Part shown: positions 1 through 64,000 of the stretch, piece by piece
Layout of the letters: the number at the start of each line of letters is the position of its first letter
Numbering within the stretch: position 1 is the stretch's first letter
IMG/VR virus record: IMGVR_UViG_3300015263_000962
Coordinates: 1-64,000 of that record
Length of the DNA: 64,000 nucleotides
Reading direction: 5' to 3' (one strand)
Source of the DNA: a virus
Program-made: the position numbers and the translations under genes
The notes under the pieces: model-generated
Told to the model about the DNA's origin: nothing
Databases searched by the model: none
Seen by the model: the letters and a program-made list of their open reading frames with translations, nothing else

Positions 1-533
1 TCATCCTTGTCAATCACCCCTTCTTGCTCGCCGATACGGCACAAAGCACGGATTTCCTGCTCGGAAGTGATGGTGGAAACCCGACCACGGGTGAAGATGG
101 CTGTGATCTGTGCAATCGACCATACAACCGGTGTGAGTGCCCATGAGATCCATGACAACGGCCTTGCAGTCGCATACATGATCGCTTGGCAAAAGCGTTC
201 CCCAACTGTCTTAGGAATGATCTCTGACAGAACAATGACGGCGGCTGTCAGGACAAATGGGAACCACGCCTGCGCACTATGGCTCAGCCTCGTGGCTGCT
301 AAAGAAGCCACGAGGTAAGTGCCCACAATGTTCGCCATGTTGTTGAAGATGACGATGACGGAGACAGGTCGTGCGGGATTTTCCCTTATTGTTTGAACAA
401 TCCGCCCGTTTTGGCTCTTCTCGCCCATCTGGCGAGCTTTGGTGATTGGTAAAGAAAACAGTGCCGCTTCCGTCATAGAGCAGATGGCACTACAAACGAG
501 CAAGAGGGCTATTGCCCCCAATAGTTCTAACAT
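1..533 (-). CDS. CNNM/DUF21 (CorC/HlyC-type) membrane protein, runs off the window start
   Basis: Manually translated, not in the ORF track: MLELLGAIALLLVCSAICSMTEAALFSL...IVIFNNMANIVG...VIVLSEIIPKTVGER. S-x-x-EAALFS, NN-x-x-NI and EIIPKT are DUF21 hallmarks. Confidence 0.85.
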   Translation of the reverse strand, partial: MLELLGAIALLLVCSAICSMTEAALFSLPITKARQMGEKSQNGRIVQTIRENPARPVSVIVIFNNMANIVGTYLVASLAATRLSHSAQAWFPFVLTAAVIVLSEIIPKTVGERFCQAIMYATARPLSWISWALTPVVWSIAQITAIFTRGRVSTITSEQEIRALCRIGEQEGVIDKD

Positions 534-610
534 AACCTTTCCTTGAATTTTGTTTCACAAAGTGTGTCCACGCCCTCAATCTTAAACCAAGAGGCGTTGT
601 GGTGTAAAGC

Positions 611-991
611 TCATTCTTCGCACTTGTCACCACAGCAGCAGCCACCTTCATCTTCGATGATGGCAATCACATTGTGAATTTCAAGAAGTGCCCGAACCCG
701 GCCCTTGGTTGCCCGAGGATCTTCGACAGGGGTTCCGTTGCCCGTCCAATAGATTCGCTGGCCGACTTCGAGGCCAGAGTGCGGGGACACATTCGGTCCC
801 AATTCCACAATGTAGGCTTGCGGAGCACCATCCAACTTGGAATCGTCTCTCACATAAAGATTCGTTCCCAGCATTTCGTCTGCTTTCAGACATTCAACCA
901 AGATCTTCGAAGCTGCCGGATGGACAGCGGTAATTTTTGGCACGACCTTCAGAGTTGACCCCTCTGGCGTGATGATGGTTGGCTTATTCAT
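611..991 (-). CDS. groES: GroES-like co-chaperonin
   Basis: HPAASKILVE...AYIVELGP...LEVGQRIYW...LLEIHNVIAII matches the Cpn10 pattern. Confidence 0.75.
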   Translation of the reverse strand: MNKPTIITPEGSTLKVVPKITAVHPAASKILVECLKADEMLGTNLYVRDDSKLDGAPQAYIVELGPNVSPHSGLEVGQRIYWTGNGTPVEDPRATKGRVRALLEIHNVIAIIEDEGGCCCGDKCEE

Positions 992-1086
992 GTGCGTTCC
1001 TTTCTGATTCTGGGCCTGACGCCATATATAATAACGTCGGCTACTCTAATATAGTGCTGCTCGAAGCGGATTCAGGAGAAAAAGAA

Positions 1087-1941
1087 ATGCCCTATTTTCA
1101 GAACCTTTTTACAGTGGATTTCGAAGGTAACTGGTTGCTTGCAGACAGGCACCACATTCCAAAGTTTGTATGCCCGCACAATGCAGGGCGTGGCGACGAA
1201 ATTGTAGTCGCATGGAACGAAGGGCCTTATGACTTGTCTGGAACAGATTCGGACGGCACAAACAGCACCGATACGCTGGAAATTGTGTTCGCCATGAACG
1301 ATTCTAAGAATTGGGCCACAGTTGCCGTGAACGTCGCCGCAGGTGCAGTTTCTTCTGCCGCTGTGACTTCTGAGGAAATTGTGACTGCCTTGAACAACGA
1401 TGCCACCTTTGCCAGTTGGTTCTTGGCGATTCTTGGCCCCAATGGAGAGGCCAATGACACACGACGTGTCACGATTCGACAGAAGAAGCCGATCACCAAC
1501 TTCCGCTTCTACATCAACAATGGCAGAGCAGAAGAAGTTCTGAGATTCAACGCACGGGCCGGTATTGCAGAATTGCCATCGTACTTTTCACGACACACAA
1601 TGGATAACCGCTTCCTTTTCGATGATAGCCAGAACATGTTGATCGAGTTGGATGCCACAGGTGGCGTTGATGGGGCAATCATCAATAATGCCGTCAACTT
1701 CAAGGGTGTGTCCCTTGATTACACCTCGGCTTCTGTAAGTGCCGATTGGGAATTGCTCCGAGGACGATCTGGTCTCTTCGACTTCACCAGCGATGACGGT
1801 TCGTCGAGCCCAAATACCAAGATCGTGTACCCGGCTGGAGCACAGGCTGGCGATCTCGCCAAGAAGATCATCACCAGTGGCGGGAACACCTACGTTATTC
1901 CGTACACACTGCAATCTGGCGACCTGATTACCCCTCCGTAA
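1087..1941 (+). CDS. putative virion structural protein
   Basis: ATG at 1087 after a GGAGA SD (MPYFQNLF); beta-rich Gly/Ala/Asp/Thr composition; TSEEIVTALN motif seen in tail/sheath-type domains. Confidence 0.5.
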   Translation: MPYFQNLFTVDFEGNWLLADRHHIPKFVCPHNAGRGDEIVVAWNEGPYDLSGTDSDGTNSTDTLEIVFAMNDSKNWATVAVNVAAGAVSSAAVTSEEIVTALNNDATFASWFLAILGPNGEANDTRRVTIRQKKPITNFRFYINNGRAEEVLRFNARAGIAELPSYFSRHTMDNRFLFDDSQNMLIELDATGGVDGAIINNAVNFKGVSLDYTSASVSADWELLRGRSGLFDFTSDDGSSSPNTKIVYPAGAQAGDLAKKIITSGGNTYVIPYTLQSGDLITPP

Positions 1942-1946
1942 TCCTG

Positions 1947-1975
1947 TTGCTTTTTGACGAACCTTGCGATACCAT
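1947..1975 (+). promoter_or_regulatory. sigma70-type promoter for the radical SAM gene
   Basis: TTGCTT-17 nt-TACCAT, followed by AAGGAGG and ATG at 2003. Confidence 0.55.
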
Positions 1976-2002
1976 TCGTGTCCTGTATCGCAAGGAGGCG
2001 TC

Positions 2003-3445
2003 ATGCAGATTTTCAACGTGCGGTTCGGGCTGGCGACCAATTCTTCTTCCAGCCATTCTCTGATTTTCCTCAATGAAGGAGTTCAACCGGAGGACTACCA
2101 TGCAGACGGTGAGTTCGGTTGGGGACACTTCACTGCGACCAGCGAAACTGCCAAGTTGCGATATTTGGCCGTCCTGCTTCGAGATCGCCTGAGTTGGGAG
2201 CTTCCCGACCATATTGCCCAGCTTGTCATTCGTGACTGGGTAGGCGACATTGAGCGAGATGCAGATGACTACATCGATCATCAGTCGCACTACTTCTTGC
2301 CGTCAGAATTCGGCACCAATCTGCCCGACAAGCAGTTCTTCGAGGCGATGAAGGAATACTTCCTTCAGCCCCGATTGGCGATTCTTGGTGGCAATGACAA
2401 CACCGAGTACAGCCATCCGTTGTTGAATGGTGACGGATTCAATCTGCCTGTGCCGCAGGACTGCGGCTATCGTAACAAGTTCACTTGCCGCTACGATGAG
2501 CAGTACAATTTTTGGACTATCTTCGAGGAGGAAACTGGAACAAAGGTCCGATTCCGCTTCTCACACGAACCAAAGGATATGGTTCCAGAGAAGGCCACAG
2601 CCCCAGAGTTGGTTGACATCAAGATCACCAATTTCTGCCCCTTCGCCTGCGACTTCTGTTACCAGTCGTCTACCCTAAAAGGCTTGCACGCCGACATGGG
2701 TTACGAGTTGTATGATGTCCTGAAGGAACTCAAGGTCTTCGAAGTGGCTTTGGGTGGCGGCGAGCCTACGTTGCACCCGAGCTTCGTGAATATCCTTTCG
2801 AGCTTCCGGGATCACGGCATTGTGCCCAACTTCACCACGAGAAACCTTGGTTGGCTCAGAAAGCCGAAGCTGGCTGCCGACATCATGGAGAAGTGCGGAG
2901 CATTTGCTTTCTCGGCGGGGAATGAGAAGGAGATTCAGGAACTTCGAACTTTAGTGGATCACAACGAGATCTCTCACAATCGAGTCAACATCCATTTTGT
3001 GATGGGGACGATTGACAGCAAATACACGTTCAACCGGTTGTTGAAGCAATGTCACGACTGCGGTTTTCGTGCAACACTGCTGGGATACAAGCCAGTTGGG
3101 TTCGGGGAGAACTTCAACCCCGCAAGTTACAACTGGTGGTTGAACGAGGTTAAGGAACTCAAAGAGGATCATCGCTGCCCCAACATTGCGGTGGACACCG
3201 TGCTGGCGGCTCAGTACGAGCAAGAGATTTTGGCGGCAGATGTTCCAAGCTACCTGTTCAGCACCAAAGATGGCAACTTCTCGTGCTACATTGACATGGT
3301 AGAGCAGAAGGTTGGGCCGTCTTCATACTGCGACCCATCAGAGATGATTCCGTTGGAGCAGGAGATTCCTGAAGATCAACGTGAGGGATGGCGTCGGTAT
3401 CGAGAGATGAGTGATGTCATCAAGGACGCTTTCGCATCTTTTTGA
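2003..3445 (+). CDS. radical SAM protein with N-terminal TNSSS-motif domain
   Basis: CPFACDFC (CxxxCxxC), ALGGGEPTLHP and PNFTT motifs; N-terminal RFGLATNSSSSHS. Confidence 0.9.
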   Translation: MQIFNVRFGLATNSSSSHSLIFLNEGVQPEDYHADGEFGWGHFTATSETAKLRYLAVLLRDRLSWELPDHIAQLVIRDWVGDIERDADDYIDHQSHYFLPSEFGTNLPDKQFFEAMKEYFLQPRLAILGGNDNTEYSHPLLNGDGFNLPVPQDCGYRNKFTCRYDEQYNFWTIFEEETGTKVRFRFSHEPKDMVPEKATAPELVDIKITNFCPFACDFCYQSSTLKGLHADMGYELYDVLKELKVFEVALGGGEPTLHPSFVNILSSFRDHGIVPNFTTRNLGWLRKPKLAADIMEKCGAFAFSAGNEKEIQELRTLVDHNEISHNRVNIHFVMGTIDSKYTFNRLLKQCHDCGFRATLLGYKPVGFGENFNPASYNWWLNEVKELKEDHRCPNIAVDTVLAAQYEQEILAADVPSYLFSTKDGNFSCYIDMVEQKVGPSSYCDPSEMIPLEQEIPEDQREGWRRYREMSDVIKDAFASF

Positions 3446-3614
3446 GGAAGCGTTTCTTTCCCAAGAACAATTTGTTCGCAAGCTCAGAGTCGGGTACTGG
3501 CCTCGAAAGCCACCCGGCTCTTTTTAATCCATTCTCATCAGGGTCGGTCTGGTTCCCAAGCTCCCCCGCCCCTGCGGCTGCGTCTTCATTTTGTAGCCAT
3601 TCTTTGAACCTCAT
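3420..3614 (-). CDS. small protein with capsid-targeting-like N-terminus (MRFKEWLQNE)
   Basis: N-terminus resembles the T4 internal-protein targeting sequence; ATAGATA lies 4 nt upstream of the ATG. Confidence 0.6.
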   Translation of the reverse strand: MRFKEWLQNEDAAAGAGELGNQTDPDENGLKRAGWLSRPVPDSELANKLFLGKKRFLKKMRKRP

Positions 3615-3673
3615 ACTCTATCTATGTGTGAGCACGCAAAAGGGTGAAAGTTATATGCGTGCGAGGTAACAGC

Positions 3674-4423
3674 ATGGGATATTACGAAGATCTCGGTATC
3701 CCCAGAACTGCAACAGACGAAGACATCAGAAAAGCCTACCGGAAACTCGCTCGGGAACATCATCCCGACATGAATCCCGGCAATGCCAAGGAAGCGGCAG
3801 AAAAGTTCAAGATCGTTGCAGCAGCCTATGAGGTTCTGGGCGATGCCGTCAAAAAATCTGAATACGACATGAAGGGCTATGTGGGCCGACGACGGCCTGC
3901 ATCTCCACAGCCCTCTCCTACACCGCCACCGAAGAAGAAGCCGAAAACCAAAGAAGACTTCGAGGAAGAGCGGAAGAAGGAAGATCGCAAACACGGACGA
4001 TATCCCAAGGAACCCCAAGATGTTCAATGTACGTTCTTTGGTGGGCCGGGTGCAGGTCGATCCATCCTTGTACATCTCAAATTGACGCCGCAGGAAATGA
4101 AGAACGGCTGCAAGAAAAGCGTCACGATCAAGAAGCGAGACTTCTGCAACACTTGCGGCGGTGATGCCAAGGGATATTTCGTCTGCACGAAGTGTCGGGG
4201 CAAGTTTCCCTACAAGGATGTCTGTGGTTACTGCAACGGCGAGGGCGAAAAATTCATGGCTTGCCCAGACTGCAATGGCACGGGATTCGGTTCATGGATG
4301 GTTGAAGAAGTTGAATTCCGGGTCTCTCCCGGTGCTCAACCCGGTCATCAAGTCAACATCATGGGCGTCGGTGAATGTGCTCCACGAAAACCTCCCGGCA
4401 ACCTGAGAGTGGTTTTGATTTGA
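3674..4423 (+). CDS. dnaJ: DnaJ-family chaperone (J domain plus zinc finger, short C-terminus)
   Basis: YYEDLG...[17 protein letters not shown]...AYEVLGD; four CxxCxG-type repeats; PGNLRV. Confidence 0.92.
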
Positions 4424-4541
4424 GGGTGCTTTAAGTTTTCGAAAAAAACATTTTTGACGCAAGTTGTTTTGAGGCATGAGGTTGCGTTGAGGTATGCGAC
4501 TTCAAGGGGACAAATGACGTTCAGTTTCAGTGATCTCTGAC

Positions 4542-4570
4542 TTTACGTCCCAAAAATTGTGCCGTAAGAT
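4542..4570 (+). promoter_or_regulatory. sigma70-type promoter for the helicase-like operon
   Basis: TTTACG-17 nt-TAAGAT in the 200-nt intergenic region. Confidence 0.5.
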
Positions 4571-4621
4571 AACAAGCGAATCGATGACCTGCGTTGGTCG
4601 TCAGCTTACCTGAAAGGAGAT

Positions 4622-6835
4622 TTGGGGAGAGACCTTGTGGCCGTCAAAACAACGTCAACAGACAAGGAGTGTCGTCGTTATTTTCGACGCCTTCAAAAAG
4701 TGTTCGACAGGGAGTGTGAAAAGCGAGGGGTTGAGTTCAAGATTGACCTGTCCGCTTATCTGGAGATGAGTCGTTATCCAGAGCGACTCAAGACTTACCT
4801 CTTCGAAGGTGACGGCTGGATTTACGACGAAACAATCATCGCTTCCATCGAGATGTCCGAACGAGTCCTGCGTGGCAAAAATGTCGGCTTGATCGGCCTC
4901 GTTCAAACCGCAAAAACCGCCGTTCAGGTGGTTGGCGGAATTGTCTCTGCCCTCGCCTACTATCTCAGAGACGGGCGACCAACGTGGCCTCTTTATCTCA
5001 CTGTGGTCGGGCAAGCCTATGTTGGTCAGTTCTCGTCGAAACTCAGAGAGATGCTGGGGTGTTTCGACAAGGCCGTCATCTGTCATCGCAGTGGAAGCAA
5101 ATGCGAAATCGGTGAGTATTTGGAGTTCCTCGTCGATTTCCGAGAAGATGCCGTCAATGCTCACATCCGCAGCCTGCGAAAAGAAATCTCCAGTGCCTCT
5201 TTCCGAAAACTGAAAAGGGCATATCGTGAGGAGTTGTCTGCGGACAAGACTTGTCCAGTCCTGCCAATCAGCCGAAAGTATGTCGAGTTCTTTCGTGCCA
5301 TCTTCAATGGTGTCCGTGATATCGAAGGTCGGTTGTTGCTGATTCGAGATGAATGTCACGCCGCTTCATCCAAGAACTCCGTCAACGACAAAATCTTCGG
5401 CGACAAAATGGTCGTCAAGAAAAACAAAGATGACATGTCTGAGGCCGAGTTCTACGATCTGCTGAACGCAGATGACGAGCCGTTTCAGATTGTCATGACT
5501 TCTGCCACCAATTGGGCAGCACTCCACTTGGATATCGTGACCATTCCGGTTGGCCCCGATTATTGCGGACTTGATTTCGCAATGTTGGGGTTGGATGAAA
5601 ATGGGGATGACATCTGGACCACAATTGCCACAGGAGCCAACTCCAAAGGGACTCGACTGCCCAAAATCGACTCTTTTGAGTCCATCGGGAAGTTGGTCGG
5701 ATATCCGACATTTCGTTGGTTGCGACCAAGTTGGTATGACGATGCTGGATCTTTTGCAAAGGCACGGGATCGAATCTCTGACTTGTATGAAAACTTCGAC
5801 TCATGGGATGATTACCGGGAGGAAATGCAACAGGGTCTCGCTGCGGTGCTCAATTACTGCTACACCGAAAACCCGCAGAATGGGAATGGTGTGCTGGTTC
5901 GCTTCAAGAGCGACAACATCTGCACCGACGCCTTGATCAAGGATATTCGTCCTTATCTCCATGAGGATCTTCGAAGAAAAATCGTCAAGGGATACGACTG
6001 TGAATACGACACCGTGTCCGAGTTGCTTCAAGACAATCACATCGACCATGAAAAAGATTTTTACATTGTGTTCGTGACGGCCAAAGGTCGCATGTCGGAC
6101 ACCTATCCGGTCTCTTGCACTTATGGCCTCGACTGTTGTTTTTCGACCGACACGCTCACAGCTTTGCTGCAAGGCGTTTTGGGGAGAATGAGCGGATACC
6201 ACAAAAACCCGATGGTCATTCTGTCCGAAGCCAACGTGAAGATGGTCACAGATTTCATCGAAGGCCGTTACAAACCACACGGAAAGTTGTCGAAAGACGC
6301 AAAAAAGAATTCCCGTCGAGCCTATCGCTTTGATCGTCGCTCCACCAATCATATCAAATTCATGTCCGATCTGTTTAGCGATCTCCAGAACTGGGTTGAA
6401 ACACTTCAATCCAGAGATCAGCCAGTCAGAAAAGACGGCAAGATCGTCGGTCATGTGAAGACCATCGAGGCAGGCCCAGACTCCACTGGCTTCTGGGAAG
6501 CATTGATGCCGTACTTTGAGAGGATGAATAGTGACCTCCCCAAGATTGTCTCTGGGGCCACGTCCAAGGATCGCTTGTTGGGGCCGCAGGAGTGTGCGCC
6601 GAGAGGAATTCAATATCGCCTCAATGCAAATGGATGGCCCGTCGCCACGGTGAGAACGGAAGGCAAAGGTCTGAGTACCAAATTCGGTGGTCGTGGTGGC
6701 GAGAAAGAGTACATGGTTGTGCTCAGAATCACAGAGCGATACAGACAGCCCTTCATCCTTGGCTTCGACTTGCTCAAAGTCACTGATGGGGATGGAATCC
6801 AAACCAACGAAAGCGTATCGAGCAAAATCCGATGA
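4622..6835 (+). CDS. SF2 helicase-like / Z1-related ATPase (start may be GTG at 4637)
   Basis: GLIGLVQTAKT (variant of GxVQSGKT Walker A), IRDECH (DExH), TSAT (motif III), LLQGVLGRMSGY (motif VI-like). Confidence 0.7.
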   Translation: MGRDLVAVKTTSTDKECRRYFRRLQKVFDRECEKRGVEFKIDLSAYLEMSRYPERLKTYLFEGDGWIYDETIIASIEMSERVLRGKNVGLIGLVQTAKTAVQVVGGIVSALAYYLRDGRPTWPLYLTVVGQAYVGQFSSKLREMLGCFDKAVICHRSGSKCEIGEYLEFLVDFREDAVNAHIRSLRKEISSASFRKLKRAYREELSADKTCPVLPISRKYVEFFRAIFNGVRDIEGRLLLIRDECHAASSKNSVNDKIFGDKMVVKKNKDDMSEAEFYDLLNADDEPFQIVMTSATNWAALHLDIVTIPVGPDYCGLDFAMLGLDENGDDIWTTIATGANSKGTRLPKIDSFESIGKLVGYPTFRWLRPSWYDDAGSFAKARDRISDLYENFDSWDDYREEMQQGLAAVLNYCYTENPQNGNGVLVRFKSDNICTDALIKDIRPYLHEDLRRKIVKGYDCEYDTVSELLQDNHIDHEKDFYIVFVTAKGRMSDTYPVSCTYGLDCCFSTDTLTALLQGVLGRMSGYHKNPMVILSEANVKMVTDFIEGRYKPHGKLSKDAKKNSRRAYRFDRRSTNHIKFMSDLFSDLQNWVETLQSRDQPVRKDGKIVGHVKTIEAGPDSTGFWEALMPYFERMNSDLPKIVSGATSKDRLLGPQECAPRGIQYRLNANGWPVATVRTEGKGLSTKFGGRGGEKEYMVVLRITERYRQPFILGFDLLKVTDGDGIQTNESVSSKIR

Positions 6836-7806
6836 AGGTCAAAAAATACAATAACCGCACCAAGGACTACTATCGAAAACTCAGTGTTTCGATGGATGGT
6901 CAATATCGCCGGATCATCGATCTGTGTGGCAGCCAAGCGATCTCGATCAAGCGATTGATGGAGTGGGGTTTGATTGATGCACGATGCGACGTGACTGTGA
7001 TCGAGAAGGTCACGTCGCATCTGGAAAAAATCAAATCGCATCTCAAGGGTCTCGGCCTGAAAAAGCTCTCTTATCACAAGGGGATGGTAGAGACCTGTCC
7101 GACCGATGGCGAATATGATTGGGTCAACCTCGACACAACATCCAGCTATACCCCTCGACTCAGCAGTTGGCTGGAGAATCTGAATGTGTCTGAGGGTGGC
7201 GAAGTGAATGTTTGGTTGACCAACTATCGTTCCAATCAGCAGGTCATGGAGAGTCTCTCACGGACATTTTCCTCGAAACCGGGCCGACAGGTCATCCATC
7301 AACTGATGAGGGACTGCTGGGACGGGAGGCATGAATTGCTGGATCTGGTCCCATCCAATAAAAGACATGAGGCATCTGTGACTTTGGCTGCCATCGCAAC
7401 ATCGTTTCCGAGATTCAGGTTCGATGTTGCTCCGGTCCAAACTTACATCCAGCATGTCAACAGGATGTATTTGTTTCGGTTGACCAACTTTCGGGAGAGG
7501 CCATCCCCCTTCCCCAGATTAGGCGAAATTTGGATTGATGAGGAGTATGAGGGCGAGCATTATGCGGCAAACTCGGCCCCGTTGGTTGGAGAGGCCACGC
7601 CGATCCACGAACTGTTGATTTTTGTGGCGAACGCATCATCGCACCGCCACTATCTGATTCGCAGAATGAGGCAGCATATTTCCGAGAACACTCAAGCCGG
7701 AAAGAATGCGACCATGACCAAGGCTGGGTGGAAATCCCACATCAGCAAGATTGTTTCTGATGAGGCCACGAGGCTTCGCTGTCACGAGTTGATTGATCAA
7801 GCATGA
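6832..7806 (+). CDS. SAM-dependent methyltransferase-fold protein with C-terminal helical domain
   Basis: IIDLCG, VTVIEK and YDWVNLD spaced like Rossmann MTase strands 1, 2 and 4; ATGA overlap with the upstream gene. Confidence 0.5.
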   Translation: MKVKKYNNRTKDYYRKLSVSMDGQYRRIIDLCGSQAISIKRLMEWGLIDARCDVTVIEKVTSHLEKIKSHLKGLGLKKLSYHKGMVETCPTDGEYDWVNLDTTSSYTPRLSSWLENLNVSEGGEVNVWLTNYRSNQQVMESLSRTFSSKPGRQVIHQLMRDCWDGRHELLDLVPSNKRHEASVTLAAIATSFPRFRFDVAPVQTYIQHVNRMYLFRLTNFRERPSPFPRLGEIWIDEEYEGEHYAANSAPLVGEATPIHELLIFVANASSHRHYLIRRMRQHISENTQAGKNATMTKAGWKSHISKIVSDEATRLRCHELIDQA

Positions 7807-7817
7807 GGAGAACCGAA

Positions 7818-7991
7818 ATGAGCGTTTCTGTTTCTGAGGCCATTTTCAAGGCCAAGACGCCGGGACAAAAAGCGGCAGCAACCAAAAGGTTGAATGCCTA
7901 TGTCGCCGAACAAGTCGCCGAAGGAAAAGAAGAGAAGTGGGTGCGTGCAGGAGTCGCCGCAGCAGTCACTCGACTGAGAAAAGCGGGCTGA
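7818..7991 (+). CDS. 57-aa basic helical protein, paralog of the C-terminal domain of the upstream gene
   Basis: GAGGAG SD; KRLNAYVAEQVAEGK..RAG aligns with RRMRQHISENTQAGK..KAG. Confidence 0.75.
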   Translation: MSVSVSEAIFKAKTPGQKAAATKRLNAYVAEQVAEGKEEKWVRAGVAAAVTRLRKAG

Positions 7992-8013
7992 ATTCCCAAT
8001 CGGCCACATCTCT

Positions 8014-8045
8014 AAGAAAGCCTGAGCGAAAGCTCAGGCTTTCTT
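8014..8045. terminator. bidirectional intrinsic terminator
   Basis: Perfect 14-bp stem AAGAAAGCCTGAGC-GAAA-GCTCAGGCTTTCTT between convergent genes. Confidence 0.85.
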
Positions 8046-8840
8046 TATCCACAAGCATTCTTGCATTGTTTCTTTTGTTGGCTTTTGAGATGAGTGATTG
8101 GCGGTTTCTTTGATGATCGCAGTCCACCCCGAATACAGCTTTTCGTAAAGCTCAGAAGGGTATCCGCTCAGAACAACGCTTCCCTTGATCTCACGACAAA
8201 GTTCTGCCAGTTTGATGTGGTCTTCCTCGGATGACTCGTGCCAATACATGTTGGTTGAAAATCTGGTGGAGTGAAGATACGGTGGGTCTAAGTAGAACAG
8301 TGTGTCTTCACTGTCATATCTTTCTATCACATCGAGTGCGTTTTCGTTGAGAATCTCGACGCCTTGAAGCCTAGCCGACAGCCATTCCAAATTTTGTAAT
8401 GAGCTATTCCAGCAATGAACTTCTGCTGGGCCGGTACTGTATGTCCTGTTGGACCAACAAAAAGTTCCACATGTGCCGCTTCTCGACATCCGGCGAGTCA
8501 CATAGGCAGCAACCGCTTTGTCAAGATCGCTCAGTTTTTGGTACTTTTCTTCCGACAGGTACAATTCTCGATAGAACTTATATTCCTGTTCGCAGTATTG
8601 AATGCCTCTGAGTGCTTCGATGAGTCCGTCTGGGTTATCTCTAGCAACTCTCATCAAGTTGACAATGGTGTGCTCAATGTCGTTGTAAACTTCCTTGTCT
8701 GACCTATTTTTGTTGACAAGAACGGATGCGGCTCCTCCAAATGGTTCACAGTAAATCTTGTGATTTGGAAGATGTTCCAAAATCCATTTGAAGAGTCTCC
8801 CCTTTCCACCATGGTACTTAACGATTGGCCTGATGTTCAT
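8034..8840 (-). CDS. DNA adenine methyltransferase (Dam/D12 class)
   Basis: KYHGGK, YCEPFGGAASV, YND, FYLDPPY, VVLSGY and ECLW motifs. Confidence 0.95.
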   Translation of the reverse strand: MNIRPIVKYHGGKGRLFKWILEHLPNHKIYCEPFGGAASVLVNKNRSDKEVYNDIEHTIVNLMRVARDNPDGLIEALRGIQYCEQEYKFYRELYLSEEKYQKLSDLDKAVAAYVTRRMSRSGTCGTFCWSNRTYSTGPAEVHCWNSSLQNLEWLSARLQGVEILNENALDVIERYDSEDTLFYLDPPYLHSTRFSTNMYWHESSEEDHIKLAELCREIKGSVVLSGYPSELYEKLYSGWTAIIKETANHSSQKPTKETMQECLWIKKA

Positions 8841-8862
8841 GCAATAAAAGAGTTCCGGCCAT

Positions 8863-8900
8863 AAAAAAAACAATCCACTGCCGGGTGAAGCAGTGGATTG
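8863..8900 (-). terminator. intrinsic terminator
   Basis: CAATCCACTGC/GCAGTGGATTG stem followed by a T-run on the minus strand. Confidence 0.8.
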
Positions 8901-8970
8901 CTAGGTAACAGTGAGTCGGAAGTCCGAGGACATCCTCATCAACTAGGGTAGTTTAGTGTGTTGGCTGCAA

Positions 8971-9312
8971 TTAAGGTGCCAGTCCCTTCTTGATGATGCT
9001 GTAGGTCACGACATCAGATGCAGCACCCTTCAGCGTGACAGTTGTGCTCGTGGCGTCCATAGCCAGAGAAGCCGCAACGGCAGCGGGGGTTGTTGTGTCT
9101 GTGTGAGTCGCAGTGACGATATAATCGCCGACCACACCACCAAGATTTGGGAAGACGATACTTGCATCGCCCGAGCCGTCCAGAGTTGCGTCGTCAGCGA
9201 CAACAACACGAGGACCGATCAGGTGTCCAACGCCCAATGTCATGTGTACTGAGCCCTTATTTTTGCCGTCAGCGGCACCGAGGCCCACACCTGTAACTGA
9301 ACTTGCTCCCAT
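8971..9312 (-). CDS. small putative virion (decoration-type) protein
   Basis: AAGGAGAG SD; Gly/Ala/Thr/Val beta-rich; ATACCTA motif upstream; own terminator. Confidence 0.55.
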   Translation of the reverse strand: MGASSVTGVGLGAADGKNKGSVHMTLGVGHLIGPRVVVADDATLDGSGDASIVFPNLGGVVGDYIVTATHTDTTTPAAVAASLAMDATSTTVTLKGAASDVVTYSIIKKGLAP

Positions 9313-9426
9313 GTCTTCTCTCCTTGGTTTGAACTAGAAGGTTAATGTCAATGATAGGTATCCCGCCCAATCTGTTCTTTCTCAGAACTGGTGCCTGAAA
9401 AAGCGTAAATCAAACATACATAAGGT

Positions 9427-9978
9427 ATGCTATACAATTTCGAGCATCAGGTATTGGTTGGAACCATTTTGGGCGGTTCCTCTTTGGTGAAACCACCAAA
9501 GGGCAAGAACTACTACTTGTCCATGCGTAGCAAGAACGAGTTGTGGCTGAAATACAAGATGGCAGAAATGCCCAATTTCTTTAAGAACCCCAAGATACAC
9601 CAGTATGGAAGCACAAACCGCTGCAACTCTTCATGTTGCGGCACGCTTACTGAGATTCATGACATTTTGTATCAAGGAAGCAAGCGGCACGTCTCAATGG
9701 AGATTCTGGATAGCTTGCAGGACATCGCTCTGGCTGTATGGTTTCTGGATGGGGGCAGCAAGACGGGACGTGATCGAAAGAACGCCTACATCAATACCAC
9801 GAAGTTCGGGGAGGCTGGTACAAAAATTGTATTGAGGTATTTCAACGAGATCGGGATGCCGTGCAACCTGAACCGAGATGGAAGTCGGCTCAAAGTGCTT
9901 TTCACAGTCGAAGGAACATTGGAATTTTTCAAGGTGACTGCACACCGTTTCCCGACATTCATGTACAATCGCCTTTAG
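9427..9978 (+). CDS. free-standing LAGLIDADG homing-endonuclease-like protein, catalytic motifs degenerate
   Basis: QVLVGTILGGSSL and LAVWFLDGGS double-motif pattern; MYNRL C-terminus. Confidence 0.8.
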   Translation: MLYNFEHQVLVGTILGGSSLVKPPKGKNYYLSMRSKNELWLKYKMAEMPNFFKNPKIHQYGSTNRCNSSCCGTLTEIHDILYQGSKRHVSMEILDSLQDIALAVWFLDGGSKTGRDRKNAYINTTKFGEAGTKIVLRYFNEIGMPCNLNRDGSRLKVLFTVEGTLEFFKVTAHRFPTFMYNRL

Positions 9979-9985
9979 GCGCATG

Positions 9986-10018
9986 AAAAAAGCCCGGCTT
10001 TTACACCGGGCTTTCCTT
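9986..10018. terminator. bidirectional terminator
   Basis: AAAGCCCGG-loop-CCGGGCTTT between convergent genes. Confidence 0.75.
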
Positions 10019-10024
10019 CTTTGG

Positions 10025-10624
10025 TTAGTCGTTGTTGATGATCTTCGATTGACTCTTGACCCAAGCCTGAAACGCTTTCATTGTGTTTTCATCAAGAGGA
10101 GGCATTGTCTCCTCGGCTACAGGTTCTTCTGCCACTGGTTCCTCGACAACGGGTTCTGCCACTGGTTCTTCAACCACTGGCTCTTCGATGACGGGTTCCT
10201 CGACCGCTGGTTCCTCGACAACGGGTTCTGCCACTGGTTCTTCAACCACTGGCTCTTCGATGACGGGTTCTTCCACCACAGGCTCGACGACAGGTTCTTC
10301 TTCGACGACGGGCTCTTCCACCACGGGTTCTTCAACCACTGGTTCCTCGACGATTGGTTCCTCGACAACAGGCTCAACCACTGGTTCTTCAACCACTGGC
10401 TCCTCGATGACGGGTTCCTCAACGACAGGCTCTTCCACCACGGGTTCTTCAACCACAACTGGTTCCACGACGACAGGTTCTTCGATAACCGGTTCTTCGA
10501 TCACAGGTTCTTCTGTGATAACGGGTTCTTCAACCACCGGCTCGTCAACGACGACGGGTTCGGGTTTGTGCGGCTTTGGCTTATGGTGAGGCACAGGCCG
10601 CTTGCGTCCACGAAATCTTCCCAT
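10025..10624 (-). CDS. EEPVV-repeat protein with basic N-terminus
   Basis: GGAG SD; [10 protein letters not shown] then about 30 EEPV[VIA] pentapeptides and a short C-terminal helix. Confidence 0.8.
10110..10555 (-). repeat. 15-bp coding tandem repeat (EEPVV)
   Basis: Degenerate GAAGA[AG]CCNGTNGT[TC] units. Confidence 0.9.
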
Positions 10625-10634
10625 GTCAAACTCC

Positions 10635-11420
10635 TTACCCTACGACGGGTGGTTCTTCATCGGCGACGGGTTCTTCAACCACAGGCTCTTCGGCCACGGG
10701 TTCCTCGACGACCGGTTCTTCGATAACTGGTTCCTCGACGACGACAGGATCTTCCACCACAGGCTCTTCAACCACTGGTTCCTCGGCGACGGGTTCTTCA
10801 ATGACCGGTTCTTCGATGACAGGTTCTTCAACCACAGGCTCTTCGATAACCGGCTCTTCAACCACAGGCTCTTCGGCCACGGGTTCTTCAATGACCGGCT
10901 CTTCGATGACGGGTTCTTCAACCACAGGCTCTTCGACGACCGGTTCTTCAACAACGACAGGCTCCTCGTACAGCACAACGTCAGCGATGACAGGTGCAGC
11001 AGGAGCGGCTGGCGGAACGATGTCGATTACGACGAAGTGAAGATGATCACCCTCGACCGAACGGTTGCCAGCGTCGTCAATATCAATCATGAAAATGTCA
11101 ACGTCCGAGTTCTCTTCGAGAACCAACTCATAATGAGTCATAGTGACATCCATGATTTCGTACATGCTTTCCACGCCATTGATCATGACGTGTAGTTCAC
11201 GAGACACAACGTCATCGGCACCCAGTGCGGGCAAGCCGATCTTGTAAGTGTACTTGTCCATCAAACCTCCAGAAATGTTTAAGATGGTTGGCTTCTGTGG
11301 CTTTAGCGGCCCCCCGTCGTTACGAACGACTGGAGGTACATCCTTGTAGGCATACCAGATCAAAATCGTCTGGATGGCTATGTGGAGAAGACATGCTGCG
11401 ACCAAAACTAAAACCGACAT
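10635..11420 (-). CDS. membrane-anchored protein: TM helix, Ig/Fn3-like domain and EEPVV repeats (alternative start 11261)
   Basis: Hydrophobic N-terminus; DIDDAGNRS...PPAAPAAP; about 20 EEPVV units; ATAAATA 5 nt before ATG 11420; GGAGG before ATG 11261. Confidence 0.75.
10645..10966 (-). repeat. 15-bp coding tandem repeat (EEPVV)
   Basis: Same unit as in the neighbouring gene. Confidence 0.9.
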
Positions 11421-11442
11421 ACCTATATTTATCCCTAATAGA

Positions 11443-11709
11443 CTAGAATAAGCGGCCCTGAACCATTTTGGGTTCGGGTTTCTCCGCAGGGGGCGGATCG
11501 ATCAGTTCGCCGTGTTGTTTGGCGAAGTTCAACGCTTTCCCCGGCTTGTATTTCATCCAGTTTGGGAAGAATCCATTGTAGAAGTACGCCGCATCCATGA
11601 TGTAGGTGTACCGCTTCCCGTTCACGGAAAACGAGATCCGACCCGACTTGTCGTACCCGACAACCCGGATGTTGTGCTGAGCCTCAAGCCACTGAATGAA
11701 ATTTTGCAT
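11443..11709 (-). CDS. small protein with capsid-targeting-like N-terminus (MQNFIQWLEA)
   Basis: CTACATA 4 nt before the ATG; body weakly KTSC-like. Confidence 0.65.
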   Translation of the reverse strand: MQNFIQWLEAQHNIRVVGYDKSGRISFSVNGKRYTYIMDAAYFYNGFFPNWMKYKPGKALNFAKQHGELIDPPPAEKPEPKMVQGRLF

Positions 11710-11764
11710 ACATTATGTAGCTGCTCCCGGCAGCAAATTGGCATGTGAGAGATGTACATAAAAT

Positions 11765-12553
11765 ATGCACAGATTATTCACACTCGCCATCCTTTTGTTG
11801 TTCGCCCTATCTTCTCCCGTTTCGCCAGCCTTCTCGGGAGAACCAGATGTCAAGCTTCACAATGACTGTCTTTACCCCACCGTCATGATCTTGGGAAAGT
11901 GCGGCCCTTGCTACTCGGTGGGAACTGGTGTTGTGGTCAAGTCGGTGGAAGATAAAGAAACCGGCAAGTACCACAACTACGTTCTGACTGTCGAACACAT
12001 CTTGCTGGACAAGCTGGAATTGAGGAATGAAGAGGGCGAGGTGACGACGACCATCGAGCCCGAGTACAACATTCGCAAAGGCAAATACGAGAAGTGGTCC
12101 AAGTACACCGGCCACGATCAATACATTGGAACTGTCGTGTTTTCGAAGGATGGCGTCTCAGAAGATGTGGCACTGATGGTGTTTGACACAGACCACGCTG
12201 TTGCTGTGGCTAAGATCTACAAGAGCCCAGAGCTTTACATCGGGAACGATGTCTTCAGAATTGGCTGTGGGTTGGGAGAGCCATTTCGCTTGGATTACGG
12301 CAAGATCACATCATTGCCAGAGTCGGTCGATAGAATCGTTGATGGAACCAAGCACACCTTCCGAATCTCTGCTGACACGTTGCCCGGTGATTCGGGTGGT
12401 CCTGTTTATCACGAGTACAAGCTCATTGGCATCACGCAAACAATCAGAACGATTCCCGGACCAATTCAGAATACACCGGTCTGCTTCATGACTTATGTGA
12501 TCCCTCTTGAACGCTACATGAAGCACAAAGAGATCGCCAGCATCATTGGTTGA
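11765..12553 (+). CDS. secreted trypsin-like serine protease
   Basis: Signal peptide; catalytic triad motifs LTVEH, EDVAL and PGDSGGP. Confidence 0.9.
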   Translation: MHRLFTLAILLLFALSSPVSPAFSGEPDVKLHNDCLYPTVMILGKCGPCYSVGTGVVVKSVEDKETGKYHNYVLTVEHILLDKLELRNEEGEVTTTIEPEYNIRKGKYEKWSKYTGHDQYIGTVVFSKDGVSEDVALMVFDTDHAVAVAKIYKSPELYIGNDVFRIGCGLGEPFRLDYGKITSLPESVDRIVDGTKHTFRISADTLPGDSGGPVYHEYKLIGITQTIRTIPGPIQNTPVCFMTYVIPLERYMKHKEIASIIG

Positions 12554-13280
12554 GATCTTCGATGTGGCCTTTGTAGATTGAGTTGTTGCTTTTGCTGACG
12601 AACTCAAATTGAATGATCCTTCGCTGGAAGTCCATTCTCAAACCTCCGTGGCGATTGTCGCACTGGAATGTGTGAGTTTCGTGATTTCGGACTCGGCTCA
12701 ATTCCCGCCCACCACTGCCAACCACGACCTGAACAGTATTCTTGTTGACCGGCTTGAACAACTGCATGTTGTGATCGTGGCCGCTCAAGAACAATGTGGT
12801 GCGATCTGCCACCAGTTGATAGATATGTTCGGCGGCTTGGCAATTGGAATGCGCCCCAAATGTGAAGCGAGGCTTGTGATAGCAAATCACCAATGGACCG
12901 GACCACAACCTCAGTTCATTCTTGATCCATGCGTGTTGGTCTGATCCGGGTCTGACAGCAATCTGAGCGTCAAGGAAGAGAACTTTCCAGCCGGTGATCT
13001 GGATAGAATACCAGTTCGGGACGCCATCCCAGTACGTCTTGTAGCCGTCGAGGTTGCCGGTGTTCCAATCGTGATTGCCGGGGATCGGACAAGTGATGGG
13101 TTTCAGATGTCCGAAAGCCTTCTCGTAATGGCTTTCGTATTCTCTCAGAAGACCATTCTCATAGACATCGCCAAGATAGAAGAAGCGAAACGGATCATCG
13201 CCCGCAATGGTTTGGCCGAGTTTCACACTCTCAGCCGAACCATTCGCAGCATCACCGACAGCCCATACGATTCTCCCCAT
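12543..13280 (-). CDS. calcineurin-like metallophosphoesterase
   Basis: VGD, LGDVY, PGNHD, YHKP and SGHDH motifs. Confidence 0.92.
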   Translation of the reverse strand: MGRIVWAVGDAANGSAESVKLGQTIAGDDPFRFFYLGDVYENGLLREYESHYEKAFGHLKPITCPIPGNHDWNTGNLDGYKTYWDGVPNWYSIQITGWKVLFLDAQIAVRPGSDQHAWIKNELRLWSGPLVICYHKPRFTFGAHSNCQAAEHIYQLVADRTTLFLSGHDHNMQLFKPVNKNTVQVVVGSGGRELSRVRNHETHTFQCDNRHGGLRMDFQRRIIQFEFVSKSNNSIYKGHIEDLNQ

Positions 13281-13299
13281 GTAAAATAGGTAGAGCCTA

Positions 13300-13560
13300 T
13301 TAGACTGGTCTTCTCAAAAAGATGGGAGTTTGAGGGCCGACGTAGGCGTCCACGACATTGAACTCCATGTGTTCCACAGCATCTTCGAAACTCATGTCTT
13401 CCATGAGAATCTCGACACACTTGTTGTAGTCATAGATGATTGCAGGCTCACTGCCCTTTTGGCAGCCGACCCCAAGAATAGCTTCGTCGAATCCATCGGC
13501 CTTCAGGAGACCTTCGTACTCCTCCAAGAACTCCATCATCTCTGCACCATCTTTCGGCAA
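13300..13560 (-). CDS. conserved phage hypothetical protein
   Basis: ADGFDEAILG..IYDYNKCVEILM..MEFNVVDAYVGPQTPIF, a pattern common in phages. Confidence 0.7.
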   Translation of the reverse strand: MPKDGAEMMEFLEEYEGLLKADGFDEAILGVGCQKGSEPAIIYDYNKCVEILMEDMSFEDAVEHMEFNVVDAYVGPQTPIFLRRPV

Positions 13561-14066
13561 TAGTCGTACATGGCGATAGCGGATGCACAGCCCACGTTCA
13601 GAGAGCGAATACTCCCATACTGGGAGATGTAGACCATTCTATCACAAAGCTGGATGATCTCCTCGGTGAGACCCGTCGTTTCCTGTCCCAGAGCCAACAC
13701 AACGTGTTCTGAGGGCCATTCGAAGCTCTCGATGGGTTCTGCATCGTCCAAGTTGTCCACGCCCACTACGACGCTCCCAGAGAGGTCCAGTTCGTCGGTG
13801 AAACGAACGTGCTTCATCGTGGTGTAGAGGTGAGCCCCCACGGTGCCCCGTTTGTCGTACTGCTTGGAGCCGTAGACAATGACTTCTTTGGCGCAGAAAG
13901 CGTTGGCGTTGCGGATCACGCTGCCGATATTGAAGTCGTGGAACTTGTTGGTGATCAGGACGGAGAAGTTGTTGCAGTTCTCTCTCAAGTCTGCCTTGAT
14001 GGCATCTTCGGCCCAATACTTGTACCTGTCATCCACGTTTCTTGGATCTTCCCTGATCGTATCCAT
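13536..14066 (-). CDS. SpoU/TrmH-family RNA 2'-O-methyltransferase
   Basis: NIGSVIRNANAF, LGQETTGL and RSLNVGCA SPOUT motifs. Confidence 0.92.
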   Translation of the reverse strand: MDTIREDPRNVDDRYKYWAEDAIKADLRENCNNFSVLITNKFHDFNIGSVIRNANAFCAKEVIVYGSKQYDKRGTVGAHLYTTMKHVRFTDELDLSGSVVVGVDNLDDAEPIESFEWPSEHVVLALGQETTGLTEEIIQLCDRMVYISQYGSIRSLNVGCASAIAMYDYCRKMVQR

Positions 14067-14677
14067 TTTCTAACCTGTGCAGTGATGGGAGCAGGCGTTC
14101 TGATGTTGACATCCTTCTGAAAGAAAAATTCTTCTACAGCACGCTCGATGCCCGGTGTTGGGTGGTAACGATAATCGTCGATGATTAAGAAGGCCCCATT
14201 GCTCAATCTGGGCCACACCAATTCAAGAGCATACTTCGTCGGTTCATAAAGATCAAGGTCCAAAAAGGCAAAGCTGATTCGCTCAGGCAAGTCTTCTGGT
14301 GTCAGATCCTCGATCAACGACTTGTGGATGATTGGTGGCTCCAATGTGTAAGCAGCGAAAGTGTCCAAGATTTGTTCTGGTGTAGAGCAGAAGGTTCCGT
14401 TCTCGAAGCTGGCATCCTCTCCATCAAGTGAACATCTGCCGTGTAGTCCTTGAAATCCATCATAGATGTGGAGCTTCTTGTTCGGGCAGCACGAGTTCAT
14501 AAGGAATCGCAGCAAAGCAGTGGTCGCACCTTGAAAGCTACCCATCTCGATCACGTCTCCGATGACGTGTGTGGATTGGATCAGGCTCGTCCAAATGTTG
14601 CATTTTCGCTGAATGTCAACCGGCCCGATATTTAAGAGCGAATGGATTTTGGCGAGTTCGCTTGCTGGTATCATCAT
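13985..14677 (-). CDS. TylF/MycF-family O-methyltransferase
   Basis: GDVIEMGSFQG, YDGFQGL, AFLDLDLYEPT and IIDDY motifs. Confidence 0.88.
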   Translation of the reverse strand: MMIPASELAKIHSLLNIGPVDIQRKCNIWTSLIQSTHVIGDVIEMGSFQGATTALLRFLMNSCCPNKKLHIYDGFQGLHGRCSLDGEDASFENGTFCSTPEQILDTFAAYTLEPPIIHKSLIEDLTPEDLPERISFAFLDLDLYEPTKYALELVWPRLSNGAFLIIDDYRYHPTPGIERAVEEFFFQKDVNIRTPAPITAQVRKWIRSGKIQETWMTGTSIGPKMPSRQT

Positions 14678-14730
14678 TTGATTCTCCTGTGGGATATATA
14701 CCATGCCTAACTCACAATCAAGGAGGTTGT

Positions 14731-15114
14731 ATGAAGTACCTTATGCTTCTTGTGTTGGCCGCAAGCACTGTCTTCCTCGCCGGATGCTATCCGCACCGAG
14801 AGCGAGAAATCATCATTGAGCGGCACCAGTGTCCACCACAGCACTCGGATCGTTATCGACGACCGGAATATCCACAACACCATCAGTCTGCCTGTAACCA
14901 ATATCACCATTGCGGACGTTACAGTTGTCCGACCTGCCGGTACTACCACTGGTACACTTGCACCCGTTATGATCACTGCGGTCGTTACGACTGTCCGACT
15001 TGTCGTCGATACAGTTGGTCTGCTTGTACCCGGTATCATCACTGTGGCAAATCTACCTGCCCAGTGTGCCGACAAAATGGATGGTTTCGTGTAGACATTG
15101 AGGTCCACCGATAA
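14731..15114 (+). CDS. lipoprotein with three Cys/His-rich repeats
   Basis: AGGAGG SD; lipobox LAGC; three copies of C-x2-Y-x-H-C-G-x3-C-P-x-C-R-x3-W. Confidence 0.75.
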   Translation: MKYLMLLVLAASTVFLAGCYPHREREIIIERHQCPPQHSDRYRRPEYPQHHQSACNQYHHCGRYSCPTCRYYHWYTCTRYDHCGRYDCPTCRRYSWSACTRYHHCGKSTCPVCRQNGWFRVDIEVHR

Positions 15115-15314
15115 TGAGAACTCTCTTGATGCTGCTCAATCTAATGGCTTTTACCGCCGTTTGTATGATTGGGTTTGTCAAAACAGGCGTGGGTGAAGCG
15201 TTCATCAAGCACGCCGCCAAAGGAGTTGTAAGAGAGATTGTGCAGGATGAGCTTAAAAAGCAACTTCCTGCACTTCCGAAGGTTCCCGATAAGAAATGGT
15301 GGGAACACGTCTAA
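15114..15314 (+). CDS. small membrane protein
   Basis: N-terminal hydrophobic helix; coupled to the upstream stop (TAATG). Confidence 0.6.
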   Translation: MRTLLMLLNLMAFTAVCMIGFVKTGVGEAFIKHAAKGVVREIVQDELKKQLPALPKVPDKKWWEHV

Positions 15315-15396
15315 TTCACGGGGCCGTGTCTTCGGATACGGCCCTTATTCATTCCAAAAATTGTATTCCTCCCCCTAAATAATCTGAGGAGGCAGC

Positions 15397-15699
15397 ATGA
15401 AATACAGTTGGAAATCATGGCTTGAAGCCAGAAATCTACAAGAACAAAGCGAAGGTTTGCCCAAAGACAAAGAAGCTGCTCGGGAAAAGCCCGGTGGATC
15501 AAACGTAGGCGAAGATCGTGAAACATCTAAGGCTGGCGAAGGACCATTCTGCGGCCCGTCAGGTGGTGCTCCAAAGGGGAGCTATCCTGTGACAAATGCA
15601 AAGCAAGCCAGAGCAGCCAAATCGTATGCTCGTCACGCCCCGAACCCTTCTGGAATCAAGAAGTGCGTGGATCGAGTTATGGGACACAGTGAGGAGTAA
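15397..15699 (+). CDS. putative internal virion protein (MKYSWKSWLEA), C-terminus DUF6582-like
   Basis: CTAAATA plus GAGGAGG upstream; FCGP..SYPV..ARAAKSYA..NP. Confidence 0.65.
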   Translation: MKYSWKSWLEARNLQEQSEGLPKDKEAAREKPGGSNVGEDRETSKAGEGPFCGPSGGAPKGSYPVTNAKQARAAKSYARHAPNPSGIKKCVDRVMGHSEE

Positions 15700-15700
15700 T

Positions 15701-16306
15701 ATGAAAGACTTTATGCAATGGCTTTCTGAGCGAGGCATCAGAACAGCAATCAACGGAAACTATCCGCCTGCTTATGGTGCGATTCATGGCGTCACACCCA
15801 ATGCTATGACAGCCGTAACGGCGACTGCGCCAATTGCCCTCAAGAACACCGGCAAAGCGAAGGGCAAGTGTGATGAACTCAGCCCAGAGATGAGAAAAGA
15901 AGCTGGGTGCAAGAAAGAGTCAAAGCAATCGTCGAGTCCATGGAAGAGCTTCAAGCTCACTCAGGAATCTTTAACTGAAGGTCAGATGGACCCCCGAAAA
16001 CTCTGGGCGAGTTTCCTTACGACTCCCGAAGGCCAAAAGTATCACGACATCCCTCTGGAGAACATCGTGCGGGCATTGAGCGATCATTCCAACTGGAAGC
16101 TGGCCGCAACGATCAACTCTGATATTCATGCAGCGTTGGGAAGTCGATTGGGACAACCTCTCATTGATGCCCTCAAATCTTCGGCACCGGGCGGTAACGT
16201 CGAAGAAGATCCAATGGTGCAAGGCACTACACGTCCCTCTGGAGACGTTTACAAGCAGACTCAGGCATCCCGAGACATGATGGCTTTGCCTCACTGGAAA
16301 CGCTAA
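15701..16306 (+). CDS. putative internal virion protein (MKDFMQWLSE)
   Basis: GAGGAG SD; targeting-like N-terminus and an internal WKSFKLTQESLTE repeat of that motif. Confidence 0.65.
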   Translation: MKDFMQWLSERGIRTAINGNYPPAYGAIHGVTPNAMTAVTATAPIALKNTGKAKGKCDELSPEMRKEAGCKKESKQSSSPWKSFKLTQESLTEGQMDPRKLWASFLTTPEGQKYHDIPLENIVRALSDHSNWKLAATINSDIHAALGSRLGQPLIDALKSSAPGGNVEEDPMVQGTTRPSGDVYKQTQASRDMMALPHWKR

Positions 16307-16319
16307 GGTGAGTGCAAAA

Positions 16320-16352
16320 CGAAAGCCCGGCGAGATCCTCGCCGGGCTTTCT
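16320..16352. terminator. bidirectional terminator
   Basis: GAAAGCCCGGCGAG-loop-CTCGCCGGGCTTTC. Confidence 0.85.
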
Positions 16353-16724
16353 TCATTTTCCGCAGCCGCATTCGTCTATGGGGAGGCCGGATGCGATTGC
16401 CACGTTCTTGATGGGTTTGGGCATGTTTCTCAACGTCACGTCCCCTTCCCCACAAGGTTTGACCGTGACGTTTGACAGTCCGATCACCAGCACTGCTGTA
16501 CAGGTTGCGCCGCTGATGCTGAGTAAAACTCGCATTGGGCGGATGCCCAGTCGGCGTGCCTCATCCCGCATGATGCTGATGACTGAGTGCGGCTCGTCTG
16601 GTTCTTCTGGAGGTCTCGGTGGAGTTGGCTTGTTCCACAGATGTACTCCGAGTCCAATTAGGCCCAGACTGGCGATCAGTCCGACAAAGCCTATCAACAT
16701 TGCCGCACATGAACCTACTTCCAT
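16353..16724 (-). CDS. hypothetical membrane protein
   Basis: AAGGAG SD; N-terminal TM helix. Confidence 0.55.
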   Translation of the reverse strand: MEVGSCAAMLIGFVGLIASLGLIGLGVHLWNKPTPPRPPEEPDEPHSVISIMRDEARRLGIRPMRVLLSISGATCTAVLVIGLSNVTVKPCGEGDVTLRNMPKPIKNVAIASGLPIDECGCGK

Positions 16725-16740
16725 AGGCAGTCTCCTTGGG

Positions 16741-16926
16741 TTAGGAGCCCTTCGCCTCCTTGGTCAGTTGCTTTTCAGCTTCCAACCAGTAGGACTCCGA
16801 ATTGTTCTCCGGGCGACCCGCCTTTTCCCAGAGATCGTAAGCACGCTCACGAATCTGGGCCTCGGTGGGCCGTGAGGCTTCGGTGGTGGTTTCCTTGGTG
16901 GTGGTGGTTGAATCCTTTTTCGACAC
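16741..16926 (-). CDS. DUF2934-domain protein
   Basis: IRERAYDLWEKAGRPE..S..YWLEAEKQL signature. Confidence 0.85.
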   Translation of the reverse strand: MSKKDSTTTTKETTTEASRPTEAQIRERAYDLWEKAGRPENNSESYWLEAEKQLTKEAKGS

Positions 16927-16963
16927 GGGAATTGCTCCTTAAACGGTTCGGTGCGTGACCAAC

Positions 16964-17773
16964 TTAGGCCACTTTCTTGATCTCACGGTAAATCTCAGGC
17001 AGCGGCCTCACGTCCACTTGACGTTCCGTCGTCCGGTTTTGCGAAACCGAATGACTGATGGCGTGACTACGGAAATCCTGCTCATCGTTGAGAATTAGCA
17101 GATACCGCATGATCAGGCTGTCAGTTGGTGGGAACCGACCCTTGAGTACCACACAAAGTCTTTCAACCTTCACGCCGTCCCGATAGACACTGGTGATGCC
17201 GTGGCCGGGGAAGATTTGGTACACCAGTCCGCTCTTGGCACGCACAGAAACAAAACCGTTCTTCACGAAGCTACGGAATTTCTGCTGCCCCAGAACTCGG
17301 AGAAGTGTTTCTCTCGCTCGAACCTCACGAATATCTTCTGTGGGTTCGATAACAGTGCGGGACCGGAGGAATGCCGGTGCCTGCCGTTGTTGAATGATTT
17401 CCTTAAGGCGGTCCTCGGGCTTGCGAGGGGTAACGCCACCGCTTTCGTACCATTGGAGTTCCATCCGTGCGAGGTAAGAATCGGCACCATAGCAAGCTGC
17501 GGCGTGATTTCTCATCGCCCGTGCAACTTGCTTCCAACTAATCGTGGCTGTCGAGGCTGAGCCTGTCGTGTATTTGCAGGTCAGCCAGTCGTCGCAGGCA
17601 GACGTGGTGGAGTTGTCTTCGTACTCCCACACACTGTAGTAGTTGTTCGAGATTTTGCAACTACGAGCACTGGTGTCACGGTACTTGAGCGTGATGCCGT
17701 TGCCGGTCGTGCCGTAATCACCCCAACCTTCATAGATGGTCGAGCATGTGCTGTCTGAACTTGCGACGATCAC
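16964..17773 (-). CDS. hypothetical protein: Thr/Ser-rich N-terminus, C-terminal domain with LCV..P.D motif
   Basis: 269-aa ORF starting 3 nt after the GG-ending gene. Confidence 0.7.
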   Translation of the reverse strand: MIVASSDSTCSTIYEGWGDYGTTGNGITLKYRDTSARSCKISNNYYSVWEYEDNSTTSACDDWLTCKYTTGSASTATISWKQVARAMRNHAAACYGADSYLARMELQWYESGGVTPRKPEDRLKEIIQQRQAPAFLRSRTVIEPTEDIREVRARETLLRVLGQQKFRSFVKNGFVSVRAKSGLVYQIFPGHGITSVYRDGVKVERLCVVLKGRFPPTDSLIMRYLLILNDEQDFRSHAISHSVSQNRTTERQVDVRPLPEIYREIKKVA

Positions 17774-17776
17774 GAC

Positions 17777-18139
17777 TTATCCCCCAGCTACCAGTTTTGC
17801 AGTCGGCATGAAGATGACTTCTTCCGCATGGGGATCAAACTCACGCATCACTTCGGCAGTTGCTTTGCCGTTGGTTCCGACACGATACGGGGTAAGTCCT
17901 TGCTTGACAAGCTCAATGAAAAGTTTTTTCGCTTGCTGAATCTCGCCGAGCGACGTGCAGTCCCACGTCAACCGCTCATCGCCTTTGTCGGGGTGCATGA
18001 TGCGGAAGCAGTGACGGCCTGCGGCGACCTGCTGTCCGTCTTCCAAAAATTGTAATTCAGGCGGGACATCGATAGCCACTTTCAGCTTGCTGCCGATCAG
18101 CGGCGAAATGTCGATCTGTCTCAGTTCACTCGTCGTCAT
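17777..18139 (-). CDS. small protein ending in -AGG (ubiquitin-like candidate)
   Basis: CAGGAG SD before MTTSE; C-terminus FDPHAEEVIFMPTAKLVAGG-stop. Confidence 0.75.
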   Translation of the reverse strand: MTTSELRQIDISPLIGSKLKVAIDVPPELQFLEDGQQVAAGRHCFRIMHPDKGDERLTWDCTSLGEIQQAKKLFIELVKQGLTPYRVGTNGKATAEVMREFDPHAEEVIFMPTAKLVAGG

Positions 18140-18506
18140 CAAACATGGCTCCTGTTCGTTCTCGGTGTGCAAGTTCTGCCCAGCGTTCCATCTGTGCCGC
18201 AGACATTTCAACTCCGTCTCGTCTGCCGCCGTAGGATGAACCGTCGTGGGCCTTTCTCATACGTTCGGTGATTGGCTCCTTGTGATAAGTCGCCATTGTC
18301 GTGCGAACGGTTTCTTTGACATCTGCCGAGTAGCGGCCCGATTCGTAGATCACGCCATCTTTGATGACACGCCGATGTTCGTGGCCGCAACTGGGGCACT
18401 TCACATGCACTTCGTGGTTCAACGCCATGTTGAGGCGGACCATGAAGTAGCCCTGACACTCACCACAATAGAATTCTTGGGTGACTCGTTGCGGACGCTC
18501 TGTCAT
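18126..18506 (-). CDS. zinc-ribbon protein
   Basis: CGEC...CPSCGHEH. Confidence 0.7.
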   Translation of the reverse strand: MTERPQRVTQEFYCGECQGYFMVRLNMALNHEVHVKCPSCGHEHRRVIKDGVIYESGRYSADVKETVRTTMATYHKEPITERMRKAHDGSSYGGRRDGVEMSAAQMERWAELAHRERTGAMFDDDE

Positions 18507-18512
18507 CCTTGA

Positions 18513-18887
18513 CTACCCTTTGATGAACTGGTCGAACTTCTGAAACTCCGGTGACACCTCGGCGTCAGTGTTGGCGGGGCCACCCTTGAGGCGACGAACT
18601 TCGAAGAGTGCGTCCTTGAGGTCGGCACGCTTCTTTCTCTTCTCACGAATGACTTCGATGCGAAGCTCCGTGCCGTTGGTCGTGTCTTTGTGTCTGAACT
18701 TCTTCAGCCGACCATCTGAGAGTTTTTCCCACGCATCGAACATGGTAGCCGATGCGACAGCAACCTTCAATCCGTTTTTGTCGTCGTGGAAATGAATCTC
18801 TCCGTTGTTCTCGTGGATGCGGAGGCTGCCGATGATTTGCCCCTCCTTGTCCTTAGCCGGTGTGTCGAACTGTCGTTCACCACCCAT
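18513..18887 (-). CDS. hypothetical protein
   Basis: GGAG SD before MGGERQF; first gene of a tightly packed operon. Confidence 0.65.
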   Translation of the reverse strand: MGGERQFDTPAKDKEGQIIGSLRIHENNGEIHFHDDKNGLKVAVASATMFDAWEKLSDGRLKKFRHKDTTNGTELRIEVIREKRKKRADLKDALFEVRRLKGGPANTDAEVSPEFQKFDQFIKG

Positions 18888-19025
18888 TTTTCGATCTCCA
18901 TGAAATGATGTTGTGAGCGTCTGCGTCGTCATTCTACGGAACAAAAATTGTGTTGTAAAGCCAATGTTCTCGTTTTTCAGTCGCAAACTTTCCGGGTGCT
19001 CGTAGATACTCGTAGGAGGTGTCAA

Positions 19026-19511
19026 ATGGCCGATACTAACGAGGGGTCTCCGTGGTTCTGGAAGATATTCGGAGGCACCATTCTGGGCATGGTTACGTTC
19101 TTGTTGCTCGCCCACATCAACAACATCAACAGTTCCATCGACAAAGCTAAAACCGAAGGTCTGATCGCTGTCAACTCAGTGCGTGAAGACGTGAAGGAGC
19201 AGCGTGTCATCATCGATGGTCTGAAGGACCGAATGCTCGCCGTCGAGCAATCGCCTTTCAAAACAAAGATCGATAGTCTGGAAGCGTCCATCAAAGAAGT
19301 TGGAGAGACGGTTTCGTCTCGAAGTGAGAAATTGGCAGGACTCGAATCTTCAATAGAGCATTTCAAAGAAGAGATCAAAACGCTGCGTGAAGAGAGTGCC
19401 AAAACAATCGAGGGTTTGCGGACGGAAAACACGAAGCTCGTCGAGCAGATGCAACTTATGAGAGATCGCATCACAGCACTAGAAAATAAGAAAGCCCAGC
19501 CAAACGAATGA
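19026..19511 (+). CDS. TM-anchored coiled-coil protein
   Basis: AGGAGG SD; TM helix then heptad repeats; GTAGATA upstream. Confidence 0.7.
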   Translation: MADTNEGSPWFWKIFGGTILGMVTFLLLAHINNINSSIDKAKTEGLIAVNSVREDVKEQRVIIDGLKDRMLAVEQSPFKTKIDSLEASIKEVGETVSSRSEKLAGLESSIEHFKEEIKTLREESAKTIEGLRTENTKLVEQMQLMRDRITALENKKAQPNE

Positions 19512-19536
19512 CTGGGCTTTCCAGCGACCCAACGAC

Positions 19537-20436
19537 TTACTTGCCCTTGGACGAGGACTGATGGCCTGAATCCACGACCTGCTGCAAGGCTTGCATGGCG
19601 GTGCGGCCAGAGGCACTTTGAAGTGCTGCGTTGGTGACTTCCTTGGCGTCCTGCAACGCTGCTTTCAACTGAACTTGCAGAGAACCGATTTGTTCTTCCA
19701 AGTTGTTGATGGTGTCGTCGAGGGCGGACACCTTCGTTGCGTGCAGAGTCCGTTCTGCATCCATGTCCTTCTGGAGCATGGCGATCTGGTGCTCGTAGTC
19801 TTTCTTGACTCGGTTGCCGACTACGGCTTCAGCCTTAGACACTTCTGCCTTCAGCTTATCTTCGAAGCCGTCAACCTGAGCTTTCAGATCCACGAACTCT
19901 TGCTCTTTCTCTGCGAGTTCATCTTCTCGCTCTTTCCACTGACGTTGCAGTTCTTGAACTCGGATAGCCTCGGCTCGGCGTCGATCTGCGATTTCAGTGT
20001 TGTACTCTTCTTGCGATCTCTTCACTCTCTGGGAGTGCATGTAAGCGTGCTCTTCATCTTGTCGCTGACAAGCCTTTTCACGCTCTTCGTCTTCCTCACT
20101 CCACTGCAACTGACGGGCTGCGACTTTCTTGTTCCAGTCGTCGTCCAGTTCTGCCCTGCGGGCTCGAACTTCATCCAGTGATTGAGCTTCCTTCTCGATC
20201 TCATAAAGCTCTTCGAGTTCTTCGCTCTTGGCTGCAATCGCTGTATCGACCTTGTTCATCTGCTCGACCTTAGAAGTGATCTGAGCACTCAGTCCTGCCA
20301 GTGTGGACTGCAAAGTGTTTTGAAGAGCACCAATCTCTTCGATGACACTCTGGGGTTCCAAGTTGTTGACAGCTTCGAGGATTTTCGCTGTCTCTTTCTT
20401 CTTTCTCGTGGTTGGTTTTCTTGTTGTAGTAGCCAT
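19537..20436 (-). CDS. long coiled-coil protein
   Basis: Glu/Gln/Lys-rich 299-aa helical ORF with AAAGG SD. Confidence 0.75.
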   Translation of the reverse strand: MATTTRKPTTRKKKETAKILEAVNNLEPQSVIEEIGALQNTLQSTLAGLSAQITSKVEQMNKVDTAIAAKSEELEELYEIEKEAQSLDEVRARRAELDDDWNKKVAARQLQWSEEDEEREKACQRQDEEHAYMHSQRVKRSQEEYNTEIADRRRAEAIRVQELQRQWKEREDELAEKEQEFVDLKAQVDGFEDKLKAEVSKAEAVVGNRVKKDYEHQIAMLQKDMDAERTLHATKVSALDDTINNLEEQIGSLQVQLKAALQDAKEVTNAALQSASGRTAMQALQQVVDSGHQSSSKGK

Positions 20437-20535
20437 CGTGTTTACCTTTCGTAAGTTAGGCTGTTGGATGCTTTATGATCGTCAGGAACCATGTAAGACT
20501 TTACCAAAACATCGGCAGGGGAGATAAATAATGAC

Positions 20536-21114
20536 ATGGGTAAATTCAGGTCATTCTTAGAAGCTCACAGCCCCGCTCGGGTCATGATTCCGCTCCCAAA
20601 AGTGGAGCAAGTATCGGACTATGATTGCGGTCCAGCGGCTCTTCGAGCGATCTGTCTGTATTACCAAGTTGGCCCGCAGGATCATCAACAATTCATTAAG
20701 GATTGCCGGGCCACCAAGAAGGATGGGACCGAACCAGAAAATCTCATTCGAGTGGCAAAACAATACGGCCTAAAAACTAAAGAATCACGAAATATGTCTG
20801 TCGATGAATTGCAGGGTTACTTAAATCAAAAGAAGCCTGTGATTGTCGATATTCAGGCATGGGGAGAGGGCTACGACGATCTGGAAAGTGGACACTATGT
20901 CGTAGCAATTGGGTATGATGAAAAGAACATCTATTTCGAAGACCCATCATTACATTCCCACAAGAGAGGGAGCCTTTCTAAGAGAGAACTGTTGAGTCGC
21001 TGGAAAGACAAGAAGGCCAACGGTGAAGAACTACACCAGTACGGCATCGTTATGTGGACAGATAAGATGGACAAAGAAACATCCAGTTTGTCTGCCTCTA
21101 AGCGAATCCCATAA
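20536..21114 (+). CDS. C39-family cysteine peptidase with capsid-targeting-like N-terminus
   Basis: QVSDYDCGPAAL, GHYVVAIGYD and FEDP motifs; MGKFRSFLEA leader. Confidence 0.88.
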   Translation: MGKFRSFLEAHSPARVMIPLPKVEQVSDYDCGPAALRAICLYYQVGPQDHQQFIKDCRATKKDGTEPENLIRVAKQYGLKTKESRNMSVDELQGYLNQKKPVIVDIQAWGEGYDDLESGHYVVAIGYDEKNIYFEDPSLHSHKRGSLSKRELLSRWKDKKANGEELHQYGIVMWTDKMDKETSSLSASKRIP

Positions 21115-21145
21115 AGGAGCCCTCCATGGCTCTCGCAAGGAATTC

Positions 21146-21412
21146 TCAGTAGCAGATCACGACCTTGTGTTGGTAGCCTTCGAAGAATTCTACCTTAAGG
21201 TCGCTGCGAATCTGTTCTAGGCGATCAAATGTAAGATGGGACGCCCAGTTCTCATAAACATCGATGTAATCTTCCATCTCGATGTCTGGGATCTCTTGAC
21301 GCCCGCTCAACATAGCTTTGTGAAAATGATTGTCCTGCAACGCCTCAATCGTGATAGTTTGAGTGACGCATTCGTTTCTAATAGCCCTATGATATTGTGA
21401 GTTGTCTGACAT
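21146..21412 (-). CDS. hypothetical protein
   Basis: AAAGGAG SD. Confidence 0.6.
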   Translation of the reverse strand: MSDNSQYHRAIRNECVTQTITIEALQDNHFHKAMLSGRQEIPDIEMEDYIDVYENWASHLTFDRLEQIRSDLKVEFFEGYQHKVVICY

Positions 21413-21431
21413 GACAATTCTCCTTTCAATG

Positions 21432-21464
21432 AAAAAAGGCCGGTCGTTGCAGCGACCGGCCTTC
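21432..21464 (-). terminator. intrinsic terminator
   Basis: AAGGCCGGTCG/CGACCGGCCTT stem followed by a T-run on the minus strand. Confidence 0.8.
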
Positions 21465-21487
21465 GTTGTTTAAGTTGTTGGTTTTGC

Positions 21488-21868
21488 TCAATCAAGCAAA
21501 TGATCGAACGGTTTCTTGTATCGCATACAATGGAAGATCATCGCCATCCGACGCTTCTCTTCATTGGTGATTTCCATATTCTTGTGCCAAGAGCGGCTCC
21601 AAGATGTTGTCACTCCCCGTTTGGTTTCGGTTTCGATTGGTCTGAAGTGATTTGACAACTCTTGACAAATACACATGACCATTTCGGCTTCAGCAGAAAG
21701 ACCGTGACAATCTCTCAGATCTTGCATGGCACAAGAACTGATCGTTGTCTTGTATGGACCTTTGCTGATTTCGATGTCCCGAGGGACGAAGGTATCGCAT
21801 TCGTATGCGACCGGGTTGATCTTCTTGATCTCTAACTTCCAGCTTTGTTGTAGCCAGTGGTTTCTCAT
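21488..21868 (-). CDS. MRNHWL-tagged protein carrying a major-capsid-protein fragment
   Basis: AAAGGAG SD; AMQDLRDCHGLSAEAEMVMCICQEL versus MCP AQQDLRSQHNLDAEAELTAVLAQEI. Confidence 0.75.
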   Translation of the reverse strand: MRNHWLQQSWKLEIKKINPVAYECDTFVPRDIEISKGPYKTTISSCAMQDLRDCHGLSAEAEMVMCICQELSNHFRPIETETKRGVTTSWSRSWHKNMEITNEEKRRMAMIFHCMRYKKPFDHLLD

Positions 21869-21878
21869 AATTCTCCTT

Positions 21879-22466
21879 TCACAGAAGATCAGGGTCGATC
21901 TCCGTGTTGTCTTGAATGTCCAGTGGAGCCAACTTTTCTCGTAGTTTAAGAAGAGGCGTATAGTCCTCGCCCCACAAGTCGGCTCGTGCGGCATCATGCC
22001 AGAAGTTCCATGTGTTCTCGCTCACCATGCTCTTATAAGGCTGGAGTGCTTCGAACATCGCTGCGGCATACTGTTCCAGACCTGTCAATCGAAGGCTCTT
22101 CAACATCCGTGTGACTCGAAGCATCGTATGATTGAATCTTCGAAGCCACCATGGGGTGTCTGTGGCAGATACGATCAAGACGCTGTTGGGTTCATCTTCA
22201 ACCAACTTGAATTCAAGAAAGCTCAGAAAGCGTACAAACGCCTGCTTGACCTTCTCTTGAAGTTCCGGGTCGCTCTGAAACACCTGACAGTCCTCTCTGG
22301 TCATCACAGGAGCATCGCCGTTCATCATGCTCGGCTCATTGGACGGAAAGATCCACTGGATGTAATCGTGGTCCATTTCCAGTTGTCCGTTGTTCCATGT
22401 GAGAATATCGTCAAGTCGGTGGCCGTTGCAGTTGCCCCGTTCACCTCTGTAAAAATCAACAATCAT
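21879..22466 (-). CDS. opioid growth factor receptor (OGFr) conserved-domain protein
   Basis: LEMDHDYIQWIFP..EPS..N..AP and NH..LRVTRMLKSLRL.GL motifs. Confidence 0.88.
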   Translation of the reverse strand: MIVDFYRGERGNCNGHRLDDILTWNNGQLEMDHDYIQWIFPSNEPSMMNGDAPVMTREDCQVFQSDPELQEKVKQAFVRFLSFLEFKLVEDEPNSVLIVSATDTPWWLRRFNHTMLRVTRMLKSLRLTGLEQYAAAMFEALQPYKSMVSENTWNFWHDAARADLWGEDYTPLLKLREKLAPLDIQDNTEIDPDLL

Positions 22467-22786
22467 CAGTCATCATCCTCTTCTTCAATTGTGGCCTTTT
22501 TGACTTTTTTGCTTTTGAGAAGCCAGTCCAAAAACCCCTCTTTACTCTTGCGAGTCATAACCTGAATCTCGTAGGAGTTGGTAGCTGGGTCTTTCTGTCT
22601 TACAGAAATGATCCGGTCGCCGCTCGACACGATCTGTGGAATGGTTTCAAATGGATCGGCACCTTGGTCAATGTTAACGATGACAGTGAGGTGTTTCGTC
22701 ATGGTCAAGTCATAGACCATCAAACTGCTCACCATTACAACCAACCCGACCAACATACCAAAAACGATTCGTTGTGCCCATTGCAT
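22466..22786 (-). CDS. TM plus small alpha/beta (ACT/I9-like) domain protein, paralog of 27495-27923
   Basis: HLTVIV..GADP..TI..IVS..YE..V.T.KSK..FL.WL shared with the paralog. Confidence 0.75.
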   Translation of the reverse strand: MQWAQRIVFGMLVGLVVMVSSLMVYDLTMTKHLTVIVNIDQGADPFETIPQIVSSGDRIISVRQKDPATNSYEIQVMTRKSKEGFLDWLLKSKKVKKATIEEEDDD

Positions 22787-22825
22787 ATTTCACCTCTTGT
22801 TTGTTTAAGATAGTGCGGGCGCATG

Positions 22826-22863
22826 AAAAAAGACCGGTGCGCACTTTGGGCGCACCGGTCTTC
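22826..22863 (-). terminator. intrinsic terminator
   Basis: AAGACCGGTGCGC/GCGCACCGGTCTT stem with A/T tail. Confidence 0.8.
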
Positions 22864-22889
22864 AATTTTATGTATGCAGCTACCGTCGA

Positions 22890-23195
22890 TTATCGCACAG
22901 GATATCTAGGCTCTCTGCCCTGATGCCTGTCAGCGGCCCCAATTTGGTGCCCACGGCGATATTGCTCGTCAAACGTCCAAGAGAACGGACCCAGCCAAGT
23001 CCCACTGTAGCCGTCCCAGTAACCTCTCAGAAAGTCATCCGAAGGAGGAACTTCGTAAAGGTCTGGCTTGTGTTGTTCAACCGCTGGTGGTGCGGGCTGA
23101 ACAGGTTGGACGGGCTGTTGAATGGGTTGGGCTGGTTGTGGCTTGCTGCAACCAGCGACGAACAAACAAAACGTAACAAAAAGGATGTTTCTCAT
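22890..23195 (-). CDS. lipoprotein
   Basis: Lipobox VAGC; Pro/Gln linker; GY.DGY and Y.RGH motifs. Confidence 0.7.
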   Translation of the reverse strand: MRNILFVTFCLFVAGCSKPQPAQPIQQPVQPVQPAPPAVEQHKPDLYEVPPSDDFLRGYWDGYSGTWLGPFSWTFDEQYRRGHQIGAADRHQGREPRYPVR

Positions 23196-23255
23196 AAGTT
23201 CCCTCCTTTCGGTATTTATTCAGCCAGAGGCATTTATACTACAGGAGGATCTGGA

Positions 23256-23867
23256 ATGAAGATTCGGCGTTTTAACGAATGGGTAATCGAACGACAATTC
23301 GATGAAGGTGCCCACATTCTCATTGAATTTGCAGGCAATCCAGCCCAAGAGTTGGAACAGTTCGCTCGTATGCCTGACTCGCCGCAGAAGAAAGGTTTCG
23401 TCCGCCAATTCTGGGCACGTCACAAGAATAAGTTCAAAGGTGCCGCCGTTGGGGCCGCTGGTATCGCAACCTTGATTTTGGCTGGCATCCCACTCGAATC
23501 ACTGATCCCATTCTTTGGGTTGAGTGCTGTCCGCCAAGGAATGCACATCGCTGGAAAGAGTCCAGCCCATGAAGCACCTTGGGCTGTGCCGAAAGAAACT
23601 CCCGATCAAGTGTATGTGATGGCCGACCGAGGCATCTGGAAAAACCAAGGCGGACAATGGCAGCAGCTTGACATGCAACGTGCCGCTCAAGAAATCAAAC
23701 AACTAACAGATGCGGGACATGTCATTCCAATCCATCGTGACAACAGCACACGTTACAGTGCCGAAGCTAAGATGGAAGATCTTCTCGATCAGATGGGCGT
23801 CGATGGCGACAAATGGTGGTTCCCAACAGAACCATTCGATCCGGCAGAGTTCGGGTTCGACTTCTAA
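23256..23867 (+). CDS. putative internal virion protein (MKIRRFNEWVIE) with hydrophobic hairpin
   Basis: AGGAGG SD; targeting-like leader; GAAVGAAGIATLILAG segment. Confidence 0.65.
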   Translation: MKIRRFNEWVIERQFDEGAHILIEFAGNPAQELEQFARMPDSPQKKGFVRQFWARHKNKFKGAAVGAAGIATLILAGIPLESLIPFFGLSAVRQGMHIAGKSPAHEAPWAVPKETPDQVYVMADRGIWKNQGGQWQQLDMQRAAQEIKQLTDAGHVIPIHRDNSTRYSAEAKMEDLLDQMGVDGDKWWFPTEPFDPAEFGFDF

Positions 23868-24286
23868 ATCTTACAGTTCGCAATCGTCATGTGAAAGCAC
23901 TTCCGAAAACCCTCTGGTGGCAGTGTGTATTGGCTGACGACCGGCAACCCTAGTTCCAACCGGATGTCTTCCAGCTTTCGGCAAAAACAGTTGAGCCAGT
24001 AGTAGACCTTCCCCTGCTGGATCTCTGGCGAATACCAGAACTCCACAGGCTCGCCTTCGTACCTACCCCAGAACTCCAGATTCACCGGCGTCTCTTTCTC
24101 TTGCCGAACCACTGTGATGTGTGCAGGCCAGCGAGGACGGTTCACAGGGAGCCATTTGGGGATCAGGGAGCGGTAGTAGTCGGAGATCTCTTGTTCAGCT
24201 TCTACGGCCAATCTGTAGCCTTCTGGGCTGTATCTGAGAATTCCGGTCGTTTTGTGGAGGTTGTTCATCTTGACCCTTTCGGCCAT
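23864..24286 (-). CDS. 2H phosphoesterase
   Basis: Two HxT motifs: AHITVV and FHMTI. Confidence 0.75.
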   Translation of the reverse strand: MAERVKMNNLHKTTGILRYSPEGYRLAVEAEQEISDYYRSLIPKWLPVNRPRWPAHITVVRQEKETPVNLEFWGRYEGEPVEFWYSPEIQQGKVYYWLNCFCRKLEDIRLELGLPVVSQYTLPPEGFRKCFHMTIANCKI

Positions 24287-24328
24287 CTATCTTAAAGTAT
24301 TTTCAGTCCAAAAGTCACGGAGGATCAC

Positions 24329-24628
24329 ATGGACGACCGACAAATTTTTCGCAACGCAATGGCCGAAAAAGGCATTGAGTACACGCCCACCGAAGCCGAA
24401 ACAGTGATGGATGCTGCCATCGAATTCCGCAACGAGATGGACATGAAGGCCCTCGAAGATCCCGACTTCTTCGACAATCTGGCCGAGATGACCCACGAGG
24501 ATAAAATACGCATCTGTCAAGAGTTCGCCGACGATGGCACTGAGATGACCGTCGATGAACTGGACGAGATCGTCCAGTTGATGCTATCCACTCAGGAAGA
24601 CGACGAAGTTGACGACTGGTGGAAATAG
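24329..24628 (+). CDS. acidic hypothetical protein
   Basis: GGAGG SD; Asp/Glu-rich. Confidence 0.65.
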   Translation: MDDRQIFRNAMAEKGIEYTPTEAETVMDAAIEFRNEMDMKALEDPDFFDNLAEMTHEDKIRICQEFADDGTEMTVDELDEIVQLMLSTQEDDEVDDWWK

Positions 24629-24643
24629 CCATATCATGATGGC

Positions 24644-25075
24644 ATGAAGTTTTCACCCGCACCTGATGATCCTGAAATCACCGGGCAATTCCATCGCTTG
24701 GTGTCCGAAAACGGCGTCATCGCAATTGGCGTCTATCGGGTGATGTACGGCTTCAGGGTGCGTGCCGGGAAAGCCAAAGACCTGATGGGCTGCACGCTCG
24801 ACTGGTGCGGAGGCGGCAACTGGCAGGACGTGGAACGTCTCTATTCGCTGGCCGTCTCAATCCTCTCACAACGTGAAGAAAGCCCGTCGTGTTTCGACGG
24901 GCTTCCCACTTGTTCCGAGGTCAAACCGTTCTTCCTCGACGAATGCTTCACGAAGACGTTGGCCGAAGCTGCTGGCCCTGATCTTGAATTGATCAAGCTC
25001 CCGCCACCGCCTCCACATCCGCTGTTACAATTTTTGGATCAGCAGGACGACATCGACCAAGACGGTGCAGAATAG
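24644..25075 (+). CDS. hypothetical protein
   Basis: ORF continuing the plus-strand pair. Confidence 0.55.
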   Translation: MKFSPAPDDPEITGQFHRLVSENGVIAIGVYRVMYGFRVRAGKAKDLMGCTLDWCGGGNWQDVERLYSLAVSILSQREESPSCFDGLPTCSEVKPFFLDECFTKTLAEAAGPDLELIKLPPPPPHPLLQFLDQQDDIDQDGAE

Positions 25076-25458
25076 AGTTTCTCCACCTCTTCCCGAGTCC
25101 GATGCTCATCACAAAGCTGAAAGATGCTGTAGTCCAGCGTGGCAAATTTGGTTGTCCATTCGCCACAGACCTGACACTTCCGCTGTTCATTCGGGTCTTC
25201 GTGATCCAGTTGAAGCTGATGGTCCAACTGATACTGCTTGTAACATTCGCAGGCTTCATCTGCTGACTCGTGACCGTCAGCATGGTACTTATTGGCGAAA
25301 CTGTTGTGCTTCTCGACTTCTGAGGCCGAGATATGGAAGTTCTCGACAAATTCCTTGTCGAACTCCCTGAAAGCGTGACAGTAGCCTGTTGGATGATTGT
25401 TGCGGGTGTAATCCCAGCGACCATCCGATTTCCGCTGTTTTGGCTCGTAGTAGTTCAT
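25039..25458 (-). CDS. Cys/His-containing hypothetical protein
   Basis: GGAGGG SD; CxxC motifs. Confidence 0.65.
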   Translation of the reverse strand: MNYYEPKQRKSDGRWDYTRNNHPTGYCHAFREFDKEFVENFHISASEVEKHNSFANKYHADGHESADEACECYKQYQLDHQLQLDHEDPNEQRKCQVCGEWTTKFATLDYSIFQLCDEHRTREEVEKLYSAPSWSMSSC

Positions 25459-25501
25459 TATTCCCTCCTGCCTTATAGTAGTACGGGTGGCCGAAAAGGA
25501 A

Positions 25502-25828
25502 CTACACCAAACCCTTCTCTTTGGCGACTGACAGGGCGGCTTGCGCCGGGCCTTCGATCCAGTCGTTTTCGAAAAGCTTTACAGCTTCACAGATGGGACA
25601 AACCGCTTCTGCGGCCATCAGGCTGAGGCCGACGACCCGCAACCCCTGCGAGGAAATCATGTTGTTACAGTCCATCAGAGGATCATAGTCGTTTTCAGCC
25701 CCACGACCCTCCAGTTCTGTGACAATGTTCTTCATGGCATCTTCGCCAGTTTTGGCCCCCAAATGCCCGATGCCCAATTCATCCAGCTTGGCTTTCAGTC
25801 GGTCCCAGTGTGTTTGGCAGATCTGCAT
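25502..25828 (-). CDS. hypothetical protein
   Basis: GGAGGAG SD before MQICQTHW; CPIC. Confidence 0.65.
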   Translation of the reverse strand: MQICQTHWDRLKAKLDELGIGHLGAKTGEDAMKNIVTELEGRGAENDYDPLMDCNNMISSQGLRVVGLSLMAAEAVCPICEAVKLFENDWIEGPAQAALSVAKEKGLV

Positions 25829-26042
25829 AGTTCTCCTCCATGAGTTTGAGGGGTTGAACCCTCTTAAGGTTGAGTTCGACGCCTTGTGGATTGCGAAGAC
25901 GGCCAATCAATGGATCAACGACCACGAATGGCCCATGAGCACAATCGTCTTTATCTCGAATGCGATAGAAGATTCGTTCGCCCGGCTTGAGTTCATCCCA
26001 TGAAACAAGTCGGAACTGCATCTGACATTCAAGCCACACCAT
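25779..26042 (-). CDS. hypothetical protein
   Basis: GAGG SD; fits the operon. Confidence 0.5.
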   Translation of the reverse strand: MVWLECQMQFRLVSWDELKPGERIFYRIRDKDDCAHGPFVVVDPLIGRLRNPQGVELNLKRVQPLKLMEENYADLPNTLGPTESQAG

Positions 26043-26052
26043 CGCTGATTCC

Positions 26053-26559
26053 TCAGTACACGGTGCTGGCGATCAGTCCTTTGCCGTCTGCACACCATTC
26101 TTCCGCAGTCTTCGTGACCACACTGTTGTCCTCCTGACGTACAGGAAGCACTGTGTCTGATGATAACTGACGCACATCAAACTCGTCAATCTCTTCTTGG
26201 CTCCACTCCGTGATCTCGCCTGTCTTGGGACTACGGAGGGGCTCCAGATGTTGATTCAGAGCGTCCTCACGAGATTCAGCGGCATACCAGTGTTGCTCAC
26301 CATCATCAACTTCATAGACGGCCAGCTTGCGATTCAACCAGTAGTTTTTCATGGTCGGTTCTTCTTTCTTTGTTCTCATATCCCAGAATGGATATTGTTT
26401 GACCCAAATTTCAATCAATCGTTCTTCTACAACAATTGGTTGTTCGGCCCGAGGGCCATCCTTCTCTGCGAACACACATCGAAGGCCATCGTCGTAAACA
26501 GCCATCCCTCGTTTGCACTTCTCGCAAACGAAGTGTTTACGCTCCTCGTCCGTCATCAT
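26053..26559 (-). CDS. hypothetical protein with internal MKNYWL segment (possible second start at 26352)
   Basis: In-frame ORF; MKNYWLNRK at codon 70. Confidence 0.55.
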   Translation of the reverse strand: MMTDEERKHFVCEKCKRGMAVYDDGLRCVFAEKDGPRAEQPIVVEERLIEIWVKQYPFWDMRTKKEEPTMKNYWLNRKLAVYEVDDGEQHWYAAESREDALNQHLEPLRSPKTGEITEWSQEEIDEFDVRQLSSDTVLPVRQEDNSVVTKTAEEWCADGKGLIASTVY

Positions 26560-26821
26560 TTTTCTGCTCCTCGACCAGCTTGATTAAGACATCTCCGTGG
26601 CAGAGTTCGTCTCGGTCGCACCAACAACCGAGCACTTTGCCGTCGAGTTCATGGATGTCAGCCAGCAGTTCAGGTTTGAGCCGAATCCACTTCTCGTACA
26701 TCTCCACGGCTTGTTCTCGGGTCCGGTCCTTGCGGATCGGAAATGGGTTGCCCCATTTGCTCCCCCTACCTATGAAGACATCAAAAGGCTCTTTCTGATA
26801 ATGGACTCTGGTTGTTGGCAT
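26537..26821 (-). CDS. DUF4326-domain protein
   Basis: VFIGRGSKWGNPF..EL.GKVLGCWC..CHGDVL. Confidence 0.9.
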   Translation of the reverse strand: MPTTRVHYQKEPFDVFIGRGSKWGNPFPIRKDRTREQAVEMYEKWIRLKPELLADIHELDGKVLGCWCDRDELCHGDVLIKLVEEQKNDDGRGA

Positions 26822-26988
26822 TTTTCAAATCCTGTGCCCAACGAATAAAGGCGACAGCGATTTCGCAAGCCACCTTGAGCTTGTCGTCGCTGTCGCCTCC
26901 CTCGACTTGTTCTTTAAGACGCTGCACATCATCGTCTTGACCTATTTTTCCGTCAAGTGCAATGCTGACTGCATCAATGATGCGATGG

Positions 26989-27396
26989 TCACGATCTGAC
27001 GCAATTTTCACGATTGACCCTTTCTGCTTTGACCATCCGTTGCTCGATTTCCTTGATGTGTTCGAACAACTGGAGAGGAACTGCAATGACGTTGCAGTTC
27101 TTGGCGGCTTCTGTTTCTGCCTCCTCCTTGGTGCCGACACCATCCCAGCCTCTTTTCCAAGATAGGCCCATCTTGCCGGGGAAGATTGTCGTCCACTCCT
27201 TGAAGACAGGTTCTTGTATGTTCCTTATGAGAACCGGCCCAATGGCGTTCAGTTCGTCTGGATACAGTTTGTGGGTGGCGGCGTGCTCGTAGGCCATCTG
27301 CCAGATAGGGTCGGTGGCTACATCATCTCTGAGCCGGAAAGTCTCTCTGAAGTTCTTCTCGTGCTCGGGGCTGGCTGGAATTTGTTCTCGTCGCAT
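26989..27396 (-). CDS. hypothetical protein
   Basis: AAGGAGGAG SD. Confidence 0.6.
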   Translation of the reverse strand: MRREQIPASPEHEKNFRETFRLRDDVATDPIWQMAYEHAATHKLYPDELNAIGPVLIRNIQEPVFKEWTTIFPGKMGLSWKRGWDGVGTKEEAETEAAKNCNVIAVPLQLFEHIKEIEQRMVKAERVNRENCVRS

Positions 27397-27494
27397 GGCT
27401 CCTCCTTAAAGAACTCTTTGTATCGGAATCTTTCAGAAAGCACAAGATCATCCAGACAAGCATAAATAATGAAACGTACCACAAGGAGCTTAAA

Positions 27495-27923
27495 ATGGCA
27501 CACAAGGAACCAATGTCGCTGGAAGACCTACCCCAACATCTCAAATCCGTCAGAGCACACGGAGAAACAGGAAGTGCGCCTGTTGTTGGTATGGGCCAGA
27601 TCATCGTGCCTAAGAAATCGTTCGGATGGACCAAGGCCCTGTTCGCCATGATCATGTTCATGACGCTGAGCATCGGTGGCCTTGTGACCTACAACGCCGT
27701 CACACCTCAACATCTGACTGTCATTGTGGGGCTCGAACAAAGTGCCGACCCATCTCAAACGATCTCAAGGATCGTCTCAGACAGTGGAGGCGAGATCATC
27801 GCTGTGAAGCAGAAGGAAGATTCTGTGTACGAAGTCAAGGTATCCACGCACAAGAGCAAGAATTCGTTCTTGGAGTGGTTGCGTAAAGACAAAGATGTCA
27901 AGAAGGCTTCGCTGGAAGATTAG
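27495..27923 (+). CDS. TM plus small alpha/beta domain protein, paralog of 22466-22786
   Basis: AAGGAG SD; ATAAATA upstream; clear similarity to the paralog. Confidence 0.75.
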   Translation: MAHKEPMSLEDLPQHLKSVRAHGETGSAPVVGMGQIIVPKKSFGWTKALFAMIMFMTLSIGGLVTYNAVTPQHLTVIVGLEQSADPSQTISRIVSDSGGEIIAVKQKEDSVYEVKVSTHKSKNSFLEWLRKDKDVKKASLED

Positions 27924-28197
27924 TCTCTTCGAATGATGTGTCCTTCGTCATCGAATTGAATCGGGTGCTCTTGGCACCACTGATCGACACACTCGAAATG
28001 CAGATAGCCGGTGTCGAATCCAGACACCATGCGAGCCATCACTGGCTCTGTCATACATCTCTTCCCGCATTGATCGCAAGGAATGTCAACCGGCCACGTC
28101 AGGATGGCTGTGAGGATTGTCAGTAATCCGACTGACAACCAGACTTTCTTTCTTAATGTCATAGGAAACTCCTTTGACATATAAGAGTCTGTCCAAC

Positions 28198-28232
28198 AAA
28201 AAAGCCCAGCCATTGCTGGCTGGGCTTCTTGT
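28198..28232 (-). terminator. terminator after the major capsid gene
   Basis: AAGCCCAGCCA/TGGCTGGGCTT stem with T-run. Confidence 0.85.
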
Positions 28233-28256
28233 TTTCTTTGCCTCTCACATCATGGG

Positions 28257-29711
28257 TTAGATGATGAAGTTGGCGATGCTCATGCGTGCGTAGAACTTCG
28301 CACCTTCACGGAGCAGCTTCTTGCCGTAGCGGGTCAGAATACCCTTGCGTGGGCAGAAGGATTCAGGATCAAGCACCACAGGTGTCTGTGTCAGCGGGAC
28401 GTATGGGCAGTAGAAGTAGCCCGAGTCCATGTAGCTGTCGCCCTTGTAACCCAAAAGGATCTGGCCTTGTGGGAACAGCGGGTCTTTGTACAGACGCCAT
28501 CTGTTGTTGATCGTACCGACGTACTGGATACCCAGCGACGAGGTGAACGTCTCAGATGGTGCTGGTGCGAAACCTGCGGTTGCCGTTTCGAAGACGGACG
28601 CAACTTCAGGCGAAGTGACGAGCCAGTTACATCCGCCACGGAGGGTCTTACGATGCACGACGTTCGAAACTTCGACGACCTTGACATACAGCGACTCGTA
28701 CTTTTCCTTGATGGTGTCACCGAGGGCTGTGTTGAAGTCCCACACAGCGATAGTACCGGCGTTGTTGCGGAGGTCTGTAAGAACCTCACGGTCGATTTCG
28801 AGGTTGATTTCCTGAGCCAAAACGGCTGTCAGTTCTGCCTCAGCGTCAAGGTTGTGCTGGGATCGGAGATCCTGCTGAGCTTCGTAGCTCCAGACAGCCT
28901 TCAGCTTGCGGGTCTTGGCGGCGATTTCTTCGCTTTCGACCACGAGGTTCACTTCAGGAAGATCCTGATTGCACTCCATGTTGTACTCGTAGCTCATGAC
29001 GAGGTGGTTCGGGCCGGGAGCAACGTCCCATCCGATGGTGACTTCGCCAGTCACGAGGTCCAACGTACCGCTCGTCGGGTTCGATGTCGGAGCACCGATA
29101 GCCGAGAAGCTGAAGGTTCCGTTCTCTGCAACAACATAGGTTGCGACGGCGACCGAACCATCATAGACAGTACCGGTCATGGTGCCTGCGAGAACAGGAG
29201 TGTGCTCCAGCGGAGCGAAAATGGATGTCAGGTCATCGCCAGCGTCAGTGCTGGAAGTTTCGTTCTGCACGAATTGATGCGTGTAGAAGATTTCCAAGTT
29301 GCCATCACCGGATGCCAACTGCTGGAGCGATGTCACGTCGTCCGTTGGGAAGCCGCTTGGTGTCAGGTCGGCACCTCGCATTCCGCCCTTATTGGACGAG
29401 TAGCGGAAACGCAGGTAGTACACCAGACCAGTCGGGCCGAGCAATGGCTGGACCGAGACGATCTTGTTGGCGATCAACTGCGGGTAGATTCTGCGAACCA
29501 GCGGAATGCTGATTCTCTTGAACTGGGCGATGTCCCCAGTATCCGTCATCGCCTCATTCATAAGGCGTTGGTTTTCAAGAAGCACGGCGGCAGCGGCACG
29601 CTCTGTTCGGTTTGTGATGCCATCAAGCATCGACTTGCCGTTTCTCAGCGGACGTGACCAGCGGGCTTCAATCTGACGGGCTTCGTTAAGATATCTTGCG
29701 TTAAAAGACAT
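28257..29711 (-). CDS. gp23: major capsid protein, T4 gp23-like
   Basis: LVRRIYPQLIA..VQPLLGPTGLVYYLR, KTRKLKAVW..QQDLR..H..DAEAEL..EINLEIDRE, GYFYCPYVPL and TRYG. Confidence 0.97.
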   Translation of the reverse strand: MSFNARYLNEARQIEARWSRPLRNGKSMLDGITNRTERAAAAVLLENQRLMNEAMTDTGDIAQFKRISIPLVRRIYPQLIANKIVSVQPLLGPTGLVYYLRFRYSSNKGGMRGADLTPSGFPTDDVTSLQQLASGDGNLEIFYTHQFVQNETSSTDAGDDLTSIFAPLEHTPVLAGTMTGTVYDGSVAVATYVVAENGTFSFSAIGAPTSNPTSGTLDLVTGEVTIGWDVAPGPNHLVMSYEYNMECNQDLPEVNLVVESEEIAAKTRKLKAVWSYEAQQDLRSQHNLDAEAELTAVLAQEINLEIDREVLTDLRNNAGTIAVWDFNTALGDTIKEKYESLYVKVVEVSNVVHRKTLRGGCNWLVTSPEVASVFETATAGFAPAPSETFTSSLGIQYVGTINNRWRLYKDPLFPQGQILLGYKGDSYMDSGYFYCPYVPLTQTPVVLDPESFCPRKGILTRYGKKLLREGAKFYARMSIANFII

Positions 29712-29723
29712 TTGGTCTCCTTA

Positions 29724-30629
29724 TTAAGCCTCTTGAATTCCAGAAAGAACTAGAAGATCGTTCAAGTGATCAGAGCCTTCCATCAGCGTCTCATCATTCT
29801 TGCTCGATTTTTGTGCAGCCGGATTGACGTATTCATTAAGAATGTCTCCGTCATTAGCGGCTCTATGCCCACGCCCACTTGCATTCTGTGCCTTGCTCGC
29901 TCTTTCTTTTCTTCCAACCTTCGAAGCTTCAGTGATAAGCTGGTTTGCAGCCTGTACTTGCTCGTTCAGTTTGTTGTTCTGTGACGAAAGCTTCACATTG
30001 CGTGCTTCCACGATTCTCATCTGGGCTCTCATCTGTTCGATCTGAGAATGTGCTTCTTCGAGCTTCGAAGAGGCAACGCCGTTGAGATCGTCACGGTCCA
30101 TGTAGTCGGACAGGATTTCGGCCATCTTGGCGACGGCTACACGCTGTTCCGAAAGGGATGGATCGTTAAGAATGTCACGCTTTGCGTGCTCGTAGATTTC
30201 GGATTCCTGAAGGTTCAAGAACTCATCGACCTTATCGACCATGAAGTCCTTCATTTCCTTCAGCTTGTTGTCGAACTCGTCATACAGTTCGACTTCGATG
30301 TTTCCGTTCTTGCCCTTCTCCTTCTGGAGTTCCTGATAGGCTTCTTCAAAGCCTTCTTCAAGAGCGGACTCGAATTCTTCTCGTTGCTCATCAATTCTCT
30401 TCATCAGAGAACCGATGATTTCATAAGCTTGCTGATATCCAGCTTCAGCGATGGCTTCGTCGGCTTGCTTTTCTTCAGCAAGCTGTTCGTAAGCTTCATC
30501 AAGCTTCGTTTGGAATTCAGACTTGAGTTCGTTGTAGTTCTCGGCCATCAATTCTTCGACGGCCTTGGCAACCTCACTCACTTGATTCTCTGGGAGAATA
30601 CTCTTCAGTGCTTCGGTGATTCTGTCCAT
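29724..30629 (-). CDS. prohead core scaffolding protein, gp22-like
   Basis: Glu-rich coiled coil between protease and MCP; start coupled to the protease stop. Confidence 0.8.
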   Translation of the reverse strand: MDRITEALKSILPENQVSEVAKAVEELMAENYNELKSEFQTKLDEAYEQLAEEKQADEAIAEAGYQQAYEIIGSLMKRIDEQREEFESALEEGFEEAYQELQKEKGKNGNIEVELYDEFDNKLKEMKDFMVDKVDEFLNLQESEIYEHAKRDILNDPSLSEQRVAVAKMAEILSDYMDRDDLNGVASSKLEEAHSQIEQMRAQMRIVEARNVKLSSQNNKLNEQVQAANQLITEASKVGRKERASKAQNASGRGHRAANDGDILNEYVNPAAQKSSKNDETLMEGSDHLNDLLVLSGIQEA

Positions 30630-31330
30630 TAGCCTAACCTCGACTTGTACTTCTGTGTTTGAGATTTCACAATGCCGCCCAAACAAGCGATAAGTGCTTC
30701 TTTGTTAATCGTATCTATGCAGCTACTCTCAGATTTAATATCCGATTTCGAAGATACGACTCTTTCCAGTGGTCTCGCATCCGCCCGTGGAGGAGCCACA
30801 CTCTCTTTCGCAACAACTTTCTCTTGGAAAGCGGCAAACGTCGAAGGGTCAGCAACAGCGTCAAAGGTGATAAGCTTGTAGCTTTCGCCAATAACTAAGA
30901 TGCCATCTTCGTTGGTCGATCCGTTTCCTACACCTCTCGAACTAATTCCGACTCTCACGCCATCATCGATCAAAGCTTTAAGAACTTTGCCGTGAGGTGT
31001 GTTCAAGATCTCGCCTTCGCCCATCAGCACATTGCCTTCCCACCAGAGGCGAGTAACAATGTGTGAAGCATTGGCATAGTGAATGATGCTATCCGTAGGG
31101 TGATCGAGTTCACCGATCAAACTTCTACCGTCGATTGCTTCTTGAAGGCGTTTCACGCTTTCATCAAGGACGGCAAACGGATACATTCTCTTGTTTTTGT
31201 TGACTGCTTCTGCCTCTTGGAATTTCCCTCGGAACTTCACGAGCCCACGAGAGCTTTTCGTGGACTCAGTGAGTTCGAATTCAAAACCAGAGTGCGTGCA
31301 ACAATCAACGAGTAACATTTGTTGCTCCAT
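30629..31330 (-). CDS. gp21: prohead maturation protease, T4 gp21-like
   Basis: NKNKRMYP, GELDHP, ILNTPHGK, GISSRGVG and FDAVADPST. Confidence 0.95.
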   Translation of the reverse strand: MEQQMLLVDCCTHSGFEFELTESTKSSRGLVKFRGKFQEAEAVNKNKRMYPFAVLDESVKRLQEAIDGRSLIGELDHPTDSIIHYANASHIVTRLWWEGNVLMGEGEILNTPHGKVLKALIDDGVRVGISSRGVGNGSTNEDGILVIGESYKLITFDAVADPSTFAAFQEKVVAKESVAPPRADARPLERVVSSKSDIKSESSCIDTINKEALIACLGGIVKSQTQKYKSRLG

Positions 31331-31349
31331 GTTGCTTACTCCTTAATGA

Positions 31350-33086
31350 TTAGCGATCCACAACCAGATCAGTTTCTTTGCCGTCTTTCATCTTGTAGCC
31401 CTTGCCACCAACTCCACCGGCTTCCTTCGGAACGTATGGATTCTGGAGATCAGGCCATGTGTCGCCAGAACTCCACGTTGAGTGGTGCTGGCCTGTGGCT
31501 TCTTTGTCCACGCCCTTTTCGCCCTTCATGGTGTAGTCACCGAATGGCTTCGGAACGTATGGGTTCTTAAGCTTCGGGAACACGTCCCCGCCGCCGACTT
31601 GACCCCAACTGTTGTTCCGCATGGTCTTGGCGTTCTTGCCACCCTTGTAGTTGTGATTGTCCTGTCCAATGGCAGGAGCCTGATCACCCCATTCGCCTTC
31701 ATGACGGCCAGCGACGGCAGGAACCTTTGCGTTCTTAGCCATCTGCGGGTGATCGCCCGAGACTGTCAGGTGTGGCTTGTTGGAGACATTCCACTTCTCA
31801 GAAGCACCTTCAACATTGGCTTCCAGAAGCTTCTTGACCCAAGATGCAGCTTCGTGTGCAACGCCCAGATCTGGTCTGAGTTCACCATTGAGGATGTCAG
31901 CGATCTCGTTGAGATACATTGCTGCGCCTCGCTTGATGTCTGCGTTGCCGTCTGCTTCGCCGATCTTGTAGACTCTCTCCAAAGACTCATACAAGTCGGA
32001 GAATGCCTTGCGTTCCAGACCGAAACGCTGATCCAGCGATGGATAGAATTGGTGAACAACACCTTGGAAGTGGTCATAAGGATCTTGTCCAGATTCGCAC
32101 TTCGGAGCACCTGCCAGAGCCAAGATCTCTTGGACCTTTTCTCGGTAGCAGTTCTGTGCATGTCGCAGAATTCCTTCTGCCATGAAAGCACAGTGTTGGT
32201 CGTCATAGTTCTTGACGCCGATGTTTTCGAGTGCTTCAGCAACGATGTCGGCCAGTTCGGTCTGCGTAACCATCAAAAGCTGAGGGTACGACTTTGCGAT
32301 GTGGTCGAGGGCTTCTTCCAAACCTTCTTGATCAGAGAAAGCGTTCTGCTGCTTAAGCTGTGCAATCGCTGCGCAGAACTTCTGTTCGCTGGTCAATGCC
32401 GGAACCGACGAACGAACGTCATGGTTCTTAGCATTTGGAACAACCCAGTTGAAACTCTTGATGCGAGCTTCGTTGCGAGCTTCATTTGTAGGAATTCGCA
32501 GGTCTGTCACGTTGCCCTTCTCGTCTCGCTTGGCAACAGACTCAGAAAGAGCAGGACCATTACGCATGTAATCAACGTAGTCCAGCACGTTTTGAGCGGT
32601 GACATATACGTCTTTCAAACCAGCACGGTCACAAGCTTCCACAACTGCTTCTCGAAGAGTAGCTTCTTTCACTGCTTGTGCTGCTTTGGTGTTCTTCTGT
32701 GGCTTTCCTTCATTCCAGTGAACCATCTCAAGATAGTTCTTGAACAGGTTTTTGGCTTTTGCGTGGTCGTCCACCAATACGGCATCGATCATTTCAGAAA
32801 GTGCTTCTCGCATCTTGCCCTTGCGGCTGGACTCGTCGATGACGAGTTCTTCGATGTTGCTGAAGGTGACATGATCATTCTTGATTTCGTATCCGGCGTG
32901 GACGAAGGTTTTCTGTGGTGTTTGATAAACCACAGTGCTTTCATTGAAGCACTTCAGTCCCAGTTGTCCTTTGCCCAACGTCTTTGTGAGAATGTGTTCG
33001 GCTTCGACTAACTCACGCTCAGCCGTAGTAACTGATGTCTTTTCGATTTGATCGAAGGCATCTTGCTTAATGAGTTTTCGTCTCAT
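31350..33086 (-). CDS. large head-module protein (putative prohead core/internal protein)
   Basis: First gene of the head operon; GAGGAG SD; repeated LxNPYVPK in a disordered tail. Confidence 0.7.
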   Translation of the reverse strand: MRRKLIKQDAFDQIEKTSVTTAERELVEAEHILTKTLGKGQLGLKCFNESTVVYQTPQKTFVHAGYEIKNDHVTFSNIEELVIDESSRKGKMREALSEMIDAVLVDDHAKAKNLFKNYLEMVHWNEGKPQKNTKAAQAVKEATLREAVVEACDRAGLKDVYVTAQNVLDYVDYMRNGPALSESVAKRDEKGNVTDLRIPTNEARNEARIKSFNWVVPNAKNHDVRSSVPALTSEQKFCAAIAQLKQQNAFSDQEGLEEALDHIAKSYPQLLMVTQTELADIVAEALENIGVKNYDDQHCAFMAEGILRHAQNCYREKVQEILALAGAPKCESGQDPYDHFQGVVHQFYPSLDQRFGLERKAFSDLYESLERVYKIGEADGNADIKRGAAMYLNEIADILNGELRPDLGVAHEAASWVKKLLEANVEGASEKWNVSNKPHLTVSGDHPQMAKNAKVPAVAGRHEGEWGDQAPAIGQDNHNYKGGKNAKTMRNNSWGQVGGGDVFPKLKNPYVPKPFGDYTMKGEKGVDKEATGQHHSTWSSGDTWPDLQNPYVPKEAGGVGGKGYKMKDGKETDLVVDR

Positions 33087-33253
33087 GGTTTTTAACTCCT
33101 CGACTTCTTGTGTTTTGGCATCACTACAGCTTGTGAATTTTCGGCTATCAGGCCGAATAGGCTCGAAATCGGGGTCACACCACCGTAAATACTCGATGCC
33201 TACTATATCTAAGTATGCAGGACGACCTGATTTTTGATAAGAAAGAGGCTCAA

Positions 33254-33610
33254 ATGTCGATGTGGACCAAGTGGAAAAAGAGAAGGGATCTTACAGAAGG
33301 TCTTGGCGAAGGTGGCAGCCCTGTAGATAGTTTCAAATTTAATACAGGGGGCGACGGACACGCCGAAGACTATGAACACATTCAGCACGAATTGTTCTCA
33401 ATCGTTATGTCCAAATACCCCGATGAAACTATGCAATTTCTCGATGGAATTGCCCAACGAGGAGATGAGGAAGTCCTCAATCTTCTGAGAAAATTGCAAC
33501 AGGAACCATCTATGGGTGATGAAGATGGCAACACGCCACGGAACCCACCCGAAGTTGTGCCTCCTGCCTCAGATACCGGTCACTCTGACTTCGGCGGCGG
33601 CGAAGAATGA
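33254..33610 (+). CDS. acidic hypothetical protein (MSMWTKWKKRRDLTE)
   Basis: GAGG SD. Confidence 0.6.
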   Translation: MSMWTKWKKRRDLTEGLGEGGSPVDSFKFNTGGDGHAEDYEHIQHELFSIVMSKYPDETMQFLDGIAQRGDEEVLNLLRKLQQEPSMGDEDGNTPRNPPEVVPPASDTGHSDFGGGEE

Positions 33611-33867
33611 TTACTCGGGCGCAGCCAGTGATCTCTGATCTCCATCAACGATGTTGTATCAAGAGGGCAGCCCAGCGACTCTGGCAATAACGTGTCCATC
33701 GTACACTTGGGGCAAAGAGCCGTCTCGTCATCATCGGTCCACAAATCGATGTCCTCTACCTGAATAACTTCAAGGCAGTTGTAGCAACCACAGACCTGTG
33801 ATTGCAGAACTGCCTCTCTGTTTTTGAAGGCATACATCGGTGCTTTTCTAATGTATTCCTCGCTCAT
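33580..33867 (-). CDS. Cys-rich zinc-finger protein
   Basis: CGCYNC..WTD..TALCPKC..D. Confidence 0.75.
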   Translation of the reverse strand: MSEEYIRKAPMYAFKNREAVLQSQVCGCYNCLEVIQVEDIDLWTDDDETALCPKCTMDTLLPESLGCPLDTTSLMEIRDHWLRPSNHSSPPPKSE

Positions 33868-36413
33868 TAAGACTCCTCTGAGTAATCAATCTCCTCGTCG
33901 TCCATTTCCTTTGCGTAGTTCTGAATCTCAAGATTGAACTTCTTGATTTCTTCCTCATCTGGCTCTGGAATCGGCGAATCCATGTTGGTCTGAGGCGCAT
34001 TACCCGCTTCTGGGGTCGCTTCCATTCCTGTGCTGTCCGCATCCATGTACTTACGCATTCCTTGTGCGCCTTCAGGTGGCGGTTGCTGTTCTTCGCCCGG
34101 CTGACCGCCCAACATTGGGTTCGGACCACCCGGCTCTGTGCTCACTTCGTCCTCGTCTGGGCCGGGCAAACCGACACCAAGCAACTGAGGATTCTGAGCA
34201 ATGATTTGGAGCTTCAACTCTTCCAATTTTTGGATTTTGAGTCGGGCCAACATTTTCTTGGCTTCGTCCTCTGGATATTTCATCCATTTTGTGAGGATGT
34301 CGAAGTCGCTCATCAGTTGTGAGCCCTTCAAGTTGGCCGCATTGTTCAATCGGTTGGTAATGACTTCCGCTCTTGTTAGTTCTCGCCAGTCAGACGGAGG
34401 CGTCATTTTGATCGTCAGATCTTCATAGATCTCTTCCGGGTATCCCAACAATCTCAGATGTCGATCACAGATCTCCCAGAAGGCATCCTCCATGTGAGAC
34501 TGCAATCGCTCGATCATGCGGGCGAACTTGATATCCTGAGCCGACAAAGCAATTCGTGTGCTCTGTGTGTCTTCGTTGTTGAAGTAGTTTCTCGGGAAGT
34601 TCAAAGCCGTGAACAGCTTGTTGCGGAAGTACACAGTGTCATCGATCTCGCCGAGGTTTTGAGCACCGGGCAAAGTCTCAACACGGGTATTTGCATTTGG
34701 ACGAATTGGAATCCAGTAATCTTCGTCTGCCGCTGGAGCGTGCCAGCGTTCCTCAACGCCAGATGCGCCCGGCAGACTTCCGCCCTTCCGGCTGCTCACC
34801 TTCTTCTTCTTGAACTGATCCTTCATACGTTCGATGAAGGCTTCAGCCTTGTTCGGCGGCAACTGGGCCACGTCGATATAGAAAACACGTCGTTCCGGTG
34901 CCCGAGTCAAACGGTACACAACCATGGCGTCTTCCATCATTCTCAACTGATGAGCAGGCCCACGAGCCGCTTCGATCAAAGAAACGCCATATGGATAGAA
35001 GGTCTTTCTGTCATCGCCGATCTTGATGTGAATAATCTGCTCTGGAGCAAACCGAATAGCTGTCGCCTGTTGAAGATCGGCTTCTGTGGCTTGAGTGACT
35101 TCAACCCGAGCCAAGCTCTGGTAGTCCGGGCCTTCCTTCGACTGTTGAAACTCAACCAGCTTGCCTTTGGTTGTTTCGATTCGGTACATGCTATCAGGCG
35201 GCAATGGCACCAGATTAAGAACGCCGTCTTTGGGGTTCTCGGTATCAATGACGATTTCATAGAAGAAGTCGCCCATTGAGAAGAGCCGTTTCGCCATATC
35301 CCACATCTTCTTCTGATCGAAGTTGAGCATCTTGCGATGGAACAACAGATATTCGAGTTCTTCTTGAATCTCGACGTTGTTACAGTTGACGGTCATAACT
35401 CGACCATCATCGTCCTTCTGGCAGTTGTGAACGATTCCCCAATCTGTGGCGAAGTTCTGATGGCCTTCAACTGACAAGTCGTAAACATCGATCTCTCTCC
35501 ATGGTTGAATGCCAATCACACGGCGATGATCCTTCTTCTTGCCGAGCCACTTGAGTTCCTTATTGGAGAAACCGGCTTTCTCGATACGCTCCCTGACTGT
35601 CCTGAAATCACTACCTGTCAACTTGTTGATCTGGCGAACCGACAACCCTTCAGTGACCATCTGGCAATAACTGTTGACCTGCTTCATCGTTTCTGAGGTC
35701 TTGCCGCTCGTCCAATCATCAACAAATTGTCGCTCATGAATCCAACCCTTGTCGTGAGTCCAGATACGGGCGAACTGATTAGTCTTCAGATTTGTAAGAT
35801 CTTGCCGTGCCGAGAGTCGGTAGAATGGCATCAACTCCGATCCATGTTCTAAACGGCCAGCTTCAATCCACGTTCGATCCGCCATCAAGATTCTGTGGTC
35901 CGGTGTGCAGATGAAATAACTACCATCGTCCAGCTTCACCTTAATGGTCATGGCTTTCTTGGTCTTGCGTGGATTGAAAGCCCAGCCTAGCGTGTAGTCA
36001 CGCTTATCGAAGTCGAAGCAATAGACCAAGAAGCGTTCTTCTTCGCTCTCAGCCAATTCTTGTATTGTTTTGAATCCGTGTGGCGTTGCAATTTTTGTAT
36101 CGCCAGCCAAACACGCTTCGTCTGCAAAGACCGTCATCGCCATTTCGATTTCGGCCATATTTCTGAGACGTTCGTACTCTTTATATCTGTGGACACGGTT
36201 CGTCACCGTGGACAAATCCACAAAATCGTTCGTATCTCGCAGACGGATGGCACCACTGCCACCACCCCACGATCCGTCTTGTCCCGCCCGAATATCAGGA
36301 ATTGCGTCAGGTTGTGAAACGCCTGCGCCACCCATATCCCGATGACTTCTTCTGGTCAGCGGATCATCTGTGAATGCGTAAGTGAATACCTTAAAAAAGT
36401 CCCACCAAGCCAT
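33867..36413 (-). CDS. gp20: portal protein, T4 gp20-like, intein-containing
   Basis: MMEDAMVVYRLTRAPERRVFYIDV, EDYWIP, LPGAQNLGEIDD..YF and DIKFARMIERLQ. Confidence 0.96.
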   Translation of the reverse strand: MAWWDFFKVFTYAFTDDPLTRRSHRDMGGAGVSQPDAIPDIRAGQDGSWGGGSGAIRLRDTNDFVDLSTVTNRVHRYKEYERLRNMAEIEMAMTVFADEACLAGDTKIATPHGFKTIQELAESEEERFLVYCFDFDKRDYTLGWAFNPRKTKKAMTIKVKLDDGSYFICTPDHRILMADRTWIEAGRLEHGSELMPFYRLSARQDLTNLKTNQFARIWTHDKGWIHERQFVDDWTSGKTSETMKQVNSYCQMVTEGLSVRQINKLTGSDFRTVRERIEKAGFSNKELKWLGKKKDHRRVIGIQPWREIDVYDLSVEGHQNFATDWGIVHNCQKDDDGRVMTVNCNNVEIQEELEYLLFHRKMLNFDQKKMWDMAKRLFSMGDFFYEIVIDTENPKDGVLNLVPLPPDSMYRIETTKGKLVEFQQSKEGPDYQSLARVEVTQATEADLQQATAIRFAPEQIIHIKIGDDRKTFYPYGVSLIEAARGPAHQLRMMEDAMVVYRLTRAPERRVFYIDVAQLPPNKAEAFIERMKDQFKKKKVSSRKGGSLPGASGVEERWHAPAADEDYWIPIRPNANTRVETLPGAQNLGEIDDTVYFRNKLFTALNFPRNYFNNEDTQSTRIALSAQDIKFARMIERLQSHMEDAFWEICDRHLRLLGYPEEIYEDLTIKMTPPSDWRELTRAEVITNRLNNAANLKGSQLMSDFDILTKWMKYPEDEAKKMLARLKIQKLEELKLQIIAQNPQLLGVGLPGPDEDEVSTEPGGPNPMLGGQPGEEQQPPPEGAQGMRKYMDADSTGMEATPEAGNAPQTNMDSPIPEPDEEEIKKFNLEIQNYAKEMDDEEIDYSEES
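35424..36113 (-). mobile_element. 230-aa intein in the portal protein
   Basis: DEA|CLAGDTKI; block B CTPDHRI; block F VYDLSV..HQNF; terminal VHN|C. Confidence 0.93.
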
Positions 36414-36517
36414 GTGCTCTCCTTTGGGTGATCATTACCCTAAAACTGTTACCTGTTGGTAGTTATTAGGGTCGTTGCAATTTTTGGGGCTACATTCAAT
36501 AGAGTACGGAGGACACC

Positions 36518-37042
36518 ATGTCTGGAAAATCCAGATGGCTGTTCGCAGCATCTTTCCCGAAACTCGGGGAGATACCTCCCCAGTTCGTTAAGTTGATCAC
36601 TCGTCCTGAGTGGTCTGAAGAAACTAAATCACCAACTCCAAACGGCAGCTTTACTACAAGTTACATAGGGTTCGTACAATCCACCTGTCCCGATCTGTTC
36701 GAGATATTGGGCGGGTTCTATAAGTTCGGCAGCGATCTCTTCACAGAAGAAGGCAAGATGCTCGAAGAGATCGCACAATACATGGGATCGGCCACCTTGG
36801 ACTTCCAAGTTACCGTGGCTCCAAAATGCCCCAACTGTAATCACTCATTGGGTCTATTCTTTGGAAGCAGTGGCCCGCTGGAAACCATAGAGCGATGGAG
36901 CTTCTCTGGTGTCTGGCCGCACTCCGTCAATTTTGGCGAGTTGTGCTATTCCTCAAGTGAGGAGATTGATCTGGAAATCACATGGAGATACAAGACATGT
37001 GAATACGAGCACCTGATGCTCAAGGAGAAACAGAATGTCTGA
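36518..37042 (+). CDS. divergent tail-tube (gp19)-like protein
   Basis: IERWSFSGVWPHSVNFGELCYSSSEEIDLEITWRY matches the gp19-family C-terminus. Confidence 0.7.
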   Translation: MSGKSRWLFAASFPKLGEIPPQFVKLITRPEWSEETKSPTPNGSFTTSYIGFVQSTCPDLFEILGGFYKFGSDLFTEEGKMLEEIAQYMGSATLDFQVTVAPKCPNCNHSLGLFFGSSGPLETIERWSFSGVWPHSVNFGELCYSSSEEIDLEITWRYKTCEYEHLMLKEKQNV

Positions 37043-37793
37043 AACAACACAGTTCCCACCATGGAACACAGAAAACTATGGATTTGATTTTGGAGATGGA
37101 CTTCCCGAGAACACGAAAGAGATGCCGAAAATCTATGGCCTCAAGACGCCCGAGAAGCACAAGTTTGTTTTTACAGATGGAGTCCCCGAGCCACCCAAGA
37201 AGGGTGAAGTGATTTCCAAGCCCGGAAGCATGGGCCTTGGAAAGCTCGGCATCACCAACACAACTTTCAGAAGAAAGTGGCGTTGGAGCGTCTCAGGACA
37301 GTTCGGCGATCTGAATCTCTCAGAAAAGATCATCAAAACCCAACGTCCGCAGATTGACTCAGAAAGCGGCCTCGTTGAAGACAAGACGTTTAAGACGCAC
37401 TTCGATGAAGCCCCGAAAGATCTGATCGACATCGTGACCACCTTCATGTGGCAACATCCTGATGACCAACTCACAAGGGAAGGCATCGAGAGATGGAACA
37501 ACAAGCTCGGCACACTGAAGCTGACTCTTTATGATGGCACAGCAACAGTCATGGAGACATGGGCTTTTGAGGGTGTACATGTCAAATCTGTCGAATTTGG
37601 TGAACTGGATTACTCATCTAGTGAGGAACCAATCATCGATGTTGTGTGGGGATTCAAAAAATGCACTTGGGAAACGCCTGCTTACTTTTCACCCATCTCG
37701 GGAACGACGAAAAAATCGTCGAAGTGCTTGACCGGCACCCCAACATATGTGTGTACCACACGGGAAATGAATACCATCACCCGGACGATTTAG
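37035..37793 (+). CDS. second divergent tail-tube (gp19)-like protein
   Basis: MGLGKLG..FRRKWRW and LTLYDG..METW.FEG...SVEFGELDYSSSEE. Confidence 0.7.
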   Translation: MSETTQFPPWNTENYGFDFGDGLPENTKEMPKIYGLKTPEKHKFVFTDGVPEPPKKGEVISKPGSMGLGKLGITNTTFRRKWRWSVSGQFGDLNLSEKIIKTQRPQIDSESGLVEDKTFKTHFDEAPKDLIDIVTTFMWQHPDDQLTREGIERWNNKLGTLKLTLYDGTATVMETWAFEGVHVKSVEFGELDYSSSEEPIIDVVWGFKKCTWETPAYFSPISGTTKKSSKCLTGTPTYVCTTREMNTITRTI

Positions 37794-38068
37794 ACCGTCT
37801 TTTCAAACTTCCTCATAAAAGAAACAACGCAGCGGCAATTTGGGTGGACGTTCTGTACTACAACGAACAGTTCACCTGCCGTGCGTTGTGCGATTGCTGT
37901 AAGTTCATCTTCTGGATGACCGACTACGATCAAATCGATCTGCCCGAACCCGAGCTTTACTATAAGTTTCGGGTTCGTGGCATGAGGGAGTACCACAGAC
38001 GAACCAAGGGTTTGTGGAATCCGTCACTTCTTCAGGAAGATCTTATCTTTGACGCCATTCTTGGATGA
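37646..38068 (+). CDS. hypothetical protein (weakly sulfotransferase-like N-terminus)
   Basis: EVLDRHPNI motif; start uncertain and overlaps the upstream gene tail. Confidence 0.45.
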   Translation: MGIQKMHLGNACLLFTHLGNDEKIVEVLDRHPNICVYHTGNEYHHPDDLDRLFKLPHKRNNAAAIWVDVLYYNEQFTCRALCDCCKFIFWMTDYDQIDLPEPELYYKFRVRGMREYHRRTKGLWNPSLLQEDLIFDAILG

Positions 38069-38548
38069 GAAGACCACATAGTCTGCGGTGAACTCTTCGC
38101 CTTCCCATTTTGTTTTTCCACGATGTTTCCAACCCTTGCCCTTCTTAACGTATGCAACGGTGATGTGGGGGCGATAACTGCTGTACTTGTTGGTGTGCCT
38201 AACCTTCTCGGCCAATACCCCATTCCACTTTGTTAAGTCTTTGCTGGTCACATCAATGACCACAACATCAAACTTCATGGGATTGGTGAAGATCTCGATC
38301 TTGTTGAGCTTCACGGTGATCGGCCCAGCGTCGGCCAGCAGATGTTCTACTTGGTTGGGGCTCTCGGAGTGGATTCCGTACAGAATGGTTGCGTGCATCT
38401 CGTCTTCCCGGCCAAATGTCGGGTCGCTCTGACTGACGAAGATGTCGTCGTCCGAGATGTTGTCTTTGCCCCATAGAATGATCTCCTCAGCAAGTTGCGA
38501 TGGCAAATCGATGTGAACCGAGGAGAAGTCGTAGTTCACATTTTTCAT
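38024..38548 (-). CDS. 2H phosphodiesterase, T4 gp57B/Acb1-like (anti-CBASS candidate)
   Basis: EMHATILYG and YRPHITVAY HxT motifs. Confidence 0.82.
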   Translation of the reverse strand: MKNVNYDFSSVHIDLPSQLAEEIILWGKDNISDDDIFVSQSDPTFGREDEMHATILYGIHSESPNQVEHLLADAGPITVKLNKIEIFTNPMKFDVVVIDVTSKDLTKWNGVLAEKVRHTNKYSSYRPHITVAYVKKGKGWKHRGKTKWEGEEFTADYVVFSSKNGVKDKIFLKK

Positions 38549-38559
38549 GACGTGTCTTT

Positions 38560-39579
38560 CTAAATTCTGCTCATCCCCCGAATCGCTGGCGTCGGCTGCT
38601 GTGGTGCAGGCAGTCCTTTTTGTGCGGGAGGTCCGCTCAACAACTTCTGAGCACCGTCTGCGGCCTGTTGCAGTTGTTGTGCGATTTGAGGAGCACCGGG
38701 ATTCTGGGTCTTAGCCAGAGCATCGTTCAACGCACCGAGGGCGGTGTTGAACTGTTGCAATGTCTGCATATTCGGAGTTGCTTGAGTTGCCCCCGTTGCA
38801 GGAAGTCCCGATCCTGATGTAACAGGGGTGCTTCCGGGCGTATTTACAGCAAGATGTCCTGCTGGCGGAAGCTGTTGAATTTGTTCTGTGTCTTGTGCGG
38901 CCTCTGGTGCCGCTTCTTCAGGTTGGGCCTGTTGCGGCCCGGCTGTTGTTCGACCACCCGACTGCCAAGCATTCACGAAAGCTGGTCGTCCGCCCTGATA
39001 GTTCTGATACTGATCGGCGAACTTCGCAGCGGCATTACCGGCAATACCGGCCATTTGATCTGTGAACCCACCGGGCTGTGTCAGCTTGTTCGCAGCCCAA
39101 TTCACACCCATCTGTGGAACCTGTGCCAGATGGCCCGGTGTCTTGGCCGCTCCCATCAATGCTTTTTGCCACATGGGGGCGTTCTGGGGGTCATAACCCA
39201 TTTGCTTCGCACCCCAGTCCACGACATTGTTCCAACCCTGCCCAGCCATAGCTGGAATTTTGGTTCCAGTCATCAGACCCAGCACGTTCCCAGCCGCATT
39301 TCCTTGCGGCTGACCTTGAGCCGGAATGTTGGGAGGAGGAATAGGGCTGTCATATTCTTCAGGCCCGAATGAGATATCGTCTCGGGCTGCTTCCCTTAGC
39401 AACTGATCCAACAATTCGTCTGTGGATTGGTAGCCGTGCTCCAGAATGACAGGCATTCCGTGCTTCTCCCAAAACTCTTGGAAAGGCACGCCTCTGTGAT
39501 CCAGAACCACGGAGATGAAGTACAACTTCTGTCCAACGGTTACAGAATCACGGTGCTCTCTGTATTCATTGAAGTTCAT
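38560..39579 (-). CDS. putative internal/ejection protein (MNFNEYRE), Gln/Pro/Ala-rich
   Basis: N-terminal ~60 aa shared with the neighbouring gene (F.EY..RD..F..FW....MPV..E). Confidence 0.7.
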   Translation of the reverse strand: MNFNEYREHRDSVTVGQKLYFISVVLDHRGVPFQEFWEKHGMPVILEHGYQSTDELLDQLLREAARDDISFGPEEYDSPIPPPNIPAQGQPQGNAAGNVLGLMTGTKIPAMAGQGWNNVVDWGAKQMGYDPQNAPMWQKALMGAAKTPGHLAQVPQMGVNWAANKLTQPGGFTDQMAGIAGNAAAKFADQYQNYQGGRPAFVNAWQSGGRTTAGPQQAQPEEAAPEAAQDTEQIQQLPPAGHLAVNTPGSTPVTSGSGLPATGATQATPNMQTLQQFNTALGALNDALAKTQNPGAPQIAQQLQQAADGAQKLLSGPPAQKGLPAPQQPTPAIRGMSRI

Positions 39580-40565
39580 TGATCTCCCATGTATCCTTGT
39601 TGACCAGTGGCCTTCATCACATCACGGAGAGGGGTCTTAGGATTCCTCTGCCAATTTCGAAGAGCCGAAGGTGTGATATTGCCGAGGGCATCGCCCTTCT
39701 GTGGGTTGCCTTGGCGACCCAACTGACGAATAGTTTCAGTGCCTTCTTCGCCCGGCTGCCAACCCATTCGATTTGCATGTGCGCCAACACGCTTGAGGGC
39801 GTTGGCTTTGTTGCCGCCAACGATTCCCTTTTCAGCATCACCCACTCGTTGTTGAGCGGCTGCCGCTTGATCTGGAGTTCCGCCGTAAGCGTCCTTCCCA
39901 GCCAAACCGCCATTGACGACGCCTCGCTGTTGTCTTTCAGCTTCGGCTCTCGCCAGTTCGCCTCTTCTGAGACCGCCTTGATGTTGCTGATAGGCGTTTT
40001 GGTAATCCTGTCTGTATTCTGGGCCACCTTCTCCTGCTCGACTGACTTTCGGCATCCAGTTCTGAAGCCATCTGTTGGCAGAATTTGAGAGCAACTCAGC
40101 CGCCTTCCAAGCGTGATGTTGGTTGGGGCTGTTCATAGCCAATCGCTGAGCATCTTTGGTGAACTCGGAGATCTTCTTGGCAAACAGTTGCTTGATAGGC
40201 CCAACGATGTTTTGAGCCTTCTGTCTCATTGCGTCTGAGGCAGGGGCGGGGCCAGTTGGCCTCTGTTGCATTGTGGAAGGGGCAGGAGTGCCCTGATCGT
40301 CGCCGCCCACATTGCCAGCGGGGCTTGAGCCACGATTCATCAGGTTGTTCCAACCGTTTCGGATTCCTTGAAGAAAACCAAACTCCATGAGATCCAATGT
40401 CTCTTCTGGGGTTTGGGAAGCTCCCTCTATCAAAACGGGCATGGCGGTTTCCAGCCAGAAATCGTCGAATCCTTTTCCTGAAAACGCAATTGTTTCGCAC
40501 AAGGAATCGAACTTCTTGAAGAGTTCGATGTCGTCCCGGCGTGATTTGTACTCTGAGAATTTCAT
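39576..40565 (-). CDS. putative internal/ejection protein (MKFSEYKS)
   Basis: Paralogous N-terminus; CTAAATA upstream. Confidence 0.7.
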   Translation of the reverse strand: MKFSEYKSRRDDIELFKKFDSLCETIAFSGKGFDDFWLETAMPVLIEGASQTPEETLDLMEFGFLQGIRNGWNNLMNRGSSPAGNVGGDDQGTPAPSTMQQRPTGPAPASDAMRQKAQNIVGPIKQLFAKKISEFTKDAQRLAMNSPNQHHAWKAAELLSNSANRWLQNWMPKVSRAGEGGPEYRQDYQNAYQQHQGGLRRGELARAEAERQQRGVVNGGLAGKDAYGGTPDQAAAAQQRVGDAEKGIVGGNKANALKRVGAHANRMGWQPGEEGTETIRQLGRQGNPQKGDALGNITPSALRNWQRNPKTPLRDVMKATGQQGYMGDQ

Positions 40566-40616
40566 ATGTTTTGTCCCCCGGCCATTTCGACTATTTAGAC
40601 GAGAGACATGAAATTC

Positions 40617-40988
40617 TTAACCATTCAGGAGTTGATCGTTCGGAGGATTGTCTGACTGCTGGTCAAGCTCATCCAACTTGTTCTGTTCGACGGCAATCAT
40701 GGAATTCAGTTGAGCGAGGGATCGATTACGAGCCTCTTCCGAAAATGGCGTATGAGAAGCCATTGCCGTGCCGCTCTGGACGTTTCCCCACCATGTCTCG
40801 AACTGCGATCCCGTGAGGGCTCTTTTCCGGGTCTGGGTCTTCTGAGCTTTATCAAGCTTGTTCATAGCTTGCTTGATGTGACCACGAGCCTCCATCACAG
40901 CCGGATTGTGAGGCATCGAATTCAATGCCGTTGATAGTGCTTGTTGCAGAAGACTCTGGGCCTTCTGGAGTTGATCTTCTTTTTTCAT
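40617..40988 (-). CDS. helical hypothetical protein
   Basis: AAGGA SD before MKKEDQL; the ORF also extends upstream to 41111. Confidence 0.6.
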   Translation of the reverse strand: MKKEDQLQKAQSLLQQALSTALNSMPHNPAVMEARGHIKQAMNKLDKAQKTQTRKRALTGSQFETWWGNVQSGTAMASHTPFSEEARNRSLAQLNSMIAVEQNKLDELDQQSDNPPNDQLLNG

Positions 40989-41122
40989 GTGTTTCCTTGT
41001 ACCACTTCTCGGCGCACGCATAGGAGCAGCCGCCCTTACACGATTTAGTGTGAACCACTTCAATTTTGTACCGAGGAGGGCCGGGGCGACAGGGGATGTT
41101 GACATCCTCATCGCACCAAACC

Positions 41123-41497
41123 TTAATTGTTTTCGGCGTAGTTGTATTCGTAGGAGATAACGAATCCGTCTTGAAGTTCTTCTGGGATCGCAATCGTGCC
41201 CATTTCATAACAAATGAAACCAAATCTCTCATCTGTCTCCTTCCATTGCAGTCGCCCATCTCCATCATCTGTGAACAACTTGTTGTTGCAAATACCGAAG
41301 ATTGAGTTGTTCAACAAGCTGTGAAATTTCAGATTCGCCGTCACACTCATCAACTGTGCGACCCTTTCCCACTTCTGAGGCTTCTCGTCTTGGACGAACT
41401 GCCATTCATAGCAAAGATCCAAAGTGCATCCTTGAGCCAATTCTACGAGATTGAGCGTGTCTTTTACGTCACGTCTCTTCAACCAATGATTTTTCAT
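41123..41497 (-). CDS. MKNHWL-tagged stand-alone paralog of the MCP central (putative insertion) domain
   Basis: LDLCYEWQFVQDE and FVISYEYNY versus MCP LEIFYTHQFVQNE and LVMSYEYNM. Confidence 0.75.
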   Translation of the reverse strand: MKNHWLKRRDVKDTLNLVELAQGCTLDLCYEWQFVQDEKPQKWERVAQLMSVTANLKFHSLLNNSIFGICNNKLFTDDGDGRLQWKETDERFGFICYEMGTIAIPEELQDGFVISYEYNYAENN

Positions 41498-41532
41498 TTT
41501 ACCCTCAATTTGTTACCTAGTTTAAGTTAGTT

Positions 41533-43383
41533 CTACCAGCCGAATTCTTTAAGCAACGCATCGTGTCTGCGTTTGGCCCCGGTGGAGATTGGCAGATCAT
41601 CGTCGTTGATCGACTCAAACATTTCTGCCTCTTCATCAGTCAGCCAGTCGTCAGGAGCATTCTTGGCGAGTTCGGCCCGGATCTCATCCAAAATCTCAGC
41701 TTTGTATGCTTCCGAGTAATCTTCTGTGTCGCCAACGCCAGCAGGCGTGAATCGGCCCATGCTGTCTCGGGCATACAGTGCCAAACACAAAGCCATTACT
41801 GCATCATCATGGAAGCCACCCGAAGCTTCAGCACGTTTTGTCTGAGCATTCCAGATGAAACCCTTCAATTCTTTAACGAATCGACGGCTGCGAATAGCGA
41901 TACTGTTGTTGATCAACCGTGTCTGCATTGTTTCAAGGAACTTCGGTCGATTGCTGCGTGTTGTCTTGATGCCAGCCTGCAAGGTTTTGCTGCTGGTGCC
42001 CTGAGAACTCTGGAACAAGTTCTCGTAGTAGAAGTCGTGTTGCAGTTTCTCCAACACTGTCAAGCCAGCGTTCTGTGATTCAACAATGATCATGGCGTTG
42101 TTGTAGGTGCGACCGACTTGTGCCAAGATCTGAGCAAAGTTGTGCGGTGGACAGAGGTTTGAATAGAACTCTGCACATTGTTCACACGTCACTGCGTCGA
42201 TGACCTCAAAGCAACTGTTGTCGTTCTCTTCGCCCATACCTTCAGCACAGTCAACGCCGATGATGTATTCTCGGCCCTCGACAGGCTCACGCCAGATTTG
42301 TAGAGCCCCACGCTCCCATGTGTCGAGATCCTCCACCCGTTGGTCACGAGCTTCATCTAAGTTGTTCCACTTTTCGAACAATAGACGAATTGGCTCAATC
42401 TCACGAGTTACGAGATCGAGATCGTTGATGATGTCAGGCGGGATGTAAGATTCACCGGCACCCAAGAAGTCACGCATAACTTCCTGAAGCCAACCTTTTT
42501 CACCAAGCTGAGCACGGGTCTGCTTGACCCAAACCGGGTCGTTGTATTCGGGGTGTTCCCAGTAGTCGAGTTCAATGATGTGGAACTCAGAACCGAATCC
42601 CACGCCCTTTTTCGCTCCCATGAACACGTCATAGTACCAGTTGCCCACGCCGTTCACCGTCGAGACGGCGATACAGTGACCACCGGTCGAGATTGTCGGG
42701 AACATGGACTTCCAGTGTTTTTCCATTTGTGGCACGAAGGCCGCTTCGTCCAGAACCAGATATGTGATCGATCTACCACGAGCAGCTTCCGGGGTATAGA
42801 AGAACATCTTGCATCCGGTATCGGCGAACAACTTTTGGTGGTCGTTGTTCTTTTCCATTTCGGGGTGCATCCACTTGGGAAGCTCCTGCAAGGCTCTCTT
42901 AACGATTTCGCCAGAAGCGATAGCTTCACGGTCAGATTTCGACAACACCATGATGGTTTCGTCGAGCTTAAACATACATCGCCACATGCACCACAACACG
43001 GTTACGGTTGTCAGGCCACCTTGGCGGAATTTTGAAAGGATATTGAAGCGGTGTCGCTCATACTCCTGCACAACACGTCGCTGGTACTTGTACAAGATGA
43101 ATGGGAGGAGACCCCGTTTCGGATGAGCAATCTTAACGTACTTGTGGCAGAAGTAAGGAAATGACATGGCACATTTCAGAAGTTCTTCCTTCTGTTTGGC
43201 TACGTCATATTCCTCAATCTCCTCGAAGGGTTCGAGGGGATCAATATCTAGTTCCCATTTGTTGAAGCCGAAATACTCGGGATCATATTCGTTCGCATAG
43301 AACTCTTTTAAGGAACTGTAAGACTTCTTCCAGTTCGAATCGATGTCTGCAAATTTCTTCATGCGGGGTTCCTCCCAACTCAC
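41533..43383 (-). CDS. gp17: terminase large subunit, T4 gp17-like
   Basis: LYKYQ, KFRQGGLTT, LVLDEAAF, VSTVNG, IGVDCAEG and HDDAVMA. Confidence 0.96.
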   Translation of the reverse strand: MSWEEPRMKKFADIDSNWKKSYSSLKEFYANEYDPEYFGFNKWELDIDPLEPFEEIEEYDVAKQKEELLKCAMSFPYFCHKYVKIAHPKRGLLPFILYKYQRRVVQEYERHRFNILSKFRQGGLTTVTVLWCMWRCMFKLDETIMVLSKSDREAIASGEIVKRALQELPKWMHPEMEKNNDHQKLFADTGCKMFFYTPEAARGRSITYLVLDEAAFVPQMEKHWKSMFPTISTGGHCIAVSTVNGVGNWYYDVFMGAKKGVGFGSEFHIIELDYWEHPEYNDPVWVKQTRAQLGEKGWLQEVMRDFLGAGESYIPPDIINDLDLVTREIEPIRLLFEKWNNLDEARDQRVEDLDTWERGALQIWREPVEGREYIIGVDCAEGMGEENDNSCFEVIDAVTCEQCAEFYSNLCPPHNFAQILAQVGRTYNNAMIIVESQNAGLTVLEKLQHDFYYENLFQSSQGTSSKTLQAGIKTTRSNRPKFLETMQTRLINNSIAIRSRRFVKELKGFIWNAQTKRAEASGGFHDDAVMALCLALYARDSMGRFTPAGVGDTEDYSEAYKAEILDEIRAELAKNAPDDWLTDEEAEMFESINDDDLPISTGAKRRHDALLKEFGW

Positions 43384-43440
43384 TGTTACCGAAAGTAGTT
43401 ATTAAGGAACCTCGCATTTTTTCTCAGAAATTTTCTGGGG

Positions 43441-43468
43441 TTGTACTTTAAGATGCGTCTGGTAGAAT
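43441..43468 (+). promoter_or_regulatory. sigma70-type promoter for the accessory operon
   Basis: TTGTAC-16 nt-TAGAAT with an extended -10 TG. Confidence 0.5.
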
Positions 43469-43492
43469 CAGCCCAACATAGGAGAATTGTAT

Positions 43493-44704
43493 ATGACGAC
43501 CAAACAAGTCCTCGCCTTTCTGCTTACCTTGAGCACGCTCGGATGTATCGCTCTTGGTGTGAAGTACCTACATGACCATCGAGTCAAGCCACCAGTGGTG
43601 GTAGAACAACCTCCCAGCCACGACGGGGAAACGACCCCTCTCCCAGAGGTCAAAGAGCATACTGTCGAGGAAGCCGTCGCCTCGATCACAGAAGAGGAAC
43701 TCAAGACGGACCTGTACTATTTGGCCTCTGACGAACTGGAAGGCCGCATGTCTGGTAAGAAGGGCAATGTAACGGCTGCGGCTTTCATTAAGGCCGAATA
43801 TGAGAAGATGGGTCTGGAAACCATGTATCACAAGTTTCCGATTCGCCGTCTCAATCCGGGGCCGAAGAATGAGCAAGGTGATGATTTCACTCAGAACATC
43901 TATGCTTGGATTCCCGGCAATGACCCGAAGTATAAGGACGAAATCATTGTCATCGGGGCACACATGGATCACATTGGCTATGGCCCCAGCATGTCTCGGG
44001 CTCCTCGCCGCTTGGAAATCCACAATGGAGCCGATGACAACGCCTCGGGCACTGTGGGTCTGCTGGAGATTGCCGAAGCCTTCTCGTTGGTTAAGGATAA
44101 AGTGAAGCGAACCATCGTCTTTCAGTCCTACAGTGCCGAAGAGATGGGCCTGATCGGCAGCCGCTACTATTGCGATCACCCGGTGTTTCCACAGGGAAGC
44201 CCAGACATCAAGAAGCACATCTTCATGTTGAACATGGACATGATCGGGTACTTAAACAAAGGCGTGTACTTCGCCGGGTTCGATGCCGCTGAAAGCTCTG
44301 TTGACATTTCAGCCATAATCAACGATCTTAACGAAAAGTACACGTTTGCCAGAAGAATCACCAGCCGAGGGAGTGGCGGAAGTGATCACGCTTGCTTCTA
44401 CAACAAAAAGGTGCCTATTGCTTTCCTCCACACTGGAGGGCACCCGTACTACCACACGCCAGACGATACAGCGGACAAAATCAATTACGCTGGTATCGAG
44501 CAAGTTGCCCGTTATGGCTTCGAGTTGGCGTGGAGAGTGGCGCAATCTGAAACGCCGCCTCGCTTCAACCATGCGTCCTTTAAGGAAATGGACTATGTTC
44601 ATGACCATGGACATCCTGAAGTTCCGTTCGCTCATCCTTATCATCAGGAAGAGTGGGAACGTGAGCACGGACATCCACACAATCACGGACGAGACGACGA
44701 ATAG
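43493..44704 (+). CDS. M28-family metallo-aminopeptidase, membrane anchored
   Basis: GAHMDH, NGADDNASG, AEEMGLIGS, NMDMIG, SDH and YHTPDD. Confidence 0.95.
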   Translation: MTTKQVLAFLLTLSTLGCIALGVKYLHDHRVKPPVVVEQPPSHDGETTPLPEVKEHTVEEAVASITEEELKTDLYYLASDELEGRMSGKKGNVTAAAFIKAEYEKMGLETMYHKFPIRRLNPGPKNEQGDDFTQNIYAWIPGNDPKYKDEIIVIGAHMDHIGYGPSMSRAPRRLEIHNGADDNASGTVGLLEIAEAFSLVKDKVKRTIVFQSYSAEEMGLIGSRYYCDHPVFPQGSPDIKKHIFMLNMDMIGYLNKGVYFAGFDAAESSVDISAIINDLNEKYTFARRITSRGSGGSDHACFYNKKVPIAFLHTGGHPYYHTPDDTADKINYAGIEQVARYGFELAWRVAQSETPPRFNHASFKEMDYVHDHGHPEVPFAHPYHQEEWEREHGHPHNHGRDDE

Positions 44705-44716
44705 AAAGGTTCAAAC

Positions 44717-45166
44717 ATGACCAACGAAGAAATCATTGAATTGCTGCAAGAAGACCTGAAAAACGAACGAAAGCATTTGGCTGCATACACACAGTTTGCC
44801 GTCAATCTACGGGGCCTCCATCGAGAAGAACTCCGGGAGTTCTGTGAGAAGGAAGCCGCTGGCGAACTCCAGCACGTTCTACAATTCTCAGAACTCATTG
44901 TCCATCTGGGCGGTGTTCCGGGCATCGAAGTCAACCCCTATCCAACCGACATCAGTTGTCCGGTGGCGATCATGAAGGCCATCGTGGAAATGGAAGACGA
45001 AGTTGCCGATAAGTATGCCGAGCGTCTACGTCAGACGCACGAAATGGAGAATGCAGCGACGGCTTACGTCCATGTCTTCTATGAAGAACAAATTGCCGAC
45101 TCGTGGCGCACGGCCCGAGAGGTGGAGCAGATGATTCCACAAGGGAGGCACGTTGACCACGACTGA
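44717..45166 (+). CDS. ferritin/bacterioferritin-like protein
   Basis: EDLKNE..Y..ELQH..IVHLGG.P..E....Y four-helix di-iron pattern. Confidence 0.82.
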   Translation: MTNEEIIELLQEDLKNERKHLAAYTQFAVNLRGLHREELREFCEKEAAGELQHVLQFSELIVHLGGVPGIEVNPYPTDISCPVAIMKAIVEMEDEVADKYAERLRQTHEMENAATAYVHVFYEEQIADSWRTAREVEQMIPQGRHVDHD

Positions 45167-45422
45167 CGTGAAGCTCTCCAAGAGAGAGATCCGAGTCCTG
45201 TTAGATGCCTTAGAAGAAGCGAATCGAAAGTACGTTTCACGGGGAGGTTCACGGGACTTCGCTTGGGAAGATGAGCATGATGCTTTGGAGAAAAGATTAA
45301 CGGAAGCTCTTCAACAGTCACCTGAACCAAAGGGCAAAAGCGATCAGACGATTCAGGCTGTTATGGGGACCATCATCTTCCTCCAGATCATCTTTTTTGC
45401 GTACTTGTTCCTCTGCATGTAA
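45153..45422 (+). CDS. small protein with C-terminal TM helix
   Basis: GGGAGG SD with TTG start. Confidence 0.55.
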   Translation: MTTTDVKLSKREIRVLLDALEEANRKYVSRGGSRDFAWEDEHDALEKRLTEALQQSPEPKGKSDQTIQAVMGTIIFLQIIFFAYLFLCM

Positions 45423-45432
45423 GGATGCTGCA

Positions 45433-45813
45433 ATGTGGATCGTACTCGCTTTATTGCTGACTGGGCACATAGATCATGATCCAAGTCTCAAAGACAACGT
45501 GGAGATGATTGAACTCAATCATCTTTATGACGGTCAAGGAAAACTGGTGCTTGATCAATGGATCTTCTATGACTGGAGTGGTCGTTTATCCCAGTTTGTT
45601 GTGGTTGATTGGCGTCGGTCGAAGACCGACATATTTGTCTCCAAGAACTGGAAGACCGGCGAGTACAACCTGACTTTCTTTGACGGGGATTATCTCCGAA
45701 AGATCAGGTCGAAGATCTATCGAGAAACGTGGACACAATACGATCCAGAGTTGAAGAACCGAGAGATTGTGCCGGTCGAACACCGCAGACTTCTAACACC
45801 ACCGAGAAAGTGA
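45433..45813 (+). CDS. secreted hypothetical protein (family recalled from Planctomycetes)
   Basis: IELNH.YD..G..V.DQ.IFYDW..RETWTQYDPE..NR. Confidence 0.65.
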   Translation: MWIVLALLLTGHIDHDPSLKDNVEMIELNHLYDGQGKLVLDQWIFYDWSGRLSQFVVVDWRRSKTDIFVSKNWKTGEYNLTFFDGDYLRKIRSKIYRETWTQYDPELKNREIVPVEHRRLLTPPRK

Positions 45814-45817
45814 AAAC

Positions 45818-46390
45818 ATGCCAACAGAACATGAGTACAAGTATGTGATTGATTTGGCTCTGGCCGACAAGTATTCCCACAAGGACATCAAGTCCATGGC
45901 CGACCATTTCACTCACATCAAACAGGGCTATCTGGCATTCTCTAAGGGAATGACGACTCGCATCCGCTGCATCACCACCACCAAGAAGGAGCGGTGGTAC
46001 TTAACTTTCAAACAGAAAGTTGGCAACCGAGTCATAGAAGTTGAGAAGAAGATCGATTCTCGTGACGGCCACGATTTGTGGGAAGTTTGTGTCGGAAAAT
46101 TAAAGAAAGATCGGTATGCCATCGATAATGAAGGTATCACATGGGAATTGGATTTCTTTAAGAAAGGCACCCTGTACTTCATTTTGGCAGAAGTCGAATT
46201 GGAAGAAGGGGCACCAAGGCCGAAGAGTGTGCCGGGGTTTCTTAAGGAATACATTCTTTATGAAGTTCCCTTGACTGATGACCGTTTTTCAAATAAAAGG
46301 TTAGGAGACGCAGAGTATGCGACTGGCCTTTACGCAGCGATTCAAAAAGGAGAAATCGATGGCTACTACAACGACACAGAGGACACATAG
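45818..46390 (+). CDS. CYTH-domain (triphosphate tunnel) protein
   Basis: EHEYKY, IKQGYL, RIR, LTFK, KDRY, WELDFF, AEVEL and RFSN. Confidence 0.9.
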   Translation: MPTEHEYKYVIDLALADKYSHKDIKSMADHFTHIKQGYLAFSKGMTTRIRCITTTKKERWYLTFKQKVGNRVIEVEKKIDSRDGHDLWEVCVGKLKKDRYAIDNEGITWELDFFKKGTLYFILAEVELEEGAPRPKSVPGFLKEYILYEVPLTDDRFSNKRLGDAEYATGLYAAIQKGEIDGYYNDTEDT

Positions 46391-46709
46391 GAAGGTCTAT
46401 GACCTTGTGTCCAAGAAGCCGGTTGCCCGCTTCTACTACCAAGGCAACCACACGCACCCAATTCGCCGCACCGTCCTCGTGATCGAAGAAGACGACACGA
46501 AGCTGGTCGGCTACGAGTTCCGTGCCGGAAACGTCGTGCGAACTCGTGAAGAAGCGTTGTCCTGCATCCGTACTTACAGAAAGGATCGCATCGCCAAGTG
46601 GGGTGACTATTCTCGCCTCCGCATGACGACAAAGACGTTTCTCAAAGACCCGGACAAGACCACGCTTGAACGCTCGTCCATCGTCACGATGTTCAGCGAA
46701 GGACCATAA
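46359..46709 (+). CDS. WYL-like small domain protein
   Basis: FYY..RRTV..LVGYE..IRTYRKDRI resembles WYL RxFRxDRI. Confidence 0.5.
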   Translation: MATTTTQRTHRKVYDLVSKKPVARFYYQGNHTHPIRRTVLVIEEDDTKLVGYEFRAGNVVRTREEALSCIRTYRKDRIAKWGDYSRLRMTTKTFLKDPDKTTLERSSIVTMFSEGP

Positions 46710-46733
46710 CACCTTTGCGAATCAGGTGTTTTG

Positions 46734-46761
46734 AAAGACGCAGCAATGCGTCTTTCTTTTT
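46734..46761 (+). terminator. intrinsic terminator
   Basis: AAAGACGCA-GCAA-TGCGTCTTT followed by a T-run. Confidence 0.75.
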
Positions 46762-46787
46762 GCGCCATCTTAAACTACAATGAAATC

Positions 46788-47285
46788 ATGAACGACAACT
46801 TTTTCCAACATATGATGAACCGAGGCTTCCTCATCTTTGAGGCCGGTACAAAATTTGTACTGACCAAACTTCCGACTCCTGCCGATCCTCGGCCTGCGAT
46901 CACAGATGAAGTGAAGGCGAACACATCAGAGCTTGAGTTTGACTCATGGGATGCCGCTGTCGCTAAAGCCAAATACCTATGTCAATGGCAGGATCAAGTC
47001 AACGAAACCATTCCTCATCAAAACGGCACAGGGTGGTTGATGCAGATGATGTATCAGCATCGTGGCTTGGGTCGCAAGGTCGCTGAATTGGGCGAGGTTG
47101 GGCCTGTCAGCTACGACAAAGCCAAGGCAGAAGCCGAAGAGCGTGCCCGACGATATGTTGAAGATGGGTTCGCAGAAGGAGAAATCGAAAGATGGGAAGT
47201 AAGGATCAGGCCATTCAAGAAATCAATCAGCACTACCAGTCCAACCTCGCAGAACACAGCGATCAACGGCATCTCCGACTTCTAA
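46788..47285 (+). CDS. hypothetical protein
   Basis: ORF. Confidence 0.55.
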   Translation: MNDNFFQHMMNRGFLIFEAGTKFVLTKLPTPADPRPAITDEVKANTSELEFDSWDAAVAKAKYLCQWQDQVNETIPHQNGTGWLMQMMYQHRGLGRKVAELGEVGPVSYDKAKAEAEERARRYVEDGFAEGEIERWEVRIRPFKKSISTTSPTSQNTAINGISDF

Positions 47286-47989
47286 AGCGATACGGAGAAC
47301 AGTGCGATTCTATCACAGAGATCGGCTTTCGGGGCGGCGTCTCTGCCTCAGCCTTTCTGGCATCGTTGCCCAAAAAGTTCACCGCAGTTGACTGGGATCG
47401 CCATCCCTTCAAAGTCAACCGGCTAGTTCTCAACGCCATGCAGCAGCGATCTGAGGCCGCTGGCATTCAGTTTGAGTTCATCAGCGGAGACAGCCTTCAT
47501 GTGAGACTGGAGCCGTGTGACTTGCTGTTCATTGACAGCTTCCACACCTACGAGCATTTGTTCCTCGAATTGATCCGGCACCATTGTCGGGCTCAGAAGT
47601 TCATCCTCTTACACGATACAGACGTGCCGACTTGTCCGGGGATGTTCCACGCTGTCGAGGACTTCTTGTTGGATAATTCTGATCTGTGGGATCTGGAAGC
47701 AAGACATCGAGAGTCGCCCGGCTTGACGATTCTTCGCAGGAAGGCTCCCGACGATCATCGGGGCTATCCTCGGGTGGTAATACGGACCTTGGAACTGGCT
47801 GTGGCCCGTCAGAAAGAGATGTACTATTCCCAAATTGATCAAACAGGATCTTCCAATCAGCAGTGGCATGATTGGGCTTGGAGCGAGTTGATGAGATTTT
47901 CTGATCGAGAGCGTTGGCCGCTTGCGAACAAGTCGAGCGGGGCAACCGAGATGGTTGCTTCATATCAATCTCGTCAAACAGAGAGTTGA
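47192..47989 (+). CDS. class I SAM methyltransferase (Methyltransf_24-like)
   Basis: TEIGFRGGVS, GDSL, DLLFIDSFHTY and LLHDT. Confidence 0.85.
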   Translation: MGSKDQAIQEINQHYQSNLAEHSDQRHLRLLKRYGEQCDSITEIGFRGGVSASAFLASLPKKFTAVDWDRHPFKVNRLVLNAMQQRSEAAGIQFEFISGDSLHVRLEPCDLLFIDSFHTYEHLFLELIRHHCRAQKFILLHDTDVPTCPGMFHAVEDFLLDNSDLWDLEARHRESPGLTILRRKAPDDHRGYPRVVIRTLELAVARQKEMYYSQIDQTGSSNQQWHDWAWSELMRFSDRERWPLANKSSGATEMVASYQSRQTES

Positions 47990-48121
47990 GGTCGTTGGAA
48001 TACGCTGTCCTCTCCGTAACAAAAACATGGCACCCCGTTTTTTGAGGTGCCATGGAGTTTTGCTCGGAAGGAAAATTATACAGCTTGAAGTCTGTCCAAA
48101 TTTTCCACCTTCTCTCTTTTG

Positions 48122-48730
48122 TTACATGACAAAGAACATGTATCCGAAGAAGGCCAACTGTGCGATCAGAATGCCTGCCATAACGATGTTAATGACACCA
48201 TCGTTTTTCTTCTTGTCAGCCACATTCTTCTCGACCACTGATTGGGCATTGAAGATTGGTTGCGGCTGTGGCTCATAAGCCATTGGCATTGCTTCTGACT
48301 TGTGATGGATGACAGGCTCCATGTGCTCCATAAGAGCGGAGACACCTGCAACAACACCATCAGCTACCAGCTTGTCGATCTCATCTTTGCGAACATAGTC
48401 GCCATCGACGATCTTGGCGTGGTCGGCCAGACCAATACGTTCACGCACTTGCATAGGCGGTTCTGCATCTCTGGAAATGACCTCACGCTGCACGACTTCA
48501 CCGTCACGCACCAACTCATGAGTTTCTTTGGCGACGATCTTCTTATGCTCTCTGACAATTCGCTTTTCAAGTTTCTTCGGTCGTTTTTCCTCAGCAAAGA
48601 TTTCAACAATCTCATTGCCATCTTCATCGAAGGAAATGTGACGTTCTGCGTGGCGACCGTCATCCAATGTCAGATGTTGAATCTGCACATGGTCACAATG
48701 TTCGTCGCAGCAGTGATGCTTATTAGCCAT
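48122..48730 (-). CDS. hypothetical protein with C-terminal TM anchor
   Basis: GGAGGG SD; ATACATA upstream. Confidence 0.7.
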   Translation of the reverse strand: MANKHHCCDEHCDHVQIQHLTLDDGRHAERHISFDEDGNEIVEIFAEEKRPKKLEKRIVREHKKIVAKETHELVRDGEVVQREVISRDAEPPMQVRERIGLADHAKIVDGDYVRKDEIDKLVADGVVAGVSALMEHMEPVIHHKSEAMPMAYEPQPQPIFNAQSVVEKNVADKKKNDGVINIVMAGILIAQLAFFGYMFFVM

Positions 48731-48818
48731 AATTCCCCTCCCGTGGGTAAGTTCATAGAGATGATCTACTACACCTCTATGTATGCAGAGTTGATCGGAT
48801 TTTGGGTGTGGATTTCGG

Positions 48819-49394
48819 TCAGAGACCCCACCTCATTCTGAGTCTTTCCCAGAACGATTGTTTTTTCTCACGGACTTTCAGGGCTCGCTCCTGATCGTGC
48901 TGGGCTTTGGATTCTTTTTCTTTTTTCTTGGACGCCGTGTACAGACGGTCGATCATGGATTCCCATTCTTCGAACGGAGCATAGGCTTCAAGTTCGCCAG
49001 CCACTTCTTTGTAAACCAGATACCCTTTGTAGGTCACTGTCAGCTTGTGATTGGCTTGGTGGTACTGAACCTCCAAGTGCATCCCTCGACTAAGCCCATC
49101 GAATATGTAGCCCTCGTGATGCACGAAGTCATCGCCCATCTCGGCGATCTCATCACGAGACACCAACGGACCTTTCTGTTCGCTCATTGTGGTCTCGAAA
49201 ACCTCGTCCACAAAATCATCATAGGGATCATCCATGAAAACTTGATCAAAGAGACCACTGCCCTGACGCAGTATCGGACTGCCCAGAGTTCTCACAATCA
49301 CGCCAAGCTTCCCAGAAGGCCCCATCAAATTCTTCTTCGTGGCTTCTATGGTTCGCTTTTCACGGATGACTGCTTCTTTTTGATCCCAAGGCAT
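48819..49394 (-). CDS. hypothetical protein
   Basis: AGGAGGAGG SD. Confidence 0.7.
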   Translation of the reverse strand: MPWDQKEAVIREKRTIEATKKNLMGPSGKLGVIVRTLGSPILRQGSGLFDQVFMDDPYDDFVDEVFETTMSEQKGPLVSRDEIAEMGDDFVHHEGYIFDGLSRGMHLEVQYHQANHKLTVTYKGYLVYKEVAGELEAYAPFEEWESMIDRLYTASKKKEKESKAQHDQERALKVREKKQSFWERLRMRWGL

Positions 49395-49435
49395 CTTACC
49401 TCCTCCTGTTAACCCTATATAGGGTGGAGGTTCTT

Positions 49436-50914
49436 ATGAAAATCGTAGACAAAGTAATGGAGTTTCTGGGCTTCGAAAAAGTTACCGAAGTGGGTGCCAA
49501 CCGCAGTAGCCGCACTCGCTGGAGACGACGACCCGGTACAGCAAAAAGCCAATCCGTCAACAACGAACGGATTGAGTATGTGCTCAATGACATGAGCACG
49601 CCACAACTGGTAAAGATGGTCAACACACCACAACCACCAGCGGCCCCGAAGTTCGCAGTTAAGGATTTTGCCGGTGGCGGATATCCCAGAGGGAGCGTCC
49701 AGTCTCAAGCAGCCAACTGCGCCGTGACGATCAGCAACGTGCTGAATTTTCACACCAACTTCACAGACAAGCCGGTTCACAAGTGGAGTGGCACGCCTCT
49801 TCTGGCTGTGTTCCCGAGAGCCGGGCAGGATCTCAATGCGTACTACGACCGTCGCACCTTGAGTTTCTTCTATTTCGGCCACAAGGCAATTGGCGGAACT
49901 GTGTTTGCCGCCGACTCGGCAGACATCGTGTCTCACGAACTTGGACATGCCATTTTGGACGCATACCGACCTGACACATGGGCTGCTGCCTCTCTGGAAG
50001 TGTGGGCTTTCCACGAAGCTTTCGGTGACTTGACAGCCATGATCAACCTGATGTCGCACCGGGAGATGTTGCTTTATGCCATCAATCAGACAGGCGGCGA
50101 TATGCGTAAGCCGAACGTCATCTCTAATCTCGCTGAAGATTTTGGCCGTGCGATCTTTAAGTTGACCGGACCAGCAAGCGGGCGTAACCCAGCTTACCTG
50201 AGAAGTGCCATTAACGATTTCAAGTATGTGAACCCCGGCACACTGCCAGAAGAAGCTCCAGACAACAAGTTGGCCGCAGAGTGCCACAGCTTTTCCAGAA
50301 TCTTCACTGGTGCCTTTTATGACATTCTCGTAATGATCTACGAAGATATCAGAAGCAAGGGAAACCTCGGTCCCGTTGACTCCTTGGCCCAAGCACGCAA
50401 CTGGTTGTGGAAGTATGTGCTCAAAGCCATTCAGAACGCTCCGATGAACGTCAAGTTCTTTGAGTCTGTGGCAAAGACTATGTTGTGGGCCGATGTGACC
50501 CTGAACAACAAGACCTATCATGATCGCATGATGGAAATCTTCATGAATCGAAACATGATGACTCCTCAGTTCCGAATTCTTTCGGCACCGACCTGCGACA
50601 ACGACAACGCCATCATGACAACTCAAAGCAAGATGACCCTCAAATTGGGCGATCACCTGCTGCGAGCCCAGTCCAACAACCCGTTGTATGATGTGGAAAT
50701 CGAAATCCCACAAGATTCGGTCTTTCTGTACGACAACAACAAGCAGTTGATCGATGCGATCTCCTGCTCGGACGAAGATGCCTTGAGTGGTGCTCAAGAC
50801 ATGATTACCTACCTGCACTCTGCACGTCTGGTGGATGATACAGACAAGACGCCGTTTGCAGTTCAAGAAGGCAAGTTGGTTCGAACCCACTTTGCCTGCA
50901 AGTGCTGTCGATAA
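49436..50914 (+). CDS. zinc metallopeptidase (M4/M36 gluzincin-like)
   Basis: LNAYYDR, SADIVSHELGHAILD, FHEAFGD and ECHSFSRIF. Confidence 0.9.
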   Translation: MKIVDKVMEFLGFEKVTEVGANRSSRTRWRRRPGTAKSQSVNNERIEYVLNDMSTPQLVKMVNTPQPPAAPKFAVKDFAGGGYPRGSVQSQAANCAVTISNVLNFHTNFTDKPVHKWSGTPLLAVFPRAGQDLNAYYDRRTLSFFYFGHKAIGGTVFAADSADIVSHELGHAILDAYRPDTWAAASLEVWAFHEAFGDLTAMINLMSHREMLLYAINQTGGDMRKPNVISNLAEDFGRAIFKLTGPASGRNPAYLRSAINDFKYVNPGTLPEEAPDNKLAAECHSFSRIFTGAFYDILVMIYEDIRSKGNLGPVDSLAQARNWLWKYVLKAIQNAPMNVKFFESVAKTMLWADVTLNNKTYHDRMMEIFMNRNMMTPQFRILSAPTCDNDNAIMTTQSKMTLKLGDHLLRAQSNNPLYDVEIEIPQDSVFLYDNNKQLIDAISCSDEDALSGAQDMITYLHSARLVDDTDKTPFAVQEGKLVRTHFACKCCR

Positions 50915-50923
50915 GGAGATTTT

Positions 50924-51229
50924 ATGACTTGTTCTAATTGTGGTCCCAGCAAATACTCGCCCGAATACAACCGGAGGTTTAAGCCAGAAAATGCCTCCGG
51001 TTGTTGTGGCGGCAATAGCCCTGACTGCGACGTTCCCAGCAAGGCCGTCGAAGGCAGTCCGCTCTGGGACTGGGAACAGGAGCACGGAAAACTCGTTGCC
51101 CACATCACTAAGAAGCTCGGGGACGACGGAAGATTCTTTCTGGAGATCGAACGTGTCGCCTGCGGGAAGTCCAGCACCCGCCAAGAGAGAAAAGGCTGCT
51201 GTTCCTTAAAATACCGGGTCGTCAGATAG
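50924..51229 (+). CDS. small Cys-rich protein
   Basis: AAGGAG SD; several Cys clusters. Confidence 0.6.
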   Translation: MTCSNCGPSKYSPEYNRRFKPENASGCCGGNSPDCDVPSKAVEGSPLWDWEQEHGKLVAHITKKLGDDGRFFLEIERVACGKSSTRQERKGCCSLKYRVVR

Positions 51230-51263
51230 CCGGTTTTCTGTAATTATTTGGATCGAGATCCGC

Positions 51264-51292
51264 TTGCGTTTTTTAAGTAACGGATCTACTAT
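51264..51292 (+). promoter_or_regulatory. sigma70-type promoter for the Asp-rich gene
   Basis: TTGCGT-17 nt-TACTAT, then AGGAGG and ATG at 51330. Confidence 0.6.
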
Positions 51293-51329
51293 ACTCTTAC
51301 GTCTCTCAAACAAGGTAGGAGGTGATCCG

Positions 51330-51626
51330 ATGTGCTTTTCAACCGATATGCCTGAGTGGCTTGAAGAAAGCCGTGGTTTCCAAATGGTCGAAACGGTCAG
51401 CGATGACTACGACGATGACTGGGATGAAGATGATCTCGACGATCTCGACGACGATGATTATGACGACGACGACTACAACACCTACTCATACGAGGATGAC
51501 CTCGACGAAGACGACGAGGATGACGAAGACGACCTAGACGACCTCGATGATGACGATTGGGGCGACGACGATGACGACGACCTCGATGATGACGATTGGG
51601 ACGACGACGAATCTCGACGACGATGA
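51330..51626 (+). CDS. extremely Asp-rich acidic protein (tail probably frameshifted)
   Basis: AGGAGG SD; poly-D interrupted by W/L/Y. Confidence 0.7.
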   Translation: MCFSTDMPEWLEESRGFQMVETVSDDYDDDWDEDDLDDLDDDDYDDDDYNTYSYEDDLDEDDEDDEDDLDDLDDDDWGDDDDDDLDDDDWDDDESRRR

Positions 51627-51644
51627 TTGGGATGACGACGACGA

Positions 51645-52223
51645 ATGAAGTTGGCGACTGAGTATCTTGTAAGAACAGGAGCGATCAGGGAATTCTTTAA
51701 GACGCCGTGCTCTTTGTGTCTCAATTCTTTGACACTGGGAGCACCAATGGTGTTGACAATTGAAGAATTCTCTGATCGCCCTTTCTTCAAGGTCACTCAG
51801 TACATTCTTCGAGACATCCCGCCCGAGATCCAAGTTCATGAAGTTGTCGATGTGTTCAATAGCGACAAGGTTTTGGTGCCGGGCTATCGGCCCATTTCCT
51901 ACCGGGAATCTTACTTCCCCAGAGGGCTGAATTCTTACAATCACCCGATGCCAGAGTATCTCTGGAACCTCTACACGAAACAGTCATTGAATTCAGACAA
52001 CCATAGAAGACACCGGGAGCACTGGCTGTGGTCTGTCTTTTCTCGCTTGGCTTTCGGCGACATCTACGACCAGATGGACGTTCTCCGGTTTCGGCCCACC
52101 CTGAAATTGACTTGGCAAGGCTGGAAGACCCGGATGCTTTTTGACAACTCGGTCGCTGCTGAGTTGATCTTCATGAAAAGCTTCCCGAAGCTCATTTTGC
52201 CTTCATCTTCTTCATCCTCTTGA
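51645..52223 (+). CDS. hypothetical protein
   Basis: ORF with CSLC. Confidence 0.6.
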   Translation: MKLATEYLVRTGAIREFFKTPCSLCLNSLTLGAPMVLTIEEFSDRPFFKVTQYILRDIPPEIQVHEVVDVFNSDKVLVPGYRPISYRESYFPRGLNSYNHPMPEYLWNLYTKQSLNSDNHRRHREHWLWSVFSRLAFGDIYDQMDVLRFRPTLKLTWQGWKTRMLFDNSVAAELIFMKSFPKLILPSSSSSS

Positions 52224-52437
52224 GCATCAGTTTCCTGCGATGCGCCGGGGAAAGATAATCGGCTGTGGGTGATTTGACGCCAGACTTAGGCGGATTGTCG
52301 CCGCCTTGAGGGAAAGCTCCGGCCTCTTTGGACGCAATATCCCTGTAGTATCGCACAAGATCGATAGAGGACCAGTCTGGTCCGCCACCCGGTCCTCCGA
52401 TATTCTCGTTCGTCTGTAACCACAATTTGAATCTCAT
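52192..52437 (-). CDS. small protein with capsid-targeting-like N-terminus (MRFKLWLQTNE)
   Basis: Resembles 3420-3614, including a basic C-terminal tail. Confidence 0.6.
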   Translation of the reverse strand: MRFKLWLQTNENIGGPGGGPDWSSIDLVRYYRDIASKEAGAFPQGGDNPPKSGVKSPTADYLSPAHRRKLMLKRMKKMKAK

Positions 52438-52453
52438 CACACTTATATACTGT

Positions 52454-52996
52454 ATGAGACATTCAGATTGGCACGGCATTATGAAGATCCTTGAGGTCAC
52501 GCATCGTGATCCTGAAGGAAAGATCCTTTTCTACGAGAACAACATCCTCAACATCCTTCACAATGATGGGGAGGAATTCCTGCTCCGGGCAGCCTTCACA
52601 GGCGGAACCGTGAGCACTGTCATTCCCGAGAACTACTACTTGGGCCTCGACAATCGTGGTTCCTTGGATGTCGGAGACGACATGGATTCACTGATCGGTG
52701 AACCCCAATCTGGCGGCTACCAGCGTCAGTTGGTGAGTTCCTCTGGTGACTTCGCCATCAACTTCGAATCAGGACACTTCGTTGCCACCAGTCCAATTGT
52801 TGCTTTCCGATCCACTTCTGCTGACTGGGGGCCTGTGAGCAATCTGTTTCTCACAGACAAAGCTGACAATACCGGCTCCCTAATCTCTTCTGCGAGACTC
52901 TCCTCGCCGCTGATCGTCGCTCTTGGCGACAGCGTAACCATGCGAATCGGGATGCAACTTCGAGATTGTATCGATAGCACATCAGACAGCACATAA
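52454..52996 (+). CDS. putative tail/baseplate structural protein
   Basis: NILHNDGE..L..YYLGL..EP..GGYQRQ..WGPV..GDSVT tail-collar-like pattern. Confidence 0.65.
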   Translation: MRHSDWHGIMKILEVTHRDPEGKILFYENNILNILHNDGEEFLLRAAFTGGTVSTVIPENYYLGLDNRGSLDVGDDMDSLIGEPQSGGYQRQLVSSSGDFAINFESGHFVATSPIVAFRSTSADWGPVSNLFLTDKADNTGSLISSARLSSPLIVALGDSVTMRIGMQLRDCIDSTSDST

Positions 52997-53473
52997 GCTG
53001 TCTGTAAGAACGCTCATGTCTTCCATTGTGACGAAATGAGCGATCTTCATTGTGGTGTCATCCTTCTTGACCTGATTGTGTTCCCTGTAGAAAAGGTATT
53101 GGCTTCCGCCATCTTTGATGTCTAGGAGGTTCTTTGACGATACTTCGGTTACGCACTTGCTGTAGTATTCCTCTTCGAGCTTTCCTTGTCGGCTCAACTC
53201 ACGCCATTGTTCATCTGAGATCTCTGGCCGGGAGCTTTTGCGATGGGGCAAAACCACTTCGTATCCGTCTTTCAAAATTTGGATTGGGGTGTCCCGCTTA
53301 CTGTTTTTCAAGTAGTAGCGGCAAAACACTTCACGTCCGGGTTCAGAGGTGAAATTCTTCGTAAACCACACAGGAATTGAGACCCCGGTGAGCACCAAGT
53401 CGATCCCTTCATGGAGGGCGTACCTTTGCTCTTTTGTCAGATAAATCTTGTGGTGAATTGTAAGACTCAACAT
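52982..53473 (-). CDS. hypothetical protein
   Basis: GAGG SD. Confidence 0.6.
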   Translation of the reverse strand: MLSLTIHHKIYLTKEQRYALHEGIDLVLTGVSIPVWFTKNFTSEPGREVFCRYYLKNSKRDTPIQILKDGYEVVLPHRKSSRPEISDEQWRELSRQGKLEEEYYSKCVTEVSSKNLLDIKDGGSQYLFYREHNQVKKDDTTMKIAHFVTMEDMSVLTDSLCAV

Positions 53474-53532
53474 CGATACCTCGCTGTTTTCATATATAAC
53501 TGAGTAAGTCTAATCGAGATTGAGGAGAGCCT

Positions 53533-54456
53533 GTGTCGCAAAATAAAACTCTACTCCTGTTGGGGTCCGTGCTGATGATGGCTGTTGTCAACTTCTTCAT
53601 GGTTGTTGGCTATCAGAACCACAAAATTCCGGGATACGATCTCTCGACGAATCCCATCGACAACATGCCGTTGATTGACAACGACCCATTTGCCGCTCTG
53701 GCACATGGCGGGGCTCCTATCGAGCAAAGAGACGCTGAATTTCGCAGATGGCTCTCTCAAGGGGTCAAGATTCGAGTCAGCGGTGCATCTGGTTCAGGAA
53801 CCATCGTCTACTTCAATGAAGATGACGGTTGGGCCTATGTGCAGTCCTGCGGCCATCTGTGGTCCGGGAACATGAGTGCCGAGGAAGGCAAGCGGCGAAA
53901 GATTACATGCACTGTCCAGACTTGGTATCACAACGAAACCAAATTGGGCCAACCGCAAGACTACCAAGCAGAGGTTCTTTACTACAGCAACAGCCGTGGT
54001 CGAGACTGTAGCCTTCTGAGGTTCCGTCCAGACTGGGTGCCCAACTACCTTCCTATCGCTCCAGAAGACTTTCAGTATCATCCGGGAATGAGACTGCATT
54101 CGGTGGGCTGCGACGGCGGCAGAGAGGTTGCACACTACGATGTAGAAGTTGTTGGTTTAAGAGATGGCGATTGGCCCGATCTCGTCACCACAAGAAACAG
54201 CCCCCGACCGGGACGATCCGGTGGAGGGCTGTCATCCGATGACTACTACGTTGGAATCTGCTGGGGAACATCCAGCTACGACGGTGATGGGAACGGTTAC
54301 TTCACGCCACTCAACACCATTCGTGAGTACAACAAGATGAACGGTTACGGTTGGCTTAATGATGTGGGCTTCAGTCTGGCACGCCAGATTCCCATCATCG
54401 ACCGAAACAATCCACAAGGAAAATATCCTCGTGATTACATCCCATTGCCTCGTTAG
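53533..54456 (+). CDS. trypsin-like serine protease, membrane anchored
   Basis: GSGTI, SCGH, DCSLL and PGRSGGGL. Confidence 0.85.
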   Translation: MSQNKTLLLLGSVLMMAVVNFFMVVGYQNHKIPGYDLSTNPIDNMPLIDNDPFAALAHGGAPIEQRDAEFRRWLSQGVKIRVSGASGSGTIVYFNEDDGWAYVQSCGHLWSGNMSAEEGKRRKITCTVQTWYHNETKLGQPQDYQAEVLYYSNSRGRDCSLLRFRPDWVPNYLPIAPEDFQYHPGMRLHSVGCDGGREVAHYDVEVVGLRDGDWPDLVTTRNSPRPGRSGGGLSSDDYYVGICWGTSSYDGDGNGYFTPLNTIREYNKMNGYGWLNDVGFSLARQIPIIDRNNPQGKYPRDYIPLPR

Positions 54457-54950
54457 TTCTTGGCAGCTTTTGTGTACTTGTCCACGTCCAGCCAAGCAAT
54501 AGGCTTGGGACCGAAACCGCCGACGTAGTAGATGTCCTTGATCTTCAGCCGGTAAAAGGCGAAGTCGTGGAACTCTTCGTAGATCTTGGCGTCGGGAAAT
54601 CTCTTGAAGTAGATTTCCTTGACAGCCTTCAGATCGCCATCAGGCACCTTCTCGAATTCACCCATCAACGTCACACGAGGGCTATCCAGTTCGGCTTCCT
54701 TGCTTGGCGTCGTGACAAACAAGCTGGCCTTTGGGTTTTTCTCGATGTTCTGGGTATGGATGGCGAGGGTGCTGATGAAGATCAGCGGACGACCTTCAGC
54801 GTCAACGGCATACGGCATGACAGAGCCAAACGGACCTTTCTCATGCGTGGTGCAAGCTGTTCCAACTTTTGTATCGCTGACCAGCTTGAAGGCCAACTCT
54901 TCTGCTGAGGGTTCGGCTGCCAGCAGAACAGCACATAGAAGAAAAGTCAT
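54453..54950 (-). CDS. pyridoxamine 5'-phosphate oxidase / HugZ / CREG-like split-barrel protein with signal peptide
   Basis: PFGSVMPY, ISTLAIHTQNI..NP.ASL, PRVTLMG and YVGGFG. Confidence 0.88.
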   Translation of the reverse strand: MTFLLCAVLLAAEPSAEELAFKLVSDTKVGTACTTHEKGPFGSVMPYAVDAEGRPLIFISTLAIHTQNIEKNPKASLFVTTPSKEAELDSPRVTLMGEFEKVPDGDLKAVKEIYFKRFPDAKIYEEFHDFAFYRLKIKDIYYVGGFGPKPIAWLDVDKYTKAAKN

Positions 54951-54961
54951 TCTGACTCCTT

Positions 54962-55774
54962 TCAATATCCCAGCGAACCCAGATCGCCGTCCCACTTGGC
55001 TTCAGCCTCCGACTGAGACGAGTAGAAGGGGCACATCTCGGCATAGTCGCACGTTTTACAGTGCCAACCGACCTTGCCCCAAACTTTATCGGGATCTGAG
55101 TTCTCAATCTGAATGTAGGCGTCGTGAAGATCCTGCTCAACCTGCTCCAGCGATTCCTCTGTGTAGCAGCAACCGATCAGGTTTTCGCCTTCCAGATAGT
55201 AGAGTGCAGCCTTGATGTTTTCGGGCCTCAGATTGAACTCTCGCTGGACGACTCGGGCATACATGCGTAACTGAAGGTCGTATTTCACGGTTTCTGTGTT
55301 AACCCGCCACTTGCCCTTCTTGGTGGTCTTGTAGTCGATGATCCATGCCTTGTCGCCCTTAATGATTAACCGGTCGATGAAACCTTTGATGTGTCTTCCG
55401 TTTGGTGGATCGAGATCGTAGTAGAAGGGATGTTCGACGATACCGCCGCACCCGATGCGATCTGTAAGATTCTGGATGGCCCGAAGATGCTTCTGGAACT
55501 TTTTGGCGTAGTCATCTGGCAGCGGCGGGGCTTTGGTGCCATGTTCGTCCAGATCATACTTGCCTCGCAGAACGTCTTTCCCAAGTTGTCCCACAGAGAG
55601 TTCGCCGTTGTTTTCGACGTAAAGTTCTGCGACTTTGTGGACGATACTACCATAAGTGAAGTAGAATGGTTCTTCGCCGGGACGAGGGATTTTCAGGTGG
55701 TAGCGATATTTGTATTGTTGTTCGCAGGTGTCAAAGCATTTCTTGCGGCTCACTGAAATGTGGTTGATATTCAT
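54962..55774 (-). CDS. PD-(D/E)XK exonuclease (RecB/Cas4-like, Fe-S Cys)
   Basis: C..QY, GSIVH, KGFIDRL, IIDYKT, QLRMY and C..C....CP. Confidence 0.9.
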   Translation of the reverse strand: MNINHISVSRKKCFDTCEQQYKYRYHLKIPRPGEEPFYFTYGSIVHKVAELYVENNGELSVGQLGKDVLRGKYDLDEHGTKAPPLPDDYAKKFQKHLRAIQNLTDRIGCGGIVEHPFYYDLDPPNGRHIKGFIDRLIIKGDKAWIIDYKTTKKGKWRVNTETVKYDLQLRMYARVVQREFNLRPENIKAALYYLEGENLIGCCYTEESLEQVEQDLHDAYIQIENSDPDKVWGKVGWHCKTCDYAEMCPFYSSQSEAEAKWDGDLGSLGY

Positions 55775-55885
55775 GATTCCTCAATTCTTTAAGGGATGCC
55801 GGAATAGCATCGCATGTCATCTTCCATTTTCGACGAAATCACGTTATAACTCAAGTGCTTTCTTAAATAACGAGGAGTCAGATGA

Positions 55886-56950
55886 ATGGCAGTAGATTTC
55901 GACACATTCCTGCAATGGGCAAATGATCGGTTTGGCTCCTTCAACGTGAAGGTGCGGCACACTGCTCACGGGGTCGAAATCTGCACCCATTCCCCGTGGT
56001 CCGAGGAGATAATCGGCAAGACAGATCGCAAGTTTAAGCTCTGGATGAACTGCGAGGGCGGGAAGCATAAGGTCGATGAAGGGGCCTACCGTTGCTGGCT
56101 CACGGACAAATCAGGAACTCTCGTCGAACTCATGTCCAATTGGGACGGGGTTCCTTATGAAGAGGCTGAAGAAATGCTTCTGGGGGTGGCATCTCTCAGA
56201 AGTTTAGAACAGAAAGTCCACGATTTCTTCGGCTACCATGAAGAAGCCACAGTCGCTCCCACTGTGATCGTGCCACAAGCTGCGGAGATGGCTCTTCCAG
56301 AATACTGCTATCTGATCGACGAGATGCCGCCCAGCAGCTTCATGAGGATTCGGGCACGCCAGTATCTCAGAGATCGAAAGATTCCCACAGACGGGCTCTA
56401 CGTCTGCACCGATGGGGATTACAAAAACCGCATCATCATTCCCTACTACGACCGAGAGGGCAGACTGATTTGGTACAACGCTCGTACCATGAGCACCAAA
56501 GAGAGTGTTCTCAGATACATGAAGCCACCGGAAGGAGATCAAGATCAAGTTTTATTCATGACCAAGTGGCCGCATTCGGGTTCCCAGATCTACATAATGG
56601 AGGGGGAATTCGATGCTATCACTCTTGCTTTGTGCGGCTTTACTGGCTGTGCTGTCGGTGGCAAATATATTACAGATACTCAGGTCCAGATGATCCGGGA
56701 CTACCGGCCCATTCTCGCTTTCGACGCAGATGAGGCTGGTCTGGAAGCTCTCATCAATGTGGGCAATGGGTTGCTGGAAAGAGGGATCACCGATCTCATG
56801 TATGTAAGACCACCGAAAGCCTACAAGGACTGGAACAAGTTGCTGAAAGAACGCAACGTCCAGACTGTGCAGGCTTATGTGGAACGGTTCGTGAAACGCT
56901 TTACTTCTACGACCGGCGATATTCTGTTGTCGAATCAGCTTTCGATCTGA
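55886..56950 (+). CDS. DNA primase (T4 gp61-like TOPRIM)
   Basis: YRCW zinc region, RIIIPYYD, IMEGEFDAI, AFDADEAG and KDWN. Confidence 0.9.
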   Translation: MAVDFDTFLQWANDRFGSFNVKVRHTAHGVEICTHSPWSEEIIGKTDRKFKLWMNCEGGKHKVDEGAYRCWLTDKSGTLVELMSNWDGVPYEEAEEMLLGVASLRSLEQKVHDFFGYHEEATVAPTVIVPQAAEMALPEYCYLIDEMPPSSFMRIRARQYLRDRKIPTDGLYVCTDGDYKNRIIIPYYDREGRLIWYNARTMSTKESVLRYMKPPEGDQDQVLFMTKWPHSGSQIYIMEGEFDAITLALCGFTGCAVGGKYITDTQVQMIRDYRPILAFDADEAGLEALINVGNGLLERGITDLMYVRPPKAYKDWNKLLKERNVQTVQAYVERFVKRFTSTTGDILLSNQLSI

Positions 56951-57141
56951 GGCTTGGGTTTGTCAATGTGCCCCATGCGAGCCATCCAATCAAAGTCGGC
57001 CTGAGAAACGTATCGAACCGACCCGTCTCGTTGAACCATTGGAATGTTGGCTTCCTCAGTGGGCTGAGACAACAACTTGGGCGTATAGCCGGGCTGAAGC
57101 CCGACCTTGCGTTTGTTGTTTTTGCTGATGATCTGGCCCAT
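56935..57141 (-). CDS. small hypothetical protein
   Basis: TAATG coupling with the upstream gene. Confidence 0.5.
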   Translation of the reverse strand: MGQIISKNNKRKVGLQPGYTPKLLSQPTEEANIPMVQRDGSVRYVSQADFDWMARMGHIDKPKPQIES

Positions 57142-57518
57142 TAGCAGTTGCAACCTGCACAGCCGCAGTCCTTACAAGTACACTTGGAACAATCGCCTGT
57201 TTTGCAACCAGCACACGGGCAGGTGCAAGCTTGTTTGGCTTCTCGCATCATTTTCCATTTTCTCCATAGATTGAGTTCATCGACTCTTTTGAGTTTGCGA
57301 TCCAGAAAGTCCGAGAAGGATTCTTCCTTCTCATCATCGTCATCGTCATCCACCTTCTCGGGCAAACCCTTGTGTTTGGTGGAAGCGAAATCTTCGGCGT
57401 CTTTCTTGGATATGCTTTTGGCGACCTTTTCGACTTCAGGTCCACCAACATCCTCGCCCTTCTGGCGAGCGTGGACCATGCCGAAAAATCGTTGTTGTTT
57501 CTTGCTTTTTGCTGGCAT
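57141..57518 (-). CDS. MPAKSKKQQR (DUF3008-like) protein with metallothionein-like Cys tail
   Basis: MPAKSKKQQRFFGMV..DFASTKHKGLPEKV; tail CTCPCAGCKTGDCSKCTCKDCGCAGCNC. Confidence 0.8.
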   Translation of the reverse strand: MPAKSKKQQRFFGMVHARQKGEDVGGPEVEKVAKSISKKDAEDFASTKHKGLPEKVDDDDDDEKEESFSDFLDRKLKRVDELNLWRKWKMMREAKQACTCPCAGCKTGDCSKCTCKDCGCAGCNC

Positions 57519-57644
57519 GATGTCCTCCTTGGTTTATTTATGATCAAAACCACAAAAACCAGACTATCTTAATTTTGCCCCGGTCAAACCAAACACTCTT
57601 ATGCCTAACGGCCAATGGAAATATGAGACCGGGGCTTTTTTGAT

Positions 57645-58136
57645 ATGAACACAAAGACCATCCAGCACATGCAATACTTCGTCGGAAAAGTATGCAGCAT
57701 CGTCACATCTTCTATGAACCGATCATTCGATGAGCAGACAGCCAGAGAGCATTTTGCCGTCAGAGTAGGGGAAGTTGGCATGGATGGCATCTGGGGAACC
57801 CACCCATACAACCCGGACATGGTGAGCTTTTTTGCTATGGCTCATGTCATCTCGATTCACGAGGAAACAGAACTGGACCCCAGCAATCCAGAACATGCGG
57901 CGATGATTGAGGAATATGAGAAGAAGACGGGCCAGAAGATAAAGAGTGATCTCAAACAAGCCCCGAAACCTCAGAAGAAGAAGACAGAACTACCGGTTCT
58001 AAATCAAACGCCGCCAGCACCCGTTCAGGAAGCCAGCGGCGATGCAACATTTGTTGATTTGGAAAGTCTTGAGCGACTCGCCGAGGATACCCGGCGAGCT
58101 TATGCTCAGTATGACAGTTTCGACTTACGCAAGTAG
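57645..58136 (+). CDS. hypothetical protein (Sm-like N-terminus)
   Basis: YFVGKVCSI..DGIWG..FF....VISI.EE. Confidence 0.65.
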   Translation: MNTKTIQHMQYFVGKVCSIVTSSMNRSFDEQTAREHFAVRVGEVGMDGIWGTHPYNPDMVSFFAMAHVISIHEETELDPSNPEHAAMIEEYEKKTGQKIKSDLKQAPKPQKKKTELPVLNQTPPAPVQEASGDATFVDLESLERLAEDTRRAYAQYDSFDLRK

Positions 58137-61100
58137 TTGCTCACGCAGTTCTTGAACTCTGCTCTTAGTGGGCCGAACGCCCTCTCTTAGAAGCTTCTTG
58201 TAGAGTTCAATTGTGTCTTGGAAGGTTTCGTTCTTGCCTTCGCCTGATTTGCGAGCCTTACGATCCTTCATGAATTGAGACATTGTTGAGCCTCGTGCCT
58301 GTTTTGGCTCCTTTGGCTTTGCTTCGCCTTCAGGCTCGGGTTCGTTGACAGGAAGGTGTCCACCATCTCTCTTCATGTCAGCCTGTTGTTGAGCGATGAG
58401 ATCTTGGAGTTCTTTGTCCATATCTTCGTCGCTGGCCCCGGCTTCCTCTTCAGGGGCTTCGCCAGTCATCTTGCTCAACTTGGCAATATCGTGAGCCACG
58501 TTCATGACTTCCTTTTCCAAGTTTCCATCGCCATCCAATGCGTTCATTAAGGCGTCCAGTGGTGTGCCCGGATCTTGCATACTTTCCACATCTTCCTCTC
58601 GACCAGCCTTAGACAAAGCCTGCTTCATTTGAGCGGACAAGAATTTGTAGAGATTCTGCTTGGCACTTGGGTCTCCAGTCTTAGCAGCATCAAGCAACTT
58701 CTTTGCTCTTGCAAAGAGTTGTGCATCATCTAACGCACTTGTGCCGCCCTTTGATTGTGCGAATTTTTCCAAGTCCTCAGCATCGGCAGCCTTCCTGTTG
58801 ATGGCGTCATCGAAGTTGCCTTGTGCGAGTTTTGTGATCGCATTCATGATCGCTTGCTGGTCTTCCTTGTCCAGTGCGATGATTCCAGCATCTTCGTCAG
58901 CCATGCTCTTGCCGAGCGGTTCTTGGCCCAATAGTTCGGCGATCTTAGCCTTCAGTTGGTCTTCGCCACCGCTGGCCTTCACCATGTGTTCGAGATCACC
59001 ATCTTGCTGCAACTTCTTCAGAACCGAAGGAACCAACTGTTGTGCTCTGCCTTCAGGCTGAGCGGCTGGAGCTTTGGCTGCTGGAGCCATCTCTGGAGCG
59101 GCTTCTGCTCCGGGAGTCACTCCCGGTGCGGCTGGAGCGGCTGGAGCGGCTTCTGGGCCGGTGACGCCGAGCTTGCCGTAAATCTTGGCAAGCTTCTCTG
59201 GCGGAACCTCTTGATCCCCGAACGTGTTGTCGAGAACGGTTTCGAGATCTTTCAGAGGATCACCTGTTGATTCGTCTCCACGGGTCTTAAGGAACTCTTG
59301 GGTTGTGGCGATGGCCTTGTCCAGTTGTCCGGTGCTCTTCAAGTGACTGATGACCGATCTTGTTGTTGCATTGCCTGTTTCTTTGGTATCAACCGGAAGG
59401 TGCCCAGTTTCCTCTGGAGGAGCTTCTGGGGCTGCTGGATTCGCCTCAATCGATGGTGCCTTGGTAGGTGCCATCGGTTCTGTTTTGGCGTCCAAGTCTA
59501 CGACAGGTGGTTGCATTGTTGATTTTTCAGGACTTGCTCCTGCACGCTTGCCTGCTGCCCATGTTTCAGGATCAAGGACCAATCCCGGCGACTGGTGTGC
59601 CGCAGCGGTTCCACCTTGTGATCCACCACCTCGGGACCAAGCACCAACCTTCAGAACCAATTCCAAAATTCGGTTTGGATATCGGTCATCGAAGTGGTTC
59701 AGTCCACCCAGTGTTGACATCAGGTGTGTGGCGATTGTGCTGACACGAGGATTCGGGTTCTTACCGCCCGTGGCCTGATAGGCACGACGCAAGATTTCTC
59801 CCCACAGACCCTTCGCACTCTTGCCAATGGCCTTGCCCGGCTTGGCTTCGTATGCGGAGGCAGGCGTGGCCTCAATGTCTTCGCCAGCTTGATTCTTGAT
59901 GAACGCCATGTATTCGTAAGGCGTTGGAAGATGCAGGCTGCCCTTCGATGTCGGAATCGCCTTGCTCTTGTTGAACATTGGCTGCATACCCATCGCTCGC
60001 AGACCAGCATCAAAGTTCTGCATGTGAAGTTCTTTGATTTGATGAGCTTTCATTCGGTGTTCTGGATTGGTGCTTCTTTCCAGTTCATCTGTGGCCGCAA
60101 CGTCATCGCTCAAAGCATCAGGGTTCGTTCCTGTCTTTAGTTCTTCGTCTTCTTGTGGGTTGCCTGTGCTGACCGGAATGTCAACGCCATTGGCTGCTTC
60201 TGGGCCGTCTCCCGGCACAGATGGACCATTCACGCCTGCCGAAGCTGTTGGCGAAGCTGTGCCACGCTTTGTGTAAGGCATCTTGATGGCCGCAGCAAAT
60301 TGCTCAAGACGATCATCGAGCCAACCCATGAAGTCCATCTTGGCCTGATCAATCAAGGCGTCGATGTCCATTTCGGATTCCAGAAGCATCGAGTTGAAAT
60401 GAAGACGTGCTTCTTTCGCCATTGGGCGAGTAGGATCGTTATGCCAGCGTCGGCGGAATTTCTTAATCGGACCCCAGTTGGCGATGGGATCGATGATGGA
60501 TCTTCTGAGAGCACCACCCAATCTCTTCCACCATGGTTCGCCCTGAGAGCGTGCGCCCGGCAGAAAGCTGCCCAGCGAGGCAGGCTTATAACCGCCCACT
60601 TCTGGACGATCTTGAGGAAGGTGTTCTCTGGAGAAAGTCGGATCGCTTTCATCACCAGCAGGCGGCGAATGGGTTGCACCAGAACCAGACGGCCCGGCAC
60701 CCATCACTCCACCACGAGGGCTTCCGCCAGCAGGAGGAGCCCCAGCATCTCGGGCATGTCCGCCTGTGGGTGGCAAACCCGATCCAGAACCGGGAGCACT
60801 GCCGCCCTCGGCATCTGCTGCGGGCTCATCTGCGGGACTTGTAGCAGTCCCACGAGATGCTTTCATTCCGCCCATGACAGTGCTTTTGATCGCATCGAAC
60901 ATGGCGGAAACTTTGGCTTCGATCTCATCCCGAAGAGCGTCAAGGGATGGTGCAGCGGCCCCGTCAGACTCCATCAGAGCCTCGTACAGCGTTTGCTTCG
61001 CAAATCGCATCGTGTTGTCGATAACGTATCTCTGAAGTCTGTGATCGTTTTCGACAGCGAGGTTCCACTCGGACTGTTCTGACAGGTTTTCAATGATCAG

Positions 61101-61232
61101 CTTGGGTAATTTCGAAGATTCGATCAGTCTCAGTCTGAGAATCTCAAGTTGGTTCTCAACTCCTTCACGAATGTCGCAATTGTCCAAGCTATCCGTTAGC
61201 TCATGAATCTGATGTTCTCTAAAGCTTCGCAT
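58125..61232 (-). CDS. large low-complexity putative internal virion protein (MRSFREH)
   Basis: 1035 aa; Ala/Pro/Gly/Glu-rich linkers; many (I/L)-x-E sites in the N-terminus; GTATATA and GGGAG upstream. Confidence 0.75.
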   Translation of the reverse strand: MRSFREHQIHELTDSLDNCDIREGVENQLEILRLRLIESSKLPKLIIENLSEQSEWNLAVENDHRLQRYVIDNTMRFAKQTLYEALMESDGAAAPSLDALRDEIEAKVSAMFDAIKSTVMGGMKASRGTATSPADEPAADAEGGSAPGSGSGLPPTGGHARDAGAPPAGGSPRGGVMGAGPSGSGATHSPPAGDESDPTFSREHLPQDRPEVGGYKPASLGSFLPGARSQGEPWWKRLGGALRRSIIDPIANWGPIKKFRRRWHNDPTRPMAKEARLHFNSMLLESEMDIDALIDQAKMDFMGWLDDRLEQFAAAIKMPYTKRGTASPTASAGVNGPSVPGDGPEAANGVDIPVSTGNPQEDEELKTGTNPDALSDDVAATDELERSTNPEHRMKAHQIKELHMQNFDAGLRAMGMQPMFNKSKAIPTSKGSLHLPTPYEYMAFIKNQAGEDIEATPASAYEAKPGKAIGKSAKGLWGEILRRAYQATGGKNPNPRVSTIATHLMSTLGGLNHFDDRYPNRILELVLKVGAWSRGGGSQGGTAAAHQSPGLVLDPETWAAGKRAGASPEKSTMQPPVVDLDAKTEPMAPTKAPSIEANPAAPEAPPEETGHLPVDTKETGNATTRSVISHLKSTGQLDKAIATTQEFLKTRGDESTGDPLKDLETVLDNTFGDQEVPPEKLAKIYGKLGVTGPEAAPAAPAAPGVTPGAEAAPEMAPAAKAPAAQPEGRAQQLVPSVLKKLQQDGDLEHMVKASGGEDQLKAKIAELLGQEPLGKSMADEDAGIIALDKEDQQAIMNAITKLAQGNFDDAINRKAADAEDLEKFAQSKGGTSALDDAQLFARAKKLLDAAKTGDPSAKQNLYKFLSAQMKQALSKAGREEDVESMQDPGTPLDALMNALDGDGNLEKEVMNVAHDIAKLSKMTGEAPEEEAGASDEDMDKELQDLIAQQQADMKRDGGHLPVNEPEPEGEAKPKEPKQARGSTMSQFMKDRKARKSGEGKNETFQDTIELYKKLLREGVRPTKSRVQELREQLLA

Positions 61233-61289
61233 ACTTCTCCCTCATTTGCCGCACCTTCGGGTTGTTAAGGTATATACGGGCAATGAGTC

Positions 61290-61781
61290 TTATTTGGAGG
61301 GCATGTACTCGCCAATTTTCTTCAGGGCCATGAGATTCGAGTCATAAGTCTGGAATTGGCTGGGCAAATACTGATACGACAGGCGTTCAAATGCGTCCCC
61401 AACACCTTCTGGATGCTCGAAATAGACGTACTTCCCCTTCTTGCCAATTACCCGCACTCCGAGGCTCTTGTCTCGGTACTCGTGCATTAACAAATAGGCG
61501 GCAACTCCTAGATCTGTAACCACCTTGTGTGTGTCCTCATTCAGATTTTCCGGTACATACTCGTTGATCTTCTTAAGGAACATCAAGCACGAGTCAAATG
61601 TATAGAACTCGTTTGGTGGCTGATATTCAAAGATAAGCTTGTCAAACTCGGCTGATTCCTCATCGCTGTTGCACTCGAAGTAAATCGATCTGCCCCGCTT
61701 GCCGACTACAGCGTAGCCGTGCATTAAGATGTAGGCGGCAACCCCGAGATCATTGACAAATTTGTGGATGCTCTCTCCCAT
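61290..61781 (-). CDS. tandem-domain protein (DUF5659-like, two copies)
   Basis: DLGVAAY.LMH..GK.G...YFE..Y....F.T.DS.LM.LKKI occurs twice. Confidence 0.75.
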   Translation of the reverse strand: MGESIHKFVNDLGVAAYILMHGYAVVGKRGRSIYFECNSDEESAEFDKLIFEYQPPNEFYTFDSCLMFLKKINEYVPENLNEDTHKVVTDLGVAAYLLMHEYRDKSLGVRVIGKKGKYVYFEHPEGVGDAFERLSYQYLPSQFQTYDSNLMALKKIGEYMPSK

Positions 61782-62023
61782 TTCTCTTTCCTTTCTTGCT
61801 GTTCAAGTTGGGCAAGATACATATGCCAAGCGATGGACTTTTCGATATATCCCTCGTCAACAATTGGCATAACTTTTTCGCCCTCTGTAAGTGGACCATG
61901 ATGGTTCTCCCAAGCAAGGCGTATCGGTTCTATGTTGTCCCGAATATGCCATGCTTGGGCATGAACCTTCAATTTGGTGTTGGTGACGCCCAAACTGGCC
62001 GTCACCTTCAGGGTTCCACTCAT
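61724..62023 (-). CDS. hypothetical protein
   Basis: GAGGA SD; fits the operon. Confidence 0.5.
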   Translation of the reverse strand: MSGTLKVTASLGVTNTKLKVHAQAWHIRDNIEPIRLAWENHHGPLTEGEKVMPIVDEGYIEKSIAWHMYLAQLEQQERKEKWERASTNLSMISGLPPTS

Positions 62024-62700
62024 TCCGTTGATTCCTCAATATATGAGTGTGATGGTTGGACACTATGAACGTGTTTGTGTCCTTTTCCTTCAACATCTTT
62101 CTTTTCCGGTTTCTTGTCTTCAAGGTCGAGATCTTTGACCTCGGACCTCAGTTCTTCGATGGTTTTCGAAGGCTTCTCCACGTTGGGAACCTCTTCGACC
62201 TTCTCTCCGAACAGTGGATCAAGTTTCTGCTTCATCACGCCAGCGATCACCTCGACCGCTTGCTTATGATTCAACAGGCCAGCGAGACCCATGTAGCAGT
62301 GTTTCACAGAATCAACCGGGATGGTTGTAGGAATGGTGTTGATCCGAATCATCTTGTCAGCAAAGCTGACTGTCATATTCGGATACAGTTTCGCCAAAGC
62401 CTTACGGATGGCCTGTCGGCCAGAGTCACCGTCTTCAACAATGACGTGGACTTCATCCCAATTGATGATTCCGGCGAGTGCCAGAAATTCAACTGGATAC
62501 AGTTCTGCTTGTTCTTCGCCGTGTTCAGCCGTTTGCTGAAATTTCATACGACTCAGAACTGGCATGGCCCACTCAGATGCCGAAGCGGTATCTTCTTTGT
62601 AGGACAGCCCTGCTGGATAATTGTTGTGCCAAATGGCAAACGATTGCCCTTCGGCGAGTCTGTACCGATCAACGTCGGTACTCTCTGCAAATGAAAACAT
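62020..62700 (-). CDS. hypothetical protein
   Basis: GAGG SD; ATAACTA upstream. Confidence 0.65.
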   Translation of the reverse strand: MFSFAESTDVDRYRLAEGQSFAIWHNNYPAGLSYKEDTASASEWAMPVLSRMKFQQTAEHGEEQAELYPVEFLALAGIINWDEVHVIVEDGDSGRQAIRKALAKLYPNMTVSFADKMIRINTIPTTIPVDSVKHCYMGLAGLLNHKQAVEVIAGVMKQKLDPLFGEKVEEVPNVEKPSKTIEELRSEVKDLDLEDKKPEKKDVEGKGHKHVHSVQPSHSYIEESTE

Positions 62701-62754
62701 TTTCTACCTCTATTCTGTTACCTAGAAAACCGGCTACCCAACCGGTCTTAATAG

Positions 62755-63777
62755 TTATGCGTTGCCTCCCGAATTTTCCGCAGCAATTAAGCACCCACGA
62801 GCCACAGAATAGACTGGATCACTGGGACGGATCACCCGACCAATATCCACAGGAATCCCCGAATTGCGAACCATCTTCTCGAAAAACTTATCGAATCCCG
62901 GTGGGCTGGCTGTTCCACCAGCAACCACGATGTCGATTGGTTGATCCAGACGAGCGTTCTTATCCTTGTTTTCTTCAAGGCCCTTCTTCAGTCCGCCGAC
63001 CGTCTTCTCGATCATCAGTTCGTACTGAGTCTTGATGGCTCGTTCGACGAGTGTGTTGGGTTCTTTGCCCAGATCAATCTTGGTTTTCTCCTTGTTGATG
63101 AAGGCGATGGTCTCGCCAGTTGCTTTAGCAGCCTGACGATCAATCCAGTCACCCGAGTTCACAAGTGCGAAGCTGAAGACCTCGGCACCGAAGAGGGAGA
63201 AGGCCACGTTGACCATACCTGCGCCACAGGAGATGCCGATGCCGGTGAACATCCTGTCGGCCAGTTCTGAGTACACAAGTGCCATGCCTTCATTGATTGG
63301 ACGGGCATCGACTCTGTATCCCTCTTCGCTGCTGTATGCCTTAAAGATGGACTCCAGAATCTTACGGTGATAGTCGGCGTCTGTTTCTTCGTTGATGGCA
63401 TTGGCCGGAACGGAGTAGTACAGAATCTCTTTGTCGTAAGAGATTTCGCCGAGCAGGCTGTGAATCATGATGTTCATGATCTGGAAGGCATCCTTTTCCT
63501 TCGGATTCACACATCCGTCTTTCATTGGACGTTTCAGATCGATTTGGTTCATGGTGTAGGCCATGTTGATTGCAGCCTCACCCAACGCATACGCCATGTT
63601 GGCGTCTTCACGATGAATCAAGGGCACTCCCGATTTCTTCATCATGTTGAATACGAAGTCGTTCTGGAGTTCCATTTCCAAGAAAGCATTAACCTCTCTC
63701 TTGTAAACAAAATCGCCAGCTTCGTTCCGCTTGCAGCAGATCAAGTTGTATGTTCCGCAGTCGAAACCGATGCTCAT
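62755..63777 (-). CDS. actin-like ATPase (MreB/ParM superfamily)
   Basis: Phosphate 1 GFDCGTYN; RPMKDG; SVPA; INEGMA; phosphate 2 GISCGAGMVN; adenosine VAGGTA; ARGCL. Confidence 0.9.
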   Translation of the reverse strand: MSIGFDCGTYNLICCKRNEAGDFVYKREVNAFLEMELQNDFVFNMMKKSGVPLIHREDANMAYALGEAAINMAYTMNQIDLKRPMKDGCVNPKEKDAFQIMNIMIHSLLGEISYDKEILYYSVPANAINEETDADYHRKILESIFKAYSSEEGYRVDARPINEGMALVYSELADRMFTGIGISCGAGMVNVAFSLFGAEVFSFALVNSGDWIDRQAAKATGETIAFINKEKTKIDLGKEPNTLVERAIKTQYELMIEKTVGGLKKGLEENKDKNARLDQPIDIVVAGGTASPPGFDKFFEKMVRNSGIPVDIGRVIRPSDPVYSVARGCLIAAENSGGNA

Positions 63778-64000
63778 TTTTCCTCCTTACCGAAATTGAG
63801 TTTGACCCCCGATGTGAAATCGGGAATCATGGGTGCGGCCTCATCCTCATCTGGTTGGCTTAAAGCCGTAACCTCAGCATTGTCAGCCGTAGCTGAGACT
63901 TTCCCGTCCACGGTGATGTTGATGTTCAGAGTGATTTCAAGTTCCCCATCTTTGGGAACGACCCGAACAGTCGTCTTTGTTGGGGGTTTTACAATCTGTG
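63774..64000 (-). CDS. hypothetical protein, partial, translationally coupled to the actin gene
   Basis: Manually translated ...GELEITLNINITVDG...PDFTSGVKLNFGKEEK-stop, with ATGA overlap. Confidence 0.65.
   Translation of the reverse strand, partial: QIVKPPTKTTVRVVPKDGELEITLNINITVDGKVSATADNAEVTALSQPDEDEAAPMIPDFTSGVKLNFGKEEK

What the first reader, a model, noticed from the sequence alone, without database searches (positions are those of the whole stretch)
4542..8840. SF2/Z1-like helicase, MTase-fold protein and free copy of its C-terminal domain, converging on a Dam-type methylase
Seen: a self-contained operon with a sigma70-type promoter (4542-4570), an ATGA overlap and a strong terminator (8014-8045). 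Gene 1 has helicase motifs resembling the restriction-associated Z1 family, but Walker A reads AKT instead of GKT. Gene 2 has a Rossmann MTase pattern without DPPY or PC motifs. Gene 3 (57 aa) aligns without gaps to the end of gene 2: KRLNAYVAEQVAEGKEEKWVRAGVAAAVTRL vs RRMRQHISENTQAGKNATMTKAGWKSHISKI. Inference: an uncharacterised phage-borne restriction-like, modification or SAM-sensing module in which the small protein titrates or regulates its partner. Any link to the Dam-type gene is positional only.
Basis: partly seen in the sequence, partly recalled or inferred. Interest (0 to 1): 0.72.

Follow-up and report, generated by a model that had tools for sequence, protein, structure and literature searches.

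The report
Phage Z1-like motor, methylase-fold partner, tail copy
A fragment of a huge marine-sediment phage carries a conserved four-gene cassette (a DNA motor related to restriction-enzyme motors, a new methyltransferase-fold enzyme, a free copy of that enzyme's tail, and a Dam methylase) that looks like a restriction-modification-type module of a kind not yet catalogued or tested.

Summary
Genes 1-3 (4637-6835, 6832-7806, 7818-7991, +) and a convergent D12/Dam methylase (8034-8840, -) meet at a strong hairpin (-24.8 kcal/mol). The proposed sigma70 promoter is weak (8/12) and unsupported. Gene 1 folds as an SF2 two-RecA motor (pLDDT 90.5). It belongs to an unnamed family (215 clusters) with no Pfam, PADLOC or NCBIfam model, closest to the DEAD-Z1 motors of CglI-type restriction enzymes: same rare VQSxKT Walker A and GRxxGY motif VI, and higher profile scores than other SF2 proteins. 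Bacterial members sit beside Dcm (21/27 loci) and Vsr (19/27), or beside nucleases. "AKT" is normal family variation. Gene 2 has a class I SAM-methyltransferase fold (Z 14) with cofactor-binding motifs kept, an unusual catalytic loop, and a four-helix tail. Gene 3 is a significant free copy of that tail (leave-one-out HMM E 6e-9). The motor and gene 2 travel together in at least eight lineages. All four genes move as a block in a second phage; in a third genome the Dam homologue is distant. No nuclease was found. Best reading (about 0.4): a restriction-modification-derived, SAM-dependent motor module. A methylation-only role is the main rival. It is a new variant of a known kind.

The parts
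4542..4570 (+). Proposed sigma70-like promoter (TTTACG, 17 nt, TAAGAT); weak and unsupported
   Evidence: 8/12 consensus matches read. Not reported by the promoter scan, and promoter-like sites in the region are not above the shuffle expectation.
4637..6835 (+). Gene 1: 732-aa (737 aa from TTG 4622) SF2 helicase-like motor of an unnamed Z1-like family. Motifs: GLVQTAKT, DECH, SATNW, Y-motif YCGLDF, RMSD, QGVLGRMSGY. Extra N-terminal helices, an insertion at about residues 295-410, and an alpha/beta C-terminal domain at about 555-732
   Evidence: AF2 pLDDT 90.5. Generic SF2 matches at Z up to 15. 215 related clusters. Affinity to Z1. No Pfam, PHROG, NCBIfam or PADLOC family.
6832..7806 (+). Gene 2: 324-aa protein. 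Class I SAM-methyltransferase fold at residues 1-223 (motif I IIDLCG, acidic E58 after beta2, beta4 YDWVNLDTTSS, NVWLTNYR), plus a four-helix tail at 258-323 carrying the conserved KAGWKS motif
   Evidence: AF2 pLDDT 88. VIA Z 14.1, with all 50 top rows methyltransferases. Foldseek 6e-7. Ten-member family alignment. ATGA overlap with gene 1.
7818..7991 (+). Gene 3: 57-aa basic protein, a free copy of helices 1-3 of the gene 2 tail; GAGGAG ribosome-binding site at 7806-7811
   Evidence: 74% identical to the L002 homologue. hhalign 93%, E 3.5e-7. Leave-one-out HMM E 5.7e-9 against a best shuffle of 11.7 bits.
8014..8045 (.). Hairpin between the convergent genes: 14-bp stem with GAAA loop. The inner GC-rich 8-bp stem is followed by TTTCTTTAT on the + strand. 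It overlaps the Dam stop codon
   Evidence: -24.8 kcal/mol, z -7.1; sequence.
8034..8840 (-). D12-class (Dam-type) N6-adenine DNA methyltransferase with DPPY; probable start at ATG 8840 (the ORF is open to 8873)
   Evidence: Pfam PF02086 7.6e-33. phrog_56 6.5e-70. 56% identical to the convergent gene at the same position in L002.

Best explanation
Genes 1-3 and the convergent Dam gene form one conserved cassette of restriction-modification ancestry carried by huge phages. Gene 1 is an ATP-driven SF2 DNA motor from an unnamed sister family of the DEAD-Z1 motors (CglI/NgoAVII, MORC-Z1/Mza-type systems). Gene 2, translationally coupled to it, is a SAM-dependent methyltransferase-fold enzyme with a non-canonical catalytic loop and a helical tail. 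Gene 3 is a free copy of that tail. The following steps are inferred. Gene 2 docks on the motor through its tail. The resulting complex scans DNA using ATP and acts on DNA in a SAM-dependent way, most likely against DNA that lacks the phage's own Dam mark (host or rival-phage DNA). Dam marks the phage genome as self. Gene 3 competes with or caps the tail interface and so limits or times assembly. What is shown: the folds, the motifs, the family kinship, the gene linkage and the paralogy. What is not shown: complex formation, DNA as the substrate, the direction of the effect and the effector chemistry. No nuclease was found.
For: Motor: SF2 fold. It shares the rare VQSGKT Walker A and GRxxGY motif VI with Z1 proteins; PMC5861437 calls the Gly-to-Gln Walker A uncommon in SF1/SF2. 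hhalign to Z1 gives 89% and 96%. Z1 scores (29-49) exceed those of 12 ResIII-type SF2 controls (15-26). Context: bacterial members lie next to Dcm in 21/27 loci and Vsr in 19/27 loci, divergent or convergent, across several phyla and on mobile islands. Two loci add an Eco29kI-like endonuclease; others have DEDD and PD-(D/E)xK nucleases instead. This is the context described for Z1 helicases in PMC2292703. Cassette: L002 keeps all four genes in the same order and orientation, and they are the only genes it shares with the window. Gene 2: methyltransferase fold, with the motif I Asp and the acidic residue after beta2 kept in 10/10 members and invariant residues clustered at beta4/beta5. Gene 3: significant tail paralogue and the most conserved gene of the set, at 74%.
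Against: No nuclease domain or conserved nuclease-like triad is visible in genes 1-3, so a cleavage mechanism is unsupported. If gene 2 is an active methylase it could itself supply self-marking, which would make Dam redundant. In LR756511 the Dam homologue is 417 kb from the pair, and no gene 3 is present there. Six of 27 bacterial loci lack a Dcm within 6 kb. The window's gene 2 has Thr where 9 of 10 relatives have Cys in the catalytic loop. The Pfam Z1 and PADLOC Mza models do not match. DNA context was available for only three phage lineages.
Confidence: 0.4

Rival explanations
1. Modification only. The motor carries or activates gene 2 as a DNA methyltransferase that marks the phage's own large genome, alongside Dam, to escape host restriction. 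This would be functionally like the helicase-plus-methylase antirestriction protein DarB of phage P1, or like ATPase-activated methylation in BREX-type systems. Gene 3 would be an assembly factor or regulator.
For: No nuclease is present in the cassette. There are two methyltransferase-fold genes. The putative active-site residues of gene 2 are strongly conserved, as expected of a working enzyme. The phage shows extreme restriction-site avoidance (CGCG 0 observed against 123 expected), so restriction pressure is evidently strong. Orphan methylases are common in phages (121 phage records hold relatives of this Dam).
Against: The motor's nearest characterised relatives, Z1 motors, are described on the restriction or defence side rather than as methylation helpers. 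Bacterial members sit with Dcm-Vsr or with nucleases and never with a gene 2 homologue. Gene 2 lacks the DPPY and PC motifs of known DNA methylases.
Confidence: 0.3
2. RNA-directed pair: a DExH RNA helicase working with an RNA (tRNA or rRNA) methyltransferase, with Dam merely adjacent.
For: The best structural neighbours of gene 2 include RNA methyltransferases (RsmD-like Rv2966c Z 13.9; Trm1 Z 13.8 with the longest aligned stretch, 191 residues; TYW2, TrmK, RlmO). The distant L031 homologue reads LDFIGS in beta4, which resembles, from memory, the Trm1 DLDPFGS loop. Top fold hits of gene 1 include DEAH/RHA RNA helicases.
Against: These structural matches are generic for the folds; Z values are tied across dozens of unrelated methyltransferases and helicases. 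The specific sequence kinship of the motor is to DNA restriction motors, and its relatives sit with DNA methylases, Vsr and DNases. Dam travels with the cassette in L002.
Confidence: 0.1
3. No joint function: unrelated accessory genes that merely lie side by side.
For: None beyond the lack of experimental data. Dam is unlinked in LR756511.
Against: ATGA overlap between genes 1 and 2. The pair recurs down to 25% identity in at least eight lineages. The four-gene block is kept while its flanks differ.
Confidence: 0.03

Closest known systems
H subunit (DEAD-Z1 motor) of the ATP-dependent restriction enzymes CglI and NgoAVII (PMC5861437, PMC4267653)
   Same: SF2 two-RecA motor with the unusual Gln-containing Walker A (VQSGKT), a GRxxGY-type motif VI, a Y-motif after motif III and an extra C-terminal domain. 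It is encoded next to a DNA methylase and works with a separately encoded partner protein.
   Different: The Pfam Z1 model does not match. Motif VI has two more residues between Gln and Gly-Arg (QGVLGR against QMGR). The box is DExH, not DEAD. The partner is a methyltransferase-fold protein rather than a PLD-nuclease/B3 protein. The methylase is Dam-type, not m5C. The host is a phage.
MORC/paraMORC-Z1 helicase-nuclease-Dcm-Vsr operons (Iyer, Abhiman and Aravind 2008, PMC2292703) and the related Mza system as catalogued in PADLOC
   Same: A Z1-type motor linked to a cytosine methylase and Vsr on mobile islands. Bacterial members of the present motor family have the same Dcm-Vsr neighbours.
   Different: No GHKL/MORC ATPase, RE-fold nuclease or AIPR gene accompanies the present family. 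No PADLOC model matches the window protein or 60 relatives.
Type III restriction-modification (Res + Mod), for example EcoP1I of phage P1 (from my own knowledge)
   Same: A phage-borne pairing of an SF2 motor subunit with a SAM-dependent methyltransferase subunit encoded in one operon.
   Different: Res carries a PD-(D/E)xK nuclease and Mod carries a DPPY motif; neither is present here. The gene order is reversed. There is an additional separate Dam and a tail-copy gene.
DarB antirestriction protein of phage P1 (methylase and helicase domains in one giant protein; from my own knowledge)
   Same: A phage-encoded combination of methyltransferase and DExH helicase modules, without a nuclease.
   Different: DarB is a single virion-packaged protein of about 2,255 aa. 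No sequence relationship was detected here, and genes 1-3 lack the N-terminal leader that this phage group puts on capsid-targeted proteins.
Small class I N-methyltransferases of RNA (RsmD-like, Trm1, Trm5/TYW2) and NodS
   Same: Best structural neighbours of the gene 2 catalytic domain (Z 13-14, rmsd 2.9-3.4 A over 150-190 residues). Same strand order, motif I and acidic residue after beta2.
   Different: Only 10-16% identity, with no sequence-family match. The catalytic loop is NLDT(C/T)SS rather than DPP(F/Y) or DPFG. Gene 2 has a unique four-helix tail and is coupled to a DNA-motor gene.

Membership tests
DEAD-Z1 helicase-like motors (Pfam Z1 PF10593; H.CglI) | Unusual Walker A with Gln replacing the first Gly of GxGKT | tested here: met
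   The window reads GLVQTAKT and the family consensus is GLxQS[AGSC]KT. Eight Z1 proteins fetched here read GxVQSGKT. The feature is described in PMC5861437.
DEAD-Z1 helicase-like motors (Pfam Z1 PF10593; H.CglI) | Short QxxR motif VI (DThhQxuRhFG signature) | tested here: not met
   The window has TALLQGVLGRMSGY. GRxxGY is shared, but Gln is two residues further from Gly-Arg than in Z1 (DTLMQMGRWFGYR).
DEAD-Z1 helicase-like motors (Pfam Z1 PF10593; H.CglI) | Match to the Pfam Z1 model | tested here: not met
   No hit at E <= 0.1 for gene 1. None among 60 relatives at E <= 0.01. None in the whole virus record.
DEAD-Z1 helicase-like motors (Pfam Z1 PF10593; H.CglI) | Profile similarity to Z1 proteins above that to other SF2 helicases | tested here: met
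   hhalign gives 89% (E 2e-6) and 96% (E 2e-9), collinear. Single-sequence scores are 29-49 for Z1 against 15-26 for 12 ResIII-type controls.
DEAD-Z1 helicase-like motors (Pfam Z1 PF10593; H.CglI) | Genomic linkage to a DNA methylase (often with Vsr) and a nuclease partner | tested here: inconclusive
   Methylase linkage is met: Dcm in 21/27 and Vsr in 19/27 bacterial loci, and Dam in the window and L002. A nuclease partner is absent from the phage cassette and present only in some bacterial loci.
DEAD-Z1 helicase-like motors (Pfam Z1 PF10593; H.CglI) | ATP-dependent dsDNA translocation that activates cleavage | not testable with these tools
   This needs biochemistry.
Class I SAM-dependent methyltransferases | Seven-stranded Rossmann-like fold | tested here: met
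   Model pLDDT 88. VIA Z 14.1-12.0, with all 50 listed rows methyltransferases, covering residues 1-223. Foldseek E 6e-7.
Class I SAM-dependent methyltransferases | Motif I loop after beta1 and an acidic residue at the end of beta2 (cofactor contacts) | tested here: met
   IIDL(P/C/A)G, with D30 invariant. E/D at position 58 in 10/10 members and in the L031 homologue. Placement is by sequence and predicted secondary structure only.
Known DNA methyltransferase classes (N6A/N4C DPPY-type; C5 PC-type) | Catalytic motif IV: (D/N/S)PP(Y/F/W) or PC(Q) | tested here: not met
   Beta4 reads YDWVNLDT(C/T)SS; the distant homologue reads LDFIGS. No Pfam, NCBIfam or PDB sequence match.
Class I SAM-dependent methyltransferases | SAM binding and methyl transfer | not testable with these tools
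   This needs a binding or activity assay.
D12-class N6-adenine DNA methyltransferase (Dam) | Match to PF02086 over its full length, with the DPPY motif | tested here: met
   E 7.6e-33 over profile positions 1-249 of 253. LDPPYLHS is visible in the translation.
Type III restriction Res subunit | ResIII-type helicase plus PD-(D/E)xK nuclease domain | tested here: not met
   No ResIII Pfam hit for the window protein, and only 7 of 60 distant relatives hit it. No conserved acidic/lysine triad outside the helicase motifs.
Catalogued anti-phage defence systems (PADLOC-DB v2, including Mza) | Match to any PADLOC protein model | tested here: not met
   Only chance-level hits for genes 1-3 (E 0.007-0.04). 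0 of 60 relatives match at 1e-3.

The most novel reading that the evidence does not exclude
The cassette is a nuclease-free machine. An ATP-driven Z1-like DNA translocase carries a new type of SAM-dependent DNA-modifying enzyme along DNA. Coupling is governed by a decoy subunit (gene 3) that mimics the enzyme's docking tail. If so, it would be a new class of motor-coupled DNA modification system used by huge phages for takeover or counter-defence. Its motor family would also define an uncatalogued Dcm/Vsr-linked system in bacteria.
Probability: 0.25. Interest if true: 0.8.

Novelty: new variant of a known kind. Interest (0 to 1): 0.6.

Why it matters
This work identifies three things. First, a sizeable SF2 motor family (215 clusters at 50% identity) that no Pfam, NCBIfam or PADLOC model covers. 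It is sister to the Z1 restriction motors and is paired in bacteria with Dcm-Vsr or nucleases, which makes it a candidate new restriction/defence type. Second, a phage-specific branch in which the motor has acquired a novel methyltransferase-fold partner. Third, a rare and cleanly demonstrable case of a free-standing copy of a protein's own tail encoded next to it, which is a testable design for self-regulation by mimicry. All four proteins are small enough for direct tests in laboratory E. coli.

Tried and rejected
- DNA and pattern searches of IMG/VR found no relatives of gene 1 or gene 2. blastn against phage records found nothing. tblastn of gene 2 against phages found nothing.
- tblastn of a bacterial family member against plasmids found nothing.
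- Pfam, PHROG, NCBIfam and PADLOC gave no family for genes 1-3.
- Sequence searches of the PDB gave nothing for gene 1, its C-terminal domain, gene 2 or their family profiles.
- The weak cpSF2-GREB1 Pfam hit (E 0.09 for the window protein; best 3e-6 among relatives) was examined and set aside. It is partial, and GREB1's domain is a circularly permuted, inactive helicase.
- The idea that 'AKT' marks an inactivated P-loop was rejected, because the position varies among G, A, S and C within the family.
- A capsid-targeting leader on genes 1-3, which would suggest injected proteins like DarB or T4 internal proteins, was rejected. The MxNHWL leader seen on other genes of this phage is absent.
- No T4 late promoter TATAAATA occurs anywhere in the window.
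- BFVD structure search for gene 2 returned only generic viral methyltransferases.
Its fold therefore remains unassigned rather than new.

Full report
**Origin.** The window is bases 1-64,000 of a 76-kb IMG/VR virus record that CheckV rates about 15% complete, so it is a fragment of a very large phage. Its DNA is held in full by one marine-sediment metagenome run. Earlier notes of this scan on the same genome call it a huge T4-like phage; I did not test that.

**Anatomy**
- Gene 1 runs 4637-6835 (GTG start; a TTG at 4622 is also possible).
- Gene 2 runs 6832-7806 and overlaps the gene 1 stop by ATGA.
- Gene 3 most likely starts at ATG 7818. It has a GAGGAG ribosome-binding site six bases upstream, and its homologue in L002 begins at the equivalent residue. 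It is therefore 57 aa, and genes 2 and 3 are separated by 11 bases rather than overlapping.
- A 14-bp hairpin with a GAAA loop lies at 8014-8045. It folds at -24.8 kcal/mol (z = -7.1). Its GC-rich core is followed by a T-rich run on the + strand.
- The stop codon of the convergent D12/Dam methylase gene (8034-8840; Pfam 7.6e-33) lies inside the hairpin's 3' arm.
- The proposed promoter (TTTACG, 17 nt, TAAGAT) matches only 8 of 12 consensus positions. It is not distinguishable from chance.

**Gene 1**
- No Pfam, PHROG, NCBIfam or PADLOC model matches it.
- An exhaustive HMMER search with the window and L002 pair found 215 clusters at E <= 1e-3 and 21 at <= 1e-30.
- With 91 of these sequences as the alignment, AlphaFold gave a confident model (pLDDT 90.5, pTM 0.87).
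- The model has a two-RecA SF2 core (about residues 80-550), N-terminal helices, an insertion (about 295-410) and an alpha/beta C-terminal domain (about 555-732).
- Fold searches return only generic SF2 helicases and translocases (Z up to 15).
- Family motifs are GLxQS[AGSC]KT, RDExH, SATNW, YCGLDF, TAxxRMSDSFP and QGVLGRxCGYxK. The window's 'AKT' is therefore normal variation; several members have GKT.
- The rarer feature is the Gln in the Walker A. The study of the CglI H subunit describes this Gly-to-Gln Walker A as uncommon in SF1/SF2 and typical of DEAD-Z1 restriction motors, together with an odd motif VI and a Y-motif (PMC5861437).

**Kinship to Z1 motors.** I fetched eight Z1 (PF10593) proteins from bacterial genomes.
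- They read GxVQSGKT, DDEAD and QMGRWFGYR.
- Profile-profile comparison with them gives 89% (E 2e-6) for the phage clade and 96% (E 2e-9) for a bacterial clade. The alignment is collinear over more than 600 columns when extended greedily.
- As a control, 12 other ResIII-type SF2 proteins from the same genomes scored 15-26 against the phage-clade profile, whereas the Z1 proteins scored 29-49.
- The Z1 Pfam model itself does not match, and motif VI is two residues longer.
- I therefore read this as a sister family of Z1 and not as a member of it.

**Context of the motor family in bacteria.** A scan of one genome per species found 27 loci in Alphaproteobacteria, Myxococcota, Acidobacteriota, Gemmatimonadota and Patescibacteria.
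- Clustering the flanking ORFs showed two conserved neighbours: a C5 cytosine methylase (PF00145, 2e-51) in 21 loci and a Vsr endonuclease (PF03852, about 1e-30) in 19 loci.
- These neighbours are divergent from or convergent with the motor gene. The loci often lie beside serine recombinases or conjugative coupling proteins.
- Two loci add an Eco29kI-like endonuclease.
- Divergent loci without Dcm instead carry a DEDD exonuclease and a PD-(D/E)xK/RNase H-like protein just downstream.
- This is the neighbourhood Iyer et al. described for Z1-type helicases in predicted restriction-modification operons (PMC2292703).
- No PADLOC or NCBIfam model matches 60 members of the family.
- No gene 2 or gene 3 homologue occurs in these loci.

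**Gene 2**
- Word-based searches found nine relatives at 22-45% identity, all unnamed and from metagenomes.
- The ten-sequence alignment gave a good model (pLDDT 88).
- Residues 1-223 are a class I SAM-methyltransferase fold. VIA Z is 14.1 (NodS, rmsd 3.3 A over 165 residues), 13.9 (RsmD-like) and 13.8 (Trm1, 191 residues), and all 50 listed rows are methyltransferases. Foldseek agrees, as does the ESM Atlas model.
- The motif I Asp (IIDLxG) and the acidic residue after beta2 are kept in all ten members.
- The invariant residues cluster in beta4 (YDWVNLDTCSS) and beta5 (NVWLTxYR). This pattern fits a working enzyme better than a decayed scaffold.
- The DPPY and PC motifs of known DNA methylases are absent.
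- The window's copy has Thr where nine relatives have Cys.
- Residues 258-323 form four helices carrying the strongly conserved KAGWKS motif.

**Gene 3**
- It aligns with helices 1-3 of the gene 2 tail.
- BLASTP alone is marginal.
- hhalign of the families gives 93%, E 3.5e-7.
- A tail HMM built without the window's own gene 2 finds gene 3 at E 5.7e-9 among 1,245 six-frame ORFs of the window; 2,000 shuffles of gene 3 never exceed 11.7 bits.
- The tail HMM (all ten family members, including L002's own gene 2) finds the L002 gene 3 at E 1.1e-8.
- Gene 3 is the most conserved of the four genes: 74% identity, against 30% (motor), 40% (gene 2) and 56% (Dam).

**Linkage**
- L002/L003 (one phage, two samples) keeps motor, gene 2, gene 3 and convergent Dam in the same order. 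These are the only genes shared between 21 kb of that contig and the 64-kb window. Its flanks encode an ADP-ribosylglycohydrolase and an RNA ligase instead.
- Five further motor/gene 2 pairs are inferred from identical longest-contig lengths: 4,603; 6,381; 10,290; 42,689 and 122,790 bp.
- In the 595-kb megaphage LR756511 a 740-aa motor relative (25% identity) is followed after 25 bases by a 286-aa gene 2 relative (HMM E 1.8e-9; hhalign 89%) and then by an HNH gene. That genome has no gene 3 in the locus, and its Dam homologue (44% identity, the best in the phage collection) lies 417 kb away.
- The motor and gene 2 pair is therefore the conserved core. Gene 3 and the adjacent Dam belong to a subclade.

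**Interpretation.** The motor's kinship and the habits of its relatives point to a restriction-modification-type conflict module, with Dam as the self-marking partner. Gene 2 occupies the slot that a nuclease/recognition subunit holds in CglI. However, no nuclease is recognisable in the cassette, and gene 2 looks like an active SAM-dependent enzyme. A motor-coupled modification role is therefore a serious rival. The decoy or regulator role of gene 3 is an inference from paralogy and conservation only. I give the restriction-type reading 0.4, modification-only 0.3 and an RNA-directed pair 0.1.

**Limits**
- Only three phage contexts could be read as DNA.
- The C-terminal domain of the motor could not be searched on its own.
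- Nothing here tests activity.

Noticed in passing
window 1-64000: The tetranucleotide CGCG does not occur at all in 64 kb at 50% GC (123 expected from a second-order Markov estimate). GCGC occurs 28 times against 121 expected, and CTAG 20 against 62. GATC is not depleted (430 against 472). This looks like strong restriction-site avoidance.
   Followed up: no
window 9427-9978 (+): A LAGLIDADG homing endonuclease gene (Pfam 8e-21) lies just beyond the Dam gene. It has no counterpart in L002, so it is probably an independent insertion.
   Followed up: partly
window 1964-4423 (+): Upstream neighbours are a 493-aa radical-SAM protein (phrog_16999, 1e-35) and a DnaJ-like protein with a J domain and Cys-rich region. 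Neither is shared with L002.
   Followed up: no
window 10025-11420 (-): Two ORFs are built largely of EEPVV-type Pro/Glu/Val repeats, and every other frame across them is also open.
   Followed up: no
L004-L030 (bacterial genome loci): An uncatalogued bacterial trio of Dcm, Vsr and a roughly 780-aa Z1-like motor sits on mobile islands in several phyla. There are variants in which an Eco29kI-like endonuclease is inserted (L022, L026) or in which DEDD and PD-(D/E)xK/RNase H-like nucleases replace Dcm-Vsr (L025, L029). No PADLOC, Pfam or NCBIfam model covers the motor.
   Followed up: partly
L031 9503-10225 (+), megaphage LR756511.1: An HNH endonuclease gene directly follows the motor and gene 2-like pair, at the position that gene 3 holds in the window. 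It could be a homing element or the missing nuclease.
   Followed up: no
L002 5877-6746 and 12020-12724: In the second phage the cassette is flanked by an ADP-ribosylglycohydrolase gene and an RNA ligase gene.
   Followed up: no

Follow-up and report, generated by a model that had tools for sequence, protein, structure and literature searches.

A small leader-bearing protein of a huge T4-like phage contains a segment resembling the gp23-type major capsid protein

The P0001 gene, its surroundings and its relatives

The DNA analyzed here (the window) is a stretch of 64,000 nucleotides that opens a contig of 76,382 bp from an uncultured huge T4-like phage. The closest record is the 595-kb uncultured phage LR756511.1 (77% identity in the major capsid protein, MCP), and the clade is abundant, with more than 100 MCP clusters at 78% identity or higher and contigs of up to 673 kb. 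On the minus strand of the window lies the gene for P0001, with the following features:

21488..21868, minus strand: P0001 coding sequence, 126 amino acids, beginning MRNHWL; member of a new family of small proteins in huge T4-like phages
21873..21877, minus strand: Shine-Dalgarno sequence AGGAG, 4 bases before the ATG, read directly from the sequence
21842..21868, minus strand: leader, residues 1-9 (MRNHWLQQS), of the class M-[KR]-N-[HY]-W-[LI]
21752..21766, minus strand: SKGPY turn, residues 35-39, the most conserved motif of the family (G37 invariant, P38 in at least 90%)
21653..21751, minus strand: MCP-like segment, residues 40-72, in the order strand, short helix QDLRD, turn CHGLS and helix AEAEM...QEL
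21435..21464, minus strand: intrinsic terminator-like hairpin of 12 pairs (8 of them G-C) followed by a T run, 24 bases past the stop codon

The strong Shine-Dalgarno sequence and the terminator that the first-pass annotation had attributed to this gene are both in place. An alternative in-frame ATG upstream of the P0001 start gives a longer open reading frame that overlaps the preceding gene; the start at position 21868 is taken to be the correct one, because all short-form family members begin at the equivalent MRN. P0001 is the final gene of a short minus-strand unit, after a small membrane protein and an OGFr_N-like protein. The latter, unusual in a phage, is the product of the gene directly upstream (21879-22466, minus strand; PF04664, E = 2e-18). 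The MCP gene is found at a distance of 6.4 kb (about 7 kb had been claimed), in the same orientation as the P0001 gene. The T4 late-promoter motif TATAAATA has zero occurrences within the window; late expression of P0001 is possible, to judge from its location among the head genes and its sharing their orientation.

Two other observations concern the window. A plus-strand gene at 20536-21114 encodes a C39-like cysteine peptidase (PF13529/PF03412) that starts with MGKFRSFLEA, a different leader class that resembles the T4 capsid-targeting sequence. At about 10080-11040 the coding is strongly repetitive, with repeats of the NHWFF- and DDGF-kind in the plus frames and long open reading frames that overlap on both strands.

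An exhaustive HMMER search of 1.84 billion representatives returned 20 clusters at E ≤ 0.001, all metagenomic and with 25-48% identity. These are P0001 and 19 others; one of those 19, P0011, a 268-aa repeat protein among the representative matches, was left out as a low-complexity artefact. In all, about 21 distinct relatives of P0001 are known, from metagenomes only and with 25-51% identity, including two contig-borne orthologues recovered with their DNA. One of these, L013 (contig SDBT01000580.1), is 46-51% identical and is flanked by TerL and by a T4-type portal gene that bears an intein; the other is L014. The genes that flank the family member differ in all three known contexts, and the nearest relative of P0001 reaches an identity of only 47-51%, versus the more than 100 MCP clusters at 78% or higher.

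When the family was aligned, four conserved elements were apparent: the leader (MRNxWLxRxWKL), the SKGPY turn, a central (Q)DL[RK]D..[GN][LI][DS]A..E[ML] motif and, at the C-terminus, a helix that closes with PY.HLLD. The SKGPY motif has no counterpart in the MCP; in the AF2 model it is the turn that joins strands 32-36 and 39-43 into a hairpin. The existence of a conserved family, in which the core of the central motif is kept throughout, agrees with the earlier view that the gene is not random debris.

Beyond the HMMER search, relatives of P0001 were scarce. A tblastn search with P0001 against 50,697 phage records gave zero matches, and a word-based search of 5.8 billion clusters returned P0001 itself and nothing else. 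Scans of viral contigs with two family alignments gave zero confirmed relatives, and a scan of species-representative genomes with one family alignment gave none. The family is absent from the complete genome of LR756511.1 when searched with the family HMM. PHROGs and NCBIfam assign no family to any member, and no Pfam family fits P0001; a Pfam Sir1 match in 1 of 19 members (E = 0.0012, 19.7 bits against a cut-off of 24) was rejected as spurious.

The contigs of the two orthologues bear further genes that deserve mention. Directly downstream of the orthologue in L013, positions 10382-10948 encode an Acb1-like 2H phosphoesterase (PF23474, E = 1.7e-10), which hints at an anti-defence neighbourhood in that phage. 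In the region 12856-17331 of L013, the T4-type portal gene contains the intein-like insert (PF14890, E = 6.9e-7, with 29.6 bits where the cut-off is 35.8). On the short contig of L014 (2083-8311), a PrkA, DUF444 and SpoVR gene set is found beside the orthologue.

A segment shared with the major capsid protein

The capsid gene of this phage and the part of it that P0001 resembles are as follows:

28257-29711, minus strand: MCP gene, 484 amino acids, gp23-type (Pfam PF07068 Gp23, E = 1.8e-84)
28803..28901, minus strand: MCP segment matched by P0001, MCP residues 271-303, located by BLASTP and a six-frame search

By pairwise BLASTP, P0001 residues 40-72 align with MCP residues 271-303 without gaps and with 15 identities in 33 positions (E = 6e-6), thereby reproducing the match that had been noticed from the letters. 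The ungapped score of 66 was compared with those of 5000 shuffles (mean 28, standard deviation 3.8, maximum 50), none of which attained it (Gumbel p = 1.8e-6). In a six-frame search of the entire 76-kb contig, the best non-self match of P0001 was the MCP (E = 3.8e-4). The same MCP segment gave the best BLASTP alignment to the window's MCP in 18 of the 23 aligned members, P0001 included.

The Pfam Gp23 model picked out the same residues of P0001, at profile positions 151-183 only, and scored 12.7 bits (E = 0.082), below the cut-off of 24.4; at E < 1 it matched 2 of 19 family members. A comparison with gp23 profiles had been proposed at first pass. With hhalign, the family aligned with MCP residues 271-302 over 32 columns (probability 87%, E = 3.8e-6), and when the family profile was run against all PDB sequences the top four matches were gp23 capsid proteins (T4 5vf3_A, E = 0.016, gp23 residues 268-328), the gp23 proteins being its sole significant matches there. 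Over the entire 595-kb genome of LR756511.1, the family HMM gave a single match, the MCP gene of that phage (E = 4.6e-5). A specific tie between the QDLRD..GLDA..EM motif and gp23 capsid proteins is supported by these family profile methods, and on this sequence evidence the relationship between the family and the MCP is very probably genuine, be it by descent or by mimicry.

The extent of the likeness is limited. Judged from its sequence, P0001 is not a capsid protein, nor is it a truncated MCP, because 32 residues align, the lengths are 126 and 484 amino acids and the Pfam score is below the threshold. To describe the gene as a capsid fragment is to claim too much: only about 32 of the 126 residues are alike, and fold searches return no MCP. 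A second echo of the capsid protein proposed by the first-pass annotation, IETETKRGVTTSWS against IAAKTRKLKAVWS, was rejected as noise (E = 22); its order differs from that in the MCP and it falls in a poorly conserved, low-confidence hairpin. The motif itself had been described as QDLR..H..DAEAEL, and its loss among homologues had been set beforehand as a finding that would speak against the proposal. The motif is not lost, since D50, L51 and E62 are kept family-wide in at least 90% of the members, but the His and the second Ala-Glu are not conserved.

The structural position of the segment was taken from T4. The motif of P0001 corresponds to T4 gp23 residues 268-299 in the PDB alignment, and the T4 numbering was verified against the spine-helix residues G292, V306 and V307 in the profile-PDB alignment (PMC9546572). 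P0001 therefore copies three elements: the short helix, the turn and, of the spine helix, the first half. In T4, the short P-domain helix is negatively charged; it is located close to the quasi-threefold axes and contacts adjacent capsomers through charge interactions. The head-length mutations A268V, A275T, D285V and D287V/N cluster in this segment, beside that helix (PMC9546572). The MCP's own AF2 model (shallow alignment, pLDDT 43) was set aside, and the mapping was done by means of the T4 cryo-EM paper. Across 13 MCPs of the clade, the 271-303 segment shows zero variation.

The AF2 model of P0001 is confident (pLDDT 83.5, pTM 0.74) and presents a compact alpha/beta domain, in which strand 39-43, helix 46-50 and helix 59-71 match the gp23 elements in the same order. 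Searches with this model by Foldseek (PDB and BFVD) and by exhaustive VIA-align found no MCP and no clear relative; the top fold-search match, IpgB2 (Z 6.6, rmsd 3.9 over 89 residues), is at noise level, and nothing exceeded noise in the ESM Atlas search. The predicted complex of P0001 and MCP scored 0.00, a value that carries no inference about binding.

The N-terminal leader and other tagged genes

Besides P0001 (start at 21868), two genes of the contig begin with M-[KR]-N-[HY]-W-L, with starts at 41497 and 26352:

41123..41497, minus strand: P0002, leader MKNHWLKRR; body like MCP residues 125-248 (insertion domain), 25% identity, pairwise E = 0.002
26053..26352, minus strand: P0003, leader MKNYWLNRK; body not capsid-like, resembling residues 164-213 of the open reading frame at 4622-6835

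That P0001 and the gene at 41123-41497 share an N-terminal tag had been noticed before, and the tag is real, with the gene that starts at 26352 as a third copy. Of the two tagged genes that had been said to carry neighbouring pieces of the capsid protein, P0001 matches MCP 271-303 and P0002 matches MCP 125-248. The three leader copies use different codons, and it is therefore the peptide, not the DNA, that is conserved or selected. The likeness of P0003 to the 737-aa open reading frame at 4622-6835 (plus strand; residues 164-213, 33% identity, pairwise E = 1e-5) suggests that the leader may also stand on pieces of non-capsid proteins.

In four related contigs, at least 13 genes begin with M-[KR]-N-[HYF]-W-[LI], and the tagged bodies across related contigs include MCP 120-249, 135-207 and 332-419. 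LR756511.1 has three exact matches to the leader pattern, versus zero for a control pattern. One of its leaders starts a 227-aa protein with MCP 135-207, another leader gene lies directly after TerL, the position of P0002 in the window, and five dispersed open reading frames of this genome carry MCP pieces. In L013, a leader-tagged run follows the portal gene, with bodies that match MCP 120-249 (the P0002 type) and MCP 332-419. Four to five consecutive leader-tagged small genes lie past that portal gene, one of which has TKNHWLKKRK inside a longer open reading frame. When a degenerate leader pattern was run over the species-representative genomes, a single match, a random one in a Clostridia MAG, was obtained. 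The leader is followed by basic residues and has no conserved (L/I)-x-E protease site; the P0001 family has just one Glu nearby, E13 (in KLE), which is wrongly spaced and is not kept among the members.

In five relatives (P0010, P0012, P0016, P0017 and P0020), a Tat-like signal peptide, with RRxF[LF] and a hydrophobic core, replaces the leader. The Pfam TAT_signal model gave weak matches in two family members only (best E = 0.17). P0001 itself has R-N at its N-terminus, without a hydrophobic stretch, and so falls outside the Tat type, which is defined by RR, then a hydrophobic core and an A-x-A cleavage site. The leader behaves as a swappable N-terminal module, because the Tat-like signal substitutes for it and the domain begins at an equivalent position in all. 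The Tat-type relatives have conserved Cys/His patterns (DCHGLCAT and RGxHDC), which suggest metal binding; this Cys/His set is missing from P0001 and from most phage-type members.

Past the window, on the same contig, two translationally coupled genes (70173-70628 and 70628-70969, TGATG overlap) have products that both end in NWK[TE]EGF. The first product is like MCP 22-110 (48% identity), passes the Pfam Gp23 model (45 bits) and covers the MCP region equivalent to the T4 Gol peptide, and the second is like MCP 253-282.

These data suggest that (i) P0001 probably consists of a separable 9-residue leader and a predicted alpha/beta domain of about 115 residues; (ii) it would be an accessory protein that evolves fast and occurs in only part of the huge T4-like phage clade; and (iii) the leader, as we read it, may be an address or handle common to many small proteins of the clade, several of them MCP pieces. 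The first two points are part of the explanation that we favour below.

Possible roles and comparison with known systems

The reading that we favour, to which we give somewhat less than an even chance, is molecular mimicry, in which a capsid element on a small scaffold competes with the MCP for a partner. The 32-residue element in the P0001 domain would derive from, or copy, the MCP, the unrelated scaffold of P0001 would display it, and P0001 would then compete with the genuine MCP for a partner that recognizes the element. Such a partner would more probably come from the host or from a rival phage (for example, a defence protein that senses capsids, or the assembling shell of a competitor) than be the phage's own lattice, because the family diverges fast, is patchy among relatives and has varying neighbours, while the copied MCP segment is invariant. 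A decoy role would be consistent with mimicry. Few triggers of bacterial immunity against phages are as common as capsid proteins, which are sensed by CapRel, Avs7/Dsr1, Lit and Thoeris (PMC13581612, PMC13728456).

Several points argue against mimicry. The similarity spans just 32 residues and is below the Pfam threshold. The shared residues (D, L, R, G/N, L, D, A, E, L) are like those used in helix capping and packing and could be kept for local structure. The Tat-like export signals and the conserved Cys/His residues of five relatives point to a function of the domain that may be unlinked to cytoplasmic capsids or sensors. Free MCP peptides, moreover, can set off defences rather than block them, as the T4 Gol peptide does by activating Lit.

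Somewhat unlikely, in our judgement, is the main rival reading, an accessory role in head assembly, in which the MCP-like element would dock P0001 on the phage's own shell as it assembles, or on its scaffold, in the region of the quasi-threefold contacts. P0001 could then tune the capsomer angles or the size of a very large capsid, or tether cargo, with the leader as a head-targeting address. Leader-tagged genes do lie directly after TerL or portal and are oriented like head genes, the copied segment is the region of head-length mutations and intercapsomer contacts in T4, and the leader is common to unrelated bodies, as in the T4 internal proteins. A lattice binder is nevertheless poorly matched by a family that is missing from the close complete genome LR756511.1 and that changes quickly when the MCP element stays constant. 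The leader lacks the conserved (L/I)-x-E site, E13 being itself not conserved, and the Tat-type relatives argue against a role within the head.

It is unlikely that P0001 is an exapted relic, namely an old partial copy of the MCP inside a new small domain with a function unrelated to capsids, such as metal or ligand binding, in which the motif would survive only as a stable helix-turn-helix corner. Such an origin would fit the remainder of P0001, which has no MCP likeness and a predicted fold for which the searches gave no match, the structural look of the conserved shared residues, the retention of DCHGLCAT and RGxHDC in the Tat-type members and the many partial MCP copies that the clade generates. 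Against it, the presence of one leader on a number of different MCP pieces points to a shared purpose related to capsids, not to separate exaptations, and P0001 and most phage-type members are without the Cys/His set.

Very unlikely is a convergent or chance resemblance in a family unrelated to capsid proteins: the match is short, was initially picked by eye among many genes and is modest by the Pfam score and the PDB profile E-value, but the shuffles, the contig-wide search and hhalign all speak against coincidence, 18 of 23 members match the same MCP segment independently, the significant PDB matches are to gp23 only, and other genes with the same leader bear much longer MCP pieces.

Mimicry may also be considered on the scale of the clade. 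The tag type alternates along the MCP, with C-tagged pieces at 22-110, N-tagged at 125-248, C-tagged at 253-282 and N-tagged at 271-303, and this alternation leaves room for the idea that the tags pair pieces together. We regard it as improbable, on what the sequences offer, that there is a clade-wide display system in which tagged pieces of the phage's core proteins are used jointly as mimics. The pieces would come from the MCP (its N-arm, insertion domain, spine-helix region and A-domain piece) and possibly from the 737-aa open reading frame, each tagged with either the MKNHWL leader at its N-terminus or the NWKxEGF tail at its C-terminus. Such mimics would keep host pattern-recognition immunity from sensing these core folds, or would spoil assembly in rival phages.

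Our literature search found no description of capsid-piece genes or of MCP-fragment decoys, which is not proof of their absence. Capsid proteins are the most constrained phage proteins, and the placing of single capsid elements on small tagged proteins would, if true, be a new use by a virus of its own most conserved sequence, with possible roles as a decoy, as a weapon against rivals or as a help in assembling very large capsids. The P0001 family may offer a handle on the setting of giant-capsid size or on surface sensing, because the copied piece is the region of the T4 head-length mutations. The shared leader could let a class of co-targeted huge-phage proteins be predicted from sequence.

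With T4 gp23 (PF07068; PDB 5VF3, 7VS5), P0001 shares (Q)DLR..HG.DA.AEL followed by an amphipathic helix, and the same strand-helix-turn-helix order, which on the P0001 side is predicted. In contrast, P0001 has 126 residues versus about 480-520, and the A domain, the P-domain sheet, the insertion domain and the N-arm are absent.

The T4 capsid-targeting sequence (MKTYQEFIAE) heads the internal proteins IPI-III and Alt (PMC3012670). Like it, the P0001-type leader is a short conserved N-terminal sequence on otherwise unrelated small proteins of one phage, and is kept as peptide, not as DNA. It differs in being M-[KR]-N-[HY]-W-[LI] plus basic residues, without a conserved (L/I)-x-E, and in being known from genes alone.

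Gol corresponds to T4 gp23 residues 93-122 and acts with the Lit protease and EF-Tu. It illustrates how a small conserved part of a gp23-type MCP can, on its own, be the specific ligand of a host factor. Gol is, however, another segment (93-122 versus the 268-299 of P0001), and it triggers defence rather than blocking it.

The T4 vertex protein gp24 and the satellite-encoded Ccm, CpmB and Sid are MCP paralogues or capsid-redirecting proteins. As P0001 may prove to be, they are products of phage or satellite genes that derive from, or act on, the capsid protein to alter shell assembly. They are full HK97-fold paralogues or dedicated scaffolds, whereas P0001 has one short MCP element, in an unrelated small domain that bears a shared leader.

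Follow-up and report, generated by a model that had tools for sequence, protein, structure and literature searches.

The major capsid protein (MCP) of a phage is usually viewed as the product of a single, highly constrained gene, whereas the phage DNA described here holds fast-changing genes that appear to be made from pieces of this protein and that stand behind a shared N-terminal tag. The insertion (I) domain of the T4 capsid protein forms surface protrusions and rests on the adjacent subunit at the junction between spine helix and A-domain (PMC9546572). The region of the phage P1 structure 9ukm that is of interest here is also an MCP insertion domain, like those of T4, N4 and phiKZ, and stabilises inter-capsomer contacts (PMC12810830). 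The gene under study, here called ORF124, is homologous in sequence to the I-domain of its own clade's MCP, and its predicted all-beta fold has its best structural neighbours in P1 gp23 (9UKM) and the S6 protein (7X30), which, like T4 gp23 and gp24, are gp23-type MCPs with an I-domain. Unlike these domains, it is a separate gene of 124 aa with no N-arm, P-domain or A-domain. Additionally, an added leader stands at its N-terminus, its rate of change is 5-10 times that of the MCP's own I-domain, and most relatives lack it. Like T4 gp24, it gives a T4-like head module a second gene of capsid origin, derived via duplication of the MCP gene; however, gp24 has the HK97 fold in full and builds pentons, whereas ORF124 consists of the inserted domain only, from which no capsomers are possible.

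The leader can be compared with the capsid targeting sequence of T4, which reads MKTYQEFIAE. The leader found here differs from it, as it is composed of MKN[HY]WL and basic residues, and a protease site after it is inconsistent. To our knowledge, bodies made of MCP pieces do not occur among the T4 internal proteins, unlike several of the leader ORFs described below. The likeness lies in the arrangement, a short conserved N-terminal peptide placed on unrelated, variable and dispensable small proteins, as in T4 IPI, IPII and IPIII, and the internal proteins of T4 are diverse save for their conserved targeting sequence (PMC3012670).

Two other kinds of capsid accessory proteins are also relevant. 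T4 Soc and Hoc, lambda gpD and P4 Psu are, like ORF124, small accessories encoded near head genes, and ORF124 could likewise sit on the outer surface of the MCP. In contrast to them, it has neither a sequence match nor a family match, and it is absent from 24 relatives, whereas decoration proteins tend to be kept throughout a phage group. We know of no decoration protein that copies an MCP domain. Hdf and DarA of P1 and CpmB of SaPI1 are partial paralogs or mimics that bind the shell and affect head assembly or size, and the mimic proteins of P1 also serve as anti-restriction cargo (PMC12810830). The resemblance of ORF124 to these proteins is one of concept only; they are helical binders of the inner surface, and ORF124 is not homologous to them. 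No published description of stand-alone I-domain genes or of tagged capsid-fragment genes was found. The design of a tagged, free capsid-domain gene was likewise found in no family library.

Genomic setting of ORF124

The DNA analysed, hereafter the window, is a stretch of 64 kb from a virus record of 76,382 bp in full, for which the completeness estimate is ~15%. The record is probably derived from marine sediment, as a metagenome. Among the contigs compared with this stretch, those that cover ORF124 came from the probable source sample alone. The head module of the window is T4-like. The MCP (P0002, 484 aa) is of the gp23 type and lies at 28257-29711 on the minus strand (Pfam Gp23 PF07068, E 1.8e-84; phrog_138). 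The scaffold lies at 29724-30686, the prohead protease at 30629-31330, the portal gene (848 aa) at 33867-36413, and the gene of the large terminase subunit (TerL) at 41533-43383 on the minus strand (PHROG terminase large subunit, E 2e-46). Among public genomes, the uncultured phage LR756511.1 (595 kb) comes nearest, with an MCP that is 77% identical and a TerL that is 50% identical. More than 7900 close MCP relatives exist, on contigs of up to 673 kb, and the record is therefore a fragment of one member of an abundant clade of ~0.5-Mb phages. Across thousands of records of this clade, MCP identity is 78-95%.

An earlier note on this DNA had described a 124-aa gene with a MKNHWL start and its own Shine-Dalgarno site after the terminase gene, and direct reading of the sequence agrees on all these points. 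ORF124 (P0001) occupies 41123-41497 on the minus strand, with 124 aa plus the stop codon, and is documented by the ORF listing, its translation, its homologs, the profile and the model. It starts 35 nt past the TAG stop of TerL in the same orientation, and a Shine-Dalgarno-like GAGGG (41502-41506, minus strand) is placed 4 nt ahead of its ATG. An extension of TerL by frameshifting or read-through was ruled out, as the two genes are in different frames and there is a stop 5 codons upstream. According to the family alignment, the leader MKNHWLKRR comprises residues 1-9 (41471-41497, minus strand). By the comparisons with the MCP given below, residues 13-124 (41126-41461, minus strand) are the counterpart of the MCP's insertion domain together with the first linker.

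Directly downstream, an operon-like run on the minus strand is formed by ORF164 (40617-41111), ORF329 (39576-40565) and ORF339 (38560-39579), the first of these genes beginning 11 nt beyond the ORF124 stop. No promoter-like or terminator-like site was found between TerL and ORF124 on the same strand, and no minus-strand terminator-like site was found between 43383 and 37745. It can be seen that ORF124 is positioned within the terminase-to-portal stretch of the head operon. Searches of Pfam and PHROG gave no family for ORF124, ORF164, ORF329 or ORF339.

Homology to the MCP insertion domain

In a BLASTP comparison, residues 13-123 of ORF124 matched MCP residues 125-248 with 25% identity over 128 columns (E 0.002). 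The real pairwise score was reached by 2 of 1000 shuffles of the whole MCP and by none of 1000 in-place shuffles of MCP residues 111-252. Taken alone, this pairwise match is weak and suggestive only. The profile of the 11 small homologs described below, applied to the window's MCP, scored 41.5 bits, or 42.5 bits with ORF124 removed from the profile, and its best score on 2000 shuffles was 10 bits. The matched region is the MCP's own insertion domain at 28974-29339 on the minus strand (E 5.3e-12), exactly where the earlier note had aligned ORF124 colinearly with the MCP. The alignment is thus borne out, and the homology is clear against shuffled controls at the profile level.

Other capsid proteins of the clade were matched in the same way. 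The profile found the MCPs of 24 related records with E 5e-15 to 7e-9, and two more related MCPs with E 2.9e-14 and 3.1e-7. When the small family was compared with 22 MCPs by hhalign, columns 14-127 fell on MCP 126-251 (probability 98%, E 2.2e-13). Moreover, the linker motif GFPxDDxxSLQQ, which precedes the domain in the MCP, is kept in several members of the small family. On the strength of these sequence comparisons, ORF124 is established as a true homolog of MCP residues ~126-251.

Only this segment of the MCP is aligned, in agreement with the claim that ORF124 lacks the HK97 core, and neither ORF124 nor any of the 11 members of its family had a Pfam match with the threshold relaxed to E 10. 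ORF124 is therefore not a member of Gp23 (PF07068) in the Pfam sense. The possibility that it serves as a silent cassette for gene conversion of the MCP was rejected, as 25% identity is far too low and the ORFs have start sites of their own.

Predicted fold

The AF2 model of ORF124 has a mean pLDDT of 81 and contains a nine-strand beta domain that is confident at residues ~30-120. The N-terminus is modelled as disordered: pLDDT stays under 50 for residues 1-11, and its average for residues 1-28 is low. The model of the full MCP is poor (pLDDT 45) because its alignment is shallow; the exception is the insertion domain, whose residues ~150-245 reach pLDDT 70-87, and from this model the insertion-domain part alone was used. 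The strand order is common to the two models, with eight to nine beta strands.

Each model (ORF124 residues 31-124; MCP residues 144-250) was searched separately against 48,161 solved chains, and the best neighbour was the same for both, the insertion domain of the phage P1 capsid protein (9ukm_A 197-305). It was found with Z 7.0 and an rmsd of 4.5 over 84 residues for ORF124, and with Z 7.9 and an rmsd of 3.6 over 101 residues for the MCP. The insertion domain of the jumbo phage S6 capsid protein (7x30_A 150-282) gave Z 5.4 for ORF124 and 7.5 for the MCP. These Z values are middling, and the weight rests on the agreement of the two separate structure searches. Foldseek against the PDB gave no match at E <= 0.001, and the ESM Atlas, with scores <=0.77 and a poor model of its own, gave no usable lead. 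Judging from the models, ORF124 and the MCP insertion domain have the same all-beta fold. The proposal that the matched MCP region is an inserted domain, of which ORF124 is a free copy, is upheld by the shared structural neighbours, and no different fold was predicted for either protein. The surface exposure proposed for this region is in keeping with its T4 counterpart, which forms the surface protrusions (PMC9546572).

A rare and fast-evolving family

When 1.8 billion representative proteins were scanned in full with HMMER, 11 small homologs of 102-148 aa emerged, which align end to end (E 4e-14 to 2e-4, 25-40% identity). M1, K2, N3 and W5 of the leader and the core residues Y30 and G100 are invariant in all 11 members, and Q33, G79, Y97, Y116 and E117 are near-invariant. 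One member, P0014, is shortened. The match of P0012, a repeat protein of 724 aa, in six stretches (E 1.4e-4) is probably an artefact of its repeats, and this protein was not counted as a member.

In the maximum-likelihood tree, a branch supported at 100/99 has all the small proteins on one side. The terminal branches of these proteins measure ~0.2-1.9 changes per site (most 0.8-1.9), compared to 0-0.35 for the MCP I-domains, and are 5-10 times longer. The single well-supported branch and the long terminal branches indicate one old duplication, followed by much faster change. Branches of this length fit an arms-race gene or a weakly constrained gene as well as they fit a protein that binds the capsid lattice.

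Each variant of the family exists on 1-3 contigs only, one of which is 693 kb long. Applied to 24 related IMG/VR records, among them G002 with an estimated completeness of 91% and G005 with 100%, the profile found the MCP alone and no small copy, which indicates that the role of ORF124, whatever it is, is dispensable. Other searches also returned few matches or none. No relatives of P0001, P0005 or P0010 came up when IMG/VR was scanned with each of them, and the alignment-based scan returned an MCP only. One metagenome scan gave a single contig, the scan of GTDB genomes gave nothing, and tblastn of ORF124 against 50,697 phage records gave no match. A word-index protein search with ORF124 found a near-identical copy of the gene only. 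Family members were seen in their genomic context for ORF124 and for one metagenome contig, in which two tandem members stand directly after the portal gene. The family is a rare accessory of head modules and is mobile in position.

At the corresponding site after TerL, LR756511 has a 42-aa ORF (MKNYWLNRRKE...) with no domain. Immediately before it, a 57-aa ORF overlapping the TerL stop (L001 15821-16123) ends in LLKEFGW, duplicating the C-terminal peptide of TerL. This stretch of LR756511.1 has the look of an ORF124 site that was rearranged or has decayed. As to the pseudogene-like decay that the earlier note had named as a refuting outcome, 11 intact, diverged homologs with conserved core residues argue against a dead remnant, and the shortened member and the 42-aa stub go the other way.

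The shared leader peptide

The leader can be written as MKN[HYF]W[LI], usually followed by basic residues, and it also heads unrelated small ORFs of the clade. The pattern ATGAARAAYNNNTGG was found twice in this record, 5 times in LR756511, and 8, 4, 2, 1 and 0 times in five related records, and its reversed control was found in none of them. The bodies behind the leader are unrelated to one another. Synonymous sites differ between the leader copies, indicating that the peptide itself is what is conserved; a signal at the level of DNA or RNA is ruled out by the same differences. The earlier note was right to give weight to the MxNHWL start, since the leader does not vary within the family and heads other ORFs as well. 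A search of related phages for genes joining this leader to an MCP fragment, as the note had advised, did reveal such genes, and they are enriched among the leader ORFs: 4 of 23 leader ORFs match the MCP HMM, and 5 of the 614 ORFs that served as controls do so (Fisher p 1.5e-4).

A T4-type protease site, [LI]-x-E, follows the leader in 5 of 12 family members, including ORF124 (L17-V-E19). Among leader ORFs in general it is present in 8 of 23, compared to 105 of 614 controls (p 0.046). The leader of ORF124 reads MKNHWLKRRDVKDTLNLVELAQG, in which basic residues are followed by no hydrophobic stretch. A Tat signal was rejected as the identity of the leader, as such a signal would need an RR motif with a hydrophobic h-region behind it.

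Other capsid-protein fragments

Four MCP-fragment genes are found in the 76-kb record. Besides ORF124, a second tagged gene of 126 aa lies at 21488-21868 on the minus strand; it starts with MRNHWLQQ, a start for which a gene call is on record, and has an AAAGGAG Shine-Dalgarno site. A segment of its product is 50% identical to MCP 278-303, in the spine-helix region (BLASTP E 5e-6 for the pair alone, 0.003 when all frames are searched; MCP HMM E 2.7e-4; weak PF07068 match). It also bears a weak echo of MCP 444-455. A word-index search found no homologs of this ORF beyond its own record. The window also has a leader ORF of 99 aa at 26053-26352 on the minus strand, beginning MKNYWLNRK inside a longer open frame of 168 aa; its body has no detectable MCP similarity and no Pfam family.

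The other two fragments are untagged and adjacent, ~6 kb past the end of the window, on the plus strand (record 69945-70966; L021 1051-2045). The ORF at record 69945-70625 is 48% identical to MCP 22-110 (E 9e-21; PF07068 positions 1-59), a segment which we take to be the T4 Gol region, and the ORF at record 70544-70966 is 47% identical to MCP 253-282. The two copy the MCP segments that flank the insertion domain. Both end in NWK[TE]EGF, and neither has the MKNxW leader. A 203-aa ORF at record 65102-65713 with a weak MCP-HMM match (11 bits) was rejected as an MCP fragment. When the ORFs of the record were compared all against all, the MCP proved to be the main donor, with 4 of ~6 internal similarities, which argues against a general background of duplication.

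Copies of other MCP pieces are seen in relatives. A 227-aa MKNHW protein of LR756511 is 51% identical to residues 144-209 of its own MCP and groups with that MCP in the tree, which marks it as an independent and more recent copy. A 65-aa leader ORF in a relative is 53% identical to MCP 7-49. It can be seen that new copies of MCP pieces arose more than once. In the 343-kb relative G004 (IMGVR_UViG_3300047160_036266), eight MKNxW-led ORFs are spread over 21554-245329, all on one strand. A tandem pair of leader ORFs in G004 lies ~4 kb from the MCP gene, one of which copies the N-terminal region of the MCP (residues 7-49), and a nearby untagged ORF of 70 aa matches MCP HMM positions 421-440.

Possible functions

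As judged by its sequence, ORF124 is a duplicated, fast-evolving copy of the MCP I-domain fused to a lineage-specific N-terminal leader. It is also a dispensable, strain-specific accessory rather than a core structural part. A core role in decoration or cementing is unlikely because the gene is absent from the 24 related records, and its fast evolution also speaks against a core structural role.

With some reserve, we lean towards ORF124 being a capsid- or prohead-associated accessory protein. It would be made late, together with the head proteins, and its leader would carry it to the assembling prohead or capsid, as the capsid targeting sequence does for the internal proteins of T4. There, the I-domain copy may dock on MCP subunits at the place where the I-domain of a neighbour normally sits, the T4 counterpart of which would be the junction of spine helix and A-domain. 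Once docked, it could tune or cap lattice contacts or travel into the particle, acting as an assembly modulator, as a cap or cement at special sites, or as cargo. In an assembled capsomer the proposed docking site is already filled, so a stable decoration role would need a special site. The place of ORF124 in a late operon, without a promoter-like or terminator-like site of its own, fits a role in head assembly or in the virion better than that of an early decoy. The existence of MCP fragments without a leader (record 69945-70966) counts against this reading, as does the presence of the T4-type protease site in only 5 of 12 family members.

A mimic or decoy of capsid-sensing immunity, or a weapon between phages, would account no less well for the rarity and fast evolution of ORF124. 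A free I-domain and the other MCP pieces could mimic the capsid for a host sensor or for a partner of the MCP and thereby block it, which seems to us rather unlikely. Different relatives carry different pieces (N-terminal region, E-loop region, I-domain, spine helix), and the piece beyond the window at 69945-70625 copies the presumed Gol segment. The family, rare and fast-evolving, with 1-3 contigs per variant and absent from close relatives, has the pattern of counter-defence genes, and it is established that capsid proteins can set off bacterial immunity (PMC9712102). However, the known capsid sensors are activated by binding, so that a decoy must bind without triggering them; the late head operon implies expression alongside the MCP and not earlier; and the leader would have no part in such an activity. 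It is a good deal less probable still that the tagged pieces are dominant-negative subunits which poison the capsid assembly of co-infecting relatives, in the way that satellites use mimic peptides to redirect helper capsids. The MCPs of the clade, 78-95% identical over thousands of records, would be a good target, and a free I-domain could compete for the intracapsomer contact (PMC9546572). Satellites do mimic capsid-assembly partners, as cited for CpmA/CpmB and 80alpha (PMC12810830). Nevertheless, the phage's own MCP would be equally exposed and no resistance feature was seen, and the proposal is purely inferential.

Huge genomes may also tolerate partial duplicates of a gene that recombines often or is strongly expressed, and ORF124 could then be a drifting, near-neutral leftover. 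The patchy distribution and long branches of the family, the truncated stub at the LR756511 site and the shortened P0014 would all be expected from such an origin. Nevertheless, a neutral remnant is unlikely, because the 11 diverged members are intact, with full-length frames, fold-defining residues and an invariant leader. The confident folding of the ORF124 model, the preference for the MCP as donor and the maintenance of the leader as a peptide despite synonymous change are also against it. If the copies were drifting duplicates after all, the case would still show that capsid domains can be released as independent modules.

Beyond the accessory role favoured for ORF124 itself, the tagged genes may form an undescribed class, in which a common leader is joined to varied slices of the phage's own MCP, repeatedly made and predicted to act as capsid mimics; this more general proposal is held as doubtful. 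The slices would be taken from the N-terminal region, the E-loop region, the I-domain and the spine helix. Such mimics could occupy MCP-MCP interfaces during assembly of the giant shell or engage host factors that recognise the capsid protein. The two tagged pieces of the window, the I-domain and the spine-helix segment, correspond to the two sides of the T4 intracapsomer contact. If the pieces bind the capsid lattice, they would represent a novel means of regulating or decorating very large shells, and if they mimic the capsid for host sensors, a new principle of counter-defence. The leader, in turn, could provide a handle by which foreign proteins are loaded, in the manner of the T4 targeting sequence.

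Additional features of the record

ORF329 and ORF339, in the run downstream of ORF124, are tandem paralogs that share an N-terminal domain of 60 aa (32% identity, E 7e-11), starting with MKFSEY and MNFNEY. Both have long low-complexity tails rich in Q/G/A/P, and LR756511 has neither of them in the matching interval. Both are candidate internal or ejection proteins. In the portal genes of two relatives (L001 17641-20214 and L004 369-2984), an intein-like insert (CLAGDT ... HNC) is present near the N-terminus, and the portal of the window, with 848 aa, is similar in length to these two. MCP fragments aside, the strongest internal similarity of the record is that of a paralogous ORF pair on opposite strands, 22469-22789 (minus) and 27351-27920 (plus), with 45% identity over 98 aa (E 4e-24).
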